Virus record (IMG/VR): IMGVR_UViG_3300027821_000007 | Span: 1-64,000 of that record | Strand: one strand, 5' to 3' | Origin: a virus | DNA length: 64,000 nucleotides | Part shown: positions 1 through 64,000 of the stretch, piece by piece | Numbering within the stretch: position 1 is the stretch's first letter | How the letters are laid out: every line of letters starts with the position of its first letter | The notes under the pieces: model-generated | What the model saw: only the letters and a program-made list of their open reading frames with translations | Told to the model about the DNA's origin: nothing | The model's database searches: none | Made by a program: the position numbers and the translations under genes

Positions 1-407
1 TAGCCGCCACGGTCCTCACGCCCGCCGCGATCGTCGCGGCCGCCGCCGCCCTCACTGCTCGCTTTGCTGTCGACGAGCTGCAGTTCGCCGCGGTATTGCC
101 GCAGCACCACCTCGGTGGTGTAGACCTCGATGCCGTCCTTGTTCGTGTACTTGCGAGTTTCGTTCTGGCCCTCGAGGTAGACCTTGGAGCCTTTGTGCAG
201 GTACTTCTCGGCTACCTCGCCCAGTCGCTCGTTGAAGATGACGACACGGTGCCACTCGGTGCGCTCCTTGCGCTCGCCCGACTGCTTGTCGTTCCACTGC
301 TCGGAGGTGGCCACCGACAGGGTGACGATCTTGCCGATGGTGCTGCTGCGGACCTCGGGGTCGGCGCCCAGGTTACCCAGGATGATGACCTTGTTTATGC
401 CAGCCAT
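1..407 (-). CDS. ssb: single-stranded DNA-binding protein (C-terminus runs off the window)
   Basis: Manual translation from ATG at 407: MAGINKVIILGNLGADPEVR...SVATSEQWNDKQSGERKERTEWHRVVIFNERLGEVAEKYLHKGSKVYLEGQ...; canonical SSB OB-fold motifs and Gly-rich tail; not in the ORF track because it has no stop in the window. Confidence 0.95.
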   Translation of the reverse strand, partial: MAGINKVIILGNLGADPEVRSSTIGKIVTLSVATSEQWNDKQSGERKERTEWHRVVIFNERLGEVAEKYLHKGSKVYLEGQNETRKYTNKDGIEVYTTEVVLRQYRGELQLVDSKASSEGGGGRDDRGGREDRGG

Positions 408-429
408 GGATGTCTCCGTTGTTGGGGGT

Positions 430-720
430 TCAGTCGAACTTGACCGGGAGCGCTGCCTTCATCGCGGCGATCCAGGCATCGAGGTCGCGGCCGGCCTGGG
501 CAAGCCCTTTCTCGGAGCGCTTGTAGGCCGGCTTGTGCAGGAGCTTCTCGGCAAAAAGGCGCATGTTGGTGGGACTGTAGGCGCGGTTCACCGGCAGCCC
601 GGTCTTGAGGTAGAAGCTCATTGCCGAGCGCACCACGACGGCAGCGAAGAAGTTGGTGGCGTCTTCGCCGTGGAAAACGGTGGTGCCATCTTTCACCTCG
701 ACATAGCTGTCGTCGATCAT
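430..720 (-). CDS. hypothetical phage protein (96 aa)
   Basis: GGAGAG RBS; packed between ERF and ssb. Confidence 0.75.
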   Translation of the reverse strand: MIDDSYVEVKDGTTVFHGEDATNFFAAVVVRSAMSFYLKTGLPVNRAYSPTNMRLFAEKLLHKPAYKRSEKGLAQAGRDLDAWIAAMKAALPVKFD

Positions 721-729
721 GGCGCTCTC

Positions 730-1485
730 CTATGCCCCCTGCGGTTCGGGCGGAGCGACGTCCCAGCGGTCCTGGTAGTCGTCCCTCAGGAGATTGTAGA
801 TCTGGTCGGAGCACCCGTTGAGCAGGACGGCGTTCGCGCGCCACAGCCTGTCGGCGTCGGAGCGGTTCACCGCGGCGCGCAGCCGGTGGCGAAAGGCGCG
901 CAGGTCGCCGTCGAGCGGTTCGTCGGGCGGCTCGTCGGCCTGCGGCGCCATCGCTTCGGGCGGCAGGTCGTCGCGGGGATCGTCGTGCCGGGGAGCGAAC
1001 GGCTCGGTCGGCGGCGGCCGTTTGGGCGGCTCGAAATCGTCGCGGTCGCGCTCTATGTCGGCGACGTCTGAGGGGATTTTAAACAGTGCGATACTGTATT
1101 GTTTTAATGCACTGGTCAACGCCTTGGCCGTTGCTTTATCGTCATAACTACCAGCTCGAAACTGGAACCGGCAGGCGGCGGAATACGACCCGATGTTGAT
1201 CACCGCCTGCTCTTCGCAGTAGGCGTCAAACTCGTATTTCATGATCAATATCCCGCCGATCACGGCGCGGCTGATCTCGCGCGGCGACAGCACCAGCTTG
1301 TGCTTGACCATGGCATCCTGCACATGAGCCATCAAGACCGTTGCTTCGACGAAACGATACTTATGCTCTTTATTGGTCCCGGACTTGGGAACCTCCTCGA
1401 CCTCGCGCATGACGCCCACGATCGCCTGGGCCACCTTGGGGGCGCCTTCAGGCGGAACGAAGATGGGCCGGACGATGTCGCTCAT
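730..1485 (-). CDS. ERF-family ssDNA-annealing recombinase
   Basis: KSGTNKEHKYRF...DDKATAKALTSALKQYSIALFKIPSD resembles the ERF signature; GGAGG RBS before MSDIV; next to ssb. Confidence 0.8.
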   Translation of the reverse strand: MSDIVRPIFVPPEGAPKVAQAIVGVMREVEEVPKSGTNKEHKYRFVEATVLMAHVQDAMVKHKLVLSPREISRAVIGGILIMKYEFDAYCEEQAVINIGSYSAACRFQFRAGSYDDKATAKALTSALKQYSIALFKIPSDVADIERDRDDFEPPKRPPPTEPFAPRHDDPRDDLPPEAMAPQADEPPDEPLDGDLRAFRHRLRAAVNRSDADRLWRANAVLLNGCSDQIYNLLRDDYQDRWDVAPPEPQGA

Positions 1486-1541
1486 CGGTGCCTCCAATGC
1501 AAAACCGCCCCGCCCCGGAATGGGACGAGGCGGCCTGGGAT

Positions 1542-1679
1542 TTAAAAAAGCGACGTCACGGCACGCCACGCTAGCCACACCGCCAGCGCTACAAGGAGGA
1601 GCTCGACCAGGACCTGACCCAGGGCCCGGCCGAAAGCCTCACGGAAACTCGGGCGGGGTGTCGGCGTCGGCTTATTCAT
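1542..1679 (-). CDS. small membrane protein (45 aa)
   Basis: MNKPT...VLVELLLVALAVWLAW; GGAGG RBS. Confidence 0.55.
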   Translation of the reverse strand: MNKPTPTPRPSFREAFGRALGQVLVELLLVALAVWLAWRAVTSLF

Positions 1680-1924
1680 GCCAGCACCCTCCATGATCCA
1701 CCGCCCACATATGGCCCCGGCCTCGCCTTCAGGTAGGGAGTTGCCAGTAATATAGCTGGGGATAACTAAGCACATTAGGCTGGCCCACTCCCTGACCGAA
1801 GGTGTAAAAACCGATACCACGATGATGTGCCGGGTTACAAGAGGAAATCGCGCGCGCCGCTCAGATTAGTCCCGGGCCACCCAACGCACAACGCCCCCCG
1901 GCCGCATGGGCCGAGGGGCGTTTG

Positions 1925-2857
1925 TCAGGGCAGCGACGAGACCGCATCGTCGGCAATGATCTTCCATTGCATGATGCCGGGTCGCTGGATCGGGATCTCC
2001 GGCAACGCCGGATCGGGAGGGATGGGGTCTGGAGCCATGATGGCGATCGGCGCCTCGGCCACGGGCTCCTGGGCAATTCGCTCCGGCAGCTCGTGCTGAT
2101 CAGAAACCTGATCTACAAGCCCGGAGACCTGATCCAGTAGCTCCATGGCGTCGGCCGACGCCCGCTTGGCGTTCCAGCCATCCATCACGTGCATCGGCGT
2201 GTACCAATGCTCCTCCATTTTCGTGCTCAGGGCATTGCCCCGATAAACGATTGCCGGAATGCCCAACAGCGACAGGTGCACGTACGTCATGTGGACGCAG
2301 TGCGGATCTATGTCGACCGCCGAGACATGCAGGTGTTTCTGGAAATTTATGCCTTCATCCTTCAGGACCTTGGCCGCAGCCAGGACCATTCCACCGGCAC
2401 CGCAGCAGGGCTCCATCACAGTGATGAAGCCCTTGCGGCCCATGACTTTGCGGATGTCTTCACCCGAACAGAGGTTCATCTTGGCCATCATCAGGCAGAG
2501 ATGGAATGGCGAGAAGAACTGTCCCCAGTGCTTCATGGCGCTCGCGCTGCCGAGCTCGAGCCGCGACATGATCGCCTGCAAAGGCGGTTCGTCGAAGTCC
2601 TGCATGGCCAGCGAGAGCAGCGCCATCATCTCAGCCATCTTGCGGGCTTCCTCTTTCGAGTATTTGCCCACGATGGTCATGTAGCGAGCCTCGCGTTCGT
2701 CATATTGTCTGATGTCGACGGAATTGGAGATAGCTAATGCGCACATCTCCACCCAGTCGCAAAACACATGGTCGACGCGGTGACGGGAGTCGAAGGAATT
2801 CAGGGTCCGCGCCAACTCATCCAGAGGAGGGCGCGTGACTTTTTGCAGCTTTGACAT
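1925..2857 (-). CDS. N6-adenine DNA methyltransferase-like protein lacking the catalytic NPPY/F motif
   Basis: GQFFSP, EPCCGAGGM (motif I), AVDID and GNALS present; no (N/D)PP(Y/F) downstream. Confidence 0.75.
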   Translation of the reverse strand: MSKLQKVTRPPLDELARTLNSFDSRHRVDHVFCDWVEMCALAISNSVDIRQYDEREARYMTIVGKYSKEEARKMAEMMALLSLAMQDFDEPPLQAIMSRLELGSASAMKHWGQFFSPFHLCLMMAKMNLCSGEDIRKVMGRKGFITVMEPCCGAGGMVLAAAKVLKDEGINFQKHLHVSAVDIDPHCVHMTYVHLSLLGIPAIVYRGNALSTKMEEHWYTPMHVMDGWNAKRASADAMELLDQVSGLVDQVSDQHELPERIAQEPVAEAPIAIMAPDPIPPDPALPEIPIQRPGIMQWKIIADDAVSSLP

Positions 2858-2860
2858 GGT

Positions 2861-2912
2861 TGATGTCTCTCTGCCGGGCGGGATTGCCCGGAACCTTGCG
2901 GTTTCGGCATCA
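2861..2912 (-). ncRNA. hammerhead-like RNA, circularly permuted (type II topology)
   Basis: RNA: UGAUGCC-GAA-ACC gcaa GGU-U-CCGGGC..GCCCGG-CAGAGA-GACAUCA, 3 nt before the AUG at 2857. Confidence 0.6.
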
Positions 2913-2968
2913 GGACGACGAAAGCCCCGCCGCCTCGCGGCAACGGGGCTGGAAAACCCTTACACGGT

Positions 2969-3172
2969 TCAGTCGCCTATTGTTCTCGAAAGCGAAAATT
3001 CGGACAGCACCTCCATCACCTCGTGCGGCTCGGGACAACCCTGGTTTTCCAGAGCGTCCCTAAAGTCGAAGAGCCGACGAATGATGCGTGTCTTGGTTCG
3101 CATTGATGGGGGATCGAGCATGGCGAGCAGCAGGCCGTGCAAGGCTTCCGTTGTGGTCGTCTTTTTGGCCAT
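2969..3172 (-). CDS. hypothetical protein (67 aa)
   Basis: ATG directly follows a leader element. Confidence 0.7.
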   Translation of the reverse strand: MAKKTTTTEALHGLLLAMLDPPSMRTKTRIIRRLFDFRDALENQGCPEPHEVMEVLSEFSLSRTIGD

Positions 3173-3177
3173 GGGAT

Positions 3178-3239
3178 GACCTTTCGCCGGACTGTCAGGC
3201 CGGCTCTCTGCCGCACAGGATTGCCCTGTGCGAAAGGTC
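3178..3239 (-). ncRNA. hammerhead-like leader RNA (type III topology)
   Basis: GACCU-U-stem I-CAGAGA-stem II-GAA-AGGUC. Confidence 0.65.
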
Positions 3240-3277
3240 GGGAAGGAACCCGCGCCGGTGAGGGCGCGGGCCCAGTT

Positions 3278-3427
3278 TCAGATGCCGTGCAGCTTTTTGA
3301 ACTTCTTGAGGTCTTGCAGCGATCTGCTCGATGCGCTCGACCTCTGCTGCAGCTTCTTGAGGAGTTGCGGCCCAACGACGGGCCCGTACTTCTTTATGAA
3401 GCTTTTCAGAGTGCGGATGATTTCCAC
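3278..3427 (-). CDS. small basic protein (49 aa, GTG start)
   Basis: Manual translation MEIIRTLKSFIKKYGPVVGPQLLKKLQQRSS...KKLHGI; AAAGGAG adjacent; below ORF-track cutoff. Confidence 0.6.
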   Translation of the reverse strand: MEIIRTLKSFIKKYGPVVGPQLLKKLQQRSSASSRSLQDLKKFKKLHGI

Positions 3428-3429
3428 CT

Positions 3430-3480
3430 CCTTTCACCCGGGTTGTTCCCGGGATCATCTGCCCCGCGGTGCGGGGAAGG
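3430..3480 (-). ncRNA. hammerhead-like leader RNA with 7-nt core CAGAUGA
   Basis: CCU-U-CCCCGC..GCGGGG-CAGAUGA-stem II-GAA-AGG. Confidence 0.6.
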
Positions 3481-3487
3481 CGCCCGC

Positions 3488-3727
3488 TTACGCGGGCGTC
3501 GGCTTCTTGCTGACGATGCGGCAATAGGGCTCTTCGCATTCGATCCATACCCGGGCCCCGCTCTTGAGCGGGGTGTCCGGCGCATAGACCACGCGCGCCT
3601 GGCCCTCGATCTCGACCTCCGAGGCCGAGATGCGCCGTCCGTTTCGCATGATGCTGATGGGTGGGGTGCGGTCGCCAGATTTCTGGTTCGCCGCTATGAT
3701 ATGGCGATTGATGTAGATCTTTGCCAT
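3488..3727 (-). CDS. conserved phage hypothetical protein (79 aa)
   Basis: IYINRHIIAAN...RVVYAPDTPLKSGARVWIE pattern, which I recall as recurrent in phages. Confidence 0.8.
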   Translation of the reverse strand: MAKIYINRHIIAANQKSGDRTPPISIMRNGRRISASEVEIEGQARVVYAPDTPLKSGARVWIECEEPYCRIVSKKPTPA

Positions 3728-3731
3728 AGCG

Positions 3732-3944
3732 TTACTCTTTCAGGAAAGGGTTTGGATCTTCAGGAATGAAAGCGCGCTGATACAGCCGGGCAATTTCTTC
3801 CATTGCGAGGATCACGGTGAACACCGCGTTGGTGCCATCCGGCCCAAGGCCGATGACTTCCATCTCGACGCCCCACCGATCGGCCCCGACAAAACGGACC
3901 GTGCCGGCTTCCAACAACTTTCTATCGCGTTGCTTGATGATCAT
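3732..3944 (-). CDS. hypothetical protein (70 aa)
   Basis: ATG follows a leader element. Confidence 0.7.
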   Translation of the reverse strand: MIIKQRDRKLLEAGTVRFVGADRWGVEMEVIGLGPDGTNAVFTVILAMEEIARLYQRAFIPEDPNPFLKE

Positions 3945-3949
3945 GGTTT

Positions 3950-4004
3950 GCCTTTCGCCGGCATGCAGCCGGCTCTCTGCCGTGCGGGGATCCGCACGAA
4001 AGGC
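3950..4004 (-). ncRNA. hammerhead-like leader RNA (type III)
   Basis: GCCU-U-UCGUGCGG aucc CCGCACGG-CAGAGA-GCCGG cugcaug CCGGC-GAA-AGGC-aaacc-AUG. Confidence 0.65.
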
Positions 4005-4009
4005 GCCCG

Positions 4010-4342
4010 CTAAGCGGGCGTCCCGAAAACCACCTGTCCTGGGAACAGGTAGTCTTCTGCTTCTTCATCGTCGGGCTTCATGCCTGATGAGTTGTCGAGG
4101 CAGTTCTCGAGGACGACTTCCGCCGCCTCGACCAACTCCGCGTCCAGCAGTACCGTGTAGGGAAAGGTCGGTACGTTGCTGTCCGGGTAGCCGGTCTCCT
4201 CGATCAACCTCAGCAGCGCATCGGCCCGGGCGATCTCGAACGGGTCCGCGTTGTCGCGGACGACCTCCTCCATCCCCTCGGCCATGCTGTGAAAGACACA
4301 GAGGGCGCGAGGGTCGGGGAAGGTGATGATGTTGGCTGGCAT
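4010..4342 (-). CDS. acidic hypothetical protein (110 aa)
   Basis: ATG follows a leader element; D/E-rich. Confidence 0.75.
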   Translation of the reverse strand: MPANIITFPDPRALCVFHSMAEGMEEVVRDNADPFEIARADALLRLIEETGYPDSNVPTFPYTVLLDAELVEAAEVVLENCLDNSSGMKPDDEEAEDYLFPGQVVFGTPA

Positions 4343-4348
4343 TGGGTT

Positions 4349-4403
4349 TGCCTTTCGCCGCGATCAGGCGGCTCTCTGCCGGACCCAGCGGGGCCGGAAG
4401 GCA
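4349..4403 (-). ncRNA. hammerhead-like leader RNA (type III)
   Basis: Same core and three stems with different stem sequences. Confidence 0.65.
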
Positions 4404-4430
4404 CCTGCGCTGTCGGGCGCAGGGCCGGGC

Positions 4431-4655
4431 TTAGTAATGCGTGAGGCGATAGCTGAACTGCGCCTCGGGGAGGTTCTTCAGCATGGTCATAAGCCGACCC
4501 TCGGCCCACATGTCGATCCGCTCCATCGGGGCATCGCCAGGGAATGGCGCCTCCTCGATGCAATAGAGAACGAACACGTGGTCGGCTGGCGAACGGACCA
4601 TGAAGGTCACGTACCAGCGTGTCGCGGCGTCGGAACAGGTGATATTGATTGCCAT
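4431..4655 (-). CDS. hypothetical protein (74 aa, MAINITC...)
   Basis: Start 4 nt after the stop of the upstream gene. Confidence 0.6.
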   Translation of the reverse strand: MAINITCSDAATRWYVTFMVRSPADHVFVLYCIEEAPFPGDAPMERIDMWAEGRLMTMLKNLPEAQFSYRLTHY

Positions 4656-4659
4656 CGCA

Positions 4660-4884
4660 CTACCACTGCCAGTTGGATGGAAGTCTCTTGTGGAGATCAT
4701 CGCATCGTTTTTCGAAATACAGGGCGTCGTTGATCTGGCCCGCAACCCGCATCAACATCGCCGCCCGCTTGTTGTGGGCGAAATCGAGCAGCACTTGCAG
4801 GTGGGTGGCGAAATCCGCCAGGTCCTCCGGCATCATGTTGTCCGCATTGATGTTGTCGAGGTCGTAGGCGAACGCGTTCGCCAT
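4660..4884 (-). CDS. hypothetical protein (74 aa)
   Basis: ATG follows a leader element. Confidence 0.7.
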   Translation of the reverse strand: MANAFAYDLDNINADNMMPEDLADFATHLQVLLDFAHNKRAAMLMRVAGQINDALYFEKRCDDLHKRLPSNWQW

Positions 4885-4888
4885 GGAA

Positions 4889-4945
4889 TTTCCTTTCGCC
4901 CAGTCAGGGGCTCTCTGCCGGTCGCCGTTATGGGCCGGGAGGAAA
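4889..4945 (-). ncRNA. hammerhead-like leader RNA (type III, NUH=CUC)
   Basis: UUUCCU-C-stem I-CAGAGA-GCCC cugacu GGGC-GAA-AGGAAA. Confidence 0.65.
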
Positions 4946-4976
4946 TGAGTGATGGTGGGGGCATCGCCCCCACCAG

Positions 4977-5312
4977 CTAGGACGCGCTAATCGTGTGTTC
5001 GAGAAACACCGCCATGCAGTGAACCAACCGCTTCCGCCGCGCTTCAAAATCCTTGGCCGGAATGCTGCGAATGTTCGCCAGCAATTTGTGGGTTTCCTCG
5101 AGCAACACAACAGCCGCGATGATGTCCTTGGCTGCAAGCGCGGTTCGCTCCGCGTCTTCAGCCCGATATTTCAGGTCGTTATGGTCCGTCTGGTTTACGT
5201 CGTTGGCTCGCGCATCGGCCAACTCGTGCAACCGGTCAGCCTGCGCATCGGCAAGGATGACCAGTTCGTCGAGAAGCTCCATGCTGATCACGACGACTTT
5301 CTGGTGGGACAT
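4977..5312 (-). CDS. hypothetical helical protein (MSHQKVV...)
   Basis: Start reassigned to the ATG right after the leader element. Confidence 0.7.
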   Translation of the reverse strand: MSHQKVVVISMELLDELVILADAQADRLHELADARANDVNQTDHNDLKYRAEDAERTALAAKDIIAAVVLLEETHKLLANIRSIPAKDFEARRKRLVHCMAVFLEHTISAS

Positions 5313-5316
5313 TCGG

Positions 5317-5373
5317 TGCCTTTCGCCGCAGTCAGGCGGCTCTCTGCCGGTTGCCGTTATGGGCCGGAAGGCA
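5317..5373 (-). ncRNA. hammerhead-like leader RNA (type III)
   Basis: UGCCU-U-stem I-CAGAGA-GCCGC cugacu GCGGC-GAA-AGGCA. Confidence 0.65.
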
Positions 5374-5389
5374 GCGATAGGCGGGCGCG

Positions 5390-5689
5390 TCACTCGGACG
5401 CGCCGCCGTCATCAGTGGGGTGAATTCGCCACGGCGGGTCGACGAAAATGCGCTGGTTCCGGTGTTCCGGCTCCAGCGTGTGCTTGGTGATCATGCGCGG
5501 GATGAGCTCATCGAACTTCGTGTGCATCACGTGCACCTGTCCCTTCGTGAGAAACTCGTCCCACATACACCGGAACGGGTCCGGGTCCGGGGACCCCCGC
5601 TTAGCACTGTCCATGCGTTCGTCGCGCTTGTCGGCGACCTTCTCCAAGGTCATCCGCAACCGGCGTGGATACTTCTTCGGTTTGGCCAT
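5390..5689 (-). CDS. hypothetical protein (MAKPKKY...)
   Basis: Start reassigned to the ATG after the leader element. Confidence 0.7.
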   Translation of the reverse strand: MAKPKKYPRRLRMTLEKVADKRDERMDSAKRGSPDPDPFRCMWDEFLTKGQVHVMHTKFDELIPRMITKHTLEPEHRNQRIFVDPPWRIHPTDDGGASE

Positions 5690-5692
5690 GTT

Positions 5693-5751
5693 TGGCTTTC
5701 GCCGGCACACAGGCCGGCTCTCTGCCGGACCCGTCATGGGGCCGGAAGCCA
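5693..5751 (-). ncRNA. hammerhead-like leader RNA (type III)
   Basis: Stem III covaries to UGGCU/AGCCA; core CAGAGA. Confidence 0.65.
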
Positions 5752-5788
5752 GTCGAGATGGACGCGGGAGCTTGCGCCCCCGCGCCGC

Positions 5789-6610
5789 TCAGGCGTCGAG
5801 ATCCTCGATCGCCTTGTGAACGACCGCTGACCGCTTGTCGATTTCGTCCTCGACGGACCCGAGGTCGGGAAACATGCCGCGGATCGCGGCGACCTGATGG
5901 TCGATCATCTTGATCACGTCATGCAGGTTTTCCCGCTCGGCCTCGTCACGCACCTTGAGCGCGTTGGCGACGAACTCGGCGGCCCAGGGCCGCAAGAAAC
6001 CACGCGGATGCTTGAGCGGATGGTTCTCCAGATTAGCCAGAATCGTGCGGCGGATATTGGTGCAGATCTCCATGTAGGCCGCATTGAGGCGCCCACCCGG
6101 CTTGACGACTTCGTCGTCCTGCGTGGTCGGCCACTCCTTCATGGTGAAGATGTCCCTGATCGGGACGCCCTGGAGCACGGACAGCGTGTCAGCCGCGGCC
6201 CACCGGAATATCTCCTGGTAGTCCTCGGGGATGTCCGCATCCTTGATGGTGTTCCCCAGCGCATGCAGGATCTCGGCACGCCCGACCATCTCGTCAGGAC
6301 GCCCGCCGCCAAAAGCGATCAGGGCGCGCTGGTGATAGGCCAGTCGCTCGACCTCCACGATGCGTTGCATATGAGGCTGGTTGGGGAAACTTCTCCAGGT
6401 CACCAGAGGGCCGGCGAGGATCGCCGATTGCTTTTCGGCAACCGGCCTGCTGAACCCGAGCATCGCGTGAATGTCGCGAAATAGGGACAGGCTCTCGGGC
6501 GGCACGCCATAGAGGGCACACTCCGCGAGCACGAGCGCGAAGAAATCGCTTTCCTTCGCGGTCTGCATCAGAGGGTTCCGGAGCATTCGGATGATGTCTG
6601 TTGATGGCAT
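5789..6610 (-). CDS. hypothetical protein (273 aa)
   Basis: Long ORF with natural composition; ATG after a leader element. Confidence 0.8.
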   Translation of the reverse strand: MPSTDIIRMLRNPLMQTAKESDFFALVLAECALYGVPPESLSLFRDIHAMLGFSRPVAEKQSAILAGPLVTWRSFPNQPHMQRIVEVERLAYHQRALIAFGGGRPDEMVGRAEILHALGNTIKDADIPEDYQEIFRWAAADTLSVLQGVPIRDIFTMKEWPTTQDDEVVKPGGRLNAAYMEICTNIRRTILANLENHPLKHPRGFLRPWAAEFVANALKVRDEAERENLHDVIKMIDHQVAAIRGMFPDLGSVEDEIDKRSAVVHKAIEDLDA

Positions 6611-6613
6611 TGG

Positions 6614-6678
6614 TTTGCCTTTCTCCCGGGTATGCAGCCGGGTTCTCTGCCGTGCGGGGGATCCGCACGAGAGGCAAA
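6614..6678 (-). ncRNA. hammerhead-like leader RNA (type III, NUH=CUC)
   Basis: UUUGCCU-C-stem I-CAGAGA-stem II-GAA-AGGCAAA. Confidence 0.65.
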
Positions 6679-6719
6679 AGCGTGAAGGGGTCCCAACGAG
6701 CGTATCGCTGGGACCCGGT

Positions 6720-7271
6720 TCAGGATCTGTCGAGGAACTCCCACTCGGGAGCGTCCTCGGGGGCCGCGTCGGCTATCTTCAACGGGCCCGAGGTTTCGAT
6801 GGCGCCATGGGTGGCGTCCATCATCGCAGTGGCGTAGCGGCTATAAAGCTCTGTTCCGAATTCTGTGTTTTCGCGAACGAGACGCTTCCACAAAGCCTTT
6901 ACGTCGTGTTCAGTCTTGGCTTTCAGGCGGATCCGGACGGAAACCGGACGGTCCTGAACCAGGAACAGGTCCATCTCATAGAGATGAGGGGCCAGTTCCT
7001 CGCGGGTGGTGACTTGTTGGGTTTCGATCTTGCGATACTCGGAAACCGAGATCGCGACGTCGTAGAGGTCCTCGAAGCTCAGGGCTTCGTCGGTATCCTC
7101 GTGCGGTTTGACCACCGCCTGGCCGCCCGGCAACCCAACGAGGACCGTCAGGTTATGCAGCCGGGCGTGGAGGATCATGTTGGCTGAATCCGTGCCAACG
7201 GCTTGCCTCATGCAATCGAGGTGTTCGAGCTGCTCGGTGGGGTGGCCCTGGCGGAAGACCGACATCTGCAT
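6720..7271 (-). CDS. hypothetical protein (183 aa)
   Basis: Abuts the upstream gene; GGAGG RBS. Confidence 0.75.
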   Translation of the reverse strand: MQMSVFRQGHPTEQLEHLDCMRQAVGTDSANMILHARLHNLTVLVGLPGGQAVVKPHEDTDEALSFEDLYDVAISVSEYRKIETQQVTTREELAPHLYEMDLFLVQDRPVSVRIRLKAKTEHDVKALWKRLVRENTEFGTELYSRYATAMMDATHGAIETSGPLKIADAAPEDAPEWEFLDRS

Positions 7272-7272
7272 G

Positions 7273-7782
7273 TCAGGCCCTCCGCTGGTCGGTGAGAAGG
7301 TAATACGGCTGGACGTTGATGATTTTAACGTCCTCGATGGCCGTCACGTCGCCGATTTCCAGTTTTCCCATCAGGGAGGAGATTTCCTCCGGCTTGATCT
7401 GGACAAAGAAGTCCTTGGGGCGGGGTTGCTGTCCCGTGAAAACGTCGTGGACGGTGCCCTTGACGTTGTGGTCGGAATGACCTCGACACTGGATCTTCAC
7501 TGGGACAATGAGCGTGAGCTCGGCGTCCACCAGGTAATCCTGTGTCATGCGCTTGGGTTGGGACAGCATGAGATGCTGCTGGATCGGCTCGGCATATAGT
7601 TCTCGTGGACTTCGCCATACTTTGGCGGGGCCGTCCGTGAGTTCGACAACTCGTCTGACGTTGCCGCTGAGCTCCCACAGGAGGTCCTCGACCACGTCCT
7701 TGTCGGCCAGCATGCTCAACAGGGTGAGCCCGCTGACGTTGAGGATTTCGCCGTTGTCCTTGTGGATCATGAAATAGGACAT
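7273..7782 (-). CDS. hypothetical protein (MSYFMIHKD...)
   Basis: Start reassigned to the ATG after the permuted leader element. Confidence 0.75.
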   Translation of the reverse strand: MSYFMIHKDNGEILNVSGLTLLSMLADKDVVEDLLWELSGNVRRVVELTDGPAKVWRSPRELYAEPIQQHLMLSQPKRMTQDYLVDAELTLIVPVKIQCRGHSDHNVKGTVHDVFTGQQPRPKDFFVQIKPEEISSLMGKLEIGDVTAIEDVKIINVQPYYLLTDQRRA

Positions 7783-7783
7783 G

Positions 7784-7860
7784 GGGTTTCCTTGTCTACC
7801 CGACGGTGCGCCGCGGTATGCGTCGCTTGCCTGCCGGAAACCTTGCGGTTTCGGAAACCC
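7784..7860 (-). ncRNA. hammerhead-like RNA, type II topology, U3-A8 core (UAGACAA)
   Basis: GGGUUUCC-GAA-ACC gcaa GGU-U-UCCGGC..GUCGGG-UAGACAA-GGAAACCC-c-AUG. Confidence 0.6.
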
Positions 7861-7918
7861 GTCCCGGGGTGGCCTGGCGTAGCCAGGCGTAACCATACGG
7901 GGCGATATTCGTTACGTA

Positions 7919-7947
7919 TATATGGCGATTATGCCGAGATGGATCAA
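7919..7947 (-). promoter_or_regulatory. putative leftward promoter TTGATC-N17-CATATA
   Basis: Heads the leftward operon; shares CATAATCGCCATAT with the site at 18453-18481. Confidence 0.5.
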
Positions 7948-8367
7948 CCGGTTATCGACAATATTGTGGTGGACCTGAAATTCTCCGCTTGCGCGCGCCG
8001 GGCGTGGTGCTAGGTTTCCGGCTTCGCCGAAAACGAGTGAAGGCCCGGCGAGGACCGGGCCTTCGATCGATTTGAGGCGGAAAACTAGGCTTCCGGGTGA
8101 ATCAAAAGAGGATAGATAGGTCAGGCACGTCGTCCAGCAGTCTCCTGATATATAGATAACGCTCCACCCTACGCAAGCGTTTGTAGGTCAAGGCACCTCA
8201 CCCGGGCATCACACCGCCGTATGACAACCGTCATGCGGGCGTTACACCGGGGGGAGGAAACCGTCCCATGCGTGCATGCACAATTTCGATTTCGGTGGTC
8301 CAGCCGCATGGGAAAGCACGCGTCGACGTGAAGGACGTGATGCTGCCCTCCTTGTGAGGGGGCGGCC

Positions 8368-17875: not shown

Positions 17876-17908
17876 GACCGAGTTCGTTAGAACGGTCTCA
17901 ACGGGGTT
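17860..17908 (-). terminator. intrinsic terminator for a leftward transcript
   Basis: AACCCCGUUGAGACCG...CGGUCUCAGCGGGG followed by a U-tract on the - strand. Confidence 0.7.
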
Positions 17909-17964
17909 AGGTGGTAATCAGAAGCGTAGATCGCGTTGGCAGATCAACGCTTCAATGGGGGTTT

Positions 17965-18029
17965 GGTTTCGACTGGCACGTGGGGGCACCAGCTCGTCTG
18001 CCTGCTTCCCATCAAGGGCAGCAGAAACC
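17965..18029 (-). ncRNA. hammerhead-like RNA (type III, core CAGACGA, NUH=GUU) inside the large ncRNA
   Basis: GGU-U-UCUGCUGCCC..GGGAAGCAGG-CAGACGA-GCUGG..CCAGUC-GAA-ACC. Confidence 0.55.
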
Positions 18030-18452
18030 TGGCCGCACCGCCAGGCGCCCGCCGGGGGCTAAGGCCCGGCGTAATGCAATTTGCCTGTGCAAGCACAGGC
18101 GTAGCTTTGCGGCACCTAACGGTGCGACCACCCGCCGTTCCCAGCTACCCGGATCATGCCTGGGCGGGGCACCTCCATCCTTGCGGTCGGAGGAATTTTC
18201 TAGGGGGAACGGCAAGCTGGCCAACCCATCGACCGCCCCGGGCCAAAAGCCAGGGCGCCGGCCGCGTGACTGGCAGCAGGACATTGCTACATGAGCGAGG
18301 ACATGCCGGTGGTCGCGGTATCGACGGATTGAAATTCTAGCTGACCAAATCTCCAAACCCCGGTGGCCTGGAGAACCTTTTCGGCGCCCCTTGCGGGGCA
18401 GCCTATCGGCACTAACGGGACCGATGGTCGACCGTTGATCAACTCTGATAAG

Positions 18453-18481
18453 GATATGGCGATTATGTAACGGTCCTTCAA
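18453..18481 (-). promoter_or_regulatory. putative promoter TTGAAG-N17-CATATC
   Basis: 17-nt spacing; shares 14 nt with the site at 7919-7947. Confidence 0.5.
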
Positions 18482-18495
18482 GGCTTTTTTGCAAC

Positions 18496-18528
18496 AAAAA
18501 ACGCCCCGCGAGGATCTCTCGCAGGGCG
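18496..18528 (-). terminator. intrinsic terminator after the 18534-19157 gene
   Basis: CGCCCUGCGAG..CUCGCGGGGCG followed by UUUUUU. Confidence 0.7.
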
Positions 18529-18533
18529 GAATT

Positions 18534-19157
18534 TTATGCGCGTGAGCGCAGCGCATCGATCTGCGCAGGAAGATGCGCATAACCATACGGACGATACACA
18601 ATCCGCGCCGCAGGCTTGTTCCAATCGTCGACCAGAAACTCAAAGGTCGCGGTGCCGTCAAGGCTGTCATCAGGGTCGAGCTTGTAAAAGCTATGAGCCT
18701 TGGCGAAGGCCAGAGCTACCCGACACGACAAATGCAGCATGTCAGCGGTGGAAACCTGCGGCAGCATGCCATGCTCGGTCATCGGATCCTGGGTGGGATC
18801 ACACAGACTTTGCGGGTCGAGGGCATGCTCGGCGGTCCAACTCGCCATCCAAGGACGGGGCTGGAAGGATATCGCGTGGCCGGCGCCGTCCTCTATGCGG
18901 ACGATCGCACGCTGAACCTCAGCGCGAAACGCGAAACAGGCGAGTATGGCAAGGCCCATTTGAACGGCCTCCTCATACGCCTTGGGTTTTGGCCTGGGTT
19001 TGCCCAGGCGCTGGTGATACAGCGGCATGCGAAGCGCCAGGAGCGTATTGTTATAGGCGGTCCACAGCAGTTTATGAGGCCGGGTCGTCGCCGGCAGGCT
19101 GTGGAACGGCGCCGTGGTACGCAGGTCTTCGACTATGCCAGCTATTATGTCGGGCAT
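18534..19157 (-). CDS. hypothetical protein (MPDIIAG..., 207 aa)
   Basis: Start reassigned to the ATG after the leader element. Confidence 0.75.
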   Translation of the reverse strand: MPDIIAGIVEDLRTTAPFHSLPATTRPHKLLWTAYNNTLLALRMPLYHQRLGKPRPKPKAYEEAVQMGLAILACFAFRAEVQRAIVRIEDGAGHAISFQPRPWMASWTAEHALDPQSLCDPTQDPMTEHGMLPQVSTADMLHLSCRVALAFAKAHSFYKLDPDDSLDGTATFEFLVDDWNKPAARIVYRPYGYAHLPAQIDALRSRA

Positions 19158-19160
19158 GGT

Positions 19161-19224
19161 TTGCCTTTCGCTTCCAGTGGCAGGGAAGCTCTCTGCCCCA
19201 CATGGGATCATATGGGAAAGGCAA
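19161..19224 (-). ncRNA. hammerhead-like leader RNA (type III)
   Basis: UUGCCU-U-stem I-CAGAGA-GCUUCC cugccacu GGAAGC-GAA-AGGCAA. Confidence 0.65.
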
Positions 19225-19261
19225 TAAGGAAAGGCCCCACCCGAAGGCGGGGCCATGGCAG

Positions 19262-19678
19262 TCAGAGCGGAACGCCGCGAGGACGAAATTCCTGGTCCTC
19301 CTTTTGCTCCCACCTCTCGGGCGGCAGCATGTCGATCGGCGTGTCGTCGTCGGGGTGATAGAGCACCGGCGCCCACATTTTGGCGTCCTCCCAGAAACTC
19401 AGCCCGTCCTCCACCTTGAGGGCGTAGTCGAGCTGCTCCTGGATCGTGCTGTCATAGCCGCACTGGACTTCGTAGTAGGAGCCGAAATCATGCGCCATCG
19501 AGGCGACGAATAGTCGCACCCCCTCGGGCGGCTCACCGAAAACACGCTTGAGCGCCGCGATGTAGGCGCGGCATTCGATCTTCTGCACATGCGCCCAATC
19601 GTACTTTTTAGAGCCGGTCGCGGCGCATGGTTCCTCGGAAGGGGTTGTTCCGATGTAGACGAGACCTCGTGTGTTCAT
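19262..19678 (-). CDS. conserved phage hypothetical protein (138 aa)
   Basis: IGTTPSEEPCA...ECRAYIAAL...HDFGSYYEV. Confidence 0.8.
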   Translation of the reverse strand: MNTRGLVYIGTTPSEEPCAATGSKKYDWAHVQKIECRAYIAALKRVFGEPPEGVRLFVASMAHDFGSYYEVQCGYDSTIQEQLDYALKVEDGLSFWEDAKMWAPVLYHPDDDTPIDMLPPERWEQKEDQEFRPRGVPL

Positions 19679-19687
19679 GAGGTATTG

Positions 19688-19749
19688 TCCCTTTCGCGCC
19701 CAGCAGCAGGGGCGCTCTCTGCCCCATGCCGAATGACATGGGAAAGGGA
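19688..19749 (-). ncRNA. hammerhead-like leader RNA (type III)
   Basis: Stem III UCCCU/AGGGA; core CAGAGA. Confidence 0.65.
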
Positions 19750-19859
19750 TGGGTGGCTTCAGCCATGCCGCGCGGATCGCAGCATGGGTGGCATGTGGGG
19801 AAGCCTCCGGAGAGGCGGGGGAATGAGGGGGCCGGCCCCGGCGGGACCAGCCATGCCGC

Positions 19860-19952
19860 TCATTTGACGATGAAGCCCATGATGAGAAGCCAGGCCCCTA
19901 AGAGCCAGGCCCACCACGGGACATAGAGCAGGGCGCAGGCCAATAGGAACAT
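19860..19952 (-). CDS. 30-aa membrane peptide
   Basis: MFLLACALLYVPWWAWLLGAWLLIMGFIVK; AAGG upstream. Confidence 0.5.
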   Translation of the reverse strand: MFLLACALLYVPWWAWLLGAWLLIMGFIVK

Positions 19953-20064
19953 TGGTCGGTTGCCTTGTGCTGGGGGTTGCAAAAGAAACGCCCCACCCCG
20001 GAAAGGGCTGGAGCGCTTCTCATAAATGGTGATCAATCGTATTGATTGCAATGTAGGAATGAAG

Positions 20065-20101
20065 AAAACCCCCAACCCTTCGATGAGGGCTGGGGGTTTT
20101 T
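20065..20101. terminator. bidirectional terminator
   Basis: AAAACCCCCA...TGGGGGTTTTT. Confidence 0.65.
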
Positions 20102-20105
20102 CTGT

Positions 20106-20411
20106 TCAGCTAACGACTTCGGCGTCGACCGGAGCGGCTTTGGCCTTCTTCTCCTTGGCGGTGAAGGGCCATACGGTCTCGGGCTTCTCGAAGCGGATGT
20201 TGCTGACTTTGCGGTAGAGGTACTTGGTCGACTTGACGGTGCCGTAAGTGGCGCCGCCGACGACCGCGAGGCCGCCGATAACAACAGCCGACTTGCCCAG
20301 GTTGTAGAACCCAGCCTCGACACCCCAGCGCAGGTTTTCGCCAGCGCGGCGGAGCGAGATGAAGGGACGAACAGCCTTGACGGCATCGGCAACAGTGGTT
20401 GTGTCAAGCAT
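20106..20411 (-). CDS. single-TM hypothetical protein (101 aa)
   Basis: GGAGG RBS; AVVIGGLAVVGGATYG. Confidence 0.75.
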   Translation of the reverse strand: MLDTTTVADAVKAVRPFISLRRAGENLRWGVEAGFYNLGKSAVVIGGLAVVGGATYGTVKSTKYLYRKVSNIRFEKPETVWPFTAKEKKAKAAPVDAEVVS

Positions 20412-20420
20412 TGTAGCCTC

Positions 20421-20482
20421 CTTGGTTTCGCCGGCCTTTTCTAGAGAAGCCGGCTGATCTCCCCCCGCGAGGGGGTACCAAG
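20421..20482 (-). ncRNA. hammerhead-like leader RNA with G3-C8 core (GAGAUCA), NUH=GUA
   Basis: CUUGGU-A-CCCCC ucgc GGGGG-GAGAUCA-GCCGGC..GCCGGC-GAA-ACCAAG-gaggcuaca-AUG. Confidence 0.6.
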
Positions 20483-20624
20483 TCTTTTCGCTTGTGTTAT
20501 AGATATAGGGTTTAGTTGTATAAATGCAAGTGTTTTGTGTGATTTTGTTGAATAAAATCAGTATTTTATGCGCTTTTGAGGGGTCCGGCCCCGATCCCTG
20601 TGCAGGATCGGGGCGAACTTCTCA

Positions 20625-21023
20625 CTAAACGTGCGAACGCGGAGCTGGATGCAGCCGCTGCAACGTCCGGCGAAGCGCCTTACGCGTCTCCTCCGGCACG
20701 TCGTCGTTCAACGACATCTTGACGGCAGCACGAAAAACATCGCGCTGGCCCTCGAGATACTTGATGGCTTCGACCGGAATTTCCTCCGAAGCAAGCAGCA
20801 AGCAGAGAACAACGCTATTGCGCTCCCTGCGCATCCCACTCTGCGAACGCAAGCGGGAAAGAAGCCCGCGACCCTCCTCGGAAACGATGTGATACCCCGC
20901 CGTGATGACAATCGCACTCGCCGCAAACCCCACGGCATAAGCCATGGAGCCAAGCGACTTGCCATTCGTCATCCGGCGGACCGCATCGCCACCGTTAAGG
21001 GGCGCATCGGTGCCAAAACTCAT
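20625..21023 (-). CDS. single-TM hypothetical protein (MSFGTDA...)
   Basis: Start reassigned to the ATG after the leader element. Confidence 0.7.
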   Translation of the reverse strand: MSFGTDAPLNGGDAVRRMTNGKSLGSMAYAVGFAASAIVITAGYHIVSEEGRGLLSRLRSQSGMRRERNSVVLCLLLASEEIPVEAIKYLEGQRDVFRAAVKMSLNDDVPEETRKALRRTLQRLHPAPRSHV

Positions 21024-21029
21024 TGGTTT

Positions 21030-21091
21030 TGCCTTTCGCACCCCAGTAGCAGGGGATGCTCTCTGCCAGCCCCGGAAGGGACTGAAAGGCA
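21030..21091 (-). ncRNA. hammerhead-like leader RNA (type III)
   Basis: Core CAGAGA; loop II CUGCUACU. Confidence 0.65.
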
Positions 21092-21121
21092 CGGTCCGGG
21101 ATTACCGGACCGCTTGGGTTC

Positions 21122-21241
21122 TCAGAAGCAGCGGTATTTACCGCCGCCTGTCGAGTAGCAATAAGCATCGGCGCTATGCGAGTACGCATAGCCGCCGGCA
21201 AGGGCCACAATGACACTGAGAGCGAGCAATATTCGCTTCAT
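21122..21241 (-). CDS. 39-aa secreted peptide precursor with two Cys
   Basis: Manual translation MKRILLALSVIVALAGGYAYSHSADAYCYSTGGGKYRCF*; follows a leader element. Confidence 0.65.
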   Translation of the reverse strand: MKRILLALSVIVALAGGYAYSHSADAYCYSTGGGKYRCF

Positions 21242-21249
21242 TTGGTTTT

Positions 21250-21305
21250 GCCTTTCGCGTCCAGTCAGGGACGCTCTCTGCCAGCTCCGGATGGAACTGA
21301 AAGGC
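21250..21305 (-). ncRNA. hammerhead-like leader RNA (type III)
   Basis: Core CAGAGA; stem II GCGUCC/GGACGC. Confidence 0.65.
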
Positions 21306-21334
21306 GACCCGCGCAGTGGCGGGCCTCCGGAGTG

Positions 21335-21550
21335 CTAGCACCTCCAGTAAGGGCAACGATAAACAACGACCGGCGGCGTGTAATAGTAGCTTGGCTGGCT
21401 CGCCGAATAGACTTCGGCAGCGCCTAACGCAGCAGCGCCGACCCCTAAGGTAACAGCGCCGATCGTGTGCCAATCCACCGAACCATCGGTGTTGCAGCCG
21501 CTGAGCAACATGCATATGCATGCCGTCACTAGCTTCCTTGTGTAAGACAT
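21335..21550 (-). CDS. small lipoprotein
   Basis: MSYTRKLVTACICMLLSG-C lipobox; glycine-zipper-like segment. Confidence 0.65.
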   Translation of the reverse strand: MSYTRKLVTACICMLLSGCNTDGSVDWHTIGAVTLGVGAAALGAAEVYSASQPSYYYTPPVVVYRCPYWRC

Positions 21551-21560
21551 TTGGGGGTCT

Positions 21561-21619
21561 GCCTTTCGCATCCATTCAGGGACGCTCTCTGCCGGTCCCC
21601 GGGATCGGGGCCGAAAGGC
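21561..21619 (-). ncRNA. hammerhead-like leader RNA (type III)
   Basis: Core CAGAGA; stem II GCGUCC/GGAUGC (G-U wobble on the - strand). Confidence 0.65.
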
Positions 21620-21645
21620 GACCCGCGATGCGGGCCTCCAACCCG

Positions 21646-21864
21646 CTATGCGGGCTTTTTCCGAGGGGCGAAGATCGCGGCGAGGATCGCGCCGAAAGCG
21701 CCAGCGGCGTTCAGCATGTTGACCTCGTCCCAGAGCTTCTTGGCCTCGTCGTCAGGCAGTGCCTTGAGCACCTTCTGAATGGCGACGGCCTGGTTGGCCT
21801 TGTCTTCCGTCTCCGTGAGGTAGTGGAAGAGATGGCTCTTGGGGCCGTTGAAGGGATTGTACAT
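21646..21864 (-). CDS. hypothetical protein with C-terminal TM (MYNPFNG...)
   Basis: Start reassigned to the ATG after the leader element. Confidence 0.7.
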   Translation of the reverse strand: MYNPFNGPKSHLFHYLTETEDKANQAVAIQKVLKALPDDEAKKLWDEVNMLNAAGAFGAILAAIFAPRKKPA

Positions 21865-21870
21865 TGGCGT

Positions 21871-21931
21871 GTGCCTTTCGCGCCATGCAGGGCGCTCTCT
21901 GCCGGACACCCGTGTCGGGGCCGAAAGGCAC
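21871..21931 (-). ncRNA. hammerhead-like leader RNA (type III)
   Basis: GUGCCU-U-stem I-CAGAGA-GCGCC cugcau GGCGC-GAA-AGGCAC. Confidence 0.65.
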
Positions 21932-21953
21932 CCCGCACATGGCGGGGCAGTCT

Positions 21954-22190
21954 TCAGTCTTGGGCGCCCAGCCACACGACGGGAAAACCGTCATGCTTGG
22001 CGGCTTCCTGCAGATGGTCGATCCAGTTGATGAGACCGTCCAACCCAGGATCCGTGTCCGCGAGGCTGAGCAAGAGCTGTTTTTGTTGGGAAAGTAGCTT
22101 CCAGTCCGTCGCGGCGAAGATGTCTTCGACGTGCAGACCGGCCCAGTCATCCCGCAGTGAGCGGGGACCGTTGGGAGGTGGGGTAAGCAT
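21954..22190 (-). CDS. hypothetical protein (78 aa)
   Basis: AAGGA RBS; first gene of the leftward cluster. Confidence 0.7.
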   Translation of the reverse strand: MLTPPPNGPRSLRDDWAGLHVEDIFAATDWKLLSQQKQLLLSLADTDPGLDGLINWIDHLQEAAKHDGFPVVWLGAQD

Positions 22191-22390
22191 TTGATGCTTC
22201 CTTGTGTTTGGGGATATGGATTTCGTCGGATTTCCTAGAGACAGGCCATCATGGTGGGATCGTGCGATCCGCGGGCCTTCCCGACTGAACTCGCCGGGCT
22301 TGAAGCCGGCTATCCATCGCGTAGTCTAAAGGTGGTGTTTCGTAATGAAAAATCAAGGTGTAAGGCAGTTTTCTGCCATTTGAGGGGGTT

Positions 22391-23488
22391 ATGAGACGCG
22401 AAACAGCGCCCGAAATGGTGCTATTGGCCAAGCTGCTCTACGAAACTAGGGAAATCAGTTTCTCGCAGTTGACTGGCCAATTCGACATCCAAAAGACGTT
22501 GATTGGCGGATTTTCCAATAAACAAGGCTGGACGCCGTTCCCAAATGTGGTGGAACAACTCGCCAAACAGGTGGAAACTGAGGCTATGGAAGCGGTGAAG
22601 AAGCATCGGCCTGGGCGGCCCGTCAACGGCCAGAAGCCGTTCGAGCTACCCAAGCGCTCGCCAGGTCGGCCACGCATATACCCGCGTGATCGCAACGCCA
22701 GGCCAACCACCGAGGAGCAGATCCTCATCAAGCAAGCGCGCGAACTGTGGGAGGCCGGCAAGGGCAACAAGGCCCAGGTCGCGGCTTTGCTCGGTATCCC
22801 GGTGACCCGGCTTTACCACGCATCGAAGGTGCAGAACTGGGTTGATCCACGGCTTGCCAAAATGAAAGCAGAGTATCCAGAGAGTTTTGCGACTTCAGGA
22901 TTTATTATTCCACCACCTTCGCCGGACACAGCCAAAGCACAGTTGCAAATAACGCTATCGGCTATTCGCGGTATGATGTCGAGGCGGCAAATATACCAAC
23001 TCGATGACTTCGAAGAGCTCATAGCAAAATACGGTCATCTTATAGAAGTGTATCTTGATCCTCATCGCTTTGTTGATGAGCGAGGACTGTCTGCCGATGA
23101 AATCGTCAGGCGGGTCGCGGAGGTACAGGGCACGGCTCTGCGGTTACTGACCCCCACCAAGCAGGACAGCCTGAGCGGATCGCTCAAGACCTACACCGAC
23201 GCGCTGATGCGCAGCATCGAACTCAAGCGCGCGATCGCCGGGCTGAACAAGCTGGTGCCGCCACCCGATGGCGAGGTCGACGAGGAACAAGGCGGCGATC
23301 GCCACATCCTCGACATGCAAACCCTGTCGACCGAGGAGTTGCGGGTCGTGCAGCGTGGGATGGAACTGCTCGAGCGCCACCAGAGGGCAGCGCGCAGCCT
23401 GCCGAGGCCGCCGGCGCCGGACGGCATCGACGACCTGCTCGGCCCCGAACCTCAGGTGGTCCAAGACCCCGATATCGCGCCGCGGTAA
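22391..23488 (+). CDS. DNA-binding protein, possible terminase small subunit
   Basis: PGRP AT-hook-like motifs, HTH (ELWEAGKGNKAQVAALLGIP), C-terminal LDMQTLSTEELR resembling TerS tails. Confidence 0.5.
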   Translation: MRRETAPEMVLLAKLLYETREISFSQLTGQFDIQKTLIGGFSNKQGWTPFPNVVEQLAKQVETEAMEAVKKHRPGRPVNGQKPFELPKRSPGRPRIYPRDRNARPTTEEQILIKQARELWEAGKGNKAQVAALLGIPVTRLYHASKVQNWVDPRLAKMKAEYPESFATSGFIIPPPSPDTAKAQLQITLSAIRGMMSRRQIYQLDDFEELIAKYGHLIEVYLDPHRFVDERGLSADEIVRRVAEVQGTALRLLTPTKQDSLSGSLKTYTDALMRSIELKRAIAGLNKLVPPPDGEVDEEQGGDRHILDMQTLSTEELRVVQRGMELLERHQRAARSLPRPPAPDGIDDLLGPEPQVVQDPDIAPR

Positions 23489-23709
23489 CCAACCCGGTTC
23501 GGATGGCGCCAGGTCATGCCGTAGGCTATGTCGCAATGCTCGGCACAGTACGAATGGCCGTGCACGACCGGAGCGCAGCAAAACTGCGGGTTGCGGCCGG
23601 CGCGCTCCCGGTGCGGCCACATCGGCCACTGGCAGGGCTTCACCAGCGGCCCCGGCTCAGGCAGCGGCTTCCTCTTCCGGCCAGACGGGTTGAACACGAA
23701 ATTCAACAT
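23452..23709 (-). CDS. GcrA C-terminal-domain-like protein
   Basis: CQWPMW...FCCAP...SYCAEHCDIAY matches the GcrA CxWP...FC...YCxxH...AY motif. Confidence 0.75.
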   Translation of the reverse strand: MLNFVFNPSGRKRKPLPEPGPLVKPCQWPMWPHRERAGRNPQFCCAPVVHGHSYCAEHCDIAYGMTWRHPNRVGYRGAISGSWTT

Positions 23710-23760
23710 CCACGCCGCTGTGCCGGGTTGTTCGCGATTCGCGCAAGCGCGACGTGCGGC

Positions 23761-23940
23761 TCAGGCCTCCTTCAGGACCTTGGCCACCGGCTCGACCAGC
23801 CAGCCGCGCGCCTTGGCGCAGCTTTCGCACCAGGCGCGGTCGGGGACAGCTCGGAAAATCGTGATGTTGCCGGGGGTCAGGACGGCATCGACCCCGGGGG
23901 AGAAGGTGATCGCCTTGCGGCCGCACTCACATCGGGGCAT
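23761..23940 (-). CDS. small Cys-containing protein (59 aa)
   Basis: Manual translation MPRCECGRKAITF...AWCESCAKARGW... Confidence 0.55.
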   Translation of the reverse strand: MPRCECGRKAITFSPGVDAVLTPGNITIFRAVPDRAWCESCAKARGWLVEPVAKVLKEA

Positions 23941-24145
23941 CGATCTCCTTCAGCGGCACCGGGCAGGAAGGCTTCATGCCGCGCGGGCGATAGGCCCACT
24001 CCGCCAGAAAGCGCTTGCAGTTGCCGCAATAGCGAACTTCGGCTTCAGCCTCGTCGGTGGCAGTGGCGCCACAAATCGGACAGACGATATCGTGCGTCAT
24101 CATAGGCTTCCTGGGGATAAAGGTCACCCTTTGCGGCGTTTTCAT
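23927..24145 (-). CDS. Zn-ribbon protein (72 aa)
   Basis: CPICG...YCGNCKRF; ATGA overlap with the upstream gene. Confidence 0.65.
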   Translation of the reverse strand: MKTPQRVTFIPRKPMMTHDIVCPICGATATDEAEAEVRYCGNCKRFLAEWAYRPRGMKPSCPVPLKEIDAPM

Positions 24146-24360
24146 TCGAGCGGCAACCCCTCCTGCACCGGCTTGTCGGTATCACGCAGGGCCAGCAGCG
24201 TCGCCAGCACCGCTTCCATGGACAGGATCTCCTCGTCGGCGATCTTCTGCGTCATGCGATGGCTGGCCACCCATTTCGGATAGTTGTAGTGGCGCATCCG
24301 CACCTCGCGCTTGATGCACTCGATCTGGCGCTGCAGGCCGGGAACGAAGGGTGGACTCAT
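24142..24360 (-). CDS. conserved phage hypothetical protein
   Basis: QIECIKREVRMRHYNYPKWV...MEAVLATL; ATGA coupling. Confidence 0.75.
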   Translation of the reverse strand: MSPPFVPGLQRQIECIKREVRMRHYNYPKWVASHRMTQKIADEEILSMEAVLATLLALRDTDKPVQEGLPLE

Positions 24361-24590
24361 GGCGAGCCCGGAGGCGGCGCGCCCTTCTGTACCTGTCGCA
24401 GTACCTGCCGGATGTGCTTGTGCATTGCATCCAGCACGGACACCGCGCCCCTTTTCCCCGCTTTCAGGGACTGCCTGGTCATCACGAGCTCAATGATCTT
24501 CATCTGGGTGACGGGGTCATACTCATCGAGGATGGCGGTGACGCGGTCGACGAACGGCATCAGGTCGATGTCGAGGTAAGCGGTTGGCAT
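24357..24590 (-). CDS. hypothetical protein (77 aa)
   Basis: AAAGGA RBS; coupled to the next gene. Confidence 0.7.
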   Translation of the reverse strand: MPTAYLDIDLMPFVDRVTAILDEYDPVTQMKIIELVMTRQSLKAGKRGAVSVLDAMHKHIRQVLRQVQKGAPPPGSP

Positions 24591-24608
24591 GGCAGTTCCT
24601 TTCGGTTG

Positions 24609-24710
24609 TCAGTCCAGATCGCCTCGCCAGACGCGGTACATCAGCGTCAGGCCGCCGTAGATCACGCCGATGATCGCGGCGAAGAACAGGATCCAGATCA
24701 GGTCGCTCAC
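24609..24710 (-). CDS. 33-aa membrane peptide (GTG start)
   Basis: MSDLIWILFFAAIIGVIYGGLTLMYRVWRGDLD; GTGA overlap. Confidence 0.5.
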   Translation of the reverse strand: MSDLIWILFFAAIIGVIYGGLTLMYRVWRGDLD

Positions 24711-24925
24711 GTGCGTGGCGACCCGTCTGCGTTGCGGGTGATCGCGACATTCGACCACATCGCGCACTCCCGAAGCTTGCGCATCACGTAGGTCCGGTCG
24801 GGGCCTTCAGGGAGCAATTCCGAGAGGATGTCGGCCAATTCGGTGAACGCGTTGCGCACCTCAACCATCAGTTCAAGCTGCTCGTCCGTTGGCTTGAGAT
24901 ATTGGAACGCCGTTGGGTCGATCAT
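24707..24925 (-). CDS. Acb2/Tad1-like cyclic-nucleotide sponge candidate
   Basis: FQYLKPTDEQ...RKLRECAMWSNVAITR resembles the Acb2-type KLxEAxMWA helix hairpin. Confidence 0.6.
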   Translation of the reverse strand: MIDPTAFQYLKPTDEQLELMVEVRNAFTELADILSELLPEGPDRTYVMRKLRECAMWSNVAITRNADGSPRT

Positions 24926-25590
24926 CGGAGTCCTGCTCCACTCATTATGGCCCTGATCAAATCGATAGATGTTTGATGATCCGATGTCCCCACGGATGCG
25001 CGGCGTACCAGATTGTCCCTGACAAGCCGGTCCGCCATGGTGATGGGCATGAGATAGGCGTGCATGTGTTTGAACCGTGCGATGGGTTCGTACTCCAGGT
25101 AGAAATTGTCGGTGGCACGCACCAGGCAAAGATCCTCAGGCTCAAAGCTCTTATGGATCTTGGTCCAGTATCGACGGGCAATTTGATAATCCTGCTTGGA
25201 CGGGACCGTGGGTGCCGTGGGAGCGTATTGCCGGTCGATGAGGATTTGAACGAAGGCTTCCCGCCGTTTCCTTTCGGCTTCTTTTTCCTGACGCGCTTCC
25301 TTGGCCCATTTCTCGGCGAGCGACATTGGCGGTGACGGTGGCGGCGGTGGTTTGGCGTAATCATGCAAGCCAGAGAGCTGGGGACTCCTGCGCGAGAACG
25401 CCTCCGGGCTGTCGCCCGACGACGGCAGGATGACATCGACCGTTTCGACATGGCCGGCGCGGCAAACCTGGTTGATGAAATCCGCCGTTCCCTCTTCGTC
25501 GTCTATCCAGTCGAGGAAGATATCCAGGTTTTCCAGCGCCATGCTGCGCTGGATTTTTTTCGATCCATGCCTGCGGTGTGGCGATGGCAC
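24922..25590 (-). CDS. hypothetical protein (222 aa)
   Basis: In-operon ORF coupled to neighbours. Confidence 0.65.
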   Translation of the reverse strand: MPSPHRRHGSKKIQRSMALENLDIFLDWIDDEEGTADFINQVCRAGHVETVDVILPSSGDSPEAFSRRSPQLSGLHDYAKPPPPPSPPMSLAEKWAKEARQEKEAERKRREAFVQILIDRQYAPTAPTVPSKQDYQIARRYWTKIHKSFEPEDLCLVRATDNFYLEYEPIARFKHMHAYLMPITMADRLVRDNLVRRASVGTSDHQTSIDLIRAIMSGAGLR

Positions 25591-25594
25591 TGCC

Positions 25595-26179
25595 TTATGT
25601 CGTCTTCACCACCAGGAACGGCGCGCCGTTCTTGCGCTCGACCCCCTCGAGCACCTCGCCATCGTCGAGGACGGCATCCTTCACCGCCTTCTCGTTGAGG
25701 GAGCGACTGACGAAGCGGTCCTGCTCCATCAGCTTGGCCGGGTCGGTGATGATCACGCCGTCGGTGCCGCGCTGGACACGCGCGTCGACCAGGGTCGACT
25801 TGAATGCCAGCAACGCCTTGCTCTTGCCGGCGGGACGGAACAACTCGGGGAATTCATTCATAATGCCGATCGCGGCCTTGCGGGTGTTCTCGGCCTTCTT
25901 CGATCGGCGTTGCTGACGGATCAGCAGCTTGTCGCGGCGGGCCTTGATCGCGTCGGCCTCGGCGCGGGCCTCGTCGCCGGCGAGCAACAGCGCTTCCATG
26001 AGGCGGCCAACGTCAGCGCCCTTGCCCTTCAGCATCTCGAGCAGTTCTTCGGCGTCGCTCATGGCGTCGGGATCGTCGGGATCGGCTTCGGCCGCGATCG
26101 CGTTGAGGTGCAGCGAGGCGATCTCCATCGCTTTCATGATCTGCCAGCCCGAAGGCGGCTCCAGCGGCTTGTCCATCAT
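25595..26179 (-). CDS. siphovirus Gp157-like protein
   Basis: Coiled coil (ARAEADAIKARRDKL), C-terminal NEKAVKDAVLDDGEVLEGVE...; GGAGGA RBS. Confidence 0.75.
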   Translation of the reverse strand: MMDKPLEPPSGWQIMKAMEIASLHLNAIAAEADPDDPDAMSDAEELLEMLKGKGADVGRLMEALLLAGDEARAEADAIKARRDKLLIRQQRRSKKAENTRKAAIGIMNEFPELFRPAGKSKALLAFKSTLVDARVQRGTDGVIITDPAKLMEQDRFVSRSLNEKAVKDAVLDDGEVLEGVERKNGAPFLVVKTT

Positions 26180-26433
26180 TCCTCCCCCATCCAGTTGCGG
26201 TGGCAGGCCTCGCACAGCATCGTGGTCTCGTCCTCGCCGATGTAGAGCCGGGCGGCGTCGGCGTTCTCGCAATCCTCGCAGACCTGGCGGCCGCTGCCCT
26301 CGCATTCGAAGCATTCGCCGGCATCCCACACGTCTGGGTCGTTGCCGCCGTATTTCGAGGCAATGATGCGCCCCTCGCCGCCGCAGGCGCCGCAGTTGAA
26401 GAAGCCGAACAGTTTGCTCGCGGGGGCGCTCAT
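26176..26433 (-). CDS. Zn-finger protein (CxxCxGxG repeats)
   Basis: CGACGGEG, CFECEGSG, CEDC, CEAC. Confidence 0.7.
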   Translation of the reverse strand: MSAPASKLFGFFNCGACGGEGRIIASKYGGNDPDVWDAGECFECEGSGRQVCEDCENADAARLYIGEDETTMLCEACHRNWMGEE

Positions 26434-26436
26434 TCC

Positions 26437-26724
26437 TTATTCCTTCTTCATGGCCGCAAGCTCGCTGGGCAGCGGCGGCAGCGTGTGCGCGCCCAGCGCC
26501 AGGGGTTGCGGCGGGGGTGGCGCGTCGCTCTGTGGAAAGCAATAAGGCGGCGTTCCGCGTAGCTTGCCGCGCGGCACGAAGCCCATGCGCGCGCCTTCAT
26601 TGCGCAGGTTCTCCATCGAGACGCCCATGCGCAGCGAGATCGCCGTGTTCGACAGCTTCGTGTCGTGCCACAGCTCACGCAGCCGCTCGTGCATATCGTC
26701 GGTCCACAGAATGCGCCGTACCAT
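26437..26724 (-). CDS. GcrA N-terminal HTH-like protein
   Basis: WTDDMHERLRELWHDTKLSNTAISLRMGVS matches the GcrA WTxERxxxLxxLWxxGxSxxxIA pattern. Confidence 0.7.
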   Translation of the reverse strand: MVRRILWTDDMHERLRELWHDTKLSNTAISLRMGVSMENLRNEGARMGFVPRGKLRGTPPYCFPQSDAPPPPQPLALGAHTLPPLPSELAAMKKE

Positions 26725-26733
26725 GAAACCCTC

Positions 26734-26988
26734 CTACTTCGTTTCACCATGCATGCTGCTGTAGATATCCTTCAGGTTCACCATCAGCAGCAGGAAGGTG
26801 AAATGCGGATCGCGCGCGACGGTTCGGAACAGCTTTTCGGACAGGGCCAGGATACAGGAGATAATTGCCGCCTCCTGGTTTATCGGATCCAGGTCGCCGA
26901 ACTGGGAGAGCAGGTCCTCGATGGTGGTCCCTACCTTGATTGCCACCTCTTCCGAAACCGGCGGTCGTTCCATCTGTCGGTCCATCAC
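26734..26988 (-). CDS. hypothetical protein (84 aa)
   Basis: First ORF of the leftward operon. Confidence 0.55.
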   Translation of the reverse strand: MMDRQMERPPVSEEVAIKVGTTIEDLLSQFGDLDPINQEAAIISCILALSEKLFRTVARDPHFTFLLLMVNLKDIYSSMHGETK

Positions 26989-27065
26989 ACTGTGCTCAAT
27001 AACAAAGCTAGCCCGTTGTCTGTCAGGGCGTCAATGGACTAGACTGCATCAAATCGGAGGCTGTC

Positions 27066-27416
27066 ATGGCATTGGAACCACCCCGGATCGGATCACCGCC
27101 GCCGGAGCAACCCGAGGTTCCCATCCTCGATCGTCTGATCCGCTCGAACAAGCGGGCCAAGGTCATCATCGACCTGCAACGCGAGATAACCGAGACCATG
27201 CAGATGGTCTCGATCGGCGGTCAGGACGCGGTCAAGAAGCTCAACGTCGATGGCGAGCCGTTGCTGACCGAAGAGCAGTTCGAGGCGTTCTGCGGCGGCC
27301 TCGAGAGGATGGTCAACAAACTCATCGAGGTTCGCGCTGAACTGCAGGGGGTCATCCAGGGACTGACCGAGGCGATCGGCCGGCTGCCGTCGAACGACTG
27401 GAGGACACAGCTATGA
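27066..27416 (+). CDS. hypothetical coiled-coil protein
   Basis: GGAGG RBS. Confidence 0.7.
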   Translation: MALEPPRIGSPPPEQPEVPILDRLIRSNKRAKVIIDLQREITETMQMVSIGGQDAVKKLNVDGEPLLTEEQFEAFCGGLERMVNKLIEVRAELQGVIQGLTEAIGRLPSNDWRTQL

Positions 27417-27691
27417 TGAACTGCTTCTGGTTTCACACCGCGCTGCGTGATGCTTTCAAAGTTACCCTGCACACGGAGGGCTGCCGGATCCGCACGCGGA
27501 TGAAGGACAGCAAAGGCTGGACCGGTCCGCTCACCATCCAGCAGGTCGCCATCGTGCCGCCTGGTTCCTACCGCACCTGCAAGTCATGCCGCAGTGCCGA
27601 TCCGTTGCCGGCTAAGCAACGCTCCTACGGGCCGCGCAAGGTGCTGTCGCCGCGGCAGCGGAACCAGCACGCGCGGATGCGCGAGGCATGA
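27413..27691 (+). CDS. hypothetical protein with CxxC
   Basis: ATGA overlap; YRTCKSC. Confidence 0.55.
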   Translation: MMNCFWFHTALRDAFKVTLHTEGCRIRTRMKDSKGWTGPLTIQQVAIVPPGSYRTCKSCRSADPLPAKQRSYGPRKVLSPRQRNQHARMREA

Positions 27692-27785
27692 ATGATCCTG
27701 CGATGCGCGTTGTTGCTGCTGTTCGTGCTCTCGCTGGCGGGTCTGCTGCGCTCATGTGCCAAGGTCTGACATGACGACCTTCGCC

Positions 27786-27992
27786 CTAGGCTTCCTCGTC
27801 GGGGTCGGCGTCACCTATGTCTGGTCGCGGTTGCACCGGCCTCGCTGGCTGGCCCGGCCCTGACAACCCGCGCTCGAGGATGTGGCGGATGGCAGCCGCC
27901 CGGCTCATCAGGCGATGCTCATGCCAATAGGCATCTATCCGCTCTGCCATAGACGACGGTATGCGCAGTGGCATTGTGACGAATGCTTCCAT
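27786..27992 (-). CDS. ribbon-helix-helix (CopG/Arc-like) regulator
   Basis: MPLRIPSSMAERIDAYW...SRAAAIRHILERGL. Confidence 0.7.
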   Translation of the reverse strand: MEAFVTMPLRIPSSMAERIDAYWHEHRLMSRAAAIRHILERGLSGPGQPARPVQPRPDIGDADPDEEA

Positions 27993-28113
27993 AGCTGATG
28001 GATGATGCATCTGCGTCGATCATGTCAATGGCATTCACGGCAGCGTGTGTCGTGGAACTTTACACCGACACCCAGTCAGAATGGGTTTTGGCATTGAGGG
28101 GGAGTTTCAATAA

Positions 28114-28377
28114 ATGGACGAAGCGACAAAGAAAGCGGCACAAGAAGAGACAAGGCAGGCCAGACAGTCGGGACTAATCAAACCGAAGCCATGCCAAAAC
28201 TGTGGTTACGATGATCGGCGCGTGGTGCATGCACACCATCCGGATTACAGCAGAGTGCTGGAGGTCGTGTGGCTTTGTCGCAAATGCCACGCGAAAGAAC
28301 ATTCCCGACTTGCCCGCGAAAAGCGGGAGCGGCTTACGGAAAGTCTGATGGCCATCCGCCGAAGGCAGTTAGTGTAA
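28114..28377 (+). CDS. small HNH-like endonuclease
   Basis: CQNCG...HAHHPDY...VVWLCRKCHAKEH. Confidence 0.75.
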   Translation: MDEATKKAAQEETRQARQSGLIKPKPCQNCGYDDRRVVHAHHPDYSRVLEVVWLCRKCHAKEHSRLAREKRERLTESLMAIRRRQLV

Positions 28378-28516
28378 GCTCTGCCTTACATACACCCTAT
28401 AATCATGTCATTATCGACACTTAGTTTTGAGCGATATCCTTTTGTTGTGACCGTGGCGTCTGGTTTGCATGTCTCTTAGGCTGTCGCTTATGGCGACACA
28501 ACCAAGGGGAGACACC

Positions 28517-29248
28517 ATGCGGATCCACTATCTCATCATCGGCGCGATGGCCACGGCAGTTGCCGTCGCTGCCGCGTTTCCGGCTCACGCTACACTTCAG
28601 GTAGCTGCCCAGTTCGGTGCCACCACGTTTAACTGCGTGGACAACGACAACACCTGCGACACCAATCTGTCCACAGGCACGATCCAGATCGCCAACCAGA
28701 CGATTGGTGGCGTCACGGTTAATGGCTCGGTCCAGACCTCGACCGGCACGCCGGCGAACCCTGGCGCACAGGACATCCTGAACACGTCCTCGCTGAACCT
28801 GATCAACGTGGCAGGCGTTGCGGTCGCCTACACCGTGACGATCAGCGACACATTCTTCGCTGCTCCGGTTAATACGTTCACGGCGACCACTGCCGGGACG
28901 TGGCAGAACGCGATCGGCTCGACCGCCCAGACCCGTCTGTGGGCCGATCCGCTGAATGCGCAAGGGGCGGATGACATCAACGACCATCCCGGTGCGTTGC
29001 TGGACAATTTCACTTCGACTGCTCTGATTTCTGCCGACAGCTACAGCCACAACGCCAGCGGCGCGTTCGTGAGTGCCAATGCGTTTTCGATTACGGAACA
29101 GGTCACCGGTTCATTGTCTGCTGGTGGTCAGCTCATCAATCGTGGGCAGACTGCAATTCTGGAGAATGTGCCTGAACCTGCTTCAATGATGCTCCTGGGT
29201 GCCGGTCTGGTCGGCCTGGGTGCGGTTTACCGTAGGCGGCGGGCATGA
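28517..29248 (+). CDS. PEP-CTERM surface protein
   Basis: Signal peptide ending AHA; C-terminal VPEPASMMLLGAGLVGLGAVYRRRRA. Confidence 0.9.
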   Translation: MRIHYLIIGAMATAVAVAAAFPAHATLQVAAQFGATTFNCVDNDNTCDTNLSTGTIQIANQTIGGVTVNGSVQTSTGTPANPGAQDILNTSSLNLINVAGVAVAYTVTISDTFFAAPVNTFTATTAGTWQNAIGSTAQTRLWADPLNAQGADDINDHPGALLDNFTSTALISADSYSHNASGAFVSANAFSITEQVTGSLSAGGQLINRGQTAILENVPEPASMMLLGAGLVGLGAVYRRRRA

Positions 29249-30015
29249 AGAACTTCCTCGTCACCGGGGTTATCGCGATGGCAGCATTCTCCGCTGCCAT
29301 CATGCTTGGTCCGAACCCTGTCCACGCCGATATCATCAGTCTGCTGGGATTCACTCCCAACCTGTCCACCAGCACGCTTACCTTGGTCGCGGTGCCGCCG
29401 CCGGGCAATCAACCGATCAATAATCCCTGCTTGATTTGCGGCACGAATCAACCGCAGCAACCTGCCAACTTCGGCTTCAACAACTACCAGCAGGGCGGCA
29501 ATCAGACAGCGTTCTCTGACTTCTCGACGGCGGCGACAGGCCACCAGAGCCTTGGAAACGACACGCAGGGCACGGGATATGCTGCATCGTTCCTGCGCGC
29601 GTTCCTCATCTCGCAACTGGATTTGAACGGCGTATTGAACGTCGGCATCGACGTGAATACCGCGACGGGTGCGGGTGCTGAAGTGCTGGAGCGGTTCGTC
29701 GTGCTCGACGTGGTCAACAAGACCATCCTCGCGGACTACAACCCGCTGGTTGGGACGCCTTTGCCGACCAACAACAACGGCACCGGCTTTCCCGATTACC
29801 TGCTGACCGGCTTTAATATCGACCGGAACGACATCTTACCTAACACCCAGATCGAGTTCTACGCCCGGTGGTCGAACGCGAGTGACGGGGCGGAGAGCTT
29901 CTTCCTCGTCTCGGCTCCCGGCGACGAGCCTCCTCCCGTGCCGGAACCCGCCTCATTGGCGTTGCTAGGCGTCGGCCTCGTTGGGCTGGCCGCGCTGCGT
30001 CGTCGTGTGGTTTAG
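29245..30015 (+). CDS. PEP-CTERM surface protein
   Basis: Signal peptide ending VHA; C-terminal VPEPASLALLGVGLVGLAALRRRVV. Confidence 0.9.
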   Translation: MKNFLVTGVIAMAAFSAAIMLGPNPVHADIISLLGFTPNLSTSTLTLVAVPPPGNQPINNPCLICGTNQPQQPANFGFNNYQQGGNQTAFSDFSTAATGHQSLGNDTQGTGYAASFLRAFLISQLDLNGVLNVGIDVNTATGAGAEVLERFVVLDVVNKTILADYNPLVGTPLPTNNNGTGFPDYLLTGFNIDRNDILPNTQIEFYARWSNASDGAESFFLVSAPGDEPPPVPEPASLALLGVGLVGLAALRRRVV

Positions 30016-30275
30016 CCTGGGCTTGCTAGTCGGCTTCGCAGTCGGTGTCGTGGCGACGATCGGCACGGCGACGTTTTACTACCGCTAATCTCGCCATGTG
30101 GTTCTTCATCGGCTTCGTGATCGGGGTCGTGGTCGGCGTCGCGGCGGTCATCACCCTCGCAGTGTCGACCACGTCGCGGTGGTATTAAGCATTCTCGTTT
30201 GATAAGCCGAACCTACCGGTGCGGCGGTGCCACATGGTGCCGCCGTTTCCTTGTCGCCGGGCGGGGAACAGCCCA

Positions 30276-30644
30276 ATGGGCGACCACCAGCAGCAGAAGC
30301 CCGAAAGAACGCGTCCGAATTGGATTACCCTTTCGGTGTTGGGGGTGGCTGCTTCAATCGGGCTCTACGTGTTCACCATCGGCAGCGAACTCGGCGCGAT
30401 GCGCCAGAAGCTGGACACCGACGAATTCCGCATCACCGCGCTTGAGCAACACGGCAGCGGCCCGGTGCAGACCGCCGCGGCACGGGTCGAGGCCGTCGCC
30501 CAGCGCGCCGACCGGATTTTAACCGAGCTGTTGTTGATGCAGCAGCGCATTTCGGAACTGGCGGCAACCCAGCAAACCCAGGGTGTCATCCTCAACAGGA
30601 TGCAGCAGGATATGCAGGGGCGTGACAAGGAGAAGACGCCCTAG
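30276..30644 (+). CDS. single-TM coiled-coil protein (possible lysis accessory)
   Basis: WITLSVLGVAASIGLYVF then a coiled coil; followed by a terminator at ~30672-30711. Confidence 0.55.
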   Translation: MGDHQQQKPERTRPNWITLSVLGVAASIGLYVFTIGSELGAMRQKLDTDEFRITALEQHGSGPVQTAAARVEAVAQRADRILTELLLMQQRISELAATQQTQGVILNRMQQDMQGRDKEKTP

Positions 30645-30750
30645 AAACTTCGGGATGAGTTTCGTTAACTCGGCGGCCGGTCCGCGCCATCCCGGCCGCC
30701 GTCTCTTTTTTGTGGTATGGATCCGGGAAAACATCTAACCCGCTGATCTC

Positions 30751-32253
30751 ATGCCATTCGACGATCAAGGCTCAACCAAATACCTGACCCGCCGCATCGA
30801 GACCGAGCGCGAACTCGGCCGCCGCTCGTTCCACGATTTCTACACGATGGCCTGGCCGTTCATGGATCCGGCGCCATACGTCGAGGGCAAGCATATCCGG
30901 GTCATCTGCTACCACCTGCAGCGCGCAGCTCGTCGCGAGGTGCGCAAGATCCTCGTCTGCATCCCGCCACGCTACAGCAAATCGCTGATCTGCAGCGTCG
31001 CCTTCCCGGCCTGGGTGTGGACCTGGTGGCCATCGGCCAAGTTCATCACCTGCTCCTACGACCAGAAGCTCGGCGCTCGCGACAGCCTCGCCACCCGCCG
31101 GCTGGTCGAGCACCCGTGGTATCGCGAGCGCTGGCCCGAGGTACGTCTCGAGCGCGATCAGCATCAGAAGATGTGGTACCAGACCACCGCCGGGGGCGTG
31201 CGCTATGTCGGCTCGCCCAGCACCGGCGTGACCGGTCACGGCGCCGACTTCGCCCTGTTCGATGACCCTCATGACGTCGTGGCGGGCGAGAGCGAGGCCG
31301 ATCGGGTGCGCGCGGTGACGTTCTGGTTCGAAAGCATGTCTTCAAGGTTCAACGACCCTAGCGAGGGCGTCTCGATAGTGATCGGCCAGCGCGTGCACCA
31401 AAATGACGTGCAAGGTGAATGCGTTCGTCGCGGCTACGACACCGTGGTGTTGCCGGCGCGTTACGAACCCGACCATCCGGAACTCAATATTTACGACTGG
31501 CGGCGCACACCGGGCGAGCCGCTGTGGCCGGAGAAGTTCGACGACGACGTGCTGATCGGGCTGTGGCAGACGCTCCGCGACTACGCCGTCGCCGGGCAGC
31601 AGCAGCAGCGCCCGACCCCGCGCGAGGGCGGGCTGTTCAAGCGCGAGTGGTTCGAGGTCGTGGACCTGCTGCCGGAAGATATCGTGTGGGCGCGCGGCTG
31701 GGATCTCGCCGGCACCAAAAAGAGCGTCAAGGCGGACCCGGACTGGACTGTGGGTGTGAAGATCGGCCGCCACCAAGTTACGGGGGTGATCTACATCGCC
31801 TCGGTGGTGCGGCTGCGCGAGGACCCGGGTGGGGTGCAGGAACGCATCAAGGCGGTGGCGCAGCAGGATGGGCCGCACACCAAGATCGGCCTGCCGCAGG
31901 ACCCGGCCCAGGCCGGCAAGTTCCAGGCTCAGGTCTACGTCACCCAGGTGCTGGCGGGCTATCCGGTGCACGTCTTCCCGCAATCGGACACCAAGATGGA
32001 CCGCGCCGATCCGTTCGCGGCACAGTGCCGAGCTGGTAACGTGAAACTCTACCGGGCCAACTGGAACGACGCCTTCATGGACGAACTGACCGCGTTCCCG
32101 GCCGGCAGCCATGACGACCAGGTCGATGCGGTCAGCACCGGCTACATGCTGCTGATGGATCCGACCACCGGCATCCTCGACTACATGCGCGAGTTGTCGC
32201 TGACCCGGCGCACCGAGGACCTCGAGATGCGCCGCCAGATGGGGCTGCGATGA
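30751..32253 (+). CDS. terL: terminase large subunit
   Basis: IPPRYSKS Walker A, TGHGADFALFDDP Walker B, GWDLA and FPAGSHDDQVDA nuclease motifs. Confidence 0.95.
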   Translation: MPFDDQGSTKYLTRRIETERELGRRSFHDFYTMAWPFMDPAPYVEGKHIRVICYHLQRAARREVRKILVCIPPRYSKSLICSVAFPAWVWTWWPSAKFITCSYDQKLGARDSLATRRLVEHPWYRERWPEVRLERDQHQKMWYQTTAGGVRYVGSPSTGVTGHGADFALFDDPHDVVAGESEADRVRAVTFWFESMSSRFNDPSEGVSIVIGQRVHQNDVQGECVRRGYDTVVLPARYEPDHPELNIYDWRRTPGEPLWPEKFDDDVLIGLWQTLRDYAVAGQQQQRPTPREGGLFKREWFEVVDLLPEDIVWARGWDLAGTKKSVKADPDWTVGVKIGRHQVTGVIYIASVVRLREDPGGVQERIKAVAQQDGPHTKIGLPQDPAQAGKFQAQVYVTQVLAGYPVHVFPQSDTKMDRADPFAAQCRAGNVKLYRANWNDAFMDELTAFPAGSHDDQVDAVSTGYMLLMDPTTGILDYMRELSLTRRTEDLEMRRQMGLR

Positions 32254-32522
32254 AGGAGTTTGTGGAATTCGTGGCGTGGGCGTTCTGGCCGGTCGGCATC
32301 ACTGCCCTCGAAGCCCTGGCGATCGTCATCCTGCTGCTCGGCCTGCGCGATCTGCGCAGTCGCCATAGGGCTCTCGGCCAGGAAACCACGTACGTGCTGA
32401 TGATGCACCAGGACAACCTGGCCGCGATCGACGCCCGACTGCGCGCCCTCGGCTCGCGCACGACCGGCGATATGCCGATCCCCACAGCCGAGGAAGCGGT
32501 TGGGGGACGCTGGATGCGATAG
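32250..32522 (+). CDS. TM hypothetical protein
   Basis: ATGA overlap with terL; N-terminal hydrophobic helix. Confidence 0.6.
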   Translation: MKEFVEFVAWAFWPVGITALEALAIVILLLGLRDLRSRHRALGQETTYVLMMHQDNLAAIDARLRALGSRTTGDMPIPTAEEAVGGRWMR

Positions 32523-32582
32523 CGTGTCGGAGCCGGAAAAACGTGCTATTCGCCATTGATATGGCTCGAAAGGGGTGCAGGC

Positions 32583-32981
32583 ATGGGCCCGGGGAAGTTC
32601 CCGCTGACGCTGTATCGCGGCGATAGTGCCCGCTGGGGTTTCGTGCTGTGGGCCGATGCTGACAAGACCATCCCGGCTGATCTGGTGAGTGTCACTCCCA
32701 AGGCGGAAGTAAGGGACAAGCCGGCTGGTACCAAGATAGTAGCCCTGGACTGCGTGATCATCCTGCCCAACACCATCACCATGACGCTGACGGCCGACAT
32801 GGCGCGCATCCTGCCAGCGACCGGCGTCTGGGACCTGCAGTTGACGTACGATGATGGGGACGTTGCCACCATTCTGGCCGGCTCTGTGCTGGTGACGCCC
32901 GACGTCACTGACAGCAGCCTGGCGGTTCCCACCCCATCGACGCTGTTGGTGGTTCCGAACCGCGTGCGCGGCGCGGCATGA
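32583..32981 (+). CDS. virion structural protein (BppU-N-like)
   Basis: LTLYRGDS...VWDLQLT...TILAGSVLVTPDVT. Confidence 0.6.
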   Translation: MGPGKFPLTLYRGDSARWGFVLWADADKTIPADLVSVTPKAEVRDKPAGTKIVALDCVIILPNTITMTLTADMARILPATGVWDLQLTYDDGDVATILAGSVLVTPDVTDSSLAVPTPSTLLVVPNRVRGAA

Positions 32982-33523
32982 GCGACGTCATCACCGAGAC
33001 CATCGTCGTTGACGTGGTGGTCGACGCGCCGCCGGTACTGGTGGTCGACGTCATCATGCCGGCGCCGATCGCGCTCGTGGTCGACGTGCTGGCGCCGCCG
33101 CCGCTGGTCGAGGTCGTCGAGATCGCCGATTTCGGGACGGTGCCGATCGGCTATCCCCAGCTTCCGGTCGAGTTGCGCCAGTTGCCGATCAGCTTCCCCT
33201 ACGCCGGGCGCCCCGCGGCTGGTACAGAAATCAACCTGCCGATGAGCTTCGCGCTGACTGTGCCGGTCGGCCTGGCGGGCACGGTGAGTTATGCCAAGGC
33301 TCCGCCGGCAGCCAATGCGGTCTTTCTGCTCAATCGGTTGAGCGAAACGGACGGCGTCGTGGAACTGGGTACGATAACACTCACCCCAGCCAGCCGTTCG
33401 AGTTGCCTGCTTACCGGCGCTGGCGGCTTGCTCGAGGTCGGCGACGTCATGCAGCTCGTGGCGCCGGAGCAAGACTTGCTGCTCGCCGACGTCGGCATAA
33501 CCATACTTGCAAATCGGATGTGA
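32978..33523 (+). CDS. hypothetical structural protein
   Basis: ATGA coupling; VVDV repeats. Confidence 0.6.
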   Translation: MSDVITETIVVDVVVDAPPVLVVDVIMPAPIALVVDVLAPPPLVEVVEIADFGTVPIGYPQLPVELRQLPISFPYAGRPAAGTEINLPMSFALTVPVGLAGTVSYAKAPPAANAVFLLNRLSETDGVVELGTITLTPASRSSCLLTGAGGLLEVGDVMQLVAPEQDLLLADVGITILANRM

Positions 33524-33525
33524 CC

Positions 33526-34152
33526 ATGGGTTCAACGATCTTCGACTGCGCCACGATCGAAGAAGCAAAGTCGATCATCCTCACGCCCGAAATGGGGCTG
33601 TCGACCGACGAGCGCTGGAAGCTCGAGACCGAGTGGCTGATCGAGAAGCTCGATTTCGTGCCGCTCGACATGGTCGTGGACTACGGCTGTGGCATCGGCC
33701 GGATGAGCAAGGCCATGGTCGACCGGACGAGCTGCTGCGTGGTCGGGGTCGACCAGAGCGCCTCGATGCGCGCCATGGCCACGACGTATGTGGGCAACCC
33801 GGAGTGGTTCCAGGCGGTCACGCCGCGGTTCTTCAACTGCATGGTCGAGAACGCTTTCCTGGCAGATGGCGGGCTGACGGTGTGGTGTCTGCAGCATATC
33901 CCGATGCCGATCCTCGACGGGGTGATGCGCACGCTAAAGGCGGGGATCAGCCCTGGTGGCACTCTGTGCACGATGGAACGGCCGGAGCGTTTCGTGCCGG
34001 TGCGCGAGGGCCAGATCTGGGGATGGGCCGACGATGGCGTGTCGGTTTTTGAACGGCTGGATCACCACGGCTTCACGTCGGTATCCGCGCTGCCGGTGCC
34101 GGAAACGCTCTGCCAGCCGGGGGCAATGCTACGCAAATGGAGGAATGAATGA
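33526..34152 (+). CDS. class I SAM-dependent methyltransferase
   Basis: VVDYGCGIGRM, VGVDQSASM, VWCLQHI. Confidence 0.85.
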   Translation: MGSTIFDCATIEEAKSIILTPEMGLSTDERWKLETEWLIEKLDFVPLDMVVDYGCGIGRMSKAMVDRTSCCVVGVDQSASMRAMATTYVGNPEWFQAVTPRFFNCMVENAFLADGGLTVWCLQHIPMPILDGVMRTLKAGISPGGTLCTMERPERFVPVREGQIWGWADDGVSVFERLDHHGFTSVSALPVPETLCQPGAMLRKWRNE

Positions 34153-34385
34153 CTGAAGAAGCTCTATTGGGTGCGGCCGATGACTACCCGGCCCTGGCGG
34201 CTTGGGTAAAAGAGAAGGCAGCTGAATTACACCAGTTGTGGCAGACCTCGCCCGACAAGTATCCGGCGGCGCTCGAGGCGACGCGGGCGGAATACCAGGC
34301 CAAGCGGCCGCCGGGCGACGGCCAGCCCAAGACCGTTGTCATCGACGAGATCATCCACATCAGCGCCCAGGGCAGCGCAGGGTGA
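34149..34385 (+). CDS. hypothetical protein (78 aa)
   Basis: Coupled to both neighbours. Confidence 0.6.
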   Translation: MTEEALLGAADDYPALAAWVKEKAAELHQLWQTSPDKYPAALEATRAEYQAKRPPGDGQPKTVVIDEIIHISAQGSAG

Positions 34386-35422
34386 GCCGGGCCCTCGTGG
34401 TTCGGCTCGGCGGCATCGGCGACAATCTCATCGCCGCTTCAGCGCTATCGCTGCTGGCCAAAAACCACGAGGTCGACGTCATGGCGCAGGCGCCGCAGGC
34501 CTGTGTTTTCGAGAATAACCCCTACGTGTCGCGGATTATCGTCAAGAAGGAAGGTGATATTCCGTCCGGTGGCAACGGCGAGCAATGGCATGCCTGGATG
34601 CGCGACCGCGGCAGCGAATACGACTGGTGGGTGAACCTGTCGCACAGCTGCGAAACCAAGCTGGCGCTGTTCAGGAATGAATGCGCGTTTTGGTGGCCAG
34701 ATGCCTTCCGACGCAAGATGTGCGGTCACAACTACCTCGAATATGTCCACGACATTTGCGGCGTGGCGCACCAGTTCGATCCCGGTCCGCGCTTCTACCC
34801 GACCGAGAAAGAGCAGATGCAGGCCGGGGACACGCTGGACAACGTACGTGACGGCGTGAACCGCCGGGTGGTCGGCATCGCCATCTCTGGTTCGCGCCTT
34901 GATAAGATTTGGCCGTACTTGCCGATGCTGGTGGTGCGCCTGCTTGGCGAGCTCGAGGTCAGGGTAGTGCTGTTCGGGGCCGGCGAGCGCGATCACAAGA
35001 TGGCGCAGCACGTCCAGGACTTCGTACAGCTCTGGCGTGGCTCGCTTGACGGACTGCACGCCGCCATTTCCCCCGATCCCAAGAACCCATCCTGGCCGAT
35101 CCGCCGGGCGCTCGCCACCATTCAGCAATGCGACCTGGTGCTCACGCCCGACACCGGGCTGGCCTGGGCGGTGGCGATGGAGAAGATGCCGAAGGTGGTG
35201 GTGTTGTCGCACGCTTCGGAAGAGAACATCACCAAGCACTGGGTTAATACGACGTCCTTGCACGCCGATCCGGAGCGCGTGCCCTGCTATCCCTGTCACA
35301 GGCTGCATGACGACGCGAGCACCTGCGTCAAGGCTGCTGACGCCGAGGCGTCGAAGTGCATGGCGGACATCGCACTCGACACGGTTTTCACCGCCGTCCG
35401 CTCCAACCTGAAAGGACACTGA
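34382..35422 (+). CDS. glycosyltransferase family 9 (heptosyltransferase-like)
   Basis: VVRLGGIGDNL, FENNPYV, DLVLTPDTG, PCYPC motifs. Confidence 0.85.
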   Translation: MSRALVVRLGGIGDNLIAASALSLLAKNHEVDVMAQAPQACVFENNPYVSRIIVKKEGDIPSGGNGEQWHAWMRDRGSEYDWWVNLSHSCETKLALFRNECAFWWPDAFRRKMCGHNYLEYVHDICGVAHQFDPGPRFYPTEKEQMQAGDTLDNVRDGVNRRVVGIAISGSRLDKIWPYLPMLVVRLLGELEVRVVLFGAGERDHKMAQHVQDFVQLWRGSLDGLHAAISPDPKNPSWPIRRALATIQQCDLVLTPDTGLAWAVAMEKMPKVVVLSHASEENITKHWVNTTSLHADPERVPCYPCHRLHDDASTCVKAADAEASKCMADIALDTVFTAVRSNLKGH

Positions 35423-35423
35423 T

Positions 35424-35822
35424 ATGGCTGGCATTACTCCATATGGCGTGAAAGCGATGCTCGATTACACGCTGGGCGGCGCGGCCGAGCCGGCGATCGC
35501 CGCCTGGGCGGTGGCGGTGGCGACCAGTACGGCGCCGACCACGGCGAGCATGTACGAGATCGCCACCGGCGAGGGCGCCAACCGGGCGACGGTGACGATG
35601 GGCGCCGCGGCCTCGCCGGCCGGGTCGTGCTCGAACGCCAACACGCTCAGCTACGGGCCGTTCAGCAGCGCGCGCACGATCTCGGGGATCTCGATCTGGG
35701 ACACGGCGGCAGTGACGGGCGGCAACGCGCTGTGGTTCGGCACGCTGTCGGTGGCGCGCACCCTGGCGATCGGCGACAGCCTGCTGATCAACCCGGGATC
35801 GCTGCTCATCACCCTCGCCTGA
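35424..35822 (+). CDS. virion structural protein
   Basis: IWDTAAVTGGNALWFGTL...RTLAIGDSL pattern typical of small phage tail proteins. Confidence 0.7.
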   Translation: MAGITPYGVKAMLDYTLGGAAEPAIAAWAVAVATSTAPTTASMYEIATGEGANRATVTMGAAASPAGSCSNANTLSYGPFSSARTISGISIWDTAAVTGGNALWFGTLSVARTLAIGDSLLINPGSLLITLA

Positions 35823-36079
35823 TGTGGGTCCGGTCAGGTGAGTGCTGTCACTGCGGTGACTGTTGTATCGGCTCGCCGCCGGGGGAAGCCGCCCCCGTCG
35901 ACGGCATGTGCCCCCGTCTGCGCCCTGGTCCGGAGGGCAAACGGCTATGTTCTGTGCATGATACCGATCACGCCTACTGGCAAGGTGCGTGCAGGCTCTG
36001 GCCAAGTCACCCAATACACGTTGAAGCCTATGCTCGGTGCACGTTTAGCTTTGCCTGGGTCGAGGAAGGACAGGGTTAA
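35822..36079 (+). CDS. YkgJ-like cysteine-cluster protein
   Basis: ECCHCGDCC...CPRL...CSVHD...CRLWP. Confidence 0.7.
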   Translation: MWVRSGECCHCGDCCIGSPPGEAAPVDGMCPRLRPGPEGKRLCSVHDTDHAYWQGACRLWPSHPIHVEAYARCTFSFAWVEEGQG

Positions 36080-36549
36080 TGCCCTCATATAGCGCCAACA
36101 ATCGTCTGGGCGGCACCCAGCAGGTCATGACGACGACCTACAAGACGTGCCTGTCGGTGAGCGCACAGACGACGGGCCTGCGTCGGGCGCACATCTACGA
36201 ACTGAACCTCGGGGTAGATGGCACGCCGGCCGACAACGTCGTGGTCTGGGATGTTTCACGCCAGACGACGGCGGGCACGGGCGGGGCCGCGGTTACACCG
36301 CTGGTGACCGAACCGGCCGATACCGCCTCGACGATGGTTGCCTACGCCAACCCGACTGCTGAGCCCGGTATCACGGCGACCAGTTCCATGCTGACCGTCG
36401 CGGTCAACCAGCGGGCGACCTATCGCTGGGTCGCGGTGCTCGGGCAGGAGTTGGTTATTCCGGCGACCAACCTGAACGGCATTGCCACGCGCGCGCTCAG
36501 TCCGGTCTACACCTCGACTTTCCTCGCCACTGTGATGTGGCTGGAATGA
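36079..36549 (+). CDS. putative structural protein
   Basis: T/A-rich, beta-strand-like composition; coupled. Confidence 0.65.
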   Translation: MPSYSANNRLGGTQQVMTTTYKTCLSVSAQTTGLRRAHIYELNLGVDGTPADNVVVWDVSRQTTAGTGGAAVTPLVTEPADTASTMVAYANPTAEPGITATSSMLTVAVNQRATYRWVAVLGQELVIPATNLNGIATRALSPVYTSTFLATVMWLE

Positions 36550-36816
36550 GTGATGCGACGCCCGGGCGGTTACGCGGTCATTACCGGGCCTGACGGCACC
36601 AAGGAGCGGGACACTTTCACCTGCTTCCACTGCCAGCACATTGTCCACGTTCCGCCCAAGGCCGATCCGGCCGCGATTGGCGGCATGTGCTACCAGTGCA
36701 TGCGATTGATTTGTCCGAACTGCGTTGGTTTCGGTGGCTGTACTCCGTTCGAGCGCAGGCTCGAGGCCATGGAGCGGCGGGCTGACGCGCTGCGGTCGTA
36801 TGGGGTGGGAGAGTGA
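36550..36816 (+). CDS. Cys-rich hypothetical protein
   Basis: CFHC, CYQC, CPNC...CTPFE. Confidence 0.7.
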   Translation: MMRRPGGYAVITGPDGTKERDTFTCFHCQHIVHVPPKADPAAIGGMCYQCMRLICPNCVGFGGCTPFERRLEAMERRADALRSYGVGE

Positions 36817-36817
36817 G

Positions 36818-37135
36818 ATGGAGTGGGTCAGTGGCAACGTCTTCATTCGCAAAATCCAGCCGACGAAAGGCGCTACATCAGGCGGCCATACCCACAATTT
36901 TGATCACACAACGATTGTCTTTAAGGGCGCCGTGCATGTCTCGGCCACGCTGCCCAACGGCACGGTCATAGAGCGTGACTTCCATGCCCCGACGCACTTC
37001 CTTGTTCGTCGCGACGTGTTGCACGCGATCACCGCGCTAGAGGACGGCACTGAATACTGGTGCGTCTACAGCCACCGCACCCCGCAGGGTGAGGTGGTGC
37101 AGGAATGGGACGGGTGGCGCGAGGCCACCGTGTGA
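36818..37135 (+). CDS. cupin-fold protein
   Basis: GHTHNFDH...VFKG...HAITALEDGT. Confidence 0.75.
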   Translation: MEWVSGNVFIRKIQPTKGATSGGHTHNFDHTTIVFKGAVHVSATLPNGTVIERDFHAPTHFLVRRDVLHAITALEDGTEYWCVYSHRTPQGEVVQEWDGWREATV

Positions 37136-37548
37136 TGGCGGAAATGCTGCTCTGGATGCAGGACCGGCAAGGCGCTGACATCGAGCACACCAGCAAGCTG
37201 TCGCAGCGTGGCGACGTGATCGTGGTGCAGCCTGACGGCTGGGGCTGGAGCTTGGCCGAACAAACCGACCCATTTGTTGTGGTCGTGGTGCCCGATGCTA
37301 CCGTGACCGATCTGGAATCATTCTTATCGCCCGAAATGCCGCAGCCGGGGAACGAGGACGCCCAATGGTGGGACACCACCAACACCCTGCAATTTCGCGG
37401 CTTCAGGGTGGACGTGGACAGCTACACCGGCGGCGTCTTGCGTTCCGGCGCCAATGTTCCCCTGGATGAAGTGCTGGCCTTGAAAGTACAGAAGCCCCCG
37501 CTCCCCGATCCGAAGGTGATCGGTGATAGCGGAAAGATAATTGGTTGA
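37135..37548 (+). CDS. hypothetical protein
   Basis: Coupled to neighbours. Confidence 0.65.
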   Translation: MAEMLLWMQDRQGADIEHTSKLSQRGDVIVVQPDGWGWSLAEQTDPFVVVVVPDATVTDLESFLSPEMPQPGNEDAQWWDTTNTLQFRGFRVDVDSYTGGVLRSGANVPLDEVLALKVQKPPLPDPKVIGDSGKIIG

Positions 37549-40500
37549 CCGTCACCAGTAACATCCACACCGGCCTGGCAGCCTGGAGCAACCACAGCTT
37601 CGCGCTAAACGAAGCATGCTCGAATGCCGGCAACGCCTACCGATGCACCACGGCAGGATCATCGACCGCTGCCCCTACCGGCACCGGAACCGGGATCAAC
37701 AACGGCGGCGTTGCCGTCTTCAAATGGCTCTCGACCTACGGGGCTTCGGACTATTCCACCATCGATGCGTGGGTCACGTCGATCCCCGGCACGCTGGCGC
37801 AGGCATACGAAGGCTTGATCTGGAACAACGGCGACATTGTTCGCACCACGTATGTGTCGATTACGGGGCACACGACAACCGCCGCCAACATCATCTCCCT
37901 GAAATGCGCGCCGGGTGAAAGTTTCGCCGACAATCCGAACCGCGCCACCAACCCGCTAATCCCCAGCGCAAGCTATGGCGTGCAGATATCCCGATCAGGC
38001 AACTATAGTTACAATATTATCCTCCAAGAGGATTATGGGCTTCTGGACGGCCTGCAGCTTGTTCGAGCGCCAGGCGCGATCCATCAGAATGCCAGTCTGG
38101 CCCTGGGAAAAAACGGCAGCAGCGGCACCACGACGGTCAGCCGGATGGTTGTGCGCGGGGAAAATTTCGAGCAGGCCAACAACGGCATCATCGGGGCTGG
38201 CGGAAGCTCATCGGTCGATCATGTCAACTGCGTGTTCATCGACGAATCGGTGGCAGGGTCAGGCAGCCCGATATGGAACGGCCAAAACAATAGCTGCAGC
38301 TTCACCAACTGCGTGATGATCGCGCTGAACTCACAAGCCGGTTTCGATGCCATCCACCGCAACTACTCCGGCACCACGACGGTCACGAATTGCATAATCA
38401 TGGGGTGGGGCGGCATCGGTAATGCCAACCTGACCTCGGGCGTCGCGCGCAACAACGTCGTGAACTGGACCAGCTATCCGTCAGGATGGACCGATACCGG
38501 GACGCTGTTCAGCAAGACGGCGGCAAACCAGTTCGTAGGCATTGGCACCGACTTCAAACTGAAGGCGGGAGCCGACGCGCTCAACACGGGCTACACCGAC
38601 ACCGTCCACATCCCCAGCGCCACAGACATCTATGGCACGACGCGGCCGCAAGGCAGCGCGTGGGACGTCGGCCCCTATGAAACCCCTGCGTCGTCTGCGG
38701 CCTTCTTCGACTACATTGCGGAGGCTCGCCTTGTCCGCCAGCCGCCGCGCGCGCGACAGCCGCCTGCCCTGATAGCGCCGGTCTTGCGGCCGGTTCCCGG
38801 CGCGGGCTCGCCCAAGACCCTCTACATGCTGAACACGGCGGCCACCACGCCGGACTGGTTTGGCGTGATGCAGGACGGCGGCACCGCACCCACTGCCGCA
38901 GCTAGCGCGTTCGGATGGACGACTGCCAAAACTGCCACCACCACGCCTTTCTGGCGCGCTCGAATTGGCGCCACCGCCACCGCCACAGTTGCGTCCGCGA
39001 CGAGCAATCTCGACTTTGCCGTTGATCCGAACGCCGGCACCGGCGCCACCATCACCACCTCGGGCGATGCGTTCCGTTCGCCCGTGCGCTATGCCGGTAC
39101 GTTTGGCGCCGGCAACTGGACGCTCAATTTCGGCATGCGAACCCTCGCGGCAACGGTCGTGGGGAATATGCGCTGCCGGATCTGGGCCGGCCCCGCTTCG
39201 AACGGCGTCAACGCGCGAGAGCTGACCAGCGGCGCTCTGACCGGCTCGACCGTGTCGATGATAGCGACTGCGACGACCTACACGTCCACCATCACCTGGA
39301 ACGCGCCGACCATCATCCTGGATGGCGAATACCTGTTCTTCCAGGTCGAGTGGAACGAGACCACCGCGGGCACGTCCAATTCCTGCGCAGTGGTCTTTTA
39401 CCAGTCCGCCTGTACCATAGCGACCGCGAACTGGTCGGCGGCCGCGGGGGTCACGGCGGCAACGACGATTGCCGGACAAGGGCAGTTCGACACGCCGGAT
39501 AATATACCCCAGGTCTTCGCGATCGGCACGGCACAGCAAAAAACGGGCGGCGGCGCAACGCCGGTCACCTTAACGGCTAACGTGCCGGCCGGCTCCTTGA
39601 TCGTAATATACAGCGCGTCAGTCACGGCTTCCGGCGGTGCCAGTTTCAACAGCCCCCCTACTGATTCGGCAGGGAATGTTTACACCCAGGTCCCCGGAAA
39701 CTGGATCCTTACTACACCCTCATTCGGTGTAACCAGAGCTTACTGTCCCAACTGCCTGGCGCTAAGCGCCGGCCAAACCATTACGATCCCTATTGTTGGA
39801 ACCGCTCTAACCGCCGCCATTTCGATCTTTTATGCGACCGGATTGCAACGGAGCGTGCTTCCGACGCCTCAAAGCTCATTTACTCAAAATACCGCCATTA
39901 CTAATCCGAGCCGGAATTTTAACCCTAGTTTGGCTTATGGCGTGTTGATAGGGGTGAGTGCCGTCGCCGGCGACGTTGTCGAGACGTTCACTAACGACAC
40001 CACCCATAATTGGACTACTCCGCCGCTTACTCGTGTCGGCAATACCGGCGGCGTCGCGAACACGAATGCCACTCTCAACGGAGCGTGGAAATACATTCAA
40101 GACACCACCCAGCAAACCTACTCTCCGACGTTGGGAACCGCTCGCGAGAATGTAATCGCAGTAGAAAACTGGGGTGCGGCCACCCAGGGCAGGCTCAGCC
40201 AGAACCTGGCCGCCGCCGTTTCTATTGCCGGCGTCGGCGCCGTCGCGGTCGATGCGACGCGGATAGGCCCTGCTGTCTATACCGCCAATGCAACTCTTGC
40301 TGGCGTCAGCGGTCGGACCAATTCGATCCGCAACCCCCGCGCCGAGGGCGCTGTCGCTGGCACGCCAGGCACCGCTCCTACTTTCTGGAACGGATGGGGC
40401 GACAATTTAGGCCTGACGTTCAGCATCATCGGTATCGGCACCGAAGACGGCATTCCCTACATTGATGTCCGCTACGCCGGCACGACTAACGTCGCTGGTT

Positions 40501-43500
40501 TCTTCACCACCGCTTACTTCGAGCCCACTGGGACGGCGGGCATTCCCAGCGGATTTGCCGACACGTGGTGGTTGAGTTTCTACCACCGCTTAGTTGGCGG
40601 CAGCACGGTCAACACCACCGGGGTCCAAGCTGGCTGGCGTGAATTTAATGCCGCCGGCACTGCGGTTGCGGTCCACAACAACGGCGCTCCCTTCGACCCG
40701 ACCACGGCGCCCCTCATAAGCCAACGTCAGTTGGTTGTCGGGCCCGGCCAAAATCTGGATCGCAATACCTACTATGTTTCTCCATTTTGGGGATTTGGTG
40801 TTACCGGAAGTGGTGTTGCTATCGACATCACTTTTAGGATCGGCGCTCCGCAATTTGAACTAGGGAGTAACGTCTCCGGCCTGATCCTGCCGCCGATCGG
40901 CACACCGGGCATCTCGTCGCGTGCCATCGAGATCCGCGAGCGTGTCAGCGCGGTCGCGAAATCGACGATCGCGGGCCTCGGCGCCGTCGCGGCCGATGCG
41001 ACAGTCGTGGCGGGCACGGCCGGAACCACCTACACCGGCGCCGTCACGATCGGCACGCTGCCGTCGTGGAACCCGCTGTCCCCGGACGCGCCGGCCACGA
41101 CGCTGTTCACGAACAACAACCGCACGATCACGAAAACTGCCGGCGGTTTCGACGGCGCCAAGGGCAACTCCGTCGTCAGCAGCGGCAAGTTCTACGCCGA
41201 ATTCACGCCGGGCAGCGGCTTCGACGGGAACAGTAGCTTTGGCGTCGCCACGACGGCCCTCACCACCTATTTCGAGGTCTATTCCCCGAGTACCCACTGC
41301 TGCATAGCCGTACCCGGCATGGGAGTGCTGCTGAACGGCTCTAACACGGGAATACTGTTCTCCTGGTCGACCGCGTCGATCGCCATGGCGCTCGACATGG
41401 ACAATAAGCGGATTTGGTTCCGTCAGCTCCCGAGCGGCAACTGGAACGACAACGCCTCGAACAGTCCGACCACGCCGTCGACCGGCCTGGACATCAGCGG
41501 CCTGGTGCCGGTCACGCCGCTTTTCATAGTGACCCAACTGGGGGTGAATTCCGGTATCAGCGCCACGGTCGAGATGGGCCTGGGCTCCTTCGCCAACACT
41601 CCGCCCTCGGGTTACACGGTTTGGCCCTCCACCCCGGGCGGCACCGGCTACGTCAAGGCGTACGCCACGGTGCACACCGGCACGGTGACTGCTGCAGCCA
41701 CCATCGCCGGCGTCAGCGGCAGAACCAACTATATCCGTAACCCACGCGCGGAAGGCGCGGTTGCCGGAACGCCGGGCTCCATTCCGACCTACTGGAGACA
41801 GATAGTAAACAACGCCGGTCTTACCCAGCAGATCGTCGGGACCGGGGTCGAGAATGGCATCGACTACATCGACGTTCGCTTCACCGGGTCCACGCCCGGC
41901 GGCGGTGAGATCACCATACAGCCTGCCCAGGATGGCGATGCGACACCGGTCCCAAGAACCTCGACCTGGGCGTCGTCGTTCTACATGCGCATTATCCCCG
42001 GCGATGCGTCGTTCATCGATTACCTCTGGGTGTCGATGCAGAGCTACGCCAATAGCGGCGGGCAAGTCGATTGGATTACTGACACCTACTTCACCCCTTC
42101 GACCCTGGTGCAACCAGGCGGATTGGGCACCCGCTACGTGTCGGTGGCGAACAACGCCACCACGACAGCCGGCGCCGACTACATGCGTCAATATATCTAT
42201 GTCGATACCAAGATAAGCGGAGCCGCGCTTGACTTCACGCTGCGCATTGGTTGGCCACAACTGGAGAACGTCGAAACCACCGGCAATATCCTGCCGCCGG
42301 TCGGTGCTCCAGCGATAATCACACGCGCGATCGAGATCTACCCCAGGTTGCAGGCCGTTGCGGCAGTGACGATCGGCGGCGTCGGCACCATCGCGGTCGA
42401 CGCGACCCGGGTGGCCGGTGCGGGCACCCAGTGGACCGGCGCCACGACGATCGTGGCTGCCGGCAACGTCGCGGTCAGTGCCGTTCAGCGCCAGGTTGCG
42501 GTCAGCACAATCGCTGCTGCCGGCAATGTTGCGGTCGATGCGCGGCGCATTGTCTATGCAGCCAGCACGAGCGCCGGCGTTGCTGTGGTCAGTGTTGCCG
42601 CGGTTCAACGCCAAGTTGCCGCCAGCACGATCGCCGGCCTGGGTGCGGTTAGCGATAGCGCTGTTCTGAGAGCGCGAACTGTCAGCACTATCGGTGGCTT
42701 GGGCAATGTCAGGGCCTGGGATTTTCACCCGGTCTACACAGCCTCGACGACTGCGGGCGTTAGCGGCCGGACCAACGTCATTCGCAATCCGCGCGGGGAA
42801 GGCGGAAGGGCGGGCGATCCCTCCACCAGTGAAGGATCGCCGCCGACCTACTGGACCGGGTGGGGAAACCCACCGTCCGGCCTGTTCGAAACTATTGCCG
42901 GCGTCGGCTACGAAGACGGCATTCCCTACATCGACATTCATCTTGTTGGTACGGTGGCGGGGAGCACGGCCTACTATCCGCATTATTTCGAAGACTACGA
43001 CACCATCCCGGTACCCCCGAGGAAAACCTGGTCAAGCAGCATCTACGTCAGACTGGTTGGAGGCAGCACCTCCAATGTTGCGTCTCTTGCCGTTGGCTGG
43101 ACAGAATATAGTAGTAAATTTGCTGATATAATCGGAGATTTCGATACCGGGCAAGTGCCGACGTCGGCGCCTTTGTCAAGCCAAAGATACAGCTACGCTA
43201 ATCCTACCACCGCTCTCGCCACCTACATTCGTCCGTATTGGAAAATATACTTTACCAGTCTGGGCGTTCCGGTTGACATCATCATTCGGATCGGTGGCCC
43301 GCAACTCGAGTTGGGACCATCTGCTTCCGGTCTGATCCTGCCGCCGGTCGGTGTTCTCGCGGTCACGTCGCGCGCGATTGAAATCCGTGACAACGTCAAG
43401 ATCCAGACGAACGTGGCTATGGGTGGAGTTGGCCGCGTCGTCTGCGAAGCGCTGGTCCGAAATCCGGCAGGACATATTGCCTACGATGCTTTTGCCACCA

Positions 43501-46500
43501 TCGCTGCCACCACAACCTTCAGCCCAGTCAACGTTTTTCTTCGACAGTCGGCAGTCACTTCCATCGCCGGTCTTGGCGGCCAGGCGAACTACATCCGCAA
43601 CCCACGCTTCGAGGGCGCGGTCGCGGGCACTCCGGGCACCGTCCCGACCTACTTCTCGGACTGGAGCGCCGCAGCCGCGAGCGTGGGACTGAGCTTAACC
43701 ATCCTCGGCACGGGTTACGAAGACGGCATCCCCTACATCGACGTCCGCATCTTCGGCACCACCGACGGGGTACACTACAGCTCGGACTTTTATTATTTCG
43801 AAACCAACACAGCCATCCCGGCAGGCTACGACCAGGGATGGCTATTCAGCTTTTACCTCAAGCAACTGGTGGGCGAGGGCATATGGGGCCCCGTCAGCAT
43901 GTTCTACATAGGCTGGGAAGAGCTCGACGAAAACGGAGTCCACTACAGCAATCATTCCGACGGAAAATCCGCTTTCACGGGACCGTTGTGGGATTGTAGG
44001 CACGACATCTCGGACACCAACACCTTTTCAGATGTCCGCTTCATCAGGCCTTACTGGGGCTTTGGCCTCGACAGCGCCGCCGCCGTTCCCTTCGACAACA
44101 CTCTACGAATTGGCGCCCCGCAACTCGAACTCGGCTACTCGGAGGACGGTCCCAGCGATCTGATCTTGCCGCCGGTCGGGGCGCCGGCCGTTTCGTTCCG
44201 CGCCATCCAGATCCGCGAACGCGTCACCATGGTCGCGGCAGTGACCATTGCCGGCGCGGGCAACGTCGCCGCGATACTGGCCCCCGACTGGGTGTCACCA
44301 GGTGCGCAGATCCACATCGACTTCATCGGAGGATCTCCACAGGGCCGAGCTTGGGTGCAAGGGGTCGGCGTCGTCGGCATCAACACCCTCGTCGGCAACG
44401 ACCCGCTCGCGGACGCCGGCTGGACGACTACGGGCTACAACAGCGCCGAACTGACCCCCGACGGCTATCTGCCAACGATGTCCGCGGCTTTCATCGGCGA
44501 AGCCCGTAACTTACTGCTGACAGCTACGACGGTGCGAACCGTCCACACCCAAACCGGTCAAAATATTTCAGGATCATCTACCGGATGTGTGGTTCTTTCT
44601 GTTTTTTCGCCGTCCGGCGACAACGGCGTGGAAATTGACTTAACCCCCTTCGCCCCTGGCGCCTCTAGCCATCTCGACGTTTCTACATGGGGCGGTCCGG
44701 CCTACGGCGACATCTTAGGCGCAGCCAATTCCGCCGTCGGCGCGATCAACGTGACGGCCTACACCGTCACCGCGAACCGTCTCGAAGCCGACATCAACGG
44801 CTATTCCACCCCCATCGCTTTGACTTTGATCGATGCGGACCGTCCGACAGCGGACTCCTTCAAGGCGGCAATATTCGATCACAGACCAATCCAAGGCGGC
44901 TATGTCGCCGTCCGGTCAATCCAATTCTATGCTCCCTTACCCACAGCGGCAGGCCTGATTCCCCTATCTGCTTTGCCGGCAACTATCGAACCTGTGGCGA
45001 GCATGGCCGCGACGGGAAACGTTGCCGTCAGCGCACGGCAAGTTTCCTATGGCGCCACGACGATCGCGGGCGTCGCCAGCATCGCGGTCGACGCGACCAA
45101 GGTAGCCCCAGCAGGCACTGTATGGACCGCTGCCGTCACTATCGCGGCCATTGGCAACGTCGCGGCGTCTGCCGTCCAGCGTCAGGTCGCGGCCAGCACG
45201 AGTGCTGGCATTGGCAGCGTTGCGATCAATGCCATCAGGGCGCAGCCGGCCGCCAGCACGAGCGCCGGCCTGGGCGCAGTCGGCGTTGCCGCTATCCAGC
45301 GCATGGTGGCGGCCAGCACGAGCGCCGGTGTCGGTACCGTCGGGGTAGCGGCCGGCAAGCTGATTTATGCTGCGACGACGATTGCGGGCGTCGGCAACGT
45401 CAGCGCCGCTGCCGTAACGCCGGAAGCTGCTGCCGCTGGCATCCCGGGTTTCGGCACCGTCAGCGTCACGGCGATACAACGGCAGTTCGCGACGATCGCG
45501 ATCGCTGGCGTTGGCGCGTTCGGCGCGAATTCGGCCGGCTCGCAGCCGGGCAATGTCGCCATTGCGGGCCAGGCCGCGGTCAGCGTTGACGCGATCGCGC
45601 GCCGGTTCGCGACGATCCCGATTGCCGGACAGGGCAGCGTTGCGGTCGATGCCGGCAAGATCGTCTATGCCGCGGCGACGATCGGCGGCGTTGGCAGTGT
45701 CGCGGCCTCGGCCGGCAAGCTGATCTATGCCACGGCCAGCATCGCGGGCGTCGGCAACGTCACGGCTGATGCGCAGTTCGTCAGCGGGGCGGTTTCCTAC
45801 ACCGCCGCCACGACGATCGCTGGCGTCGGCAGCATCACGGCATCCGCCACCCTTAATCTACCGGCAGCAATCGCGATCGCGGCCACCGGCAGCGTCGCCG
45901 CCTCCGCCGTCCTGAACCTACCGGCCGCCACGACCATCGCGGGCCTTGGGGCGTTCGCCGCAAGTGCCGCAGCGGCCGGCGTGCAGACAGCGACCATCAC
46001 GATCGGCGGCCTGGGCAACGTCGCGGTCGACGCGCGGCGCAGCTCACCAGCCATAGCATCGATCGACAGCCAGGGCGCGGTCAGCGTCGCGGCCGCGCAG
46101 CTCCAATTCGCTGCCGTCAGCGTCGCCGGCGTCGGCAACGTCCTCGGCGCGGGGGGTGAAGCGCAACCCGCAGCCGCCTCGATCGTTGGCGTCGGCGCGG
46201 TCAGTGCTGCCGCCGGCGGTATACGCCCGGCGGCGGTGGCGACGGCCGCGCAGGGCGCGGTTAGTGCCGGCAGCGTCCTGACCCAAGTTACGGCGGTGGC
46301 GGTTGCTGGACTGGGCACAGTCAGCATCGCCGCCGGCGTACGCCAGTTCGCCACGGTCTCGATCGGCGGCGTCGGCACCCTCCTCGTCAACGCAATCCAG
46401 CAAGGGCGGCAGGAAGGCACCACCGCGATCGCGGCCTCGGCCACGGTCAGCATCTCCACCACCCAGCGCATGGTCGCGGCCAGCGCGATCGCGGCCCAGG

Positions 46501-46928
46501 CCAGCGTCAGCATCGATGCCGCGCGCATCACCTACGGCGCCACATCGATCGCGGCCCAGGGCAGCGTGGCCGTCGATGCCTACAAGGCGCAGTTCGCGAC
46601 AATCGCGATCGCCGGACAGGGCGCGGTCAACGTCAACGCTACGGCGTTGCGTGCTGCCGTCGTTACCATCGACGCTCAGGCCAGCGTCACCGTCAGGGGC
46701 AACACCCGCCAGGTCGCAGCCACGCAGATCGACGGCGTCGGCGGCGGCGGCTTCACCGCCTATGCGATGTGCCCGGTTTCGGCGATCATCGTCGGCCAGG
46801 GCAACGTCCAGATTGGTTCGGCACGAACCATCTTCATGGGCGTTGACATTGCTGGTGCGGGTCACGTCGCCGTTTCGGCCAGAACCCAGGCCCTCGCCAG
46901 CCAAGCGCGCGTCATGATGATGGCGTGA
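37545..46928 (+). CDS. giant tail fibre / adhesin-like protein (3127 aa)
   Basis: N-terminal beta-helix-like region ending AWDVGPYE; SPRY-like SGKFYAEF segment; four NxIRNPRxEG modules; long A/G/T/V shaft repeats. Confidence 0.75.
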   Translation: MTVTSNIHTGLAAWSNHSFALNEACSNAGNAYRCTTAGSSTAAPTGTGTGINNGGVAVFKWLSTYGASDYSTIDAWVTSIPGTLAQAYEGLIWNNGDIVRTTYVSITGHTTTAANIISLKCAPGESFADNPNRATNPLIPSASYGVQISRSGNYSYNIILQEDYGLLDGLQLVRAPGAIHQNASLALGKNGSSGTTTVSRMVVRGENFEQANNGIIGAGGSSSVDHVNCVFIDESVAGSGSPIWNGQNNSCSFTNCVMIALNSQAGFDAIHRNYSGTTTVTNCIIMGWGGIGNANLTSGVARNNVVNWTSYPSGWTDTGTLFSKTAANQFVGIGTDFKLKAGADALNTGYTDTVHIPSATDIYGTTRPQGSAWDVGPYETPASSAAFFDYIAEARLVRQPPRARQPPALIAPVLRPVPGAGSPKTLYMLNTAATTPDWFGVMQDGGTAPTAAASAFGWTTAKTATTTPFWRARIGATATATVASATSNLDFAVDPNAGTGATITTSGDAFRSPVRYAGTFGAGNWTLNFGMRTLAATVVGNMRCRIWAGPASNGVNARELTSGALTGSTVSMIATATTYTSTITWNAPTIILDGEYLFFQVEWNETTAGTSNSCAVVFYQSACTIATANWSAAAGVTAATTIAGQGQFDTPDNIPQVFAIGTAQQKTGGGATPVTLTANVPAGSLIVIYSASVTASGGASFNSPPTDSAGNVYTQVPGNWILTTPSFGVTRAYCPNCLALSAGQTITIPIVGTALTAAISIFYATGLQRSVLPTPQSSFTQNTAITNPSRNFNPSLAYGVLIGVSAVAGDVVETFTNDTTHNWTTPPLTRVGNTGGVANTNATLNGAWKYIQDTTQQTYSPTLGTARENVIAVENWGAATQGRLSQNLAAAVSIAGVGAVAVDATRIGPAVYTANATLAGVSGRTNSIRNPRAEGAVAGTPGTAPTFWNGWGDNLGLTFSIIGIGTEDGIPYIDVRYAGTTNVAGFFTTAYFEPTGTAGIPSGFADTWWLSFYHRLVGGSTVNTTGVQAGWREFNAAGTAVAVHNNGAPFDPTTAPLISQRQLVVGPGQNLDRNTYYVSPFWGFGVTGSGVAIDITFRIGAPQFELGSNVSGLILPPIGTPGISSRAIEIRERVSAVAKSTIAGLGAVAADATVVAGTAGTTYTGAVTIGTLPSWNPLSPDAPATTLFTNNNRTITKTAGGFDGAKGNSVVSSGKFYAEFTPGSGFDGNSSFGVATTALTTYFEVYSPSTHCCIAVPGMGVLLNGSNTGILFSWSTASIAMALDMDNKRIWFRQLPSGNWNDNASNSPTTPSTGLDISGLVPVTPLFIVTQLGVNSGISATVEMGLGSFANTPPSGYTVWPSTPGGTGYVKAYATVHTGTVTAAATIAGVSGRTNYIRNPRAEGAVAGTPGSIPTYWRQIVNNAGLTQQIVGTGVENGIDYIDVRFTGSTPGGGEITIQPAQDGDATPVPRTSTWASSFYMRIIPGDASFIDYLWVSMQSYANSGGQVDWITDTYFTPSTLVQPGGLGTRYVSVANNATTTAGADYMRQYIYVDTKISGAALDFTLRIGWPQLENVETTGNILPPVGAPAIITRAIEIYPRLQAVAAVTIGGVGTIAVDATRVAGAGTQWTGATTIVAAGNVAVSAVQRQVAVSTIAAAGNVAVDARRIVYAASTSAGVAVVSVAAVQRQVAASTIAGLGAVSDSAVLRARTVSTIGGLGNVRAWDFHPVYTASTTAGVSGRTNVIRNPRGEGGRAGDPSTSEGSPPTYWTGWGNPPSGLFETIAGVGYEDGIPYIDIHLVGTVAGSTAYYPHYFEDYDTIPVPPRKTWSSSIYVRLVGGSTSNVASLAVGWTEYSSKFADIIGDFDTGQVPTSAPLSSQRYSYANPTTALATYIRPYWKIYFTSLGVPVDIIIRIGGPQLELGPSASGLILPPVGVLAVTSRAIEIRDNVKIQTNVAMGGVGRVVCEALVRNPAGHIAYDAFATIAATTTFSPVNVFLRQSAVTSIAGLGGQANYIRNPRFEGAVAGTPGTVPTYFSDWSAAAASVGLSLTILGTGYEDGIPYIDVRIFGTTDGVHYSSDFYYFETNTAIPAGYDQGWLFSFYLKQLVGEGIWGPVSMFYIGWEELDENGVHYSNHSDGKSAFTGPLWDCRHDISDTNTFSDVRFIRPYWGFGLDSAAAVPFDNTLRIGAPQLELGYSEDGPSDLILPPVGAPAVSFRAIQIRERVTMVAAVTIAGAGNVAAILAPDWVSPGAQIHIDFIGGSPQGRAWVQGVGVVGINTLVGNDPLADAGWTTTGYNSAELTPDGYLPTMSAAFIGEARNLLLTATTVRTVHTQTGQNISGSSTGCVVLSVFSPSGDNGVEIDLTPFAPGASSHLDVSTWGGPAYGDILGAANSAVGAINVTAYTVTANRLEADINGYSTPIALTLIDADRPTADSFKAAIFDHRPIQGGYVAVRSIQFYAPLPTAAGLIPLSALPATIEPVASMAATGNVAVSARQVSYGATTIAGVASIAVDATKVAPAGTVWTAAVTIAAIGNVAASAVQRQVAASTSAGIGSVAINAIRAQPAASTSAGLGAVGVAAIQRMVAASTSAGVGTVGVAAGKLIYAATTIAGVGNVSAAAVTPEAAAAGIPGFGTVSVTAIQRQFATIAIAGVGAFGANSAGSQPGNVAIAGQAAVSVDAIARRFATIPIAGQGSVAVDAGKIVYAAATIGGVGSVAASAGKLIYATASIAGVGNVTADAQFVSGAVSYTAATTIAGVGSITASATLNLPAAIAIAATGSVAASAVLNLPAATTIAGLGAFAASAAAAGVQTATITIGGLGNVAVDARRSSPAIASIDSQGAVSVAAAQLQFAAVSVAGVGNVLGAGGEAQPAAASIVGVGAVSAAAGGIRPAAVATAAQGAVSAGSVLTQVTAVAVAGLGTVSIAAGVRQFATVSIGGVGTLLVNAIQQGRQEGTTAIAASATVSISTTQRMVAASAIAAQASVSIDAARITYGATSIAAQGSVAVDAYKAQFATIAIAGQGAVNVNATALRAAVVTIDAQASVTVRGNTRQVAATQIDGVGGGGFTAYAMCPVSAIIVGQGNVQIGSARTIFMGVDIAGAGHVAVSARTQALASQARVMMMA

Positions 46929-46956
46929 GGCAGTAATCATGGTATAGGAGAATGTG

Positions 46957-47331
46957 ATGAGTAACGCATCGCGGAGACGCGAGATGGGCGAACCGCCCGA
47001 GCTACCGCTACCCCCCGACGCCGCCGATTTCGACCTGTTCAAGGTCGCCTGCCCGGCGCGCGAACTGGTGCGCATCCGCTACCTCCAGCGCCTGCCGGAC
47101 GACCCCGACCTGCCGGAGGAAATCCGCGAGCGCGGGCTCGAGACCATCGTCGAGGCCCACGCGATCTCTATCGACGAGAAGGGCATCACCTTCACCCCCA
47201 CCGTGCTTGAGCCGGAAAGCGAGAACGCCGAGGCGATGCAGAAGATCGCCGAACGCTTCGTGGCCCGTAAGCGGGTGCTGGAAATCCGTCGCATCGGCGA
47301 AGGCACGCCAGTCGTCGAGCACCGCAGGTGA
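46957..47331 (+). CDS. hypothetical protein
   Basis: AGGAG RBS. Confidence 0.65.
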   Translation: MSNASRRREMGEPPELPLPPDAADFDLFKVACPARELVRIRYLQRLPDDPDLPEEIRERGLETIVEAHAISIDEKGITFTPTVLEPESENAEAMQKIAERFVARKRVLEIRRIGEGTPVVEHRR

Positions 47332-47660
47332 CCGACCCGGTCATCATCGGCAAGTGGCACGCGTTGGTACATCAATGCGATGCCAAGGTTGCCGCGTGCA
47401 TGGCCGATCCGCAGAACGCCGCCCTCGAGGGGATAGCCCCGGCCTACGAGGGCGGCGCCTCTGAATTCGTCACCTTCGGCGGCTATCGCGACAAGCAGGT
47501 GCAGAACGACACCGCGGCGTGGTTGCGCGCGGTGGCCCGCGAACTGATCGACGACAGCATCTGGAACTACAAAGTCGTGGAAGCGATGGGCGGAACGGCC
47601 TATCTCGCGCTGATATCCGTCAACGAAACCGGCTACCGGTTCGGAGAGGATGATGAGTAG
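47328..47660 (+). CDS. hypothetical protein
   Basis: GTGA coupling. Confidence 0.6.
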   Translation: MTDPVIIGKWHALVHQCDAKVAACMADPQNAALEGIAPAYEGGASEFVTFGGYRDKQVQNDTAAWLRAVARELIDDSIWNYKVVEAMGGTAYLALISVNETGYRFGEDDE

Positions 47661-47961
47661 CGAGCATGGCAAGGATCCGCTGGGGCATTTGCGCTCGATG
47701 TTCGAGGTCGGCCGGCGGCGCCAATACGCCCGCGGGGAATTCGCCAAACGCCAGCAGATAGGGCTCACGCCGGGCTGGATCACCTGCGGTTTCTGCAGCG
47801 GGCAGACGATTTATAGCCGGTTGGAATGGCGACAGCATCTGAGCTGCCTCATGTGCGGCGGCCAGATGATTGCCCAGATCACCACCGAGGACGACAAATT
47901 TCAGTTGGTCCTCTATCCGGTGGTACGCGGGCCGCCCTATCGTGAGTGGAGCGTCGAATAA
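47650..47961 (+). CDS. Zn-ribbon hypothetical protein
   Basis: CGFC...CLMC. Confidence 0.6.
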   Translation: MMSSEHGKDPLGHLRSMFEVGRRRQYARGEFAKRQQIGLTPGWITCGFCSGQTIYSRLEWRQHLSCLMCGGQMIAQITTEDDKFQLVLYPVVRGPPYREWSVE

Positions 47962-47964
47962 TTT

Positions 47965-48513
47965 ATGAGCAAAAACAACACTCCGGCTGATCCGGTTCCA
48001 CCCGATGCGGAATGGCGCGTTGTGGAATGGAACGACAATTATGGTGTGAGTGAGTATGGACACCTTCGTCGTGAGCGCGACGGATCAAATAGCAAGGCCG
48101 GCAAGATCATTAAGCCCCGATGGAACGGACGGTATTTTCAATACGGGCTTCAGCGAAATTGTGAAAAGCGATACGTCACTGCGCATGTTTTGGTTTGTGA
48201 AGCCTTTCATGGACCGCGACCAAGTCGCTTTCATCAGACGGCTCATTGGGATGGAAACAGTCGCAACTGCCACAAAGGCAATCTTCGATGGGCAACGGCG
48301 CTCGAAAATTCTGATGATCGCGATCGGCACGGCCGCATACCACGAGGAACTGATCATCCCTTGTACCGAAGCAACCTCACGGAACAGAAGATCCGAGAAA
48401 TCTGCTCATCTACTGACAGCCAACGAACGCTTGCGCGCAGGTATGGCGTTGGACAACCAATGATCTGGTCAATCCGCGCTGGAAGAATTTGGAAGCACGT
48501 GCCTCGGTGTTGA
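47965..48513 (+). CDS. NUMOD4-HNH homing endonuclease
   Basis: EWR...YGVSEYG NUMOD4; HVLVCEAFHG...HWDGNSRNCHKGNLRWAT; visibly lower GC than flanks. Confidence 0.88.
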   Translation: MSKNNTPADPVPPDAEWRVVEWNDNYGVSEYGHLRRERDGSNSKAGKIIKPRWNGRYFQYGLQRNCEKRYVTAHVLVCEAFHGPRPSRFHQTAHWDGNSRNCHKGNLRWATALENSDDRDRHGRIPRGTDHPLYRSNLTEQKIREICSSTDSQRTLARRYGVGQPMIWSIRAGRIWKHVPRC

Positions 48514-48824
48514 TTGAGAAGCCGGCTCGACCACGTTCGCGAGATCATCTCGTCTTCGTCTGCACTCTGCGATGCATCGTCTGTGGTGCCGCCCCACCTT
48601 CCGATCCGCATCATCTGAAATTCATGCAGCCTCGGGCAAGGGGGCTGAAATCCGGCGATTGTTGGGTTATTCCAATCTGTCGCCGCTGCCACGACGCGGT
48701 GGAGAATGCGGGCAACGAACTGGCGTGGTGGGAGCGCCTGGGGATCGACCCGGTGCCGCTGGCCAACGAGCTCTGGATGGTCTCGCGGGCGCAACTGGCA
48801 AGGCAAAAATGGCCATATCCTTGA
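48507..48824 (+). CDS. DUF968-like HNH protein
   Basis: RSRDHLVFV...CIVCG...DPHH...KSGDCWVIPICRRCH. Confidence 0.75.
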   Translation: MLIEKPARPRSRDHLVFVCTLRCIVCGAAPPSDPHHLKFMQPRARGLKSGDCWVIPICRRCHDAVENAGNELAWWERLGIDPVPLANELWMVSRAQLARQKWPYP

Positions 48825-48882
48825 AATAAACGAACATCGCTGCCTATGGTCGCGGACATAGCCGCTTCCTGGAGCAGAGCTG

Positions 48883-49164
48883 ATGCCCGATCCGCTTTAT
48901 TCAGACCGCTGGACCCAGATGTTCGTGGTGACGCCCTCGGCCGGGCCGATCACCGGGCCCAACCTGCCACAACGCGTCGCCCCGGCCGGCAACATCACCT
49001 GGATCTCCGGGTTCATGGTCGACGCCACCGGCACCATCACCTTCGAGCCCAAGGAAAGCTCCTCGGTGATCACTCTGGCGGTGACCGCCGGGGTCAAATA
49101 CGACATTGCCTGCAAGCGCGTGATCGCGATCACCGGCGCCACCACCGTCTTCGGCGCCCGTTAA
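48883..49164 (+). CDS. small virion protein
   Basis: Directly upstream of the portal gene. Confidence 0.6.
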   Translation: MPDPLYSDRWTQMFVVTPSAGPITGPNLPQRVAPAGNITWISGFMVDATGTITFEPKESSSVITLAVTAGVKYDIACKRVIAITGATTVFGAR

Positions 49165-50943
49165 GTGGCGCTCACGCCTAGTTCCTGGAACATGCCGCAC
49201 CGGCCGATGAACCTGCCGGGAATGAACCGCGACAACGCCCCATCAACCCCGGTCGAGGCGGGACTGATACAGCGGATTTCCGGGCAGATGCGAACCTGGT
49301 TGGGGATGGGGCAGGCAGGGTCTACGGAACTGCCGTTCTTTCCGCCGGGCCGGCCGCTCGATCCCGTGGCGCCCGGGGCGGGTGGTCGGCGTTTCGATTA
49401 CCCCACTTCGTACAATACTATCTATACGCCGCGCTCCTTCGAGCCGATCAACTTCGAAAGCCTGCGCGCCATCGCCGACCCGGCCGTGGGCGGCTACGAC
49501 CTGATCCGCCTCGCCATCGAAACCCGCAAGGACCAGATCGGCAACCTCAAGAAGTCGATCATGCCGAAGAAGCAGGGCGATCAGGCGTCGCGGCCCAAGA
49601 CCGACGACCGCTGTCGCCAGCTCGAGGCCATTTTCGAGCGCCCCGACGGTGAGATCGGCTGGCAGCAATGGGTGTCGCAACTCGTCGAGGAACACCTGGT
49701 CATCGATGCCGCGACCATCGTGCGCAAGAAGAACCGCGGCGGCGAGACGGTCGGCTTTGAGCTCATCGACGGCTCGATGATCAAGCCGCTGCTCAACTAC
49801 GACGGCCGCACCCCGCTCGACGGGCCAGCCTACCAACAGGTCATGAAGGGCATCGTCGCGGCCGAGTTCTCCAAGGAGGACATGATCTACGCGCCGCGCA
49901 ACCGGCGGGTGAACAAGGTCTACGGCTGCAGCCCGGTTGAGCAGGTGCTGGTCACCGCGAATATCGGCCTGCGGCGTCAGGCGCAGCAACTCGCCTACTT
50001 CACCGACGGCACCATCCCCGACGCGGTGTGGCAGGTGCCTCCGACCTGGACCACGCAACAGATCGCCGAGTTCCAAGCCTATTGGGACACCATCGTCAAC
50101 GACGCGGTAACCCGGCGGAAGATGCGCTTTGCCCCGGGCGGCGTGACCCCGGTGATGACCCGCTCGCCCGAGGCGCTGGTCGACCAGTTTGACGAGTGGC
50201 TGGCGCGTATCATCGCCTTCTGCTTCTCGCTGCCGCCGACCCCGTTCGTTCGCCTGGTCAACCGCGCGACCGGCGAGACGATGTACGAACAGGCCCTGCA
50301 GGAGGGCCTCGCCCCACTTATGACGTGGATAAAGAGTCTCCTCGACTACATCATTGCCGATTGGTTCGGGTTTCCGGACATCGAGATGGTGTGGGACGAT
50401 TTCAGAAAAGTCGACCCCGCGGAGAAGGAACAGCGCGACGTCGTCCTGGTCAACGAGGGCGCGATCTCGCTCGACGACATCCGCACCGAGCGCGGCATGG
50501 AACCGCTCGGCGTGCCGCCCTTCGTGCGCGGCATCGGCCCGATGGGCTTCCTCTCGATCGAGGGCATCAAGAAGATCATCGCGAACGGCTGGGACGTCAC
50601 CGGCCTGCCGCAGCCGACGATGCCGGGCCAGGAGATGGCCGGACTGGGCGGCGCGCCCGGCGAGGGCGACCCATCGGTCGACGAACTCGTGCAGGGCCTG
50701 CCGCCGGAGATCATCGAGGCGCTGGGGATCGCGCCGCAAACTCCGGCAAACGGCGCCGAAACTCCGGCAAATGGCCAAATGACGGGCGCCATGGTGGGCG
50801 CTGAAGGTCAAATGGTGGACGCTGCCGGATCGAATGTCGTGCCTTTCCATGAACATCCCGGCGTTAAAGCAGCCTTGGCGCACGGCGAGCAGATGGCGCA
50901 CAAACATGCGGCGCAGTTGAGGTCGGCAAAGCGCGGCAAATGA
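49165..50943 (+). CDS. portal protein
   Basis: IETRKDQ, ELIDGSMIKP, AYQQVMKG, YGCSPVEQ, YFTDGTIP, WLARIIAFCFSLPP. Confidence 0.9.
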   Translation: MALTPSSWNMPHRPMNLPGMNRDNAPSTPVEAGLIQRISGQMRTWLGMGQAGSTELPFFPPGRPLDPVAPGAGGRRFDYPTSYNTIYTPRSFEPINFESLRAIADPAVGGYDLIRLAIETRKDQIGNLKKSIMPKKQGDQASRPKTDDRCRQLEAIFERPDGEIGWQQWVSQLVEEHLVIDAATIVRKKNRGGETVGFELIDGSMIKPLLNYDGRTPLDGPAYQQVMKGIVAAEFSKEDMIYAPRNRRVNKVYGCSPVEQVLVTANIGLRRQAQQLAYFTDGTIPDAVWQVPPTWTTQQIAEFQAYWDTIVNDAVTRRKMRFAPGGVTPVMTRSPEALVDQFDEWLARIIAFCFSLPPTPFVRLVNRATGETMYEQALQEGLAPLMTWIKSLLDYIIADWFGFPDIEMVWDDFRKVDPAEKEQRDVVLVNEGAISLDDIRTERGMEPLGVPPFVRGIGPMGFLSIEGIKKIIANGWDVTGLPQPTMPGQEMAGLGGAPGEGDPSVDELVQGLPPEIIEALGIAPQTPANGAETPANGQMTGAMVGAEGQMVDAAGSNVVPFHEHPGVKAALAHGEQMAHKHAAQLRSAKRGK

Positions 50944-53900
50944 AAAAGCGGGAGCCTGACAAACCCGGTTGGGCGTCCAGGATTGCTGGGGCCGGGTTAT
51001 TGGCGGGTGGTGGTATCGCGGCCGGCATGCTTATGCGAGGCAAAGGGGCGCGTATTGCCGGGGCGATGCGGCGCAGATTCCGTTCAACCGCCGCGTCTGC
51101 ACCGCGGACAGCCTTCAAAACGCCACCCCCGGCAGCGGCGGCTCCGCGTCCCTCCGTGGCGCCCAAATCGGCCGCGCCTTCGCCGGCGCCGAAGCCACAG
51201 CAGTTTCACGGGCCGCCGCCCGCGCACGGTCCTGAACCCACCACCGACCTGGGGCAGCGCCGGAGAAAGGCGTTAAACAACTGGGTCAGCCACATCCACG
51301 ATCATGTCGGCAAGACCGTCAAGTTCAGGGACGACATCAACCAACTGCACCATTCAAAAGGGCAGATCATAGCCTCCCACGGCAAGGATGGCGGCGCGAC
51401 CGATGCGCATGTCGAGTGGGCGAAGAACATTGTCGAACCCATCGTGGCAGGCGAACCGATCGGATTGAAGAAACGCGACACCACCGGCTTGCTGTCGGCG
51501 GCCGAGCATCAGCAACGCGTCGCGGCCGCGCGCAGTCCCCGCCATCACGCCGAAACCGCGATCTCGGTACGCCAGGGCAGCACCGGAGCGCCGTCGAAGG
51601 CAGCGATCGGCCTGTTCCGGCAGGGTCAGCAACGCTCCGATACACGCGCCAGCCGCAGCGTCTGGGACACCCGCGGCACCGAGCAGGCGGTTGGCTCGAT
51701 GAACGCCCGCTTCAAGCTGCACCTGCCCCAGGCCTATCGCAGCACGCTGCCGGAATCGCTGCTGCCCTACCCGATGGGACGGCCTTTGCTGGCCGAAGCG
51801 TTGGCCGAGCCGCCGAAAAAGAAGGGCAAACAGAAGGTTGGGCCGCATCGTGACCTGACGATCGAGAACCCCAGCACCTTCACCGAAGCGATGCGCCATC
51901 CGCGCATGGTCGAGATCCTGCGCCGTTCGATTGGCGTGGTGCGCGATCACCAGAAAGGCGCGGTCGAATACGGTTACAAGAAAGGCCTTATCCCCAAAGG
52001 CACGCCGCCGGGGCTGGCGGCACGGGCCTACAAGCATGCGGCGCTGATGGCGGTGCACAAGGTCGGGGTCGGCCACTACGACTTCGCCATGGACGCGACG
52101 ATGCAGCGCGAACTCGAGCCGCTCCGGCTGTTCATGCAATACGCTCATCGCCGGGTATTCGACCGCCTGCACACCGAGAACCAGCCCGAGACGTTCGAGC
52201 CGTTCAAGCGCGAGTTCGGCAAGAAGTTCAGCAGCCGCAAGCACGGCAAGCTGACCGGCACCGAGCGTTACCGGATGTCGCCGAACAACGTTTTCATCAA
52301 GCGAGCGCCACTCACCCGTGTGCTGCGAATTGCCGGGCAGCATATTGGCGATCTGATCCGGCGGCCGACGGCGATCGGCAAAAAACCGTCATTTCCTGAG
52401 ATCAAGCGAGATCTGTTGCGGGCCAATGCTTTGCGCAGGGAACGGCTGATCATCACCGATCCAAAGGGGCATGTAAGTCATCGCGTCACCGGAAGGCCGT
52501 ATTCCACTCAGGTTAAAATGCCGATCAAAGGATTTCGTGATTTCCAAGGGTCAAACACATTTCACAACCATCCGACCAAAATCCCTCCAGGGGCATCAAG
52601 TGCTGACTATTCTTTTTCGATGGCTCTCGGTGCAACGCCTGAGAAGCCTCACACTATCATAACGCCCCATCATCGAGCGATCACACGCTACTTTTCCTCG
52701 CTTAAGCACGGAGTTGGTCTGAAAACGAGATACACTTCAGGCAAGGTTGAACAGCAGGGTGATTTCCCGCGGTCCCGAAAGGCGCCGCAACTCGGCAAGA
52801 AGAACGAGGGTGCGATGCGCAAGGGTTGGACCAACGCCACAGGGGTCATCAACGCACCCGGTCGCGGCCCGACCGACCAGCCCGGCGACCAGCCGCCCGG
52901 CAAGATCCATCATGCCCGGCTGAAGCAGGCGATGAAGCATGGCCATGGCATACGGCTGTCGTTGAGCGGGCCGGTGCCCGAGCCACCGGGCGGTCTGCCG
53001 CCGCCGGCACATCCTGGGCTTCACGTGAAACACGCCGCACGCGAGGTCGAGCGGCATTTCGGGGTTGGCAAGATCAGCGGCGCCGCCGGGCTGCGTAAGG
53101 ACTTCGACGATTTCATGCTGGCCGATCCCGGTTACTCGCCGGGGTTCAGCTACACCGACAACCCGGCCCTGCTGTTGCGCCGCTCGATGCGGCCGCGAAT
53201 TCGCCGACGCCGCCAGGGATTGCGGCTGAACACCCAGAAGCACATGCGCCGCGCCTTGTCCGGCGGGATCACCCGCCACGAACGCTGGCTGTTGGGCGTC
53301 AAGCCGGCGCGGTGGGAAGCGTCCAAGAGTGGGGACTCTGCTGACGCCAGACTGCAGAAAGGCATCATCGGTTCGGCGATGAACTTCGGTGCGACCCACC
53401 TGAAGCCGTTGTTGGGCCAGATCAGCGGCGCGGCCACGCGCGCGAAGGGCGCGATCGGCAGCGGCTTCAAGCGTGCCGGATCGGCGATCGCGGGCAGCCG
53501 TGGCGGCCAAGCTATCGCCGGAAAGGCGAAGCAGTTGGCGGCCACGCCAAGAGGTCAGCGCATCGTCGGCAGCTCGCGCGTTCAAGCGTTGCACCACGAA
53601 GCCAAAGCCTTCCGTGGTGGCGGGTTTCGCGAGGGCGTCATGGCGAATGTTGGCGGGTTTACCGGGGCGGCGCTTGGTGGCCATCGTGGCGCCAAGCTCG
53701 GGCGCACCGTGGGTTTCGCTGCCGAATACGCGCCGTATGCCTATGCTGGAGCCAAAGCCGCGCAGCACTTCATGGGTGGCAAGGATAAGGAAAAGGCGGT
53801 GGAGAAGATCTCGCCGCGGATGATGTTCGGGGCCGGGGTTGCCGCGGTCGCGGCCCGACGGGCGGCAGCCAAGCTTGCGACCCATCCGCGCGTTGCTCCG

Positions 53901-54329
53901 GTCGTGAACGAACTGCGCGCGCAAGGCACCATGAAAACCCCGCTCTGGCGCCTGGGACGTCTTACCGGCGCGGCCATTGCTGGCGAGAAGGGTGCCAGGA
54001 TCGGCGGCCATGTCGGGCGGACGCTTGAAATCGCTCCGATTGTCGCCGGCGGCACGCACATCCTGATCAACCGCAAGAAGCGCCAGCAGGAAACGAAGAA
54101 GCAGATCGACCGCCTGAAGGCGATGCCCGGCCAGTTAGTGATGGGCAAGAACAGTCCGGCCCGCGATATCTATACCAGCGACCTCAACGAGACCGTGCGG
54201 GCACATCTGCGCTCGATTTCCGGCGGCGGCTATTCGCCGCACCAGCTCGCCCAGGTCAGAGCAATCCTGGCCGCAAGTAGACGTCACACCCAGTCTCGGG
54301 CACAACCCGCGGCACAACAGAGCCAATAG
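50940..54329 (+). CDS. large basic head-region protein (1129 aa), putative internal/ejection polyprotein
   Basis: ATGA coupled to portal; R/K/G/A-rich modules; internal HNHP...SSAD motif. Confidence 0.65.
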   Translation: MKKREPDKPGWASRIAGAGLLAGGGIAAGMLMRGKGARIAGAMRRRFRSTAASAPRTAFKTPPPAAAAPRPSVAPKSAAPSPAPKPQQFHGPPPAHGPEPTTDLGQRRRKALNNWVSHIHDHVGKTVKFRDDINQLHHSKGQIIASHGKDGGATDAHVEWAKNIVEPIVAGEPIGLKKRDTTGLLSAAEHQQRVAAARSPRHHAETAISVRQGSTGAPSKAAIGLFRQGQQRSDTRASRSVWDTRGTEQAVGSMNARFKLHLPQAYRSTLPESLLPYPMGRPLLAEALAEPPKKKGKQKVGPHRDLTIENPSTFTEAMRHPRMVEILRRSIGVVRDHQKGAVEYGYKKGLIPKGTPPGLAARAYKHAALMAVHKVGVGHYDFAMDATMQRELEPLRLFMQYAHRRVFDRLHTENQPETFEPFKREFGKKFSSRKHGKLTGTERYRMSPNNVFIKRAPLTRVLRIAGQHIGDLIRRPTAIGKKPSFPEIKRDLLRANALRRERLIITDPKGHVSHRVTGRPYSTQVKMPIKGFRDFQGSNTFHNHPTKIPPGASSADYSFSMALGATPEKPHTIITPHHRAITRYFSSLKHGVGLKTRYTSGKVEQQGDFPRSRKAPQLGKKNEGAMRKGWTNATGVINAPGRGPTDQPGDQPPGKIHHARLKQAMKHGHGIRLSLSGPVPEPPGGLPPPAHPGLHVKHAAREVERHFGVGKISGAAGLRKDFDDFMLADPGYSPGFSYTDNPALLLRRSMRPRIRRRRQGLRLNTQKHMRRALSGGITRHERWLLGVKPARWEASKSGDSADARLQKGIIGSAMNFGATHLKPLLGQISGAATRAKGAIGSGFKRAGSAIAGSRGGQAIAGKAKQLAATPRGQRIVGSSRVQALHHEAKAFRGGGFREGVMANVGGFTGAALGGHRGAKLGRTVGFAAEYAPYAYAGAKAAQHFMGGKDKEKAVEKISPRMMFGAGVAAVAARRAAAKLATHPRVAPVVNELRAQGTMKTPLWRLGRLTGAAIAGEKGARIGGHVGRTLEIAPIVAGGTHILINRKKRQQETKKQIDRLKAMPGQLVMGKNSPARDIYTSDLNETVRAHLRSISGGGYSPHQLAQVRAILAASRRHTQSRAQPAAQQSQ

Positions 54330-54338
54330 GAGGATTAA

Positions 54339-54863
54339 ATGCCGACCGCCATGTTGATCGCGCCTTCCCCCGGATCGTCCTTCCTTTCCCGCAATGGCCA
54401 CACCTATACCGCCGACAATCGCGGGGTGATCCGCGACGTGCCGTTCGGCACCGAAGTGCAGGATCTGCAGTCCAGCGGCTGCAACCTGGTGCAGGCCGGC
54501 CGCTATCCGATGATGGCAATCAACGCTGACCTGAACACGCTCGAGGACCAGCGCTTCGACACCTCGCTGATCGGCAGCGGGTTGTTCCTCCCCGACAAGG
54601 TCGTGGCGTCGGGCGCCAGCATGCCGCTGACCGCCGCGGCCGGCAGCATCTACACTCGGAACAACAAGGAAGGCGACAAGATCGCCTCGCTGACGTTCTC
54701 GGCGCTGGACGGCACGACCGAACCGCAGGCGGTCGTGGTCCTCCTCGACCCGACGGTGGCCGGCAAGGTTCAGCACGGCGATCTGTGGTTCACGATGGAT
54801 ACGGTGCAGGGCGAGCCCGCCACCTGCACGATCTTCGTCTACGGGGATCTCGTCGCGGTCTGA
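54339..54863 (+). CDS. putative virion protein
   Basis: GGAGG RBS; C-terminal IFVYGD. Confidence 0.65.
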   Translation: MPTAMLIAPSPGSSFLSRNGHTYTADNRGVIRDVPFGTEVQDLQSSGCNLVQAGRYPMMAINADLNTLEDQRFDTSLIGSGLFLPDKVVASGASMPLTAAAGSIYTRNNKEGDKIASLTFSALDGTTEPQAVVVLLDPTVAGKVQHGDLWFTMDTVQGEPATCTIFVYGDLVAV

Positions 54864-54886
54864 CCTAACCCAAAGGAGCCCATGCC

Positions 54887-55681
54887 ATGAGCGGCGTCCT
54901 ACCTCCAGTCAATGTCGACGTCCCCTACGCGTCCCAGAATGGCAATGTGTTGAATTGCACAATGGGCAACTGGCAAAACGAACCGACCGCATACTCTTAT
55001 CAATGGAATGACGGGACAGCGGATGTCGGCACTGACACTGCCGACTTCCCCATCTATCCGGCATACGTGGGCAGGACCTTCACCTGCGTCGTGACCGCGA
55101 CGAATGCCGGCGGCTCGACAGTGGCGCCGCCGTCCAACGGCGTTGAAGTCGTCGGTTCGGAGCCTCCCACCCAGGAGGATATCGATCGCGTGTTCAGGGC
55201 GGTGCGAGCGCAAAGCACGTTCCTGGAAACCCGCGAAAACTGGATCGAGCAATGCGAGCACTACAGCGTCTCGCTCAATGAAGCTTTGATCTTCTGCACC
55301 GGACCGGAACCCGAGACGCATCTTGCCGAGATCGGCGAACGGCTCGACTGGGCGATCGACCACGTCGGCGAACTGCGCGCCGAAGTGGCGGCGGTAGAAC
55401 CGCCGGCGCCGGCGGAACCATCGGGAACGCCGCCCGCGTCGTTGACCCAGCAGGAGGTCGATGCCGCGGAACGGATCGCCAACGCACTGCGCATGCTGGC
55501 CGAGTTGCAGGGCAACGTGCTCCGGCAATGCGACCAGATTACCGTGACACTGCAGGTCGCCAAGCAGTGGAGTATCGAAGAGGACGCCGCCGAGCATGTA
55601 CCCGCGATAACCAACGGGGTGCATGGCAGCATCGAGCAAACCGCCCGGCTACGCAGCATGCTGGGATCAACCCAAACCTGA
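54887..55681 (+). CDS. Ig-like domain protein
   Basis: CTMGNW...YSYQW...TFTCVVTATNAGGS. Confidence 0.7.
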   Translation: MSGVLPPVNVDVPYASQNGNVLNCTMGNWQNEPTAYSYQWNDGTADVGTDTADFPIYPAYVGRTFTCVVTATNAGGSTVAPPSNGVEVVGSEPPTQEDIDRVFRAVRAQSTFLETRENWIEQCEHYSVSLNEALIFCTGPEPETHLAEIGERLDWAIDHVGELRAEVAAVEPPAPAEPSGTPPASLTQQEVDAAERIANALRMLAELQGNVLRQCDQITVTLQVAKQWSIEEDAAEHVPAITNGVHGSIEQTARLRSMLGSTQT

Positions 55682-55743
55682 TGTCTGACAGGCGACGGAC
55701 AGGCGGCAGCCGCCGCCGGTTCGGCCCTTGGAGAGAGAATTCT

Positions 55744-56160
55744 ATGAGTGACGCGAAACCCATTCCGCCCGCCCGCGTGGCCGCGCAGGCCGGCGACAAG
55801 AGCTACGTGCCGGACTGGGATCCGGGGCAGAACGCGCTAACGGGCCAGCCGCCCCAGGTGGTGCCGGTGATGAACCGTCCGCTTGATGTCGGCGCGCCAG
55901 TGATGGTCGAGGGACTGACCATCCGGCCAGCCAAGCTGATGGACGCGCCCGAAGCGCGCAACACCATGTCGCGGATAATCAACGACATGCTGGTGTGGAT
56001 CGAGGATTTCCCGCACGACCTGGTGGGCGAGGGCGCGCATGTGCTGAAGGTGTTTCAGGACCTCAAGGCGCGCCGCTTTGCTCGCGTGATGGCGGCGCAG
56101 CACGACCAGGACATTGAGCCGGACGCGATCGACAAGGCGCGGTTCAAGCCCGGTCCATGA
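55744..56160 (+). CDS. hypothetical protein
   Basis: GGAG RBS before MSDAK. Confidence 0.65.
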   Translation: MSDAKPIPPARVAAQAGDKSYVPDWDPGQNALTGQPPQVVPVMNRPLDVGAPVMVEGLTIRPAKLMDAPEARNTMSRIINDMLVWIEDFPHDLVGEGAHVLKVFQDLKARRFARVMAAQHDQDIEPDAIDKARFKPGP

Positions 56161-56675
56161 TCCTTCCCACGCCGTTTCCGAAGCCGCCGGACCCTCCCGA
56201 CCCGCCGGTGCCGCCGGCGCCGCCCGAGATCCCGCAAATTCCCGGCGGCTTGCCGTCGCTGCTCTACTATCCGCCACCGATCAGCCCGAAGCCCGACGCG
56301 GTGCGCGGCCATCTGTTCGAGAAGCCGCGCTGGACTATCGCGGAGATCGGCCGGCCGGAGCGGCGGGCGCCCGATCAACGCGTTGGCGACGAACCGGTGC
56401 AATGGGGTGCCGTTCCCCAGGCGAAACCGCCGCCGACATTTTCCTGGCAGTGTCCCGAATGCCTGATCGGGCACTGGGAAAGCGCGGTGATCAAGCGCAG
56501 CACGTACAAGAGCACGATGCCGGTGGCGACGTTCTACGACAAGGCGAACACCCTGCATGTCCACGACCCCAACCTGCTGACCACGTGGTTCACCTGCACC
56601 CGCGCGCACATCTGGTCCATTCAGGAAACCCTTACCTGCCCGAACCTGAGCTGCATCTGGCCGACCGTTGTATAG
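56157..56675 (+). CDS. Pro-rich Zn-ribbon protein
   Basis: CPEC...HVHDPN...CTRAH...CPNLSC; ATGA coupling. Confidence 0.6.
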   Translation: MILPTPFPKPPDPPDPPVPPAPPEIPQIPGGLPSLLYYPPPISPKPDAVRGHLFEKPRWTIAEIGRPERRAPDQRVGDEPVQWGAVPQAKPPPTFSWQCPECLIGHWESAVIKRSTYKSTMPVATFYDKANTLHVHDPNLLTTWFTCTRAHIWSIQETLTCPNLSCIWPTVV

Positions 56676-56687
56676 GAGGCCTTCACC

Positions 56688-56855
56688 ATGCTGATCTTGC
56701 TGATCGTGCTGCTCGTGCTGCTGCTCGCCGGAGGCGGATGGGGCTACAATGCCGGGCATGTCGCCTGGGGCAACCCTCTGGGCATCATCCTCTTCATCCT
56801 GCTGATCATGGTCATCTTCGGCCTGGTCGGCGGCCCGCGCTTTGGCTGGTACTAG
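56688..56855 (+). CDS. two-TM small membrane protein (DUF3309-like)
   Basis: Manual translation MLILLIVLLVLLLAGGGWGY...PLGIILFILLIMVIFG...; AGGAGG RBS. Confidence 0.65.
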   Translation: MLILLIVLLVLLLAGGGWGYNAGHVAWGNPLGIILFILLIMVIFGLVGGPRFGWY

Positions 56856-56904
56856 TAAATAAACCCTTGCCGGTGTGCTGAATTCATGCGGGCATGGGCC
56901 CGTC

Positions 56905-57288
56905 ATGGCCATTCTTCCCGCTGACAAGCTGAAGCGCCTGATCCAGTTCTGCGGCATGCTCGGCAGCGATTTCCCCGGCGAACGGGCGAACGCGGCCAAG
57001 ATGGCCAACGACCTGTTGCGCGAGCACAAGCTGACCTGGGAAGAAGCGCTGGGCGGCGCCAAGCCGAACGGAGCGAACCCGTTCACGCCGCCGCCCCCGG
57101 GTTGGAAATCGTCGAAGCCGGTGGCCTGGCGCGAGCAGGCACGCGAGTGCCTCGAATATCCCAGCGAAATGAGCTCGTGGGAGGCCGAGTTCCTCGCCTC
57201 GATCCTGAAGCAACCCCGGGCCACGTTGTCACCCAAGCAGGCAGCGGTCCTCGACAAGATCTACGGGCGGCTTTTCGACGCCGATTGA
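56905..57288 (+). CDS. conserved phage hypothetical protein
   Basis: GMLGSDFPGERANAA...SSWEAEFL...LSPKQAAVL. Confidence 0.75.
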   Translation: MAILPADKLKRLIQFCGMLGSDFPGERANAAKMANDLLREHKLTWEEALGGAKPNGANPFTPPPPGWKSSKPVAWREQARECLEYPSEMSSWEAEFLASILKQPRATLSPKQAAVLDKIYGRLFDAD

Positions 57289-57355
57289 GGAAAAGTTGCT
57301 TTTGTTTCAGTCATCGGGCAAAACTTGACTTCAAGCGGCCAGAGGGCCGCTTTTT

Positions 57356-59596
57356 TTGTGGGTTCAGTGCCGATTGTCCCTGCTCAAACATAGTCCGGGC
57401 GCGCCCCTGACGCCGGCGGAATTGATCCAGCGGCGCAATGCCGCGCGTTCGCGCTGGAAGGCCGGCGGGGTGCAGGCTGGCGTTCTCGCGGCAGGCGGCG
57501 GCGTCGGCGGGGGTATCGGTGCGGGCGTCGGCGCCTACCACGGACTCAAGGAAGCTGGCGCGCGCGAATTCAAGCGCCGGTCGCAGGCTTCGGCCGAGGC
57601 CGAGGCGGCGTTCCGCACCAAGGCGGTCGAGGCGCAGCACGAGATCAACGCCGCCAGGCGCGCGTTGCGGGAGGCGCGAACCCGCGATTGGATGAAGCAG
57701 TACAATCGCTGGGCCGAGCAGCTCCGCGAGACGGTGCCGAAGCAACGGGGCAAGAAGCAGCCGAAGAAGACCCTGATCGAGGCGATGTACGGTTCGGAAA
57801 CCGTGCTCGAGATGAAGGCGCGCAAACTCGTCAACGAACGCAACGAAATGGGCATGGCGGGCGGCGCGCCGCGGATGACCAACGAAGAGGTCCACGAGAC
57901 CTACAACGAGATCCTGAACGATCTGAAGCGGCAGGCGCGTCCGGCGCCCGCGGTCGAGTTCAAGCCGTTCCGGCCGATTATCGGCAACAAGCAGAACAAG
58001 CTCATCTACGACCGCGAGATCTGGGACCTGAAGGAGAAGAAGCTCAAGCCGGCGATAGCGTGGCGGGAGCGGTTGATCACCAAGGAGGTCCTGGCCGTTG
58101 GCGGCGATCCGACCAATGCGGCCGAACGCGCCGAAGCCGCCGCGACAAACGCGGTAAGGCCGGCACATCTCGAGATTTCCGACATCAACCGGCAGATCAA
58201 GGATTTCGAGGACCTGAAAACCCGCGGCTTCCGGCGTCAGGCGCGCTCGGGCCATGTCCAGCAACGCAAGACCGGCAAGGTCAACATCGCCCCGCAGATC
58301 GTCGAGCAGCATCGCGGCGGCGACACTGTGGCCGGGATGATGGGTCGGCGCAGTAAGAAGAAGGCCAAGATCGAAGCGGACATGAAGCGGTTCCTGGGGC
58401 GGCATGACCTCCAGACCGCGCGCCGGGTCAAGGAACTCGAGCGCCACATCGCCGACCGACTGGTGAACGAGGCGAAGATCGAGGCCGGGTTTCGCCAGTT
58501 CAAGCAGCCGATCTGGGAAGCTGGCCCGGCCGCCGCCAAGGCCGGCGCGATCCATGGCGGCAAACTCGGCGCCGCGATCGGCCTGACCGCCGCCGGGGTT
58601 TCGCTGCTGGCCTACCACGCCGTCAAGGCGGTGCATCGCCGGCTCAAGAAGTCCGCCGACGGCCTGCCGCTACTGGCCAAGGCGGCCACGCCCGAGGACG
58701 AGGCGTCGATCAGCCTGGCGCGGGCCTATCGTCGCTGGATCGATCGCCTGCTGGGCCTCGACGAACGGCCGATCAATTTCGGCGACGGCTTCGCCGAGGC
58801 GCTGGCCCCGTTGATCTCCGACTCTTTCGCCAAGGGATTGACGACGGCGCCGGTCGTCCAGCCGGACGATCCGCGCTACCGCATCGACGTCGATTTCGAC
58901 CTCTTCGATCCGGCGCAGGAGCGCCACATCGCCGAATACGCGCTGCGCCAGATCGTCGAGATGAGCAACGCTCAACGCGAGGCGATCCGCGCCGCGGTGC
59001 GCGATCAGTCGGTGCTGGAAGGAATTGGTCCGATCGAGGTCGCGCGCACCATCCGCCAGGCGATCGGCCTGACCACCTACCAGCAAAGCGTCGTGGCCTC
59101 TTTCCGTACCCAACTCGACCAGCTCGACCCGCGCGCGCTCGAGCGCGAACTGCGCGACAAGCGCTACGACCGCACGCTGCGCGCCGCGATCGCGAGCAAC
59201 ACGCCGCTCGATGCCGACAAGATCAATGCCATGGTCGACGCTTATCACCGCCGGATGCTGGCGTTGCGGGCGCAGACCATCGCGCGCACCGAATCGATCC
59301 GGGCCGAAAGCTATGGCGGCCTGTCGCGGGCGCAACAGATCCTCGACCAGAACCCGGAGCTCGAGGTTACCAAGCGCTGGCTGGCGACGGCTGACAACCG
59401 TACCCGCGACACCCACCGCGACCTCAACGGCAAGGAGGTCGACGGCATGACCACGCATTTCATCACCTCGGCCGGCAATCAGATCCGCTGGCCGCTGGAT
59501 GACACGGCGGCGGCCGACGAGGTCATCAACTGCCGCTGCACGCTGCAATACATCTTCAAACCGAGACGGGGGCATCTCATGGCGGTCGCGGCATGA
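57356..59596 (+). CDS. head morphogenesis protein (SPP1 gp7/MuF-like) with long N-terminal extension
   Basis: RAQTIARTES, KRWLATADNRTRDTH, INCRC; start uncertain. Confidence 0.85.
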   Translation: MWVQCRLSLLKHSPGAPLTPAELIQRRNAARSRWKAGGVQAGVLAAGGGVGGGIGAGVGAYHGLKEAGAREFKRRSQASAEAEAAFRTKAVEAQHEINAARRALREARTRDWMKQYNRWAEQLRETVPKQRGKKQPKKTLIEAMYGSETVLEMKARKLVNERNEMGMAGGAPRMTNEEVHETYNEILNDLKRQARPAPAVEFKPFRPIIGNKQNKLIYDREIWDLKEKKLKPAIAWRERLITKEVLAVGGDPTNAAERAEAAATNAVRPAHLEISDINRQIKDFEDLKTRGFRRQARSGHVQQRKTGKVNIAPQIVEQHRGGDTVAGMMGRRSKKKAKIEADMKRFLGRHDLQTARRVKELERHIADRLVNEAKIEAGFRQFKQPIWEAGPAAAKAGAIHGGKLGAAIGLTAAGVSLLAYHAVKAVHRRLKKSADGLPLLAKAATPEDEASISLARAYRRWIDRLLGLDERPINFGDGFAEALAPLISDSFAKGLTTAPVVQPDDPRYRIDVDFDLFDPAQERHIAEYALRQIVEMSNAQREAIRAAVRDQSVLEGIGPIEVARTIRQAIGLTTYQQSVVASFRTQLDQLDPRALERELRDKRYDRTLRAAIASNTPLDADKINAMVDAYHRRMLALRAQTIARTESIRAESYGGLSRAQQILDQNPELEVTKRWLATADNRTRDTHRDLNGKEVDGMTTHFITSAGNQIRWPLDDTAAADEVINCRCTLQYIFKPRRGHLMAVAA

Positions 59597-61098
59597 ACCC
59601 GAACAACCTTGGCCTGCTGGTGCCGGATCTCTTCGAGATCGGTGGGCGCATCTACGCCGGGCGGCAGAACCAGGACCAGCGTCCCCACAACGTCACCACC
59701 GCCATTCCGAAACCTCCCAGGCGCAGGAAGCCTGGTTTCATCAGCAAGCAGGAGGGTCCCGTGACCACAGAAACCACTGATCAGGCCGAGACCCAGCAAC
59801 TGCTGGATGACGAACTCGCCGCCTTCGTTGATGCCTGTCCCACCCCGGAGCGCAAGGCCGAGCTTCTGGTGAAGATCGGGTTCTATCGAACCGAACTCGC
59901 CAAGCAGGCCAACATGCTGGCCGACGTCGATGAGAACCTTGCCACCGAGGTGGCCGAGGAATGGTTCGCCGCCGGCGACGAACCGCTCAAGCGGGCGATC
60001 TGGAATTCGGCCGCCGGGTCGGAAGAGATCCCACTGCGCAAGCAGGCCCCGATCCCGGCGCCCGAGCAGGCGCTGGCGAAGATGGTCGAGGAGGCGCTGA
60101 ACGACAACGTCCGCGCCCACCTGCTGCACAAGATCGGCAGCTACACCAGCGAGTACCACAACATGATCCACGGCTTGTATGGCCAGCCCGACGACCGCGT
60201 CGAGGCAGTGGTGGAGGCGTGGCTGACCGCTGATCCGGCCGAGACCCAACTGAAGAAGAACATCCTCGACGCCGAGATGCCCTCATCCGGCAAGCGGATC
60301 TACGCCCAGGGCGTGCAAGCCGGCGACGTGGTGGATTCGCTGGCCGGCAACGCCTCGACCTACGCTGGCTCGAAGCTGCACGGCAGCGAGACCAATTCGG
60401 ACGGTGCGATCAAGCGCACCATTCCGCACCGTGGCAGCGGCCCCGGCGGCGGCAGCCGGGTCGGCAACAGCAAGGCGATGCCGGGGCAGACCGGTGGCGA
60501 AAGCCCGAGTCCGGGGTCGGGCACAGCCGGGCCAGAGGGTGGCGCACCCAACCTGCAGCCCACTACGGTGCTCCGTCGCAGCGGCACAACTGGCGGCCTG
60601 GGCAGCGTGGCCGGGGCCGATGGCGGCAGTGGCGCCGCGACAGTGCAGAACGACGAGACCCGCGGCGCGAGCCAGTGGAACGGCAAGAAGGGCAAGAAGA
60701 AGGTCAGCAAGTCCGACGACGACGTCGAGTACGACGAGATCGAGAAGGCCGATTTCATCGCTGACCTGATGAAGATCGCGCCGGACGAGATGGTCGAGGC
60801 GATTCTCGAACTGGACGAGGACGACCAGGGCGCCGCGGCCGAAATCGCCGCCGACCACGCCGCCGACCTGCTGGCCTGGACCGCGATGGAAGTGCCCGAG
60901 GAGGGCCTCGCCAAGCGCGATGTCGACGCCTCGGTCACCGAATGGCTGATGGAGAACCCTGACCAGATCCAGTTGAAGAAATGGGTCACCGAGGCGCTGG
61001 CCTCGGCGGAGGAGATCCCGCTCGACCTCGCTCAGGCGATCATCGACTGGGAACCGGAGGTGACCTCGCGCGTATCGGTTCGCCGCGACGCGGCCTGA
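59593..61098 (+). CDS. acidic head-region protein with internal repeats
   Basis: Coupled to the MuF-like gene; repeated ELLVKIG/HLLHKIG helices. Confidence 0.65.
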   Translation: MNPNNLGLLVPDLFEIGGRIYAGRQNQDQRPHNVTTAIPKPPRRRKPGFISKQEGPVTTETTDQAETQQLLDDELAAFVDACPTPERKAELLVKIGFYRTELAKQANMLADVDENLATEVAEEWFAAGDEPLKRAIWNSAAGSEEIPLRKQAPIPAPEQALAKMVEEALNDNVRAHLLHKIGSYTSEYHNMIHGLYGQPDDRVEAVVEAWLTADPAETQLKKNILDAEMPSSGKRIYAQGVQAGDVVDSLAGNASTYAGSKLHGSETNSDGAIKRTIPHRGSGPGGGSRVGNSKAMPGQTGGESPSPGSGTAGPEGGAPNLQPTTVLRRSGTTGGLGSVAGADGGSGAATVQNDETRGASQWNGKKGKKKVSKSDDDVEYDEIEKADFIADLMKIAPDEMVEAILELDEDDQGAAAEIAADHAADLLAWTAMEVPEEGLAKRDVDASVTEWLMENPDQIQLKKWVTEALASAEEIPLDLAQAIIDWEPEVTSRVSVRRDAA

Positions 61099-61122
61099 TC
61101 CGTCAGTGATGGAGGTCCATCG

Positions 61123-64000
61123 ATGACGGAGTTCACCTTCTTCCTGCCGCTGACCAAGGCGGACGAGGAAAAGCGTCTGGTGTGGGGACGGGCGGCGGTC
61201 GAGGAGCCGGATAAGTCCAAGGAGATAATGGATTATCTCTCGGCCAAGCCCGAGTTCCAGAAATGGAGCGACGGCTACTCCAAGGCCACAATGGGCAAGA
61301 GCTTCGGGAACATCCGCGCGATGCACAACCCGAAGCACCTCGCCGGCAAGGTGGCCGAGATCGTCTACAACGACGACGCCAAGGCGGTGGATATCTGCGT
61401 CAAAGTGTTGGATCCGGTCGACTGGGCGAAGGTCGAGGAGGGCGGCTACACCGGCTTCTCGATCGGCGGCGGCTACGTCAAGAAATGGGCGGACCAGGCC
61501 TCGGGGTGCACACGCTACACCCCGCGCATCCAGGAGATTTCGTTCGTCGACAGTCCGTGCATCCCCGGCGCGCGAATCATGGAGATGCAGAAGCAGGACG
61601 GCAGCCTCGAGGAGGTCCTGCTGAAAGGTGTCCCGCGCAGTTTCGCCGAACTGCTGCCGCCGCCAAGCTTCGCGCAGTTGCGCAAGGGCATCGCCGGGGA
61701 ACTGGCCGGCAGCGTTGCCGGCAACTTTATCGGCAGCAAGATCGGCGCGGTGGCGGGATCGGCGCTGGGCCCGGCCGGAACGGCGGTCGGCCATGTCGTT
61801 GGTGGTGAAATCGGCAGCATGGCGGGCAGCGCGCTCGCCGGCGCTAAGGCGCCATCGATGGCGGAGGCGGCGCAGGTGGCGGGAGGAAAGGCCCCCTCCA
61901 GCAACCTGAGGATCCCCAAGGCGCCGAAACCCAAGCAGGGGTTTCGCATGTCGAGCACCTTCAAGGGTGCGCCGGATGGCGGCATGGTCAAGCGTTGGGA
62001 TGTCTCCAAGCATCCGCGCGAGCATACCGGCGCGTTCGCCAGCAAGACCGGCGAGAAGGTCGGACGGTTCACGCTCGGTGGCGCCGGCGCGGTCGGCGGC
62101 ACGCTGCTTGGGCTGAAGCACGGCGAGAAGTTGGGCACGCAAGCTGGCCTCCATGCGTCATCGCTCTACCACCGCATGAAGGGCAGTCCCGGGTTCGCCG
62201 CCGGCGTGAAGGCCGGGGATATCGGCGGCTGGGCGGGCCGTCGCTATGGGGGGTTGATCGGCGCCGGCGCCCTCGGCCTCGGCGGCGCCCTGGTGGGCGG
62301 TGCAGGCGGAGCGCTGCTCGATACCGCCATGCGGCGGCGGCGGGCGAAGAAGGCAGGGCGGCTCGAAATCTACCACCGGTTGAACGCCAAGACGTCGGCG
62401 CGGCCGAACAGCTTCAAGCAGGTGAAGGCGTCCACGATGCGCGCGGTGAGCGCGGGCAAACGCGTGCGCGGCATTGCCGACGCGGTCATGGGAAAGGGCC
62501 ACGCCATGGATAAGCCGGTCGAGAAAGGCCTTGGCGGTGCGGCGCTCGGCGCCGGGCGGGCGTTGGGCGCGGCCGGGTTGGCGATGGGACGCCATGCCGG
62601 GATCAAGGTTCTTCCGCACTATATCGGCATGGCCGGCGCCGCGGCCGGCGTGAAGGCGGGTTTCCAGGGCGGTCGCCGGCTCGGGGCGAAGATCGCGGAC
62701 AAGATGATCGCGCGCAACCAGGCCAAGGGGATCGGGCCGATCACGGCGACGGCCGGCGCCGGCAAGCCCGGCCTGATCCGGCACGGCGAGAAGATCGTGC
62801 GCGGGGTTGGCGAGCAACTGACATCGCGGCAGAAGAAGATCCTGCTGGGCACGGTGGCGGGCACCGCAGTTGCCGGCGGCCTTGCCGGCGGGGTTGCCGC
62901 CCATCAGGCGTCCCACCACACCGTCAAGCATATCGACAAGAAGCTGACCCAGCGTTTCGGCCGGCCACGCGCGCCGGGCGAGCGGATGCAGTTCGACGCC
63001 AAGAAGTCGGCCCCGACCGGCAAGATGAACAAGTTCATCGTGCCGCTTGCGTTGGGCGTCGGCGGCGCAATGCTGGGAGGCCACCTCGGCGCAAAGGGCG
63101 GAGCGCGGTTGGCGGCTCACGGCCTCCATCGGCGCATGCTTAGCGGTACTGCCAGTCATTATGACCTTACCGGCGCGCCGATCTTTACCGGCGCGGGGAC
63201 TGGCGGCGTTGGCGGCATGATCAGTGGCGGCGGACTTGGCATCCATATCGGCCGCAAGATCGAAAACCGCGACGGCAAGGCCAAAAAGCAGGAACGGCGC
63301 GGCGATCTCGACAAGGCGTTCGGAGCGAAGCTTGCGCAGGGCGCGATGGCGGCGTTGCGCAAGCCAGGACGCGTGGGCGAAAGCATTGGCGCGAAAGTAG
63401 GACAGCGTGTTGGCAGCAGAATGTTCACTGCCGCCAAGGCCCGCGGAGCAAGCGACCACGAAGCAGCCCAACGCATGTGGCGCGCGATGGGCACCGGACG
63501 AACCGTTGGTCGTAACGTCGGCCATGGTCTCGCAGCCGGCGGCGCGGCCGCGACCGGCCTGGGCATCGCCGCCATGTCGCGGCGCCGCAATGCCGAGAAG
63601 CAGGAGCGTCGCGGTGATCTCGACAAGGGGATCGGCGGGTCGATCATGCGCGGCGCGCTCAACGCCATCGAAAGCCCGACCGGGCGCAAAGTCATCGGTA
63701 GCCTGGGCCAGGCCGGACGTTCGGTTAAAGGAGCCGCGACGTCGTTGGGGCAGAAAGCCAGCGGGGCCGCGACGTCGTTCAGGCAGAAGGCCACCGGCAT
63801 GGCCAGTTCCGCCATGGCGAGCCCGGCCGGACAGTCGGTCGCGGCGGCCGGCAACAAGGCGAGCGGCATGGCGCGGCGCGGGGCGATGAAAGCGATCAAC
63901 AGCCCGATAGGCGCGCAGACCATTAAAACCGCAGGCAAATTTGGGCAAACGATTGCCGCGCATCCTCGCGCCGCCACGGCTGTCCTGGCGACCGGGGCGG
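61123..64000 (+). CDS. prohead protease (XkdF/HK97-like) fused to a long Gly/Ala/Arg-rich modular tail; runs off the window
   Basis: Manual translation MTEFTFFLPLTKADEEKRLVWG...NIRAMH...YTGFSIGG...EISFVDSPC; GGAGG RBS; no stop seen in the sampled downstream frame. Confidence 0.8.
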   Translation, partial: MTEFTFFLPLTKADEEKRLVWGRAAVEEPDKSKEIMDYLSAKPEFQKWSDGYSKATMGKSFGNIRAMHNPKHLAGKVAEIVYNDDAKAVDICVKVLDPVDWAKVEEGGYTGFSIGGGYVKKWADQASGCTRYTPRIQEISFVDSPCIPGARIMEMQKQDGSLEEVLLKGVPRSFAELLPPPSFAQLRKGIAGELAGSVAGNFIGSKIGAVAGSALGPAGTAVGHVVGGEIGSMAGSALAGAKAPSMAEAAQVAGGKAPSSNLRIPKAPKPKQGFRMSSTFKGAPDGGMVKRWDVSKHPREHTGAFASKTGEKVGRFTLGGAGAVGGTLLGLKHGEKLGTQAGLHASSLYHRMKGSPGFAAGVKAGDIGGWAGRRYGGLIGAGALGLGGALVGGAGGALLDTAMRRRRAKKAGRLEIYHRLNAKTSARPNSFKQVKASTMRAVSAGKRVRGIADAVMGKGHAMDKPVEKGLGGAALGAGRALGAAGLAMGRHAGIKVLPHYIGMAGAAAGVKAGFQGGRRLGAKIADKMIARNQAKGIGPITATAGAGKPGLIRHGEKIVRGVGEQLTSRQKKILLGTVAGTAVAGGLAGGVAAHQASHHTVKHIDKKLTQRFGRPRAPGERMQFDAKKSAPTGKMNKFIVPLALGVGGAMLGGHLGAKGGARLAAHGLHRRMLSGTASHYDLTGAPIFTGAGTGGVGGMISGGGLGIHIGRKIENRDGKAKKQERRGDLDKAFGAKLAQGAMAALRKPGRVGESIGAKVGQRVGSRMFTAAKARGASDHEAAQRMWRAMGTGRTVGRNVGHGLAAGGAAATGLGIAAMSRRRNAEKQERRGDLDKGIGGSIMRGALNAIESPTGRKVIGSLGQAGRSVKGAATSLGQKASGAATSFRQKATGMASSAMASPAGQSVAAAGNKASGMARRGAMKAINSPIGAQTIKTAGKFGQTIAAHPRAATAVLATGA

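Follow-up and report, generated by a model that had tools for sequence, protein, structure and literature searches.

A repeated hammerhead-like RNA element with a loop II pseudoknot at the starts of small phage genes

An RNA element of about 60 bases heads 16 small genes of an uncultured ~92-kb phage, and it is probably a new hammerhead-derived RNA that cuts or gates the message of each gene. A hammerhead origin is considered probable because the element has the shape and most of the core bases of the self-cutting hammerhead ribozyme; in addition, its core is altered and it contains a pseudoknot. The phage is represented by a 91.5-kb record, the first 64,000 nt of which are the window analysed here.

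The repeat family is genuine. The minus strand of the window contains 14 occurrences of the motif GGCAGAGA, compared to a chance expectation of 2.2, and a covariance model (R1) recovered 15 full-length copies from the window, none of them on the plus strand, with scores of 31.8-70.7 bits and E-values of 1e-17 to 1e-6. No further copy of the element was found when the remainder of the 91.5-kb record was searched with R1. Eighteen minus-strand copies had been predicted, and 16 of these were recovered. The low-coordinate ends of the R1 matches agree with the predicted starts 3178, 3430, 3950, 4349, 4889, 5317, 5693, 6614, 17965, 19161, 19688, 21030, 21250, 21561 and 21871; a sixteenth copy, at 20421, was recovered by a structure descriptor and not by R1, and is accepted as a divergent family member, since it fits the descriptor and has relatives elsewhere. 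The other two candidates were rejected: the one at 2861 retains the stem I hairpin and CAGAGA but lacks stem II and GAAA (9.4 bits, E 1.8), and the one at 7784 is a different three-way junction whose junction bases are not hammerhead-like and which R1 does not match. The 16 window copies fall in two minus-strand gene blocks (Table 1).

Table 1. Copies of the element in the window and the two rejected candidates, with core sequence, distinguishing features, the open reading frame (ORF) behind each and the supporting score.
Coordinates (strand)	Core	Loop II and other features	Gene	Score
21868..21931 (-)	CAGAGA	Loop II CUGCAU, pseudoknot complement	72-aa ORF, ATG 11 nt past A15.1	R1 64.0 bits; descriptor
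21556..21621 (-)	CAGAGA	Loop II CUGAAU	71-aa ORF	R1 67.6 bits
21245..21307 (-)	CAGAGA	Loop II CUGACU; minimum free energy (MFE) fold is the three-way junction, z -3.7	39-aa ORF	R1 70.0 bits
21026..21092 (-)	CAGAGA	Loop II CUGCUACU; pseudoknot extendable to 6 bp	132-aa ORF	R1 64.3 bits
20421..20482 (-)	GAGAUCA	Divergent, G3 subtype (GGU-A; G3-C8 swap); N7 present; loop II with CUC, complement matching the core; directly follows an AT-rich promoter-like stretch; Shine-Dalgarno AAGGAGG partly within stem III; close relatives L136 and L072:3438-3508		Missed by R1 (7.7 bits, E 5.5); fits descriptor
19684..19750 (-)	CAGAGA	Loop II CUGCUGCU	138-aa ORF	R1 60.0 bits
19158..19224 (-)	CAGAGA	Loop II CUGCCACU; 5-bp pseudoknot possible	207-aa ORF	R1 68.2 bits
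17960..18028 (-)	CAGACGA (7 nt)	No loop II complement; within the structured, ORF-poor region 17860-18528	No ORF behind	R1 31.8 bits
6612..6677 (-)	CAGAGA	Loop II CUGCAUAC; orthologous copies in sister phages G002 and G003 keep the fold despite quite different stems	273-aa ORF; orthologous proteins in G002/G003 50-52% identical	R1 63.0 bits
5689..5752 (-)	CAGAGA	Stem III covaries (GGCU/AGCC)	99-aa ORF	R1 70.7 bits
5313..5374 (-)	CAGAGA	Loop II CUGACU	111-aa ORF	R1 62.1 bits
4886..4945 (-)	CAGAGA	N17 is C	74-aa ORF	R1 54.0 bits; descriptor
4345..4404 (-)	CAGAGA	Loop II CUGAUC	110-aa ORF	R1 68.6 bits
3945..4006 (-)	CAGAGA	MFE fold is the junction, z -4.0	70-aa ORF	R1 67.2 bits
3424..3483 (-)	CAGAUGA (7 nt)	Core is the hammerhead consensus save U4A; U10.1-U11.1 mismatch; no loop II complement		R1 34.0 bits
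3174..3240 (-)	CAGAGA	Loop II CCUGACAGU	67-aa ORF	R1 64.9 bits
2850..2893 (-)		Non-member (predicted at 2861): remnant with stem I-like hairpin and GGCAGAGA		Weak fold, z -1.2
7779..7862 (-)		Non-member (predicted at 7784): other three-way junction, within a likely 5' leader; Shine-Dalgarno (AAGGAAA) also buried in the closing stem		Fold z -2.6

Members of the family are also present in three sister phages, which have 8-18 copies each, in islands of alphaproteobacterial metagenome-assembled genomes, and in soil and peat metagenomes. In the RNAalifold consensus of the family, three helices meet at a junction that is open at stem III, and the parts run stem III, U-H, stem I, core, stem II, GAA-A and stem III, which is the order of a type III hammerhead. 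These stems are strongly supported by covariation in two data sets. In 59 copies, 91.9% of cells are paired, compared to 69% in shuffled and 34-44% in slid controls, and compensatory cells number 223 compared to 72 in the control; among 53 distinct metagenome copies that lay outside model building, 94.4% of cells are paired (78% in the control) and 115 are compensatory (24 in the control). Stem II comprises 5-6 bp in 71 of 81 copies, and loop II is mostly 6 nt long. The predicted type III layout is confirmed, and the resemblance to a hammerhead extends further than shape.

Several bases that are specific to hammerheads are conserved in the element. The A15.1-U16.1 pair is invariant (58 of 58 and 53 of 53 copies) while the remaining stem III pairs covary; G12 is present in 55 of 58 and 53 of 53 copies, A14 in 57 of 58 and 53 of 53, and G5 and A9 are invariant or near-invariant across the family. 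Position 13 is A, except for C in six copies. At N17, U, A, C and G were counted 39, 9, 7 and 2 times in alignment A4, and U and C 48 and 5 times in alignment A7; the prediction that this position is never G thus holds generally, the two exceptions both coming from doubtful alignments. In a scan that left N8 free, N3 and N8 were C-G in 63 copies, G-C in 13, U-A in two and non-Watson-Crick in three, and this complementarity is kept while N6 and N7 vary. Natural U3-A8 covariation is known in true hammerheads (PMC3088659), and G3-C8 rescues them in mutagenesis (PMC9901934).

Conversely, the family departs from the hammerhead core strand C3-U4-G5-A6-N7-G8-A9. Position 4 is A in all 16 window copies, as predicted, but not throughout the family, where N4 covaries with loop II and is mostly A (about 87% of copies) with some G, C and U; U4 occurs in 2 of about 100 copies. 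N7 is missing in most family copies and in 13 window copies, so that the complete copies with the 6-nt core CAGAGA number 13 and not 14 as claimed. In the G3 subtype, position 6 is U in place of A6, and some of these copies have a C17 that could pair with G3. Positions 10.1 and 11.1 are usually G-C, and U-U in some copies. One copy, in sister phage G003, has the fully canonical core CUGACGA, and it is the only copy to which the Rfam type III model (RF00008, gathering score 48.5) aligns end to end, scoring 23.7 bits with an E-value of 0.003 when 131 nt were searched; this core could be a chance product, because N4 covaries freely. Copies with A at nucleotide 4 gave no match to the Rfam hammerhead models at the gathering score or at E<=10, and the original prediction was therefore right that standard searches miss the element. 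When compared with the type III hammerhead (RF00008, clan CL00010), the element shares the junction open at stem III, the order of parts, G5, A6, A9, G12-A13-A14, A15.1-U16.1, an N17 that is H, and an N3 complementary to N8; it differs in having A (or C or G) at position 4, in the mostly deleted N7, in the U6 of one subtype, in the pairing of N3-N4-G5 with loop II and in lacking an Rfam match, and its cleavage is putative. No loop I-loop II contact was evident in the element.

The N3-N4-G5 triplet is complementary to the 5' bases of loop II, which gives an H-type pseudoknot, a feature absent from the original prediction. Of 60 copies, 54 have this complement, and where the core varies, loop II matches that core and does not keep CUG. 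The pseudoknot is supported by five covarying triplet classes in a set of about 80 distinct copies; the complement was counted for CAG/CUG (53 of 56), GAG/CUC (10 of 10), GCG/CGC (3 of 3), CUG/CAG (2 of 2), CGG/CCG (3 of 6, plus two with a wobble) and UAG/CUA (1 of 3). About 80% of copies have a linker of 3 nt, and variant cores have longer ones. The element thus combines crossing stems, short linkers, covariation and an adjoining ribosome-binding site, as H-type pseudoknot translational elements do. The A at position 4 is explained by this pseudoknot, which fixes it. G5 and its loop partner never change, though N3 and N4 covary freely, which suggests that G5 has a function besides pairing. 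The pseudoknot and the hammerhead C3-G8 (N3-N8) pair are mutually exclusive, and the core strand, being complementary to the start of loop II, is not free for the active-site turn.

The element occupies a constant place with respect to genes. In about 55 of 59 copies, the distance from the end of the element to an ATG is 7-15 nt. A stop codon followed by a GC hairpin usually precedes the element, with about 6 nt between the element and the AUG. A hairpin of -12 kcal/mol or stronger lies within the 45 nt directly upstream of 41 of 53 copies. The 3' strand of stem III doubles as the Shine-Dalgarno sequence (AAAGG) in the main subtype; the Shine-Dalgarno sequence of the G3 subtype lies outside stem III, and therefore unmasking is not universal. 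A search of 2900-7900 for internal terminators and promoters found none. As in clustered phage and prophage hammerhead arrays, several copies flank single genes in one transcription unit.

Taken together, these features make a pseudoknot-gated hammerhead derivative the best explanation, with a probability of roughly 45%: self-cleavage of the RNA after N17 would split the polycistronic mRNA and release the Shine-Dalgarno sequence. The stem covariation, the hammerhead-specific bases, the N3-N8 covariation, the constancy of G5 and its loop partner, the canonical core of the G003 copy, the position ahead of the ATG, the upstream hairpins and the lack of internal terminators and promoters across 2900-7900 argue for such cleavage, as do the cleaving prophage hammerheads and the engineered switches described below. 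However, the A at position 4, the lost N7, the U6 of the G3 subtype and the C13 of six copies argue against it, as do a pseudoknot engaging the bases that a hammerhead active site needs (N3, N4 and G5), a C17 able to pair with G3 in some G3 copies, the chance that the one canonical core arose by accident, the unmasked Shine-Dalgarno sequence of the G3 subtype and the silence of Rfam.

Nearly as likely as self-cleavage is a non-catalytic, hammerhead-derived module for translation or stability, in which a stable junction and pseudoknot stand at each cistron start. Such a structure could mask or present the Shine-Dalgarno sequence, setting translation and uncoupling neighbouring cistrons; it could shield the cistron from 5'-end-dependent decay; or a phage or host protein (a translational repressor, helicase or endonuclease) could bind or cut there. 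On this reading, a protein and not the RNA would be responsible for any cleavage. The pseudoknot, which is the best-supported tertiary feature and occupies N3-N4-G5, is consistent with this, and a stem II of 5-6 bp, a loop II of ~6 nt and a 3-nt linker suit H-type geometry. In comprehensive mutagenesis of a hammerhead, all single and double mutants of the CUGA turn had low activity except the C3-G8 swap, and core positions 4, 6 and 7 of the element lie outside the tolerance of hammerhead catalysis (PMC9901934). Furthermore, the main subtype buries its Shine-Dalgarno sequence in stem III, and the unrelated junction at 7779-7862 buries its own too; structural masking is therefore a habit of this phage. 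However, a purely structural role leaves the invariance of the hammerhead-essential G5, A9, G12, A14 and A15.1-U16.1 without explanation, does not account for N8 tracking N3 or for N17 avoiding G, and gives no role to the GC hairpin directly upstream of most copies; moreover, no candidate binding protein was found among the genes behind the elements, which have no family matches. The original prediction named a new hammerhead variant class or, as its fallback, a hammerhead-derived regulatory fold; the variant class stays one of two live readings because the pseudoknot ties up active-site bases, and the two are about equally likely.

It is improbable that the element is a sensor, i.e., a pseudoknotted junction that binds a small molecule or ion, or melts with temperature, and thereby switches all early genes together through access to the Shine-Dalgarno sequence. 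An H-type pseudoknot hiding the Shine-Dalgarno sequence is a common riboswitch design (SAM-II, preQ1 and fluoride classes), and the junction bases are highly conserved; however, these bases are those of the hammerhead and not of any known aptamer, there is no Rfam match, the G3 subtype leaves its Shine-Dalgarno sequence unmasked, and we know of no precedent for a sensor ahead of 16-22 unrelated genes in one genome. A DNA-level role, in which the repeat marks the boundaries of shuffled gene cassettes or serves for recombination and the RNA fold is incidental, would fit copies that separate orphan genes differing among sister phages and that number from 8 to 18, but it is disfavoured, as a very remote prospect, by strict strand specificity, constant spacing to start codons, compensatory changes that keep RNA pairing (G-U pairs included), and the unrelated stem sequences of orthologous copies, which therefore offer scant DNA identity for recombination.

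Cluster K mycobacteriophages likewise carry a conserved motif (SAS/ESAS) repeated directly upstream of many start codons in one genome; however, SAS is a short motif with flanking inverted repeats in phages of another host clade, and it has no hammerhead-like junction or pseudoknot. The hammerheads of Agrobacterium and Azorhizobium prophages are clustered, flank single genes and cleave in vitro (Perreault et al. 2011, PMC3088659). Like the present element, these lie in numerous copies among the small genes of polycistronic units in phages, those of alphaproteobacteria included, show U3-A8 covariation and U10.1-U11.1, and were proposed to process transcripts to single-gene mRNAs; dissimilar from it, they have consensus cores, clusters of two or three and demonstrated cleavage, whereas the element numbers 8-18 copies in each genome, its core is altered, a pseudoknot is added and it is fused to the ribosome-binding site. 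Engineered hammerheads with an anti-Shine-Dalgarno sequence, of the Wieland and Hartig design, turn translation on by self-cleavage (PMC10381313); there, too, the Shine-Dalgarno sequence is sequestered in a hammerhead helix, from which cleavage would release it, but those switches are artificial with a canonical Schistosoma core, and the element is natural and of putative activity. Certain RNA viruses carry self-cleaving ribozymes in 5' UTRs directly upstream of viral ORFs, where translation initiation uses and needs self-cleavage (PMC13725137), but these are canonical ribozymes of eukaryotic viruses that serve cap-independent initiation and not bacterial Shine-Dalgarno unmasking.

If the element is indeed a pseudoknot-gated hammerhead derivative, a hammerhead-derived module would be built into each cistron start of long phage transcripts. 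The RNA would alternate between a state locked by the pseudoknot and a hammerhead-like state with N3 and N8 paired, and in the latter it would cleave itself 3' of N17, converting the polycistronic early or accessory transcript to single-gene mRNAs. At its 3' end, the upstream fragment would have a protective hairpin with a 2',3'-cyclic phosphate, and the downstream fragment would have a 5'-OH at its start, where stem I, the pseudoknot and stem II would be compactly stacked; after the cut, the 5-bp stem III would fall apart, and the Shine-Dalgarno sequence of each message would become free for ribosomes.

In the window, small minus-strand ORFs each have a 55-70-nt element upstream, and two short words recur in the element: GGCAGAGA, with 14 occurrences on the minus strand of the window against 2.2 expected, and GAAAGG. 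Fifteen copies were aligned, and RNAalifold, run on this alignment with no hint of the structure, returned a three-way junction, in which a 5-bp closing helix ending in U-A is followed by a single unpaired base, hairpin I, a 6-nt unpaired stretch (CAGAGA), hairpin II, a 3-nt unpaired stretch (GAA), and the closing helix again. This consensus fold follows the type III hammerhead numbering frame, the layout put forward in the original prediction. A covariance model built from the alignment recovered 15 copies from the window, each of them on the minus strand; in the rest of the 91.5-kb record (estimated to be 89% complete), beyond its first 64 kb, it found no further copy. Eighteen copies had been claimed in total; 15 are those recovered by the model, and one more, the 20421 copy (GGU-A, core GAGAUCA, G10.1-C11.1, GAA-A), is missed by the model, was accepted by a descriptor that leaves N3, N4, and N8 free, and has clear relatives on other contigs. 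The last two were set aside: the 2861 site is a remnant consisting of stem I and CAGAGA alone, and the 7784 site is a three-way junction of another kind.

Covariation backs all three helices. Because copies within one genome are related by descent, cell counts exceed the number of independent events and class counts are the safer measure; with this caveat, 91.9% of cells were paired in 59 copies, compared to 69% when shuffled and 34-44% when slid, with 223 compensatory cells against 72, and 94.4% were paired in the 53 distinct metagenome copies outside model building, compared to 78%, with 115 compensatory cells against 24. In three phages, one and the same 273-aa gene, the products of which are 50-52% identical, is headed by orthologous copies that have unrelated stem sequences and keep the fold.

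Invariance was read from model-based alignments, because the descriptor itself fixed G5, A9, G12, A14, and U16.1. In these alignments, G5, A9, G12, and A14 are invariant or near-invariant, the U16.1-A15.1 pair is constant (58/58 and 53/53) with the remaining stem III pairs covarying, and N17, the expected cleavage-site base, is U, C, or A and, as originally claimed, not G, two copies in doubtful alignments excepted. A scan with N8 left free gave N3-N8 as C-G (n = 63), G-C (n = 13), or U-A (n = 2), with three exceptions, and N8 is retained while N6 and N7 vary. Natural hammerheads show U3-A8 covariation and a U10.1-U11.1 mismatch (PMC3088659), and in pairwise mutagenesis the G3-C8 swap was the only rescue in the CUGA region (PMC9901934). 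Because the invariant bases are those required by a hammerhead and N8 tracks N3, the element is, on these sequence grounds, descended from the hammerhead and may still be working as one.

Compared to a type III hammerhead, the element keeps the junction frame, U16.1-A15.1, G5, A9, G12, and A14; however, it differs at positions 4, 6, and 7 and has a pseudoknot. Position 4, predicted to be always A, is A throughout the window (16/16) and in about 87% of copies family-wide. The 6-nt core predicted for 14 copies is indeed common, with N7 absent in 13 window copies. The G3 subtype (copies with G at position 3) has U at position 6, and C13 occurs in six copies. A single copy, from the sister phage G003, carries the complete consensus core CUGACGA; in an end-to-end alignment, the Rfam type III model scores it at 23.7 bits, under the gathering score. 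Copies with departing cores gave no match to the Rfam hammerhead models at E<=10, a search of 611 nt included, which bears out the expectation that a standard hammerhead search would miss them. Rfam searches of two regions and the 611-nt sub-region, at the gathering score and then at E<=10, likewise returned no hammerhead and no other convincing family; weak partial matches to M23 RNA (21.5 bits vs 41.2) were rejected as due to a hairpin followed by GAAAGG.

The start of the core, N3-N4-G5, is complementary to the start of loop II, and variant cores bring their own matching complement: CAG is matched by CUG in 53/56 copies, GAG by CUC in 10/10, GCG by CGC in 3/3, CUG by CAG in 2/2, CGG by CCG in 3/6 (two more have a wobble CUG), and UAG by CUA in 1/3. 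This covariation comprises five independent classes at two positions. The geometry of the pseudoknot is compact H-type, with a linker (A6-N8-A9) of 3 nt in about 80% of copies and longer in variant cores, a stem II of 5-6 bp in 71/81 copies, and a loop II of 6 nt in 39/81; in 46/79, the pairing can be lengthened into the base of stem I, reaching 4-6 bp. Position 4 is A because it faces a loop II U in the pseudoknot. The two window copies with a 7-nt core have no loop II complement, and the identity of N1.1, a probe of an alternative state with extended stem III, had no clear relation to pseudoknot length. The pseudoknot and the N3-N8 pair are mutually exclusive, and the pseudoknot, together with the changes at positions 4, 6, and 7, argues that, at the least, the element does not rest in the classic active-site form.

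An ATG lies 7-15 nt 3' of A15.1 in 55/59 copies and opens ORFs of 39-273 aa. The Shine-Dalgarno sequence AAAGG of the main subtype forms the 3' side of stem III, opposite an anti-SD-like CCUUY, and that of the G3 subtype sits a few bases downstream. The spacer between Shine-Dalgarno and ATG is conserved too (GGCACACC.. in the majority of metagenome copies and GGCAAACC in those of the window), a hint that the initiation region is under an additional constraint. In 41/53 copies, a GC-rich hairpin with an energy of -12 kcal/mol or stronger ends just before stem III, usually directly 3' of the preceding gene's stop codon; these hairpins have only 3 U after them, and intrinsic terminators were rejected on that ground. 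Translationally coupled genes are without the element, and no sigma-70-like promoter or intrinsic terminator was found inside 2900-7900. The genes headed by elements are orphans, and PHROGs and Pfam searches on ten genes headed by or near elements gave as sole match an N6 DNA methyltransferase (N-6 DNA methylase domain, Pfam E 3e-6; phrog_5696 E 3e-68), which lies after the 2861 remnant and likely has an anti-restriction function.

Several further features were observed in and around these blocks. The junction at the 7784 site (z -2.6) buries in its closing helix the Shine-Dalgarno AAGGAAA of the block's first gene, the same masking logic with junction bases that are not hammerhead-like. The 7.9-1.9 kb block has an identical hairpin core at two places, in the leader of its first gene and ahead of its last; this core is absent from the examined loci of sister phages. 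A shared motif (CTTGAA or TTGACA, about 17 nt, TACnnAAT, then C-CCATAT), not picked up by a simple sigma-70 scan, stands upstream of several leaders and probably serves these phages as early promoter. One highly structured stretch, poor in ORFs and containing an ORF-less element copy, may be a stand-alone phage ncRNA, and tandem short units elsewhere gave false matches to the initial element regex. A tRNA/tmRNA scan of the window returned none; in the sister phage G001, the second of two adjacent tRNA genes (30.5 bits) carries 33 nt inserted in the region of the anticodon arm, and this gene overlaps a weak Y RNA-like (YrlA) match.

Coordinates of features in the window and at related loci
Feature	Position	Strand	Detail
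N6 DNA methyltransferase gene	1928-2857	-	310 aa; last in element-bearing block
Hairpin core GAAACCGCAAGGTT, 14 nt	2892-2905; 7839-7852	-	identical at both sites
Element copies, 7-nt core	3424-3483; 17960-18028	-	second copy ORF-less
Three-way junction of another kind	7779-7862	-	
Tandem short units	about 11500-11900		end GAGCG(C/T)AGC, contain GAACCG
ORF-poor structured stretch	17860-18528	-	
T-run hairpin bounding the stretch	near 17860-17908		
Strong terminator bounding the stretch	18528-18502		
Segment of about 94 nt	roughly 18239-18332		74% identical to G003:37109-37204
Element copy, G3 subtype	20421-20482	-	
Promoter-like motif	about 18450-18500; 7915-7940; 20490-20560; L072:3395-3435; L136		L136: 5' of G3 copy
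Island L105 of a MAG	G005 contig 41, about 22-31 kb	both	
Two adjacent tRNA genes	L068:1474-1650		sister phage G001

Three sister phages of 98-105 kb carry 8, 18, and 17 copies (exact-pattern scan, then model), and soil and peat metagenome contigs carry 63 further copies. A search for sister phages with the conserved 273-aa protein behind the 6612 copy returned only the two already known. Two uncultured alphaproteobacterial MAGs also have copies, located in chromosomal islands of which one is flanked by ordinary metabolic genes, and the host clade is therefore probably Alphaproteobacteria. Among 151 genomes of the island-bearing MAG's order, scored at a low sensitivity of 35 candidates per genome, one more genome held 3 copies. 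The L105 island, flanked by fatty-acid and carboxylase genes, has its copies in divergent gene blocks, with the core subtypes CAGAGA, UAGAAA, GAGUUCA, GCGUACA, and CUGUUGA.

The favored reading, to which we assign a probability of about 45%, is that the element is a two-state, putative self-cleaving RNA. A cut 3' of N17 would yield an upstream mRNA ending in a hairpin and a downstream mRNA with a structured 5'-OH leader in which the Shine-Dalgarno is freed. This proposed scheme has parallels in prophage hammerhead clusters, which cleave in vitro (PMC3088659), in engineered anti-SD hammerhead switches (PMC10381313), and in RNA-virus ribozyme-dependent translation (PMC13725137). A literature search found nothing specific on U4A hammerheads or a pseudoknotted phage variant. 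Nearly as likely is a non-catalytic module acting on translation or stability, or a site recognised by a protein. A sensor is unlikely, and a role at the DNA level is more improbable still, a DNA-level repeat having been considered and rejected; RNase III sites were rejected for helices that are too short, and an RNase P tRNA mimic for the lack of an acceptor-like end.

Tentatively, the putative self-cleaving element may represent a naturally occurring hammerhead lineage that has been remodelled around a pseudoknot, as a gated ribozyme or as a new self-cleaving fold. A gated ribozyme would switch between a state locked by the pseudoknot and an active state with the N3-N8 pair, and its cleavage would separate and translationally activate up to about 18 genes per phage; a new fold would cleave itself with G5, A9, G12, A14, and A15.1-U16.1, and without the U4 turn and N7. 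Either version, if true, would contradict the view that the CUGA turn cannot be dispensed with and would be the first natural ribozyme-controlled Shine-Dalgarno release. The purpose of bacterial and phage hammerheads is a long-standing question on which the element bears: in two phage gene blocks, nearly all genes have a ribosome-binding site joined to a hammerhead-like fold, a well-supported pseudoknot competes with the catalytic pairing, and about 80 distinct natural variants provide a ready set of compensatory mutants. If the element cleaves, the U4/N7 part of the core, considered indispensable, would be replaceable, one long transcript would become many mRNAs, each separately stabilised and translationally activated, and the element would be a natural counterpart to the ribozyme insulators and anti-SD switches of synthetic biology; without cleavage, it would instead be a clear case of a ribozyme fold co-opted to control translation.

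Follow-up and report, generated by a model that had tools for sequence, protein, structure and literature searches.

Repeated hammerhead-like RNA modules pair the ribosome-binding site ahead of small genes in a phage genome

In the early polycistronic mRNA of phage T7, RNase III sites between genes cut the transcript into units with stabilising hairpin ends. Hammerhead motifs clustered around single genes in prophages of Agrobacterium tumefaciens and Azorhizobium caulinodans cleave in vitro and in vivo, and have been proposed to cut long phage transcripts into gene-length mRNAs (Perreault et al. 2011, PMC3088659), as is proposed for the modules described here. A natural U3-A8 form of the covariation between hammerhead positions 3 and 8 has also been described (PMC3088659, section 8). 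In an engineered switch, a Schistosoma hammerhead in a bacterial 5′ UTR holds the SD sequence in an extended stem and frees it on cleavage (PMC12192606, section 3.3), and in fungal and plant RNA viruses self-cleaving ribozymes in the 5′ UTR are required for translation initiation (PMC13725137). The role of many bacterial and phage hammerheads is still largely open; the modules reported here would offer a direct function, unmasking translation and trimming cistrons to hairpin-capped ends.

The modules, of about 60 nt, are intergenic and repeated among small, apparently early genes of a 91.5-kb phage genome. Their order is fixed, running from a stop codon through a GC hairpin without a U-tract and a three-way junction of about 60 nt to GAAAGG, the SD, in the closing stem, and then to the start codon; this order is real and greatly exceeds chance. 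As in the prophage hammerheads, several three-way-junction motifs lie between small genes of one transcript in alphaproteobacteria-linked phage DNA, with types II and III, 3-8 covariation and a U10.1-U11.1 mismatch all represented. The two sets differ in the core, which is CAGAGA here (A4, no N7) and CUGANGA there, in an added pseudoknot between positions 3-5 and loop II, in the SD, here always a strand of the open helix, and in the abutting GC hairpin; Rfam models are blind to the present, putative ribozymes. With the engineered switches the modules share an SD paired within a hammerhead helix, cleavage turning translation on there and putatively here; however, those switches are synthetic, with a canonical core and aptamer control, whereas the modules are natural, number about 17 per genome and have no visible ligand domain. 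In the RNA viruses, too, a small ribozyme (here putative) lies immediately 5′ of a viral ORF, its self-cleavage being linked to translation, but there translation is eukaryotic and cap-independent, the motifs are canonical ones (type I hammerhead, HDV or twister) and no SD is masked. The T7 sites are likewise intergenic and structured, a long early transcript being cut, here by proposal, into hairpin-ended units; they rely on a host enzyme and long imperfect hairpins, whereas the modules have short hairpins next to an element that looks self-sufficient.

The window analysed comprises 64,000 nucleotides (positions 1 to 64,000 of IMG/VR record IMGVR_UViG_3300027821_000007), and its minus strand carries all genes of 2.9–7.9 kb and 19–22.2 kb. 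The genes downstream of the modules are small, without known function and arranged in polycistronic operons, whose content and position suggest early mRNA; ten cassette proteins compared with Pfam and PHROG gave no match. A covariance model, R1, built from element copies and searched against the 91.5-kb genome, matched 14 elements genome-wide (E 2e-21 to 4e-8), every one within the window, with reverse-strand scores close to noise. By hand and with a descriptor script, we recovered three more, of which two are circularly permuted with stem II open and one is a divergent type III copy, bringing the total to 17, near the 18 elements of the first-pass annotation (Table 1). For comparison, we assembled 78 stem-III-open copies from nine sources: four related phages of ~100 kb, three alphaproteobacterial genome assemblies and two metagenome contigs.

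Table 1. Hammerhead-like modules in the window, with their elements, hairpins and downstream starts.
Coordinates	Strand	Feature	Search	Start or downstream gene
2858..2911	(-)	permuted type II copy; order GAUGCC, GAA, ACC-GCAA-GGU, U17, stem I, CAGAGA, GACAUC, AUG	descriptor search	N6-methyltransferase gene
3174..3273	(-)	element 3174-3240, upstream hairpin 3246-3273	R1, E=5e-17	ATG at 3172
3425..3497	(-)	element 3425-3483, hairpin 3482-3497 containing upstream TAA; variant core CAGAUGA, U10.1/U11.1 mismatch, without pseudoknot	R1, E=4e-8	GTG start
3945..4019	(-)	element 3945-4006, abutting hairpin 4005-4019 with upstream stop TAG in its loop	R1	ATG at 3944
4345..4423	(-)	element 4345-4404, hairpin 4404-4423	R1	ATG at 4342
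4886..4975	(-)	element 4886-4945, hairpin 4953-4975	R1	ATG at 4884
5313..5404	(-)	element 5313-5374, hairpin 5384-5404	R1	ATG at 5312
5689..5786	(-)	element 5689-5752 (stem III GGCUU/AAGCC, SD weakened), hairpin 5761-5786	R1	
6612..6716	(-)	element 6612-6677, hairpin 6688-6716	R1	ATG at 6610, conserved 273-aa gene (cluster c0)
7786..7860	(-)	permuted type II (stem II open) copy; order GGGUUUCC, GAA, stem III ACC-GCAA-GGU, U17, stem I, UAGACAA, GGAAACCC (SD), AUG; positions 3/8 U/A	descriptor search	leader of operon's first gene
19158..19254	(-)	element 19158-19224, hairpin 19233-19254 (T-rich tail)	R1	
19684..19787	(-)	element 19684-19749, hairpin 19763-19787	R1	
20418..20483	(-)	divergent type III copy, junction GAGAUCA (G3...C8); loop II CUC complementary to GAG; SD AAGGAGG in part within stem III	missed by R1	
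21026..21113	(-)	element 21026-21092, abutting hairpin 21091-21113	R1	
21245..21325	(-)	element 21245-21307, abutting hairpin 21306-21325	R1, top score (75 bits)	
21556..21636	(-)	element 21556-21621, abutting hairpin 21620-21636	R1	
21868..21948	(-)	element 21868-21931, abutting hairpin 21930-21948	R1	

Most copies are of type III, in which the strand runs from GCCUU (the 5′ strand of stem III, or anti-SD) through the unpaired position 17, the stem I hairpin, CAGAGA, the stem II hairpin and GAA to A-GGC, the SD, which completes stem III as its 3′ strand. All three helices covary, with 93% of cells paired against 31–49% when the partners are slid, and double changes in 14 of 18 pairs; the covariation keeps RNA pairing, G-U pairs included, on the coding strand only. 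As in hammerheads, circular permutations occur, here two, type III and the stem-II-open type II, each placing three helices on one junction in the hammerhead order III-17-I-core-II-GAA-III or its permuted equivalent. Among 63 copies, U16.1, A15.1 and G12 are invariant (63/63 each), A14 and G5 are each kept in 62, A9 in 61 and A6 in 60, and the 10.1-11.1 pair is mostly G-C. Position 17 is U in 46, C in 10, A in 7 and G in none, so that the G12 A13 A14 run, the A15.1-U16.1 pair and the avoidance of G at position 17 that mark hammerheads are all found. A13 is replaced by C in six of the 63 copies, none within the window, and two phages with 42–44% identity between their proteins retain such copies at orthologous sites. 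Positions 3 and 8 covary as the C3-G8 tertiary pair of hammerheads does, forming Watson-Crick pairs in the type III set (C-G in 63 of 78 copies, U-A in 3, G-C in 5), the remaining seven being C/A mismatches (six CUGANAA in G099 and one CAGAAA in G002); the stem-II-open copies lack loop II, and in them the pairs are U-A twice and C-G twice.

The core departs from the C3 U4 G5 A6 N7 G8 A9 of hammerheads. Of the 14 type III window copies, 13 read CAGAGA. N7 is absent from 13 of the 14 type III copies matched by R1, and where present it varies (G, A or C in G099; C or A among the type II copies), in line with the unconstrained N7 of hammerheads. Most copies, including every one in the window, have A at position 4, others elsewhere having G, C or U, and the identity of this position follows loop II rather than catalysis. 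Near-canonical cores (CUGACGA with GAA and C17) are found in equivalent context: one copy (L191:15100-15175) reaches 22.8 bits with Rfam Hammerhead_II (E=0.55), and another (L176:255-330) precedes an orthologue of the 273-aa gene, which carries a variant element in the present phage. An Rfam search of the window at the gathering threshold returned no hammerhead match, nor did a hammerhead search of 2700–8000 or a genome-wide search with RF00008 (Rfam Hammerhead_3), both at E≤10. The ribozyme reading of the first-pass annotation stands in part: it gains from the 3-8 covariation, the G-free position 17, the variable N7 and the near-canonical copies, but suffers from a core that is unlike accepted hammerheads in its A at position 4, its mostly missing N7 and its lack of an Rfam match at E≤10. 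The persisting A13-to-C and C3/A8 copies, the pseudoknot with loop II and the moderate predicted masking of the SD also speak against it. If the copies are active, a core with A4 and no N7 would broaden the accepted hammerhead sequence space into a region wholly missed by present models, Rfam among them.

The relationship to the ribosome-binding site is strict. A start codon lies 2–13 nt past GAAAGG in every copy (5–11 nt in most), and in the four related phages this is true of 54 of 54 copies, with a reading frame of 39 aa or longer behind each start. Stem III has GAAAGG as its 3′ strand; both earlier observations, that the elements end just before a start codon and that the SD occupies the 3′ strand of the closing stem, are thus borne out. 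In type III and type II permutations alike, the SD sits in the open helix, paired immediately 5′ of the start codon in a conserved helix, as in SD-sequestering riboregulators such as riboswitch expression platforms and r-protein operators. Compensatory changes back the stem III pairing (for example GGCUU/AAGCC and GUCUU/AAGAC), and they persist even where the SD is weakened to GAAAGA or GAAAGC. Nearest-neighbour folding predicts only moderate masking: AAAGG is unpaired with a mean probability of 0.42, which rises to 0.64 once position 17 is cut in silico.

We put at about even the chance that the repeats are a clade-specific, strongly diverged hammerhead branch located in translation-initiation regions, in which a putative cut frees the SD. 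In both permutations the topology is as originally suggested, with the anti-SD 5′ and the SD 3′ of the site where cleavage is predicted; cutting after position 17 would therefore liberate the SD. The transcript would fold and the putative core would cut after this position, whereupon the stem III helix of 4–7 bp could dissociate, the anti-SD departing with the upstream RNA. That RNA would then terminate in a protective hairpin, in keeping with the hairpin-protected 3′ end first envisaged, and the downstream cistron would begin with a 5′-OH and the stem I hairpin, its SD exposed.

The chief alternative is that the same fold serves without catalysis, a possible reading that we would stop short of calling probable. 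Here, hammerhead-derived or merely hammerhead-like operators would hold the SD in a marginal helix, the ease with which stem III opens would set or time translation of each cassette gene, and a trans-acting protein or ligand might read the invariant junction and pseudoknot. The thermodynamically marginal stem III is what would be expected of a switchable helix, and its compensated pairing in copies with a weakened SD, the strong support for the pseudoknot and the persistence of A13-to-C and C3/A8 copies all fit an operator of this kind. The upstream stop codon lies 0–10 nt from the element in about half of the copies, often within the hairpin, where terminating ribosomes may open the stem; in about half, however, it is 15–62 nt away, beyond a terminating ribosome's reach. 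An operator also leaves unexplained the 3-8 covariation in permuted copies without loop II, the avoidance of G at position 17 and the near-canonical hammerhead cores in equivalent context, and no candidate binding factor emerged among the ten cassette proteins compared with Pfam and PHROG. We know of no riboswitches present at 14–18 copies per genome ahead of unrelated genes. If the copies are inactive, they would be a clear example of a ribozyme fold put to new use in controlling translation as an operator.

The upstream GC hairpin described at first pass was recovered in all 14 R1 copies of the window, at the positions named there, ending 0–15 nt 5′ of stem III. Across the wider set it is present in 51 of 61 copies, against 37% of random 45-nt windows; its end lies at most 3 nt from stem III in 34 of the 61, and a U-tract follows in only two. 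Between 2.5 and 8.5 kb, no internal promoter or terminator signals rose above chance. Each intergenic gap over about 60 nt contains a three-way junction with an abutting hairpin, and genes without a module are joined to their neighbour by a 1-nt overlap or a 4-nt stop-to-start gap. This distribution, together with the compactness of the pseudoknotted junction, would suit a stability or processing mark read by host enzymes, whether it blocks exonucleases or the scanning of RNase E or is itself cut by a host or phage RNase. Such a mark would insulate cistrons from one another along a long transcript, in the way that RNase III sites serve T7 early RNA. We consider such a mark improbable: the hairpin stems are just 6–11 bp, below the length needed for RNase III, a mark would not account for the place of the SD in the closing helix, as one of its strands, in each permutation, and the pattern of core conservation is hammerhead-specific.

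Complementarity between positions 3-5 and the first three bases of loop II is seen in 71 of 78 copies, through six compensatory combinations, so that a competing state exists. The predicted pseudoknot is well supported by this covariation, and it and an active hammerhead core are mutually exclusive. It does not figure in the first-pass description of the elements. As a second state, the pseudoknot may act as a brake ahead of cutting or as a lock afterwards; a lock would take the core apart and block both re-ligation and re-masking of the SD. If the copies are active, the competition would amount to built-in conformational control. One version of the SD-freeing reading, which we hold to be rather unlikely, is a natural two-state hammerhead in which positions 3-5 belong either to the catalytic core, with 3 pairing 8, or to the loop II pseudoknot. 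A single cut would shed the anti-SD, and refolding into a knotted, cap-like 5′ structure would make activation irreversible and shield the new 5′ end. Were this true, it would give a first example from nature of an SD unmasked by a ribozyme, U4 would be shown to be dispensable, and bacterial and phage hammerheads would gain a concrete function.

Active or not, the modules represent a portable unit of hairpin, fold and ribosome-binding site that travels with fast-turning accessory genes, which makes them relevant to phage genome evolution and a natural template for synthetic insulators. Two known kinds of cassette were considered and rejected. For integron attC cassettes, the genome gave no PF00589 match, and the repeat is confined to one strand and linked to the SD; for T4-type promoter-early stem-loop cassettes, promoter-like sites inside operons occur only at chance level. 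That the repeats act chiefly as DNA recombination sites in the style of either, the RNA fold being incidental, is most improbable: the pairs preserved by covariation are RNA pairs, including G-U, on the coding strand only, placement relative to the SD and start codon is fixed, no tyrosine recombinase is found in the genome and the repeats come without a promoter. In its favour, 31 of 59 downstream proteins are singletons, the same operon encodes an ERF-family annealing protein, and for 25 of 36 elements the closest stem I relative lies in the same genome, against about 17.5% expected. Recombination is better seen as a by-product, the repeated modules supplying short homologies through which cassettes may be gained, lost or swapped. 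The suggestion in the first-pass annotation that the repeats help to shuffle accessory genes fits the gene order, in which conserved anchor genes are separated by varying numbers of element-plus-ORF units, and the likeness of element stems, which is greatest within a genome, ahead of unrelated genes.

The IMG/VR phage record is 91.5 kb long at 63% GC, the window being its first 64 kb. At 2.9–7.9 kb and 19–22.2 kb every gene lies on the minus strand, most genes are small, and none of ten cassette proteins tested matched Pfam or PHROG. Each longer intergenic gap reads, on that strand, as a GC hairpin, GCCUU, one unpaired base, the stem I hairpin, CAGAGA, the stem II hairpin (CUG being the first bases of its loop), GAAAGGC, a short spacer rich in C and A, and AUG. 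The copies were used to build a covariance model, which found 14 matches in the genome, all within the window (E-values 2e-21 to 4e-8), and 18, 17 and 6 copies in three related phages of about 100 kb. It also matched three genome assemblies of alphaproteobacteria, two of which are so named, and metagenome contigs bearing an orthologous gene. Across 54 copies from four phages, 93% of helix cells were paired, against 31–49% with the partners slid, and 14 of 18 helix pairs showed double compensatory changes. A start codon follows GAAAGG by 2–13 nt in all 54. By thermodynamic folding, stems I and II and the hairpin are robustly predicted and stem III only marginally.

The GC hairpin lies 0–15 nt 5′ of the element in 14/14 window copies, where the first-pass annotation had placed it, and in 51 of 61 copies overall, compared with 37% of random windows; in 34 of the 61 it ends within 3 nt of stem III. 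Where no module intervenes, adjacent genes overlap by 1 nt or leave only a 4-nt stop-start gap (7271/7273, 4655/4660, 3727/3732), and promoter- and terminator-like sites inside the operons occur at chance level only. Together with the covariance matches, helix covariation and start-codon statistics, these observations bear out the intergenic grammar that had been proposed, of stop, GC hairpin, ribozyme-like element, Shine-Dalgarno sequence (SD) and AUG. The reported lack of a U-tract also stands: one follows only 2 of the 51 upstream hairpins, and for this reason we rejected the hairpins as intrinsic terminators. The upstream gene's stop codon falls 0–10 nt from the element in about half of the copies, often within the GC hairpin. 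Translational coupling was rejected as a general mechanism because the stop lies 15–62 nt upstream in about half.

The conserved bases of the element are those of a hammerhead core. Among 63 copies, U16.1, A15.1 and G12 are invariant, A14 is kept in 62, G5, A6 and A9 are nearly invariant, and a G-C pair closes stem II; position 17 is U, C or A, never G. Positions 3 and 8, the first and second-to-last bases of the junction, show Watson-Crick covariation among 78 type III copies (stem III open) from nine sources, with C-G in 63, U-A in 3, G-C in 5 and C/A in 7. Among natural hammerheads, covariation of the tertiary C3-G8 pair to U3-A8 is already known (PMC3088659). After A6, some copies carry a G, A or C before position 8 and most carry nothing, which is how the hammerhead's unconstrained N7 behaves. 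On comparative grounds the pattern is that of a hammerhead, despite the lack of an Rfam family. At gathering thresholds Rfam gave no match in the window, and its sole match in the loci of the relatives was a tRNA in one locus of phage G003; no Rfam ribozyme family matched 2700–8000 at E ≤ 10, nor did the hammerhead family RF00008 match anywhere in the genome at E ≤ 10. Comparison of 2700–8000 with GenBank phages by blastn returned nothing.

Other identities were discarded. A weak Rfam hit to M23 RNA (E = 1.1) covers only stem II and GAAAGG. Hairpin, twister, twister-sister, pistol, hatchet and HDV folds gave no Rfam signal and have a mismatched strand order. Read as a tRNA-like or RNase P substrate, the element has a 3′ tail, A-(C/A)-A-C-C, that is not NCCA, and RNase P cleavage where stem III begins would leave the SD unfreed. 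Searching viral contigs for the same stem III combined with a canonical CUGAUGA core gave at least 111 raw matches, which we attribute to chance because not one of them both adopts a type III hammerhead fold and adjoins a start codon.

One departure from the standard core lies at positions 3–5. Position 4 is A in all window copies and G, U or C elsewhere; a literature search on U4A hammerheads returned no data, only unrelated U4atac papers. In 71 of 78 copies the three bases that open loop II are the complement of positions 3–5, in six combinations (CAG:CUG, CUG:CAG, CGG:CCG, UAG:CUA, GUG:CAC and GCG:CGC), to which the divergent window copy adds GAG:CUC. These were tabulated by script, the model-based alignment having loop II out of register in about one third of rows. 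Compensatory changes occur at the pairs of positions 3 and 4; the third pair, G5 with the C that begins the loop, is constant. The comparison strongly supports an H-type pseudoknot between positions 3–5 and the start of loop II. In the known structure of the hammerhead, loop II is remote from the catalytic pocket that positions 3–5 line, so we infer that catalytic core and pseudoknot must be alternative states, and position 3 is under selection to pair with two partners.

Table. Coordinates of features in the window and in loci of related phages and contigs (L-numbers).
Location	Strand	Feature	Remarks
730–1578	-	ERF-family single-strand annealing protein gene	continuation of first cassette operon
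1925–2857	-	N6 DNA methyltransferase gene	continuation of first cassette operon
2858–2911	-	type II copy	before methylase gene; junction CAGAGA
7786–7860	-	type II copy	leader of first operon's first gene; junction UAGACAA
		type II copies	orthologous leaders of two relatives; junctions CAGAAGA and UAGACAA
8368–10554		primase-helicase gene	divergent from promoter region of first cassette operon
15352–16347		331-aa protein gene	no Pfam match
20418–20483		divergent copy
20490–20600	-	AT-rich stretch	promoter-like hexamers TTGCAT...TATATC, after a GC hairpin (~20585–20615) without U-tract
22190–22300	-	leader of second operon's first gene (ATG at 22190)	no recognisable module; no parse as any hammerhead permutation
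~22340–22400		promoter-like AT-rich stretch	near leader of second operon's first gene
L047:7606, L047:8282, L047:8981, L049:5759, L050:3804, L050:4635		A13-changed copies	GCAAGG or GCUAGG for GAAAGG
L176:255–330	+	canonical-core type II-like hammerhead	metagenome contig; directly before orthologue of 273-aa gene
L191:15100–15175	+	near-canonical type II hammerhead	assembly G099, contig C2; CUGACGA, GAA, A15.1-U16.1, C17

Both type III copies and the circularly permuted type II copies (stem II open) have the SD as one strand of the open helix, with the anti-SD strand on the other side of position 17, so that any cut there parts them. We propose that the core self-cleaves at position 17, whereupon the short stem III would fall apart and translation of the next gene would be turned on. 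The cut would leave an upstream RNA terminated by the GC hairpin and a further 5–6 nt, and a downstream RNA starting with stem I. The freed positions 3–5 would pair with loop II, dismantling the core to prevent re-ligation and re-masking, so that the new 5′ end would carry a compact knot; another possibility is that the pseudoknot delays cutting. From the sequences, we judge the case evenly balanced that self-cleavage frees the SD and switches on the next gene, with the pseudoknot acting afterwards or as a delay. Its main rival, in which the fold is kept without catalysis as a common SD-masking operator, seems to us possible but rather doubtful. Such an operator would account for six copies with A13 changed to C, kept at orthologous positions of two phages whose proteins are only 42–44% identical and whose stem I has been rewritten; in these, position 17 is usually A and the SD stronger (GGGAGG or AGGAGG). 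It would likewise account for the C3/A8 mismatch of six CUGANAA copies in assembly G099. It leaves unexplained, however, the avoidance of G at position 17 and the covariation of positions 3 and 8 where there is no loop II to pair with, the type II copies still matching there (U-A, C-G, C-G and U-A).

Nor does a non-catalytic operator explain the two copies with a canonical core (CUGACGA, GAA and C17) in the same module context, in both of which the SD, GAGG, is G8-A9-G10.1-G10.2. The G099 copy scores 22.8 bits against Rfam Hammerhead_II, under the 37-bit threshold, and shares its operon with eight pseudoknotted CUGANAA or GUGAUCA copies. The metagenomic copy was not detected by Rfam; a long stem III replaces the usual upstream hairpin, and a TGA stop lies directly 5′ of its stem II strand. 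It precedes an orthologue of the conserved 273-aa gene, which in the window phage has a variant element in front. A single-sequence search with the 273-aa protein found nothing, and its alignment returned only the two known relatives from viral contigs and three short, informative contigs from metagenomes.

The closest known case is that of clusters of canonical hammerheads on either side of single genes in prophages of alphaproteobacteria; these were already proposed to process long transcripts (PMC3088659). The logic of SD release is present in engineered hammerhead switches (PMC12192606), and cases of ribozyme-dependent translation are known among eukaryotic RNA viruses (PMC13725137). New features of the present modules are their variant core, a pseudoknot that competes with it, the GC hairpin abutting the element, and an SD built systematically into both permutations.

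The number of element-plus-ORF units between conserved anchor genes differs among phages, the anchors being protein clusters c0 (the 273-aa protein), c2, c5 and c4 in operon 1 and c1 and c3 in operon 2; 31 of 59 downstream proteins are singletons. For 25 of 36 elements the most similar stem I lies in the same genome before an unrelated gene, against about 17.5% expected, a pattern consistent with duplication or recombination at the repeats, in which the ERF protein may assist. Exact breakpoints are not mappable because the relatives are only 66–77% identical in the still-aligning stretches of the region. No integrase was found in the genome.

Several copies have features of their own. The divergent module, preceded by a promoter-like stretch, may mark the 5′ end of its own transcript. 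Both window type II copies (2888–2907 and 7834–7854, minus strand) share a short stem III, ACC-GCAA-GGU, capped by a GNRA tetraloop and nested in a longer CCGAAACC/GGUU(U)CCGG hairpin. The copy at 3425–3483 (minus strand) has CAGAUGA, canonical but for A4. It carries a U10.1/U11.1 mismatch, lacks complementarity to loop II and has a stem I identical to that of copies in phage G003. It resembles a chimera whose 5′ half comes from the family and whose 3′ half is more canonical; the GTG start of its ORF lies only 2 nt 3′ of GAAAGGAG.
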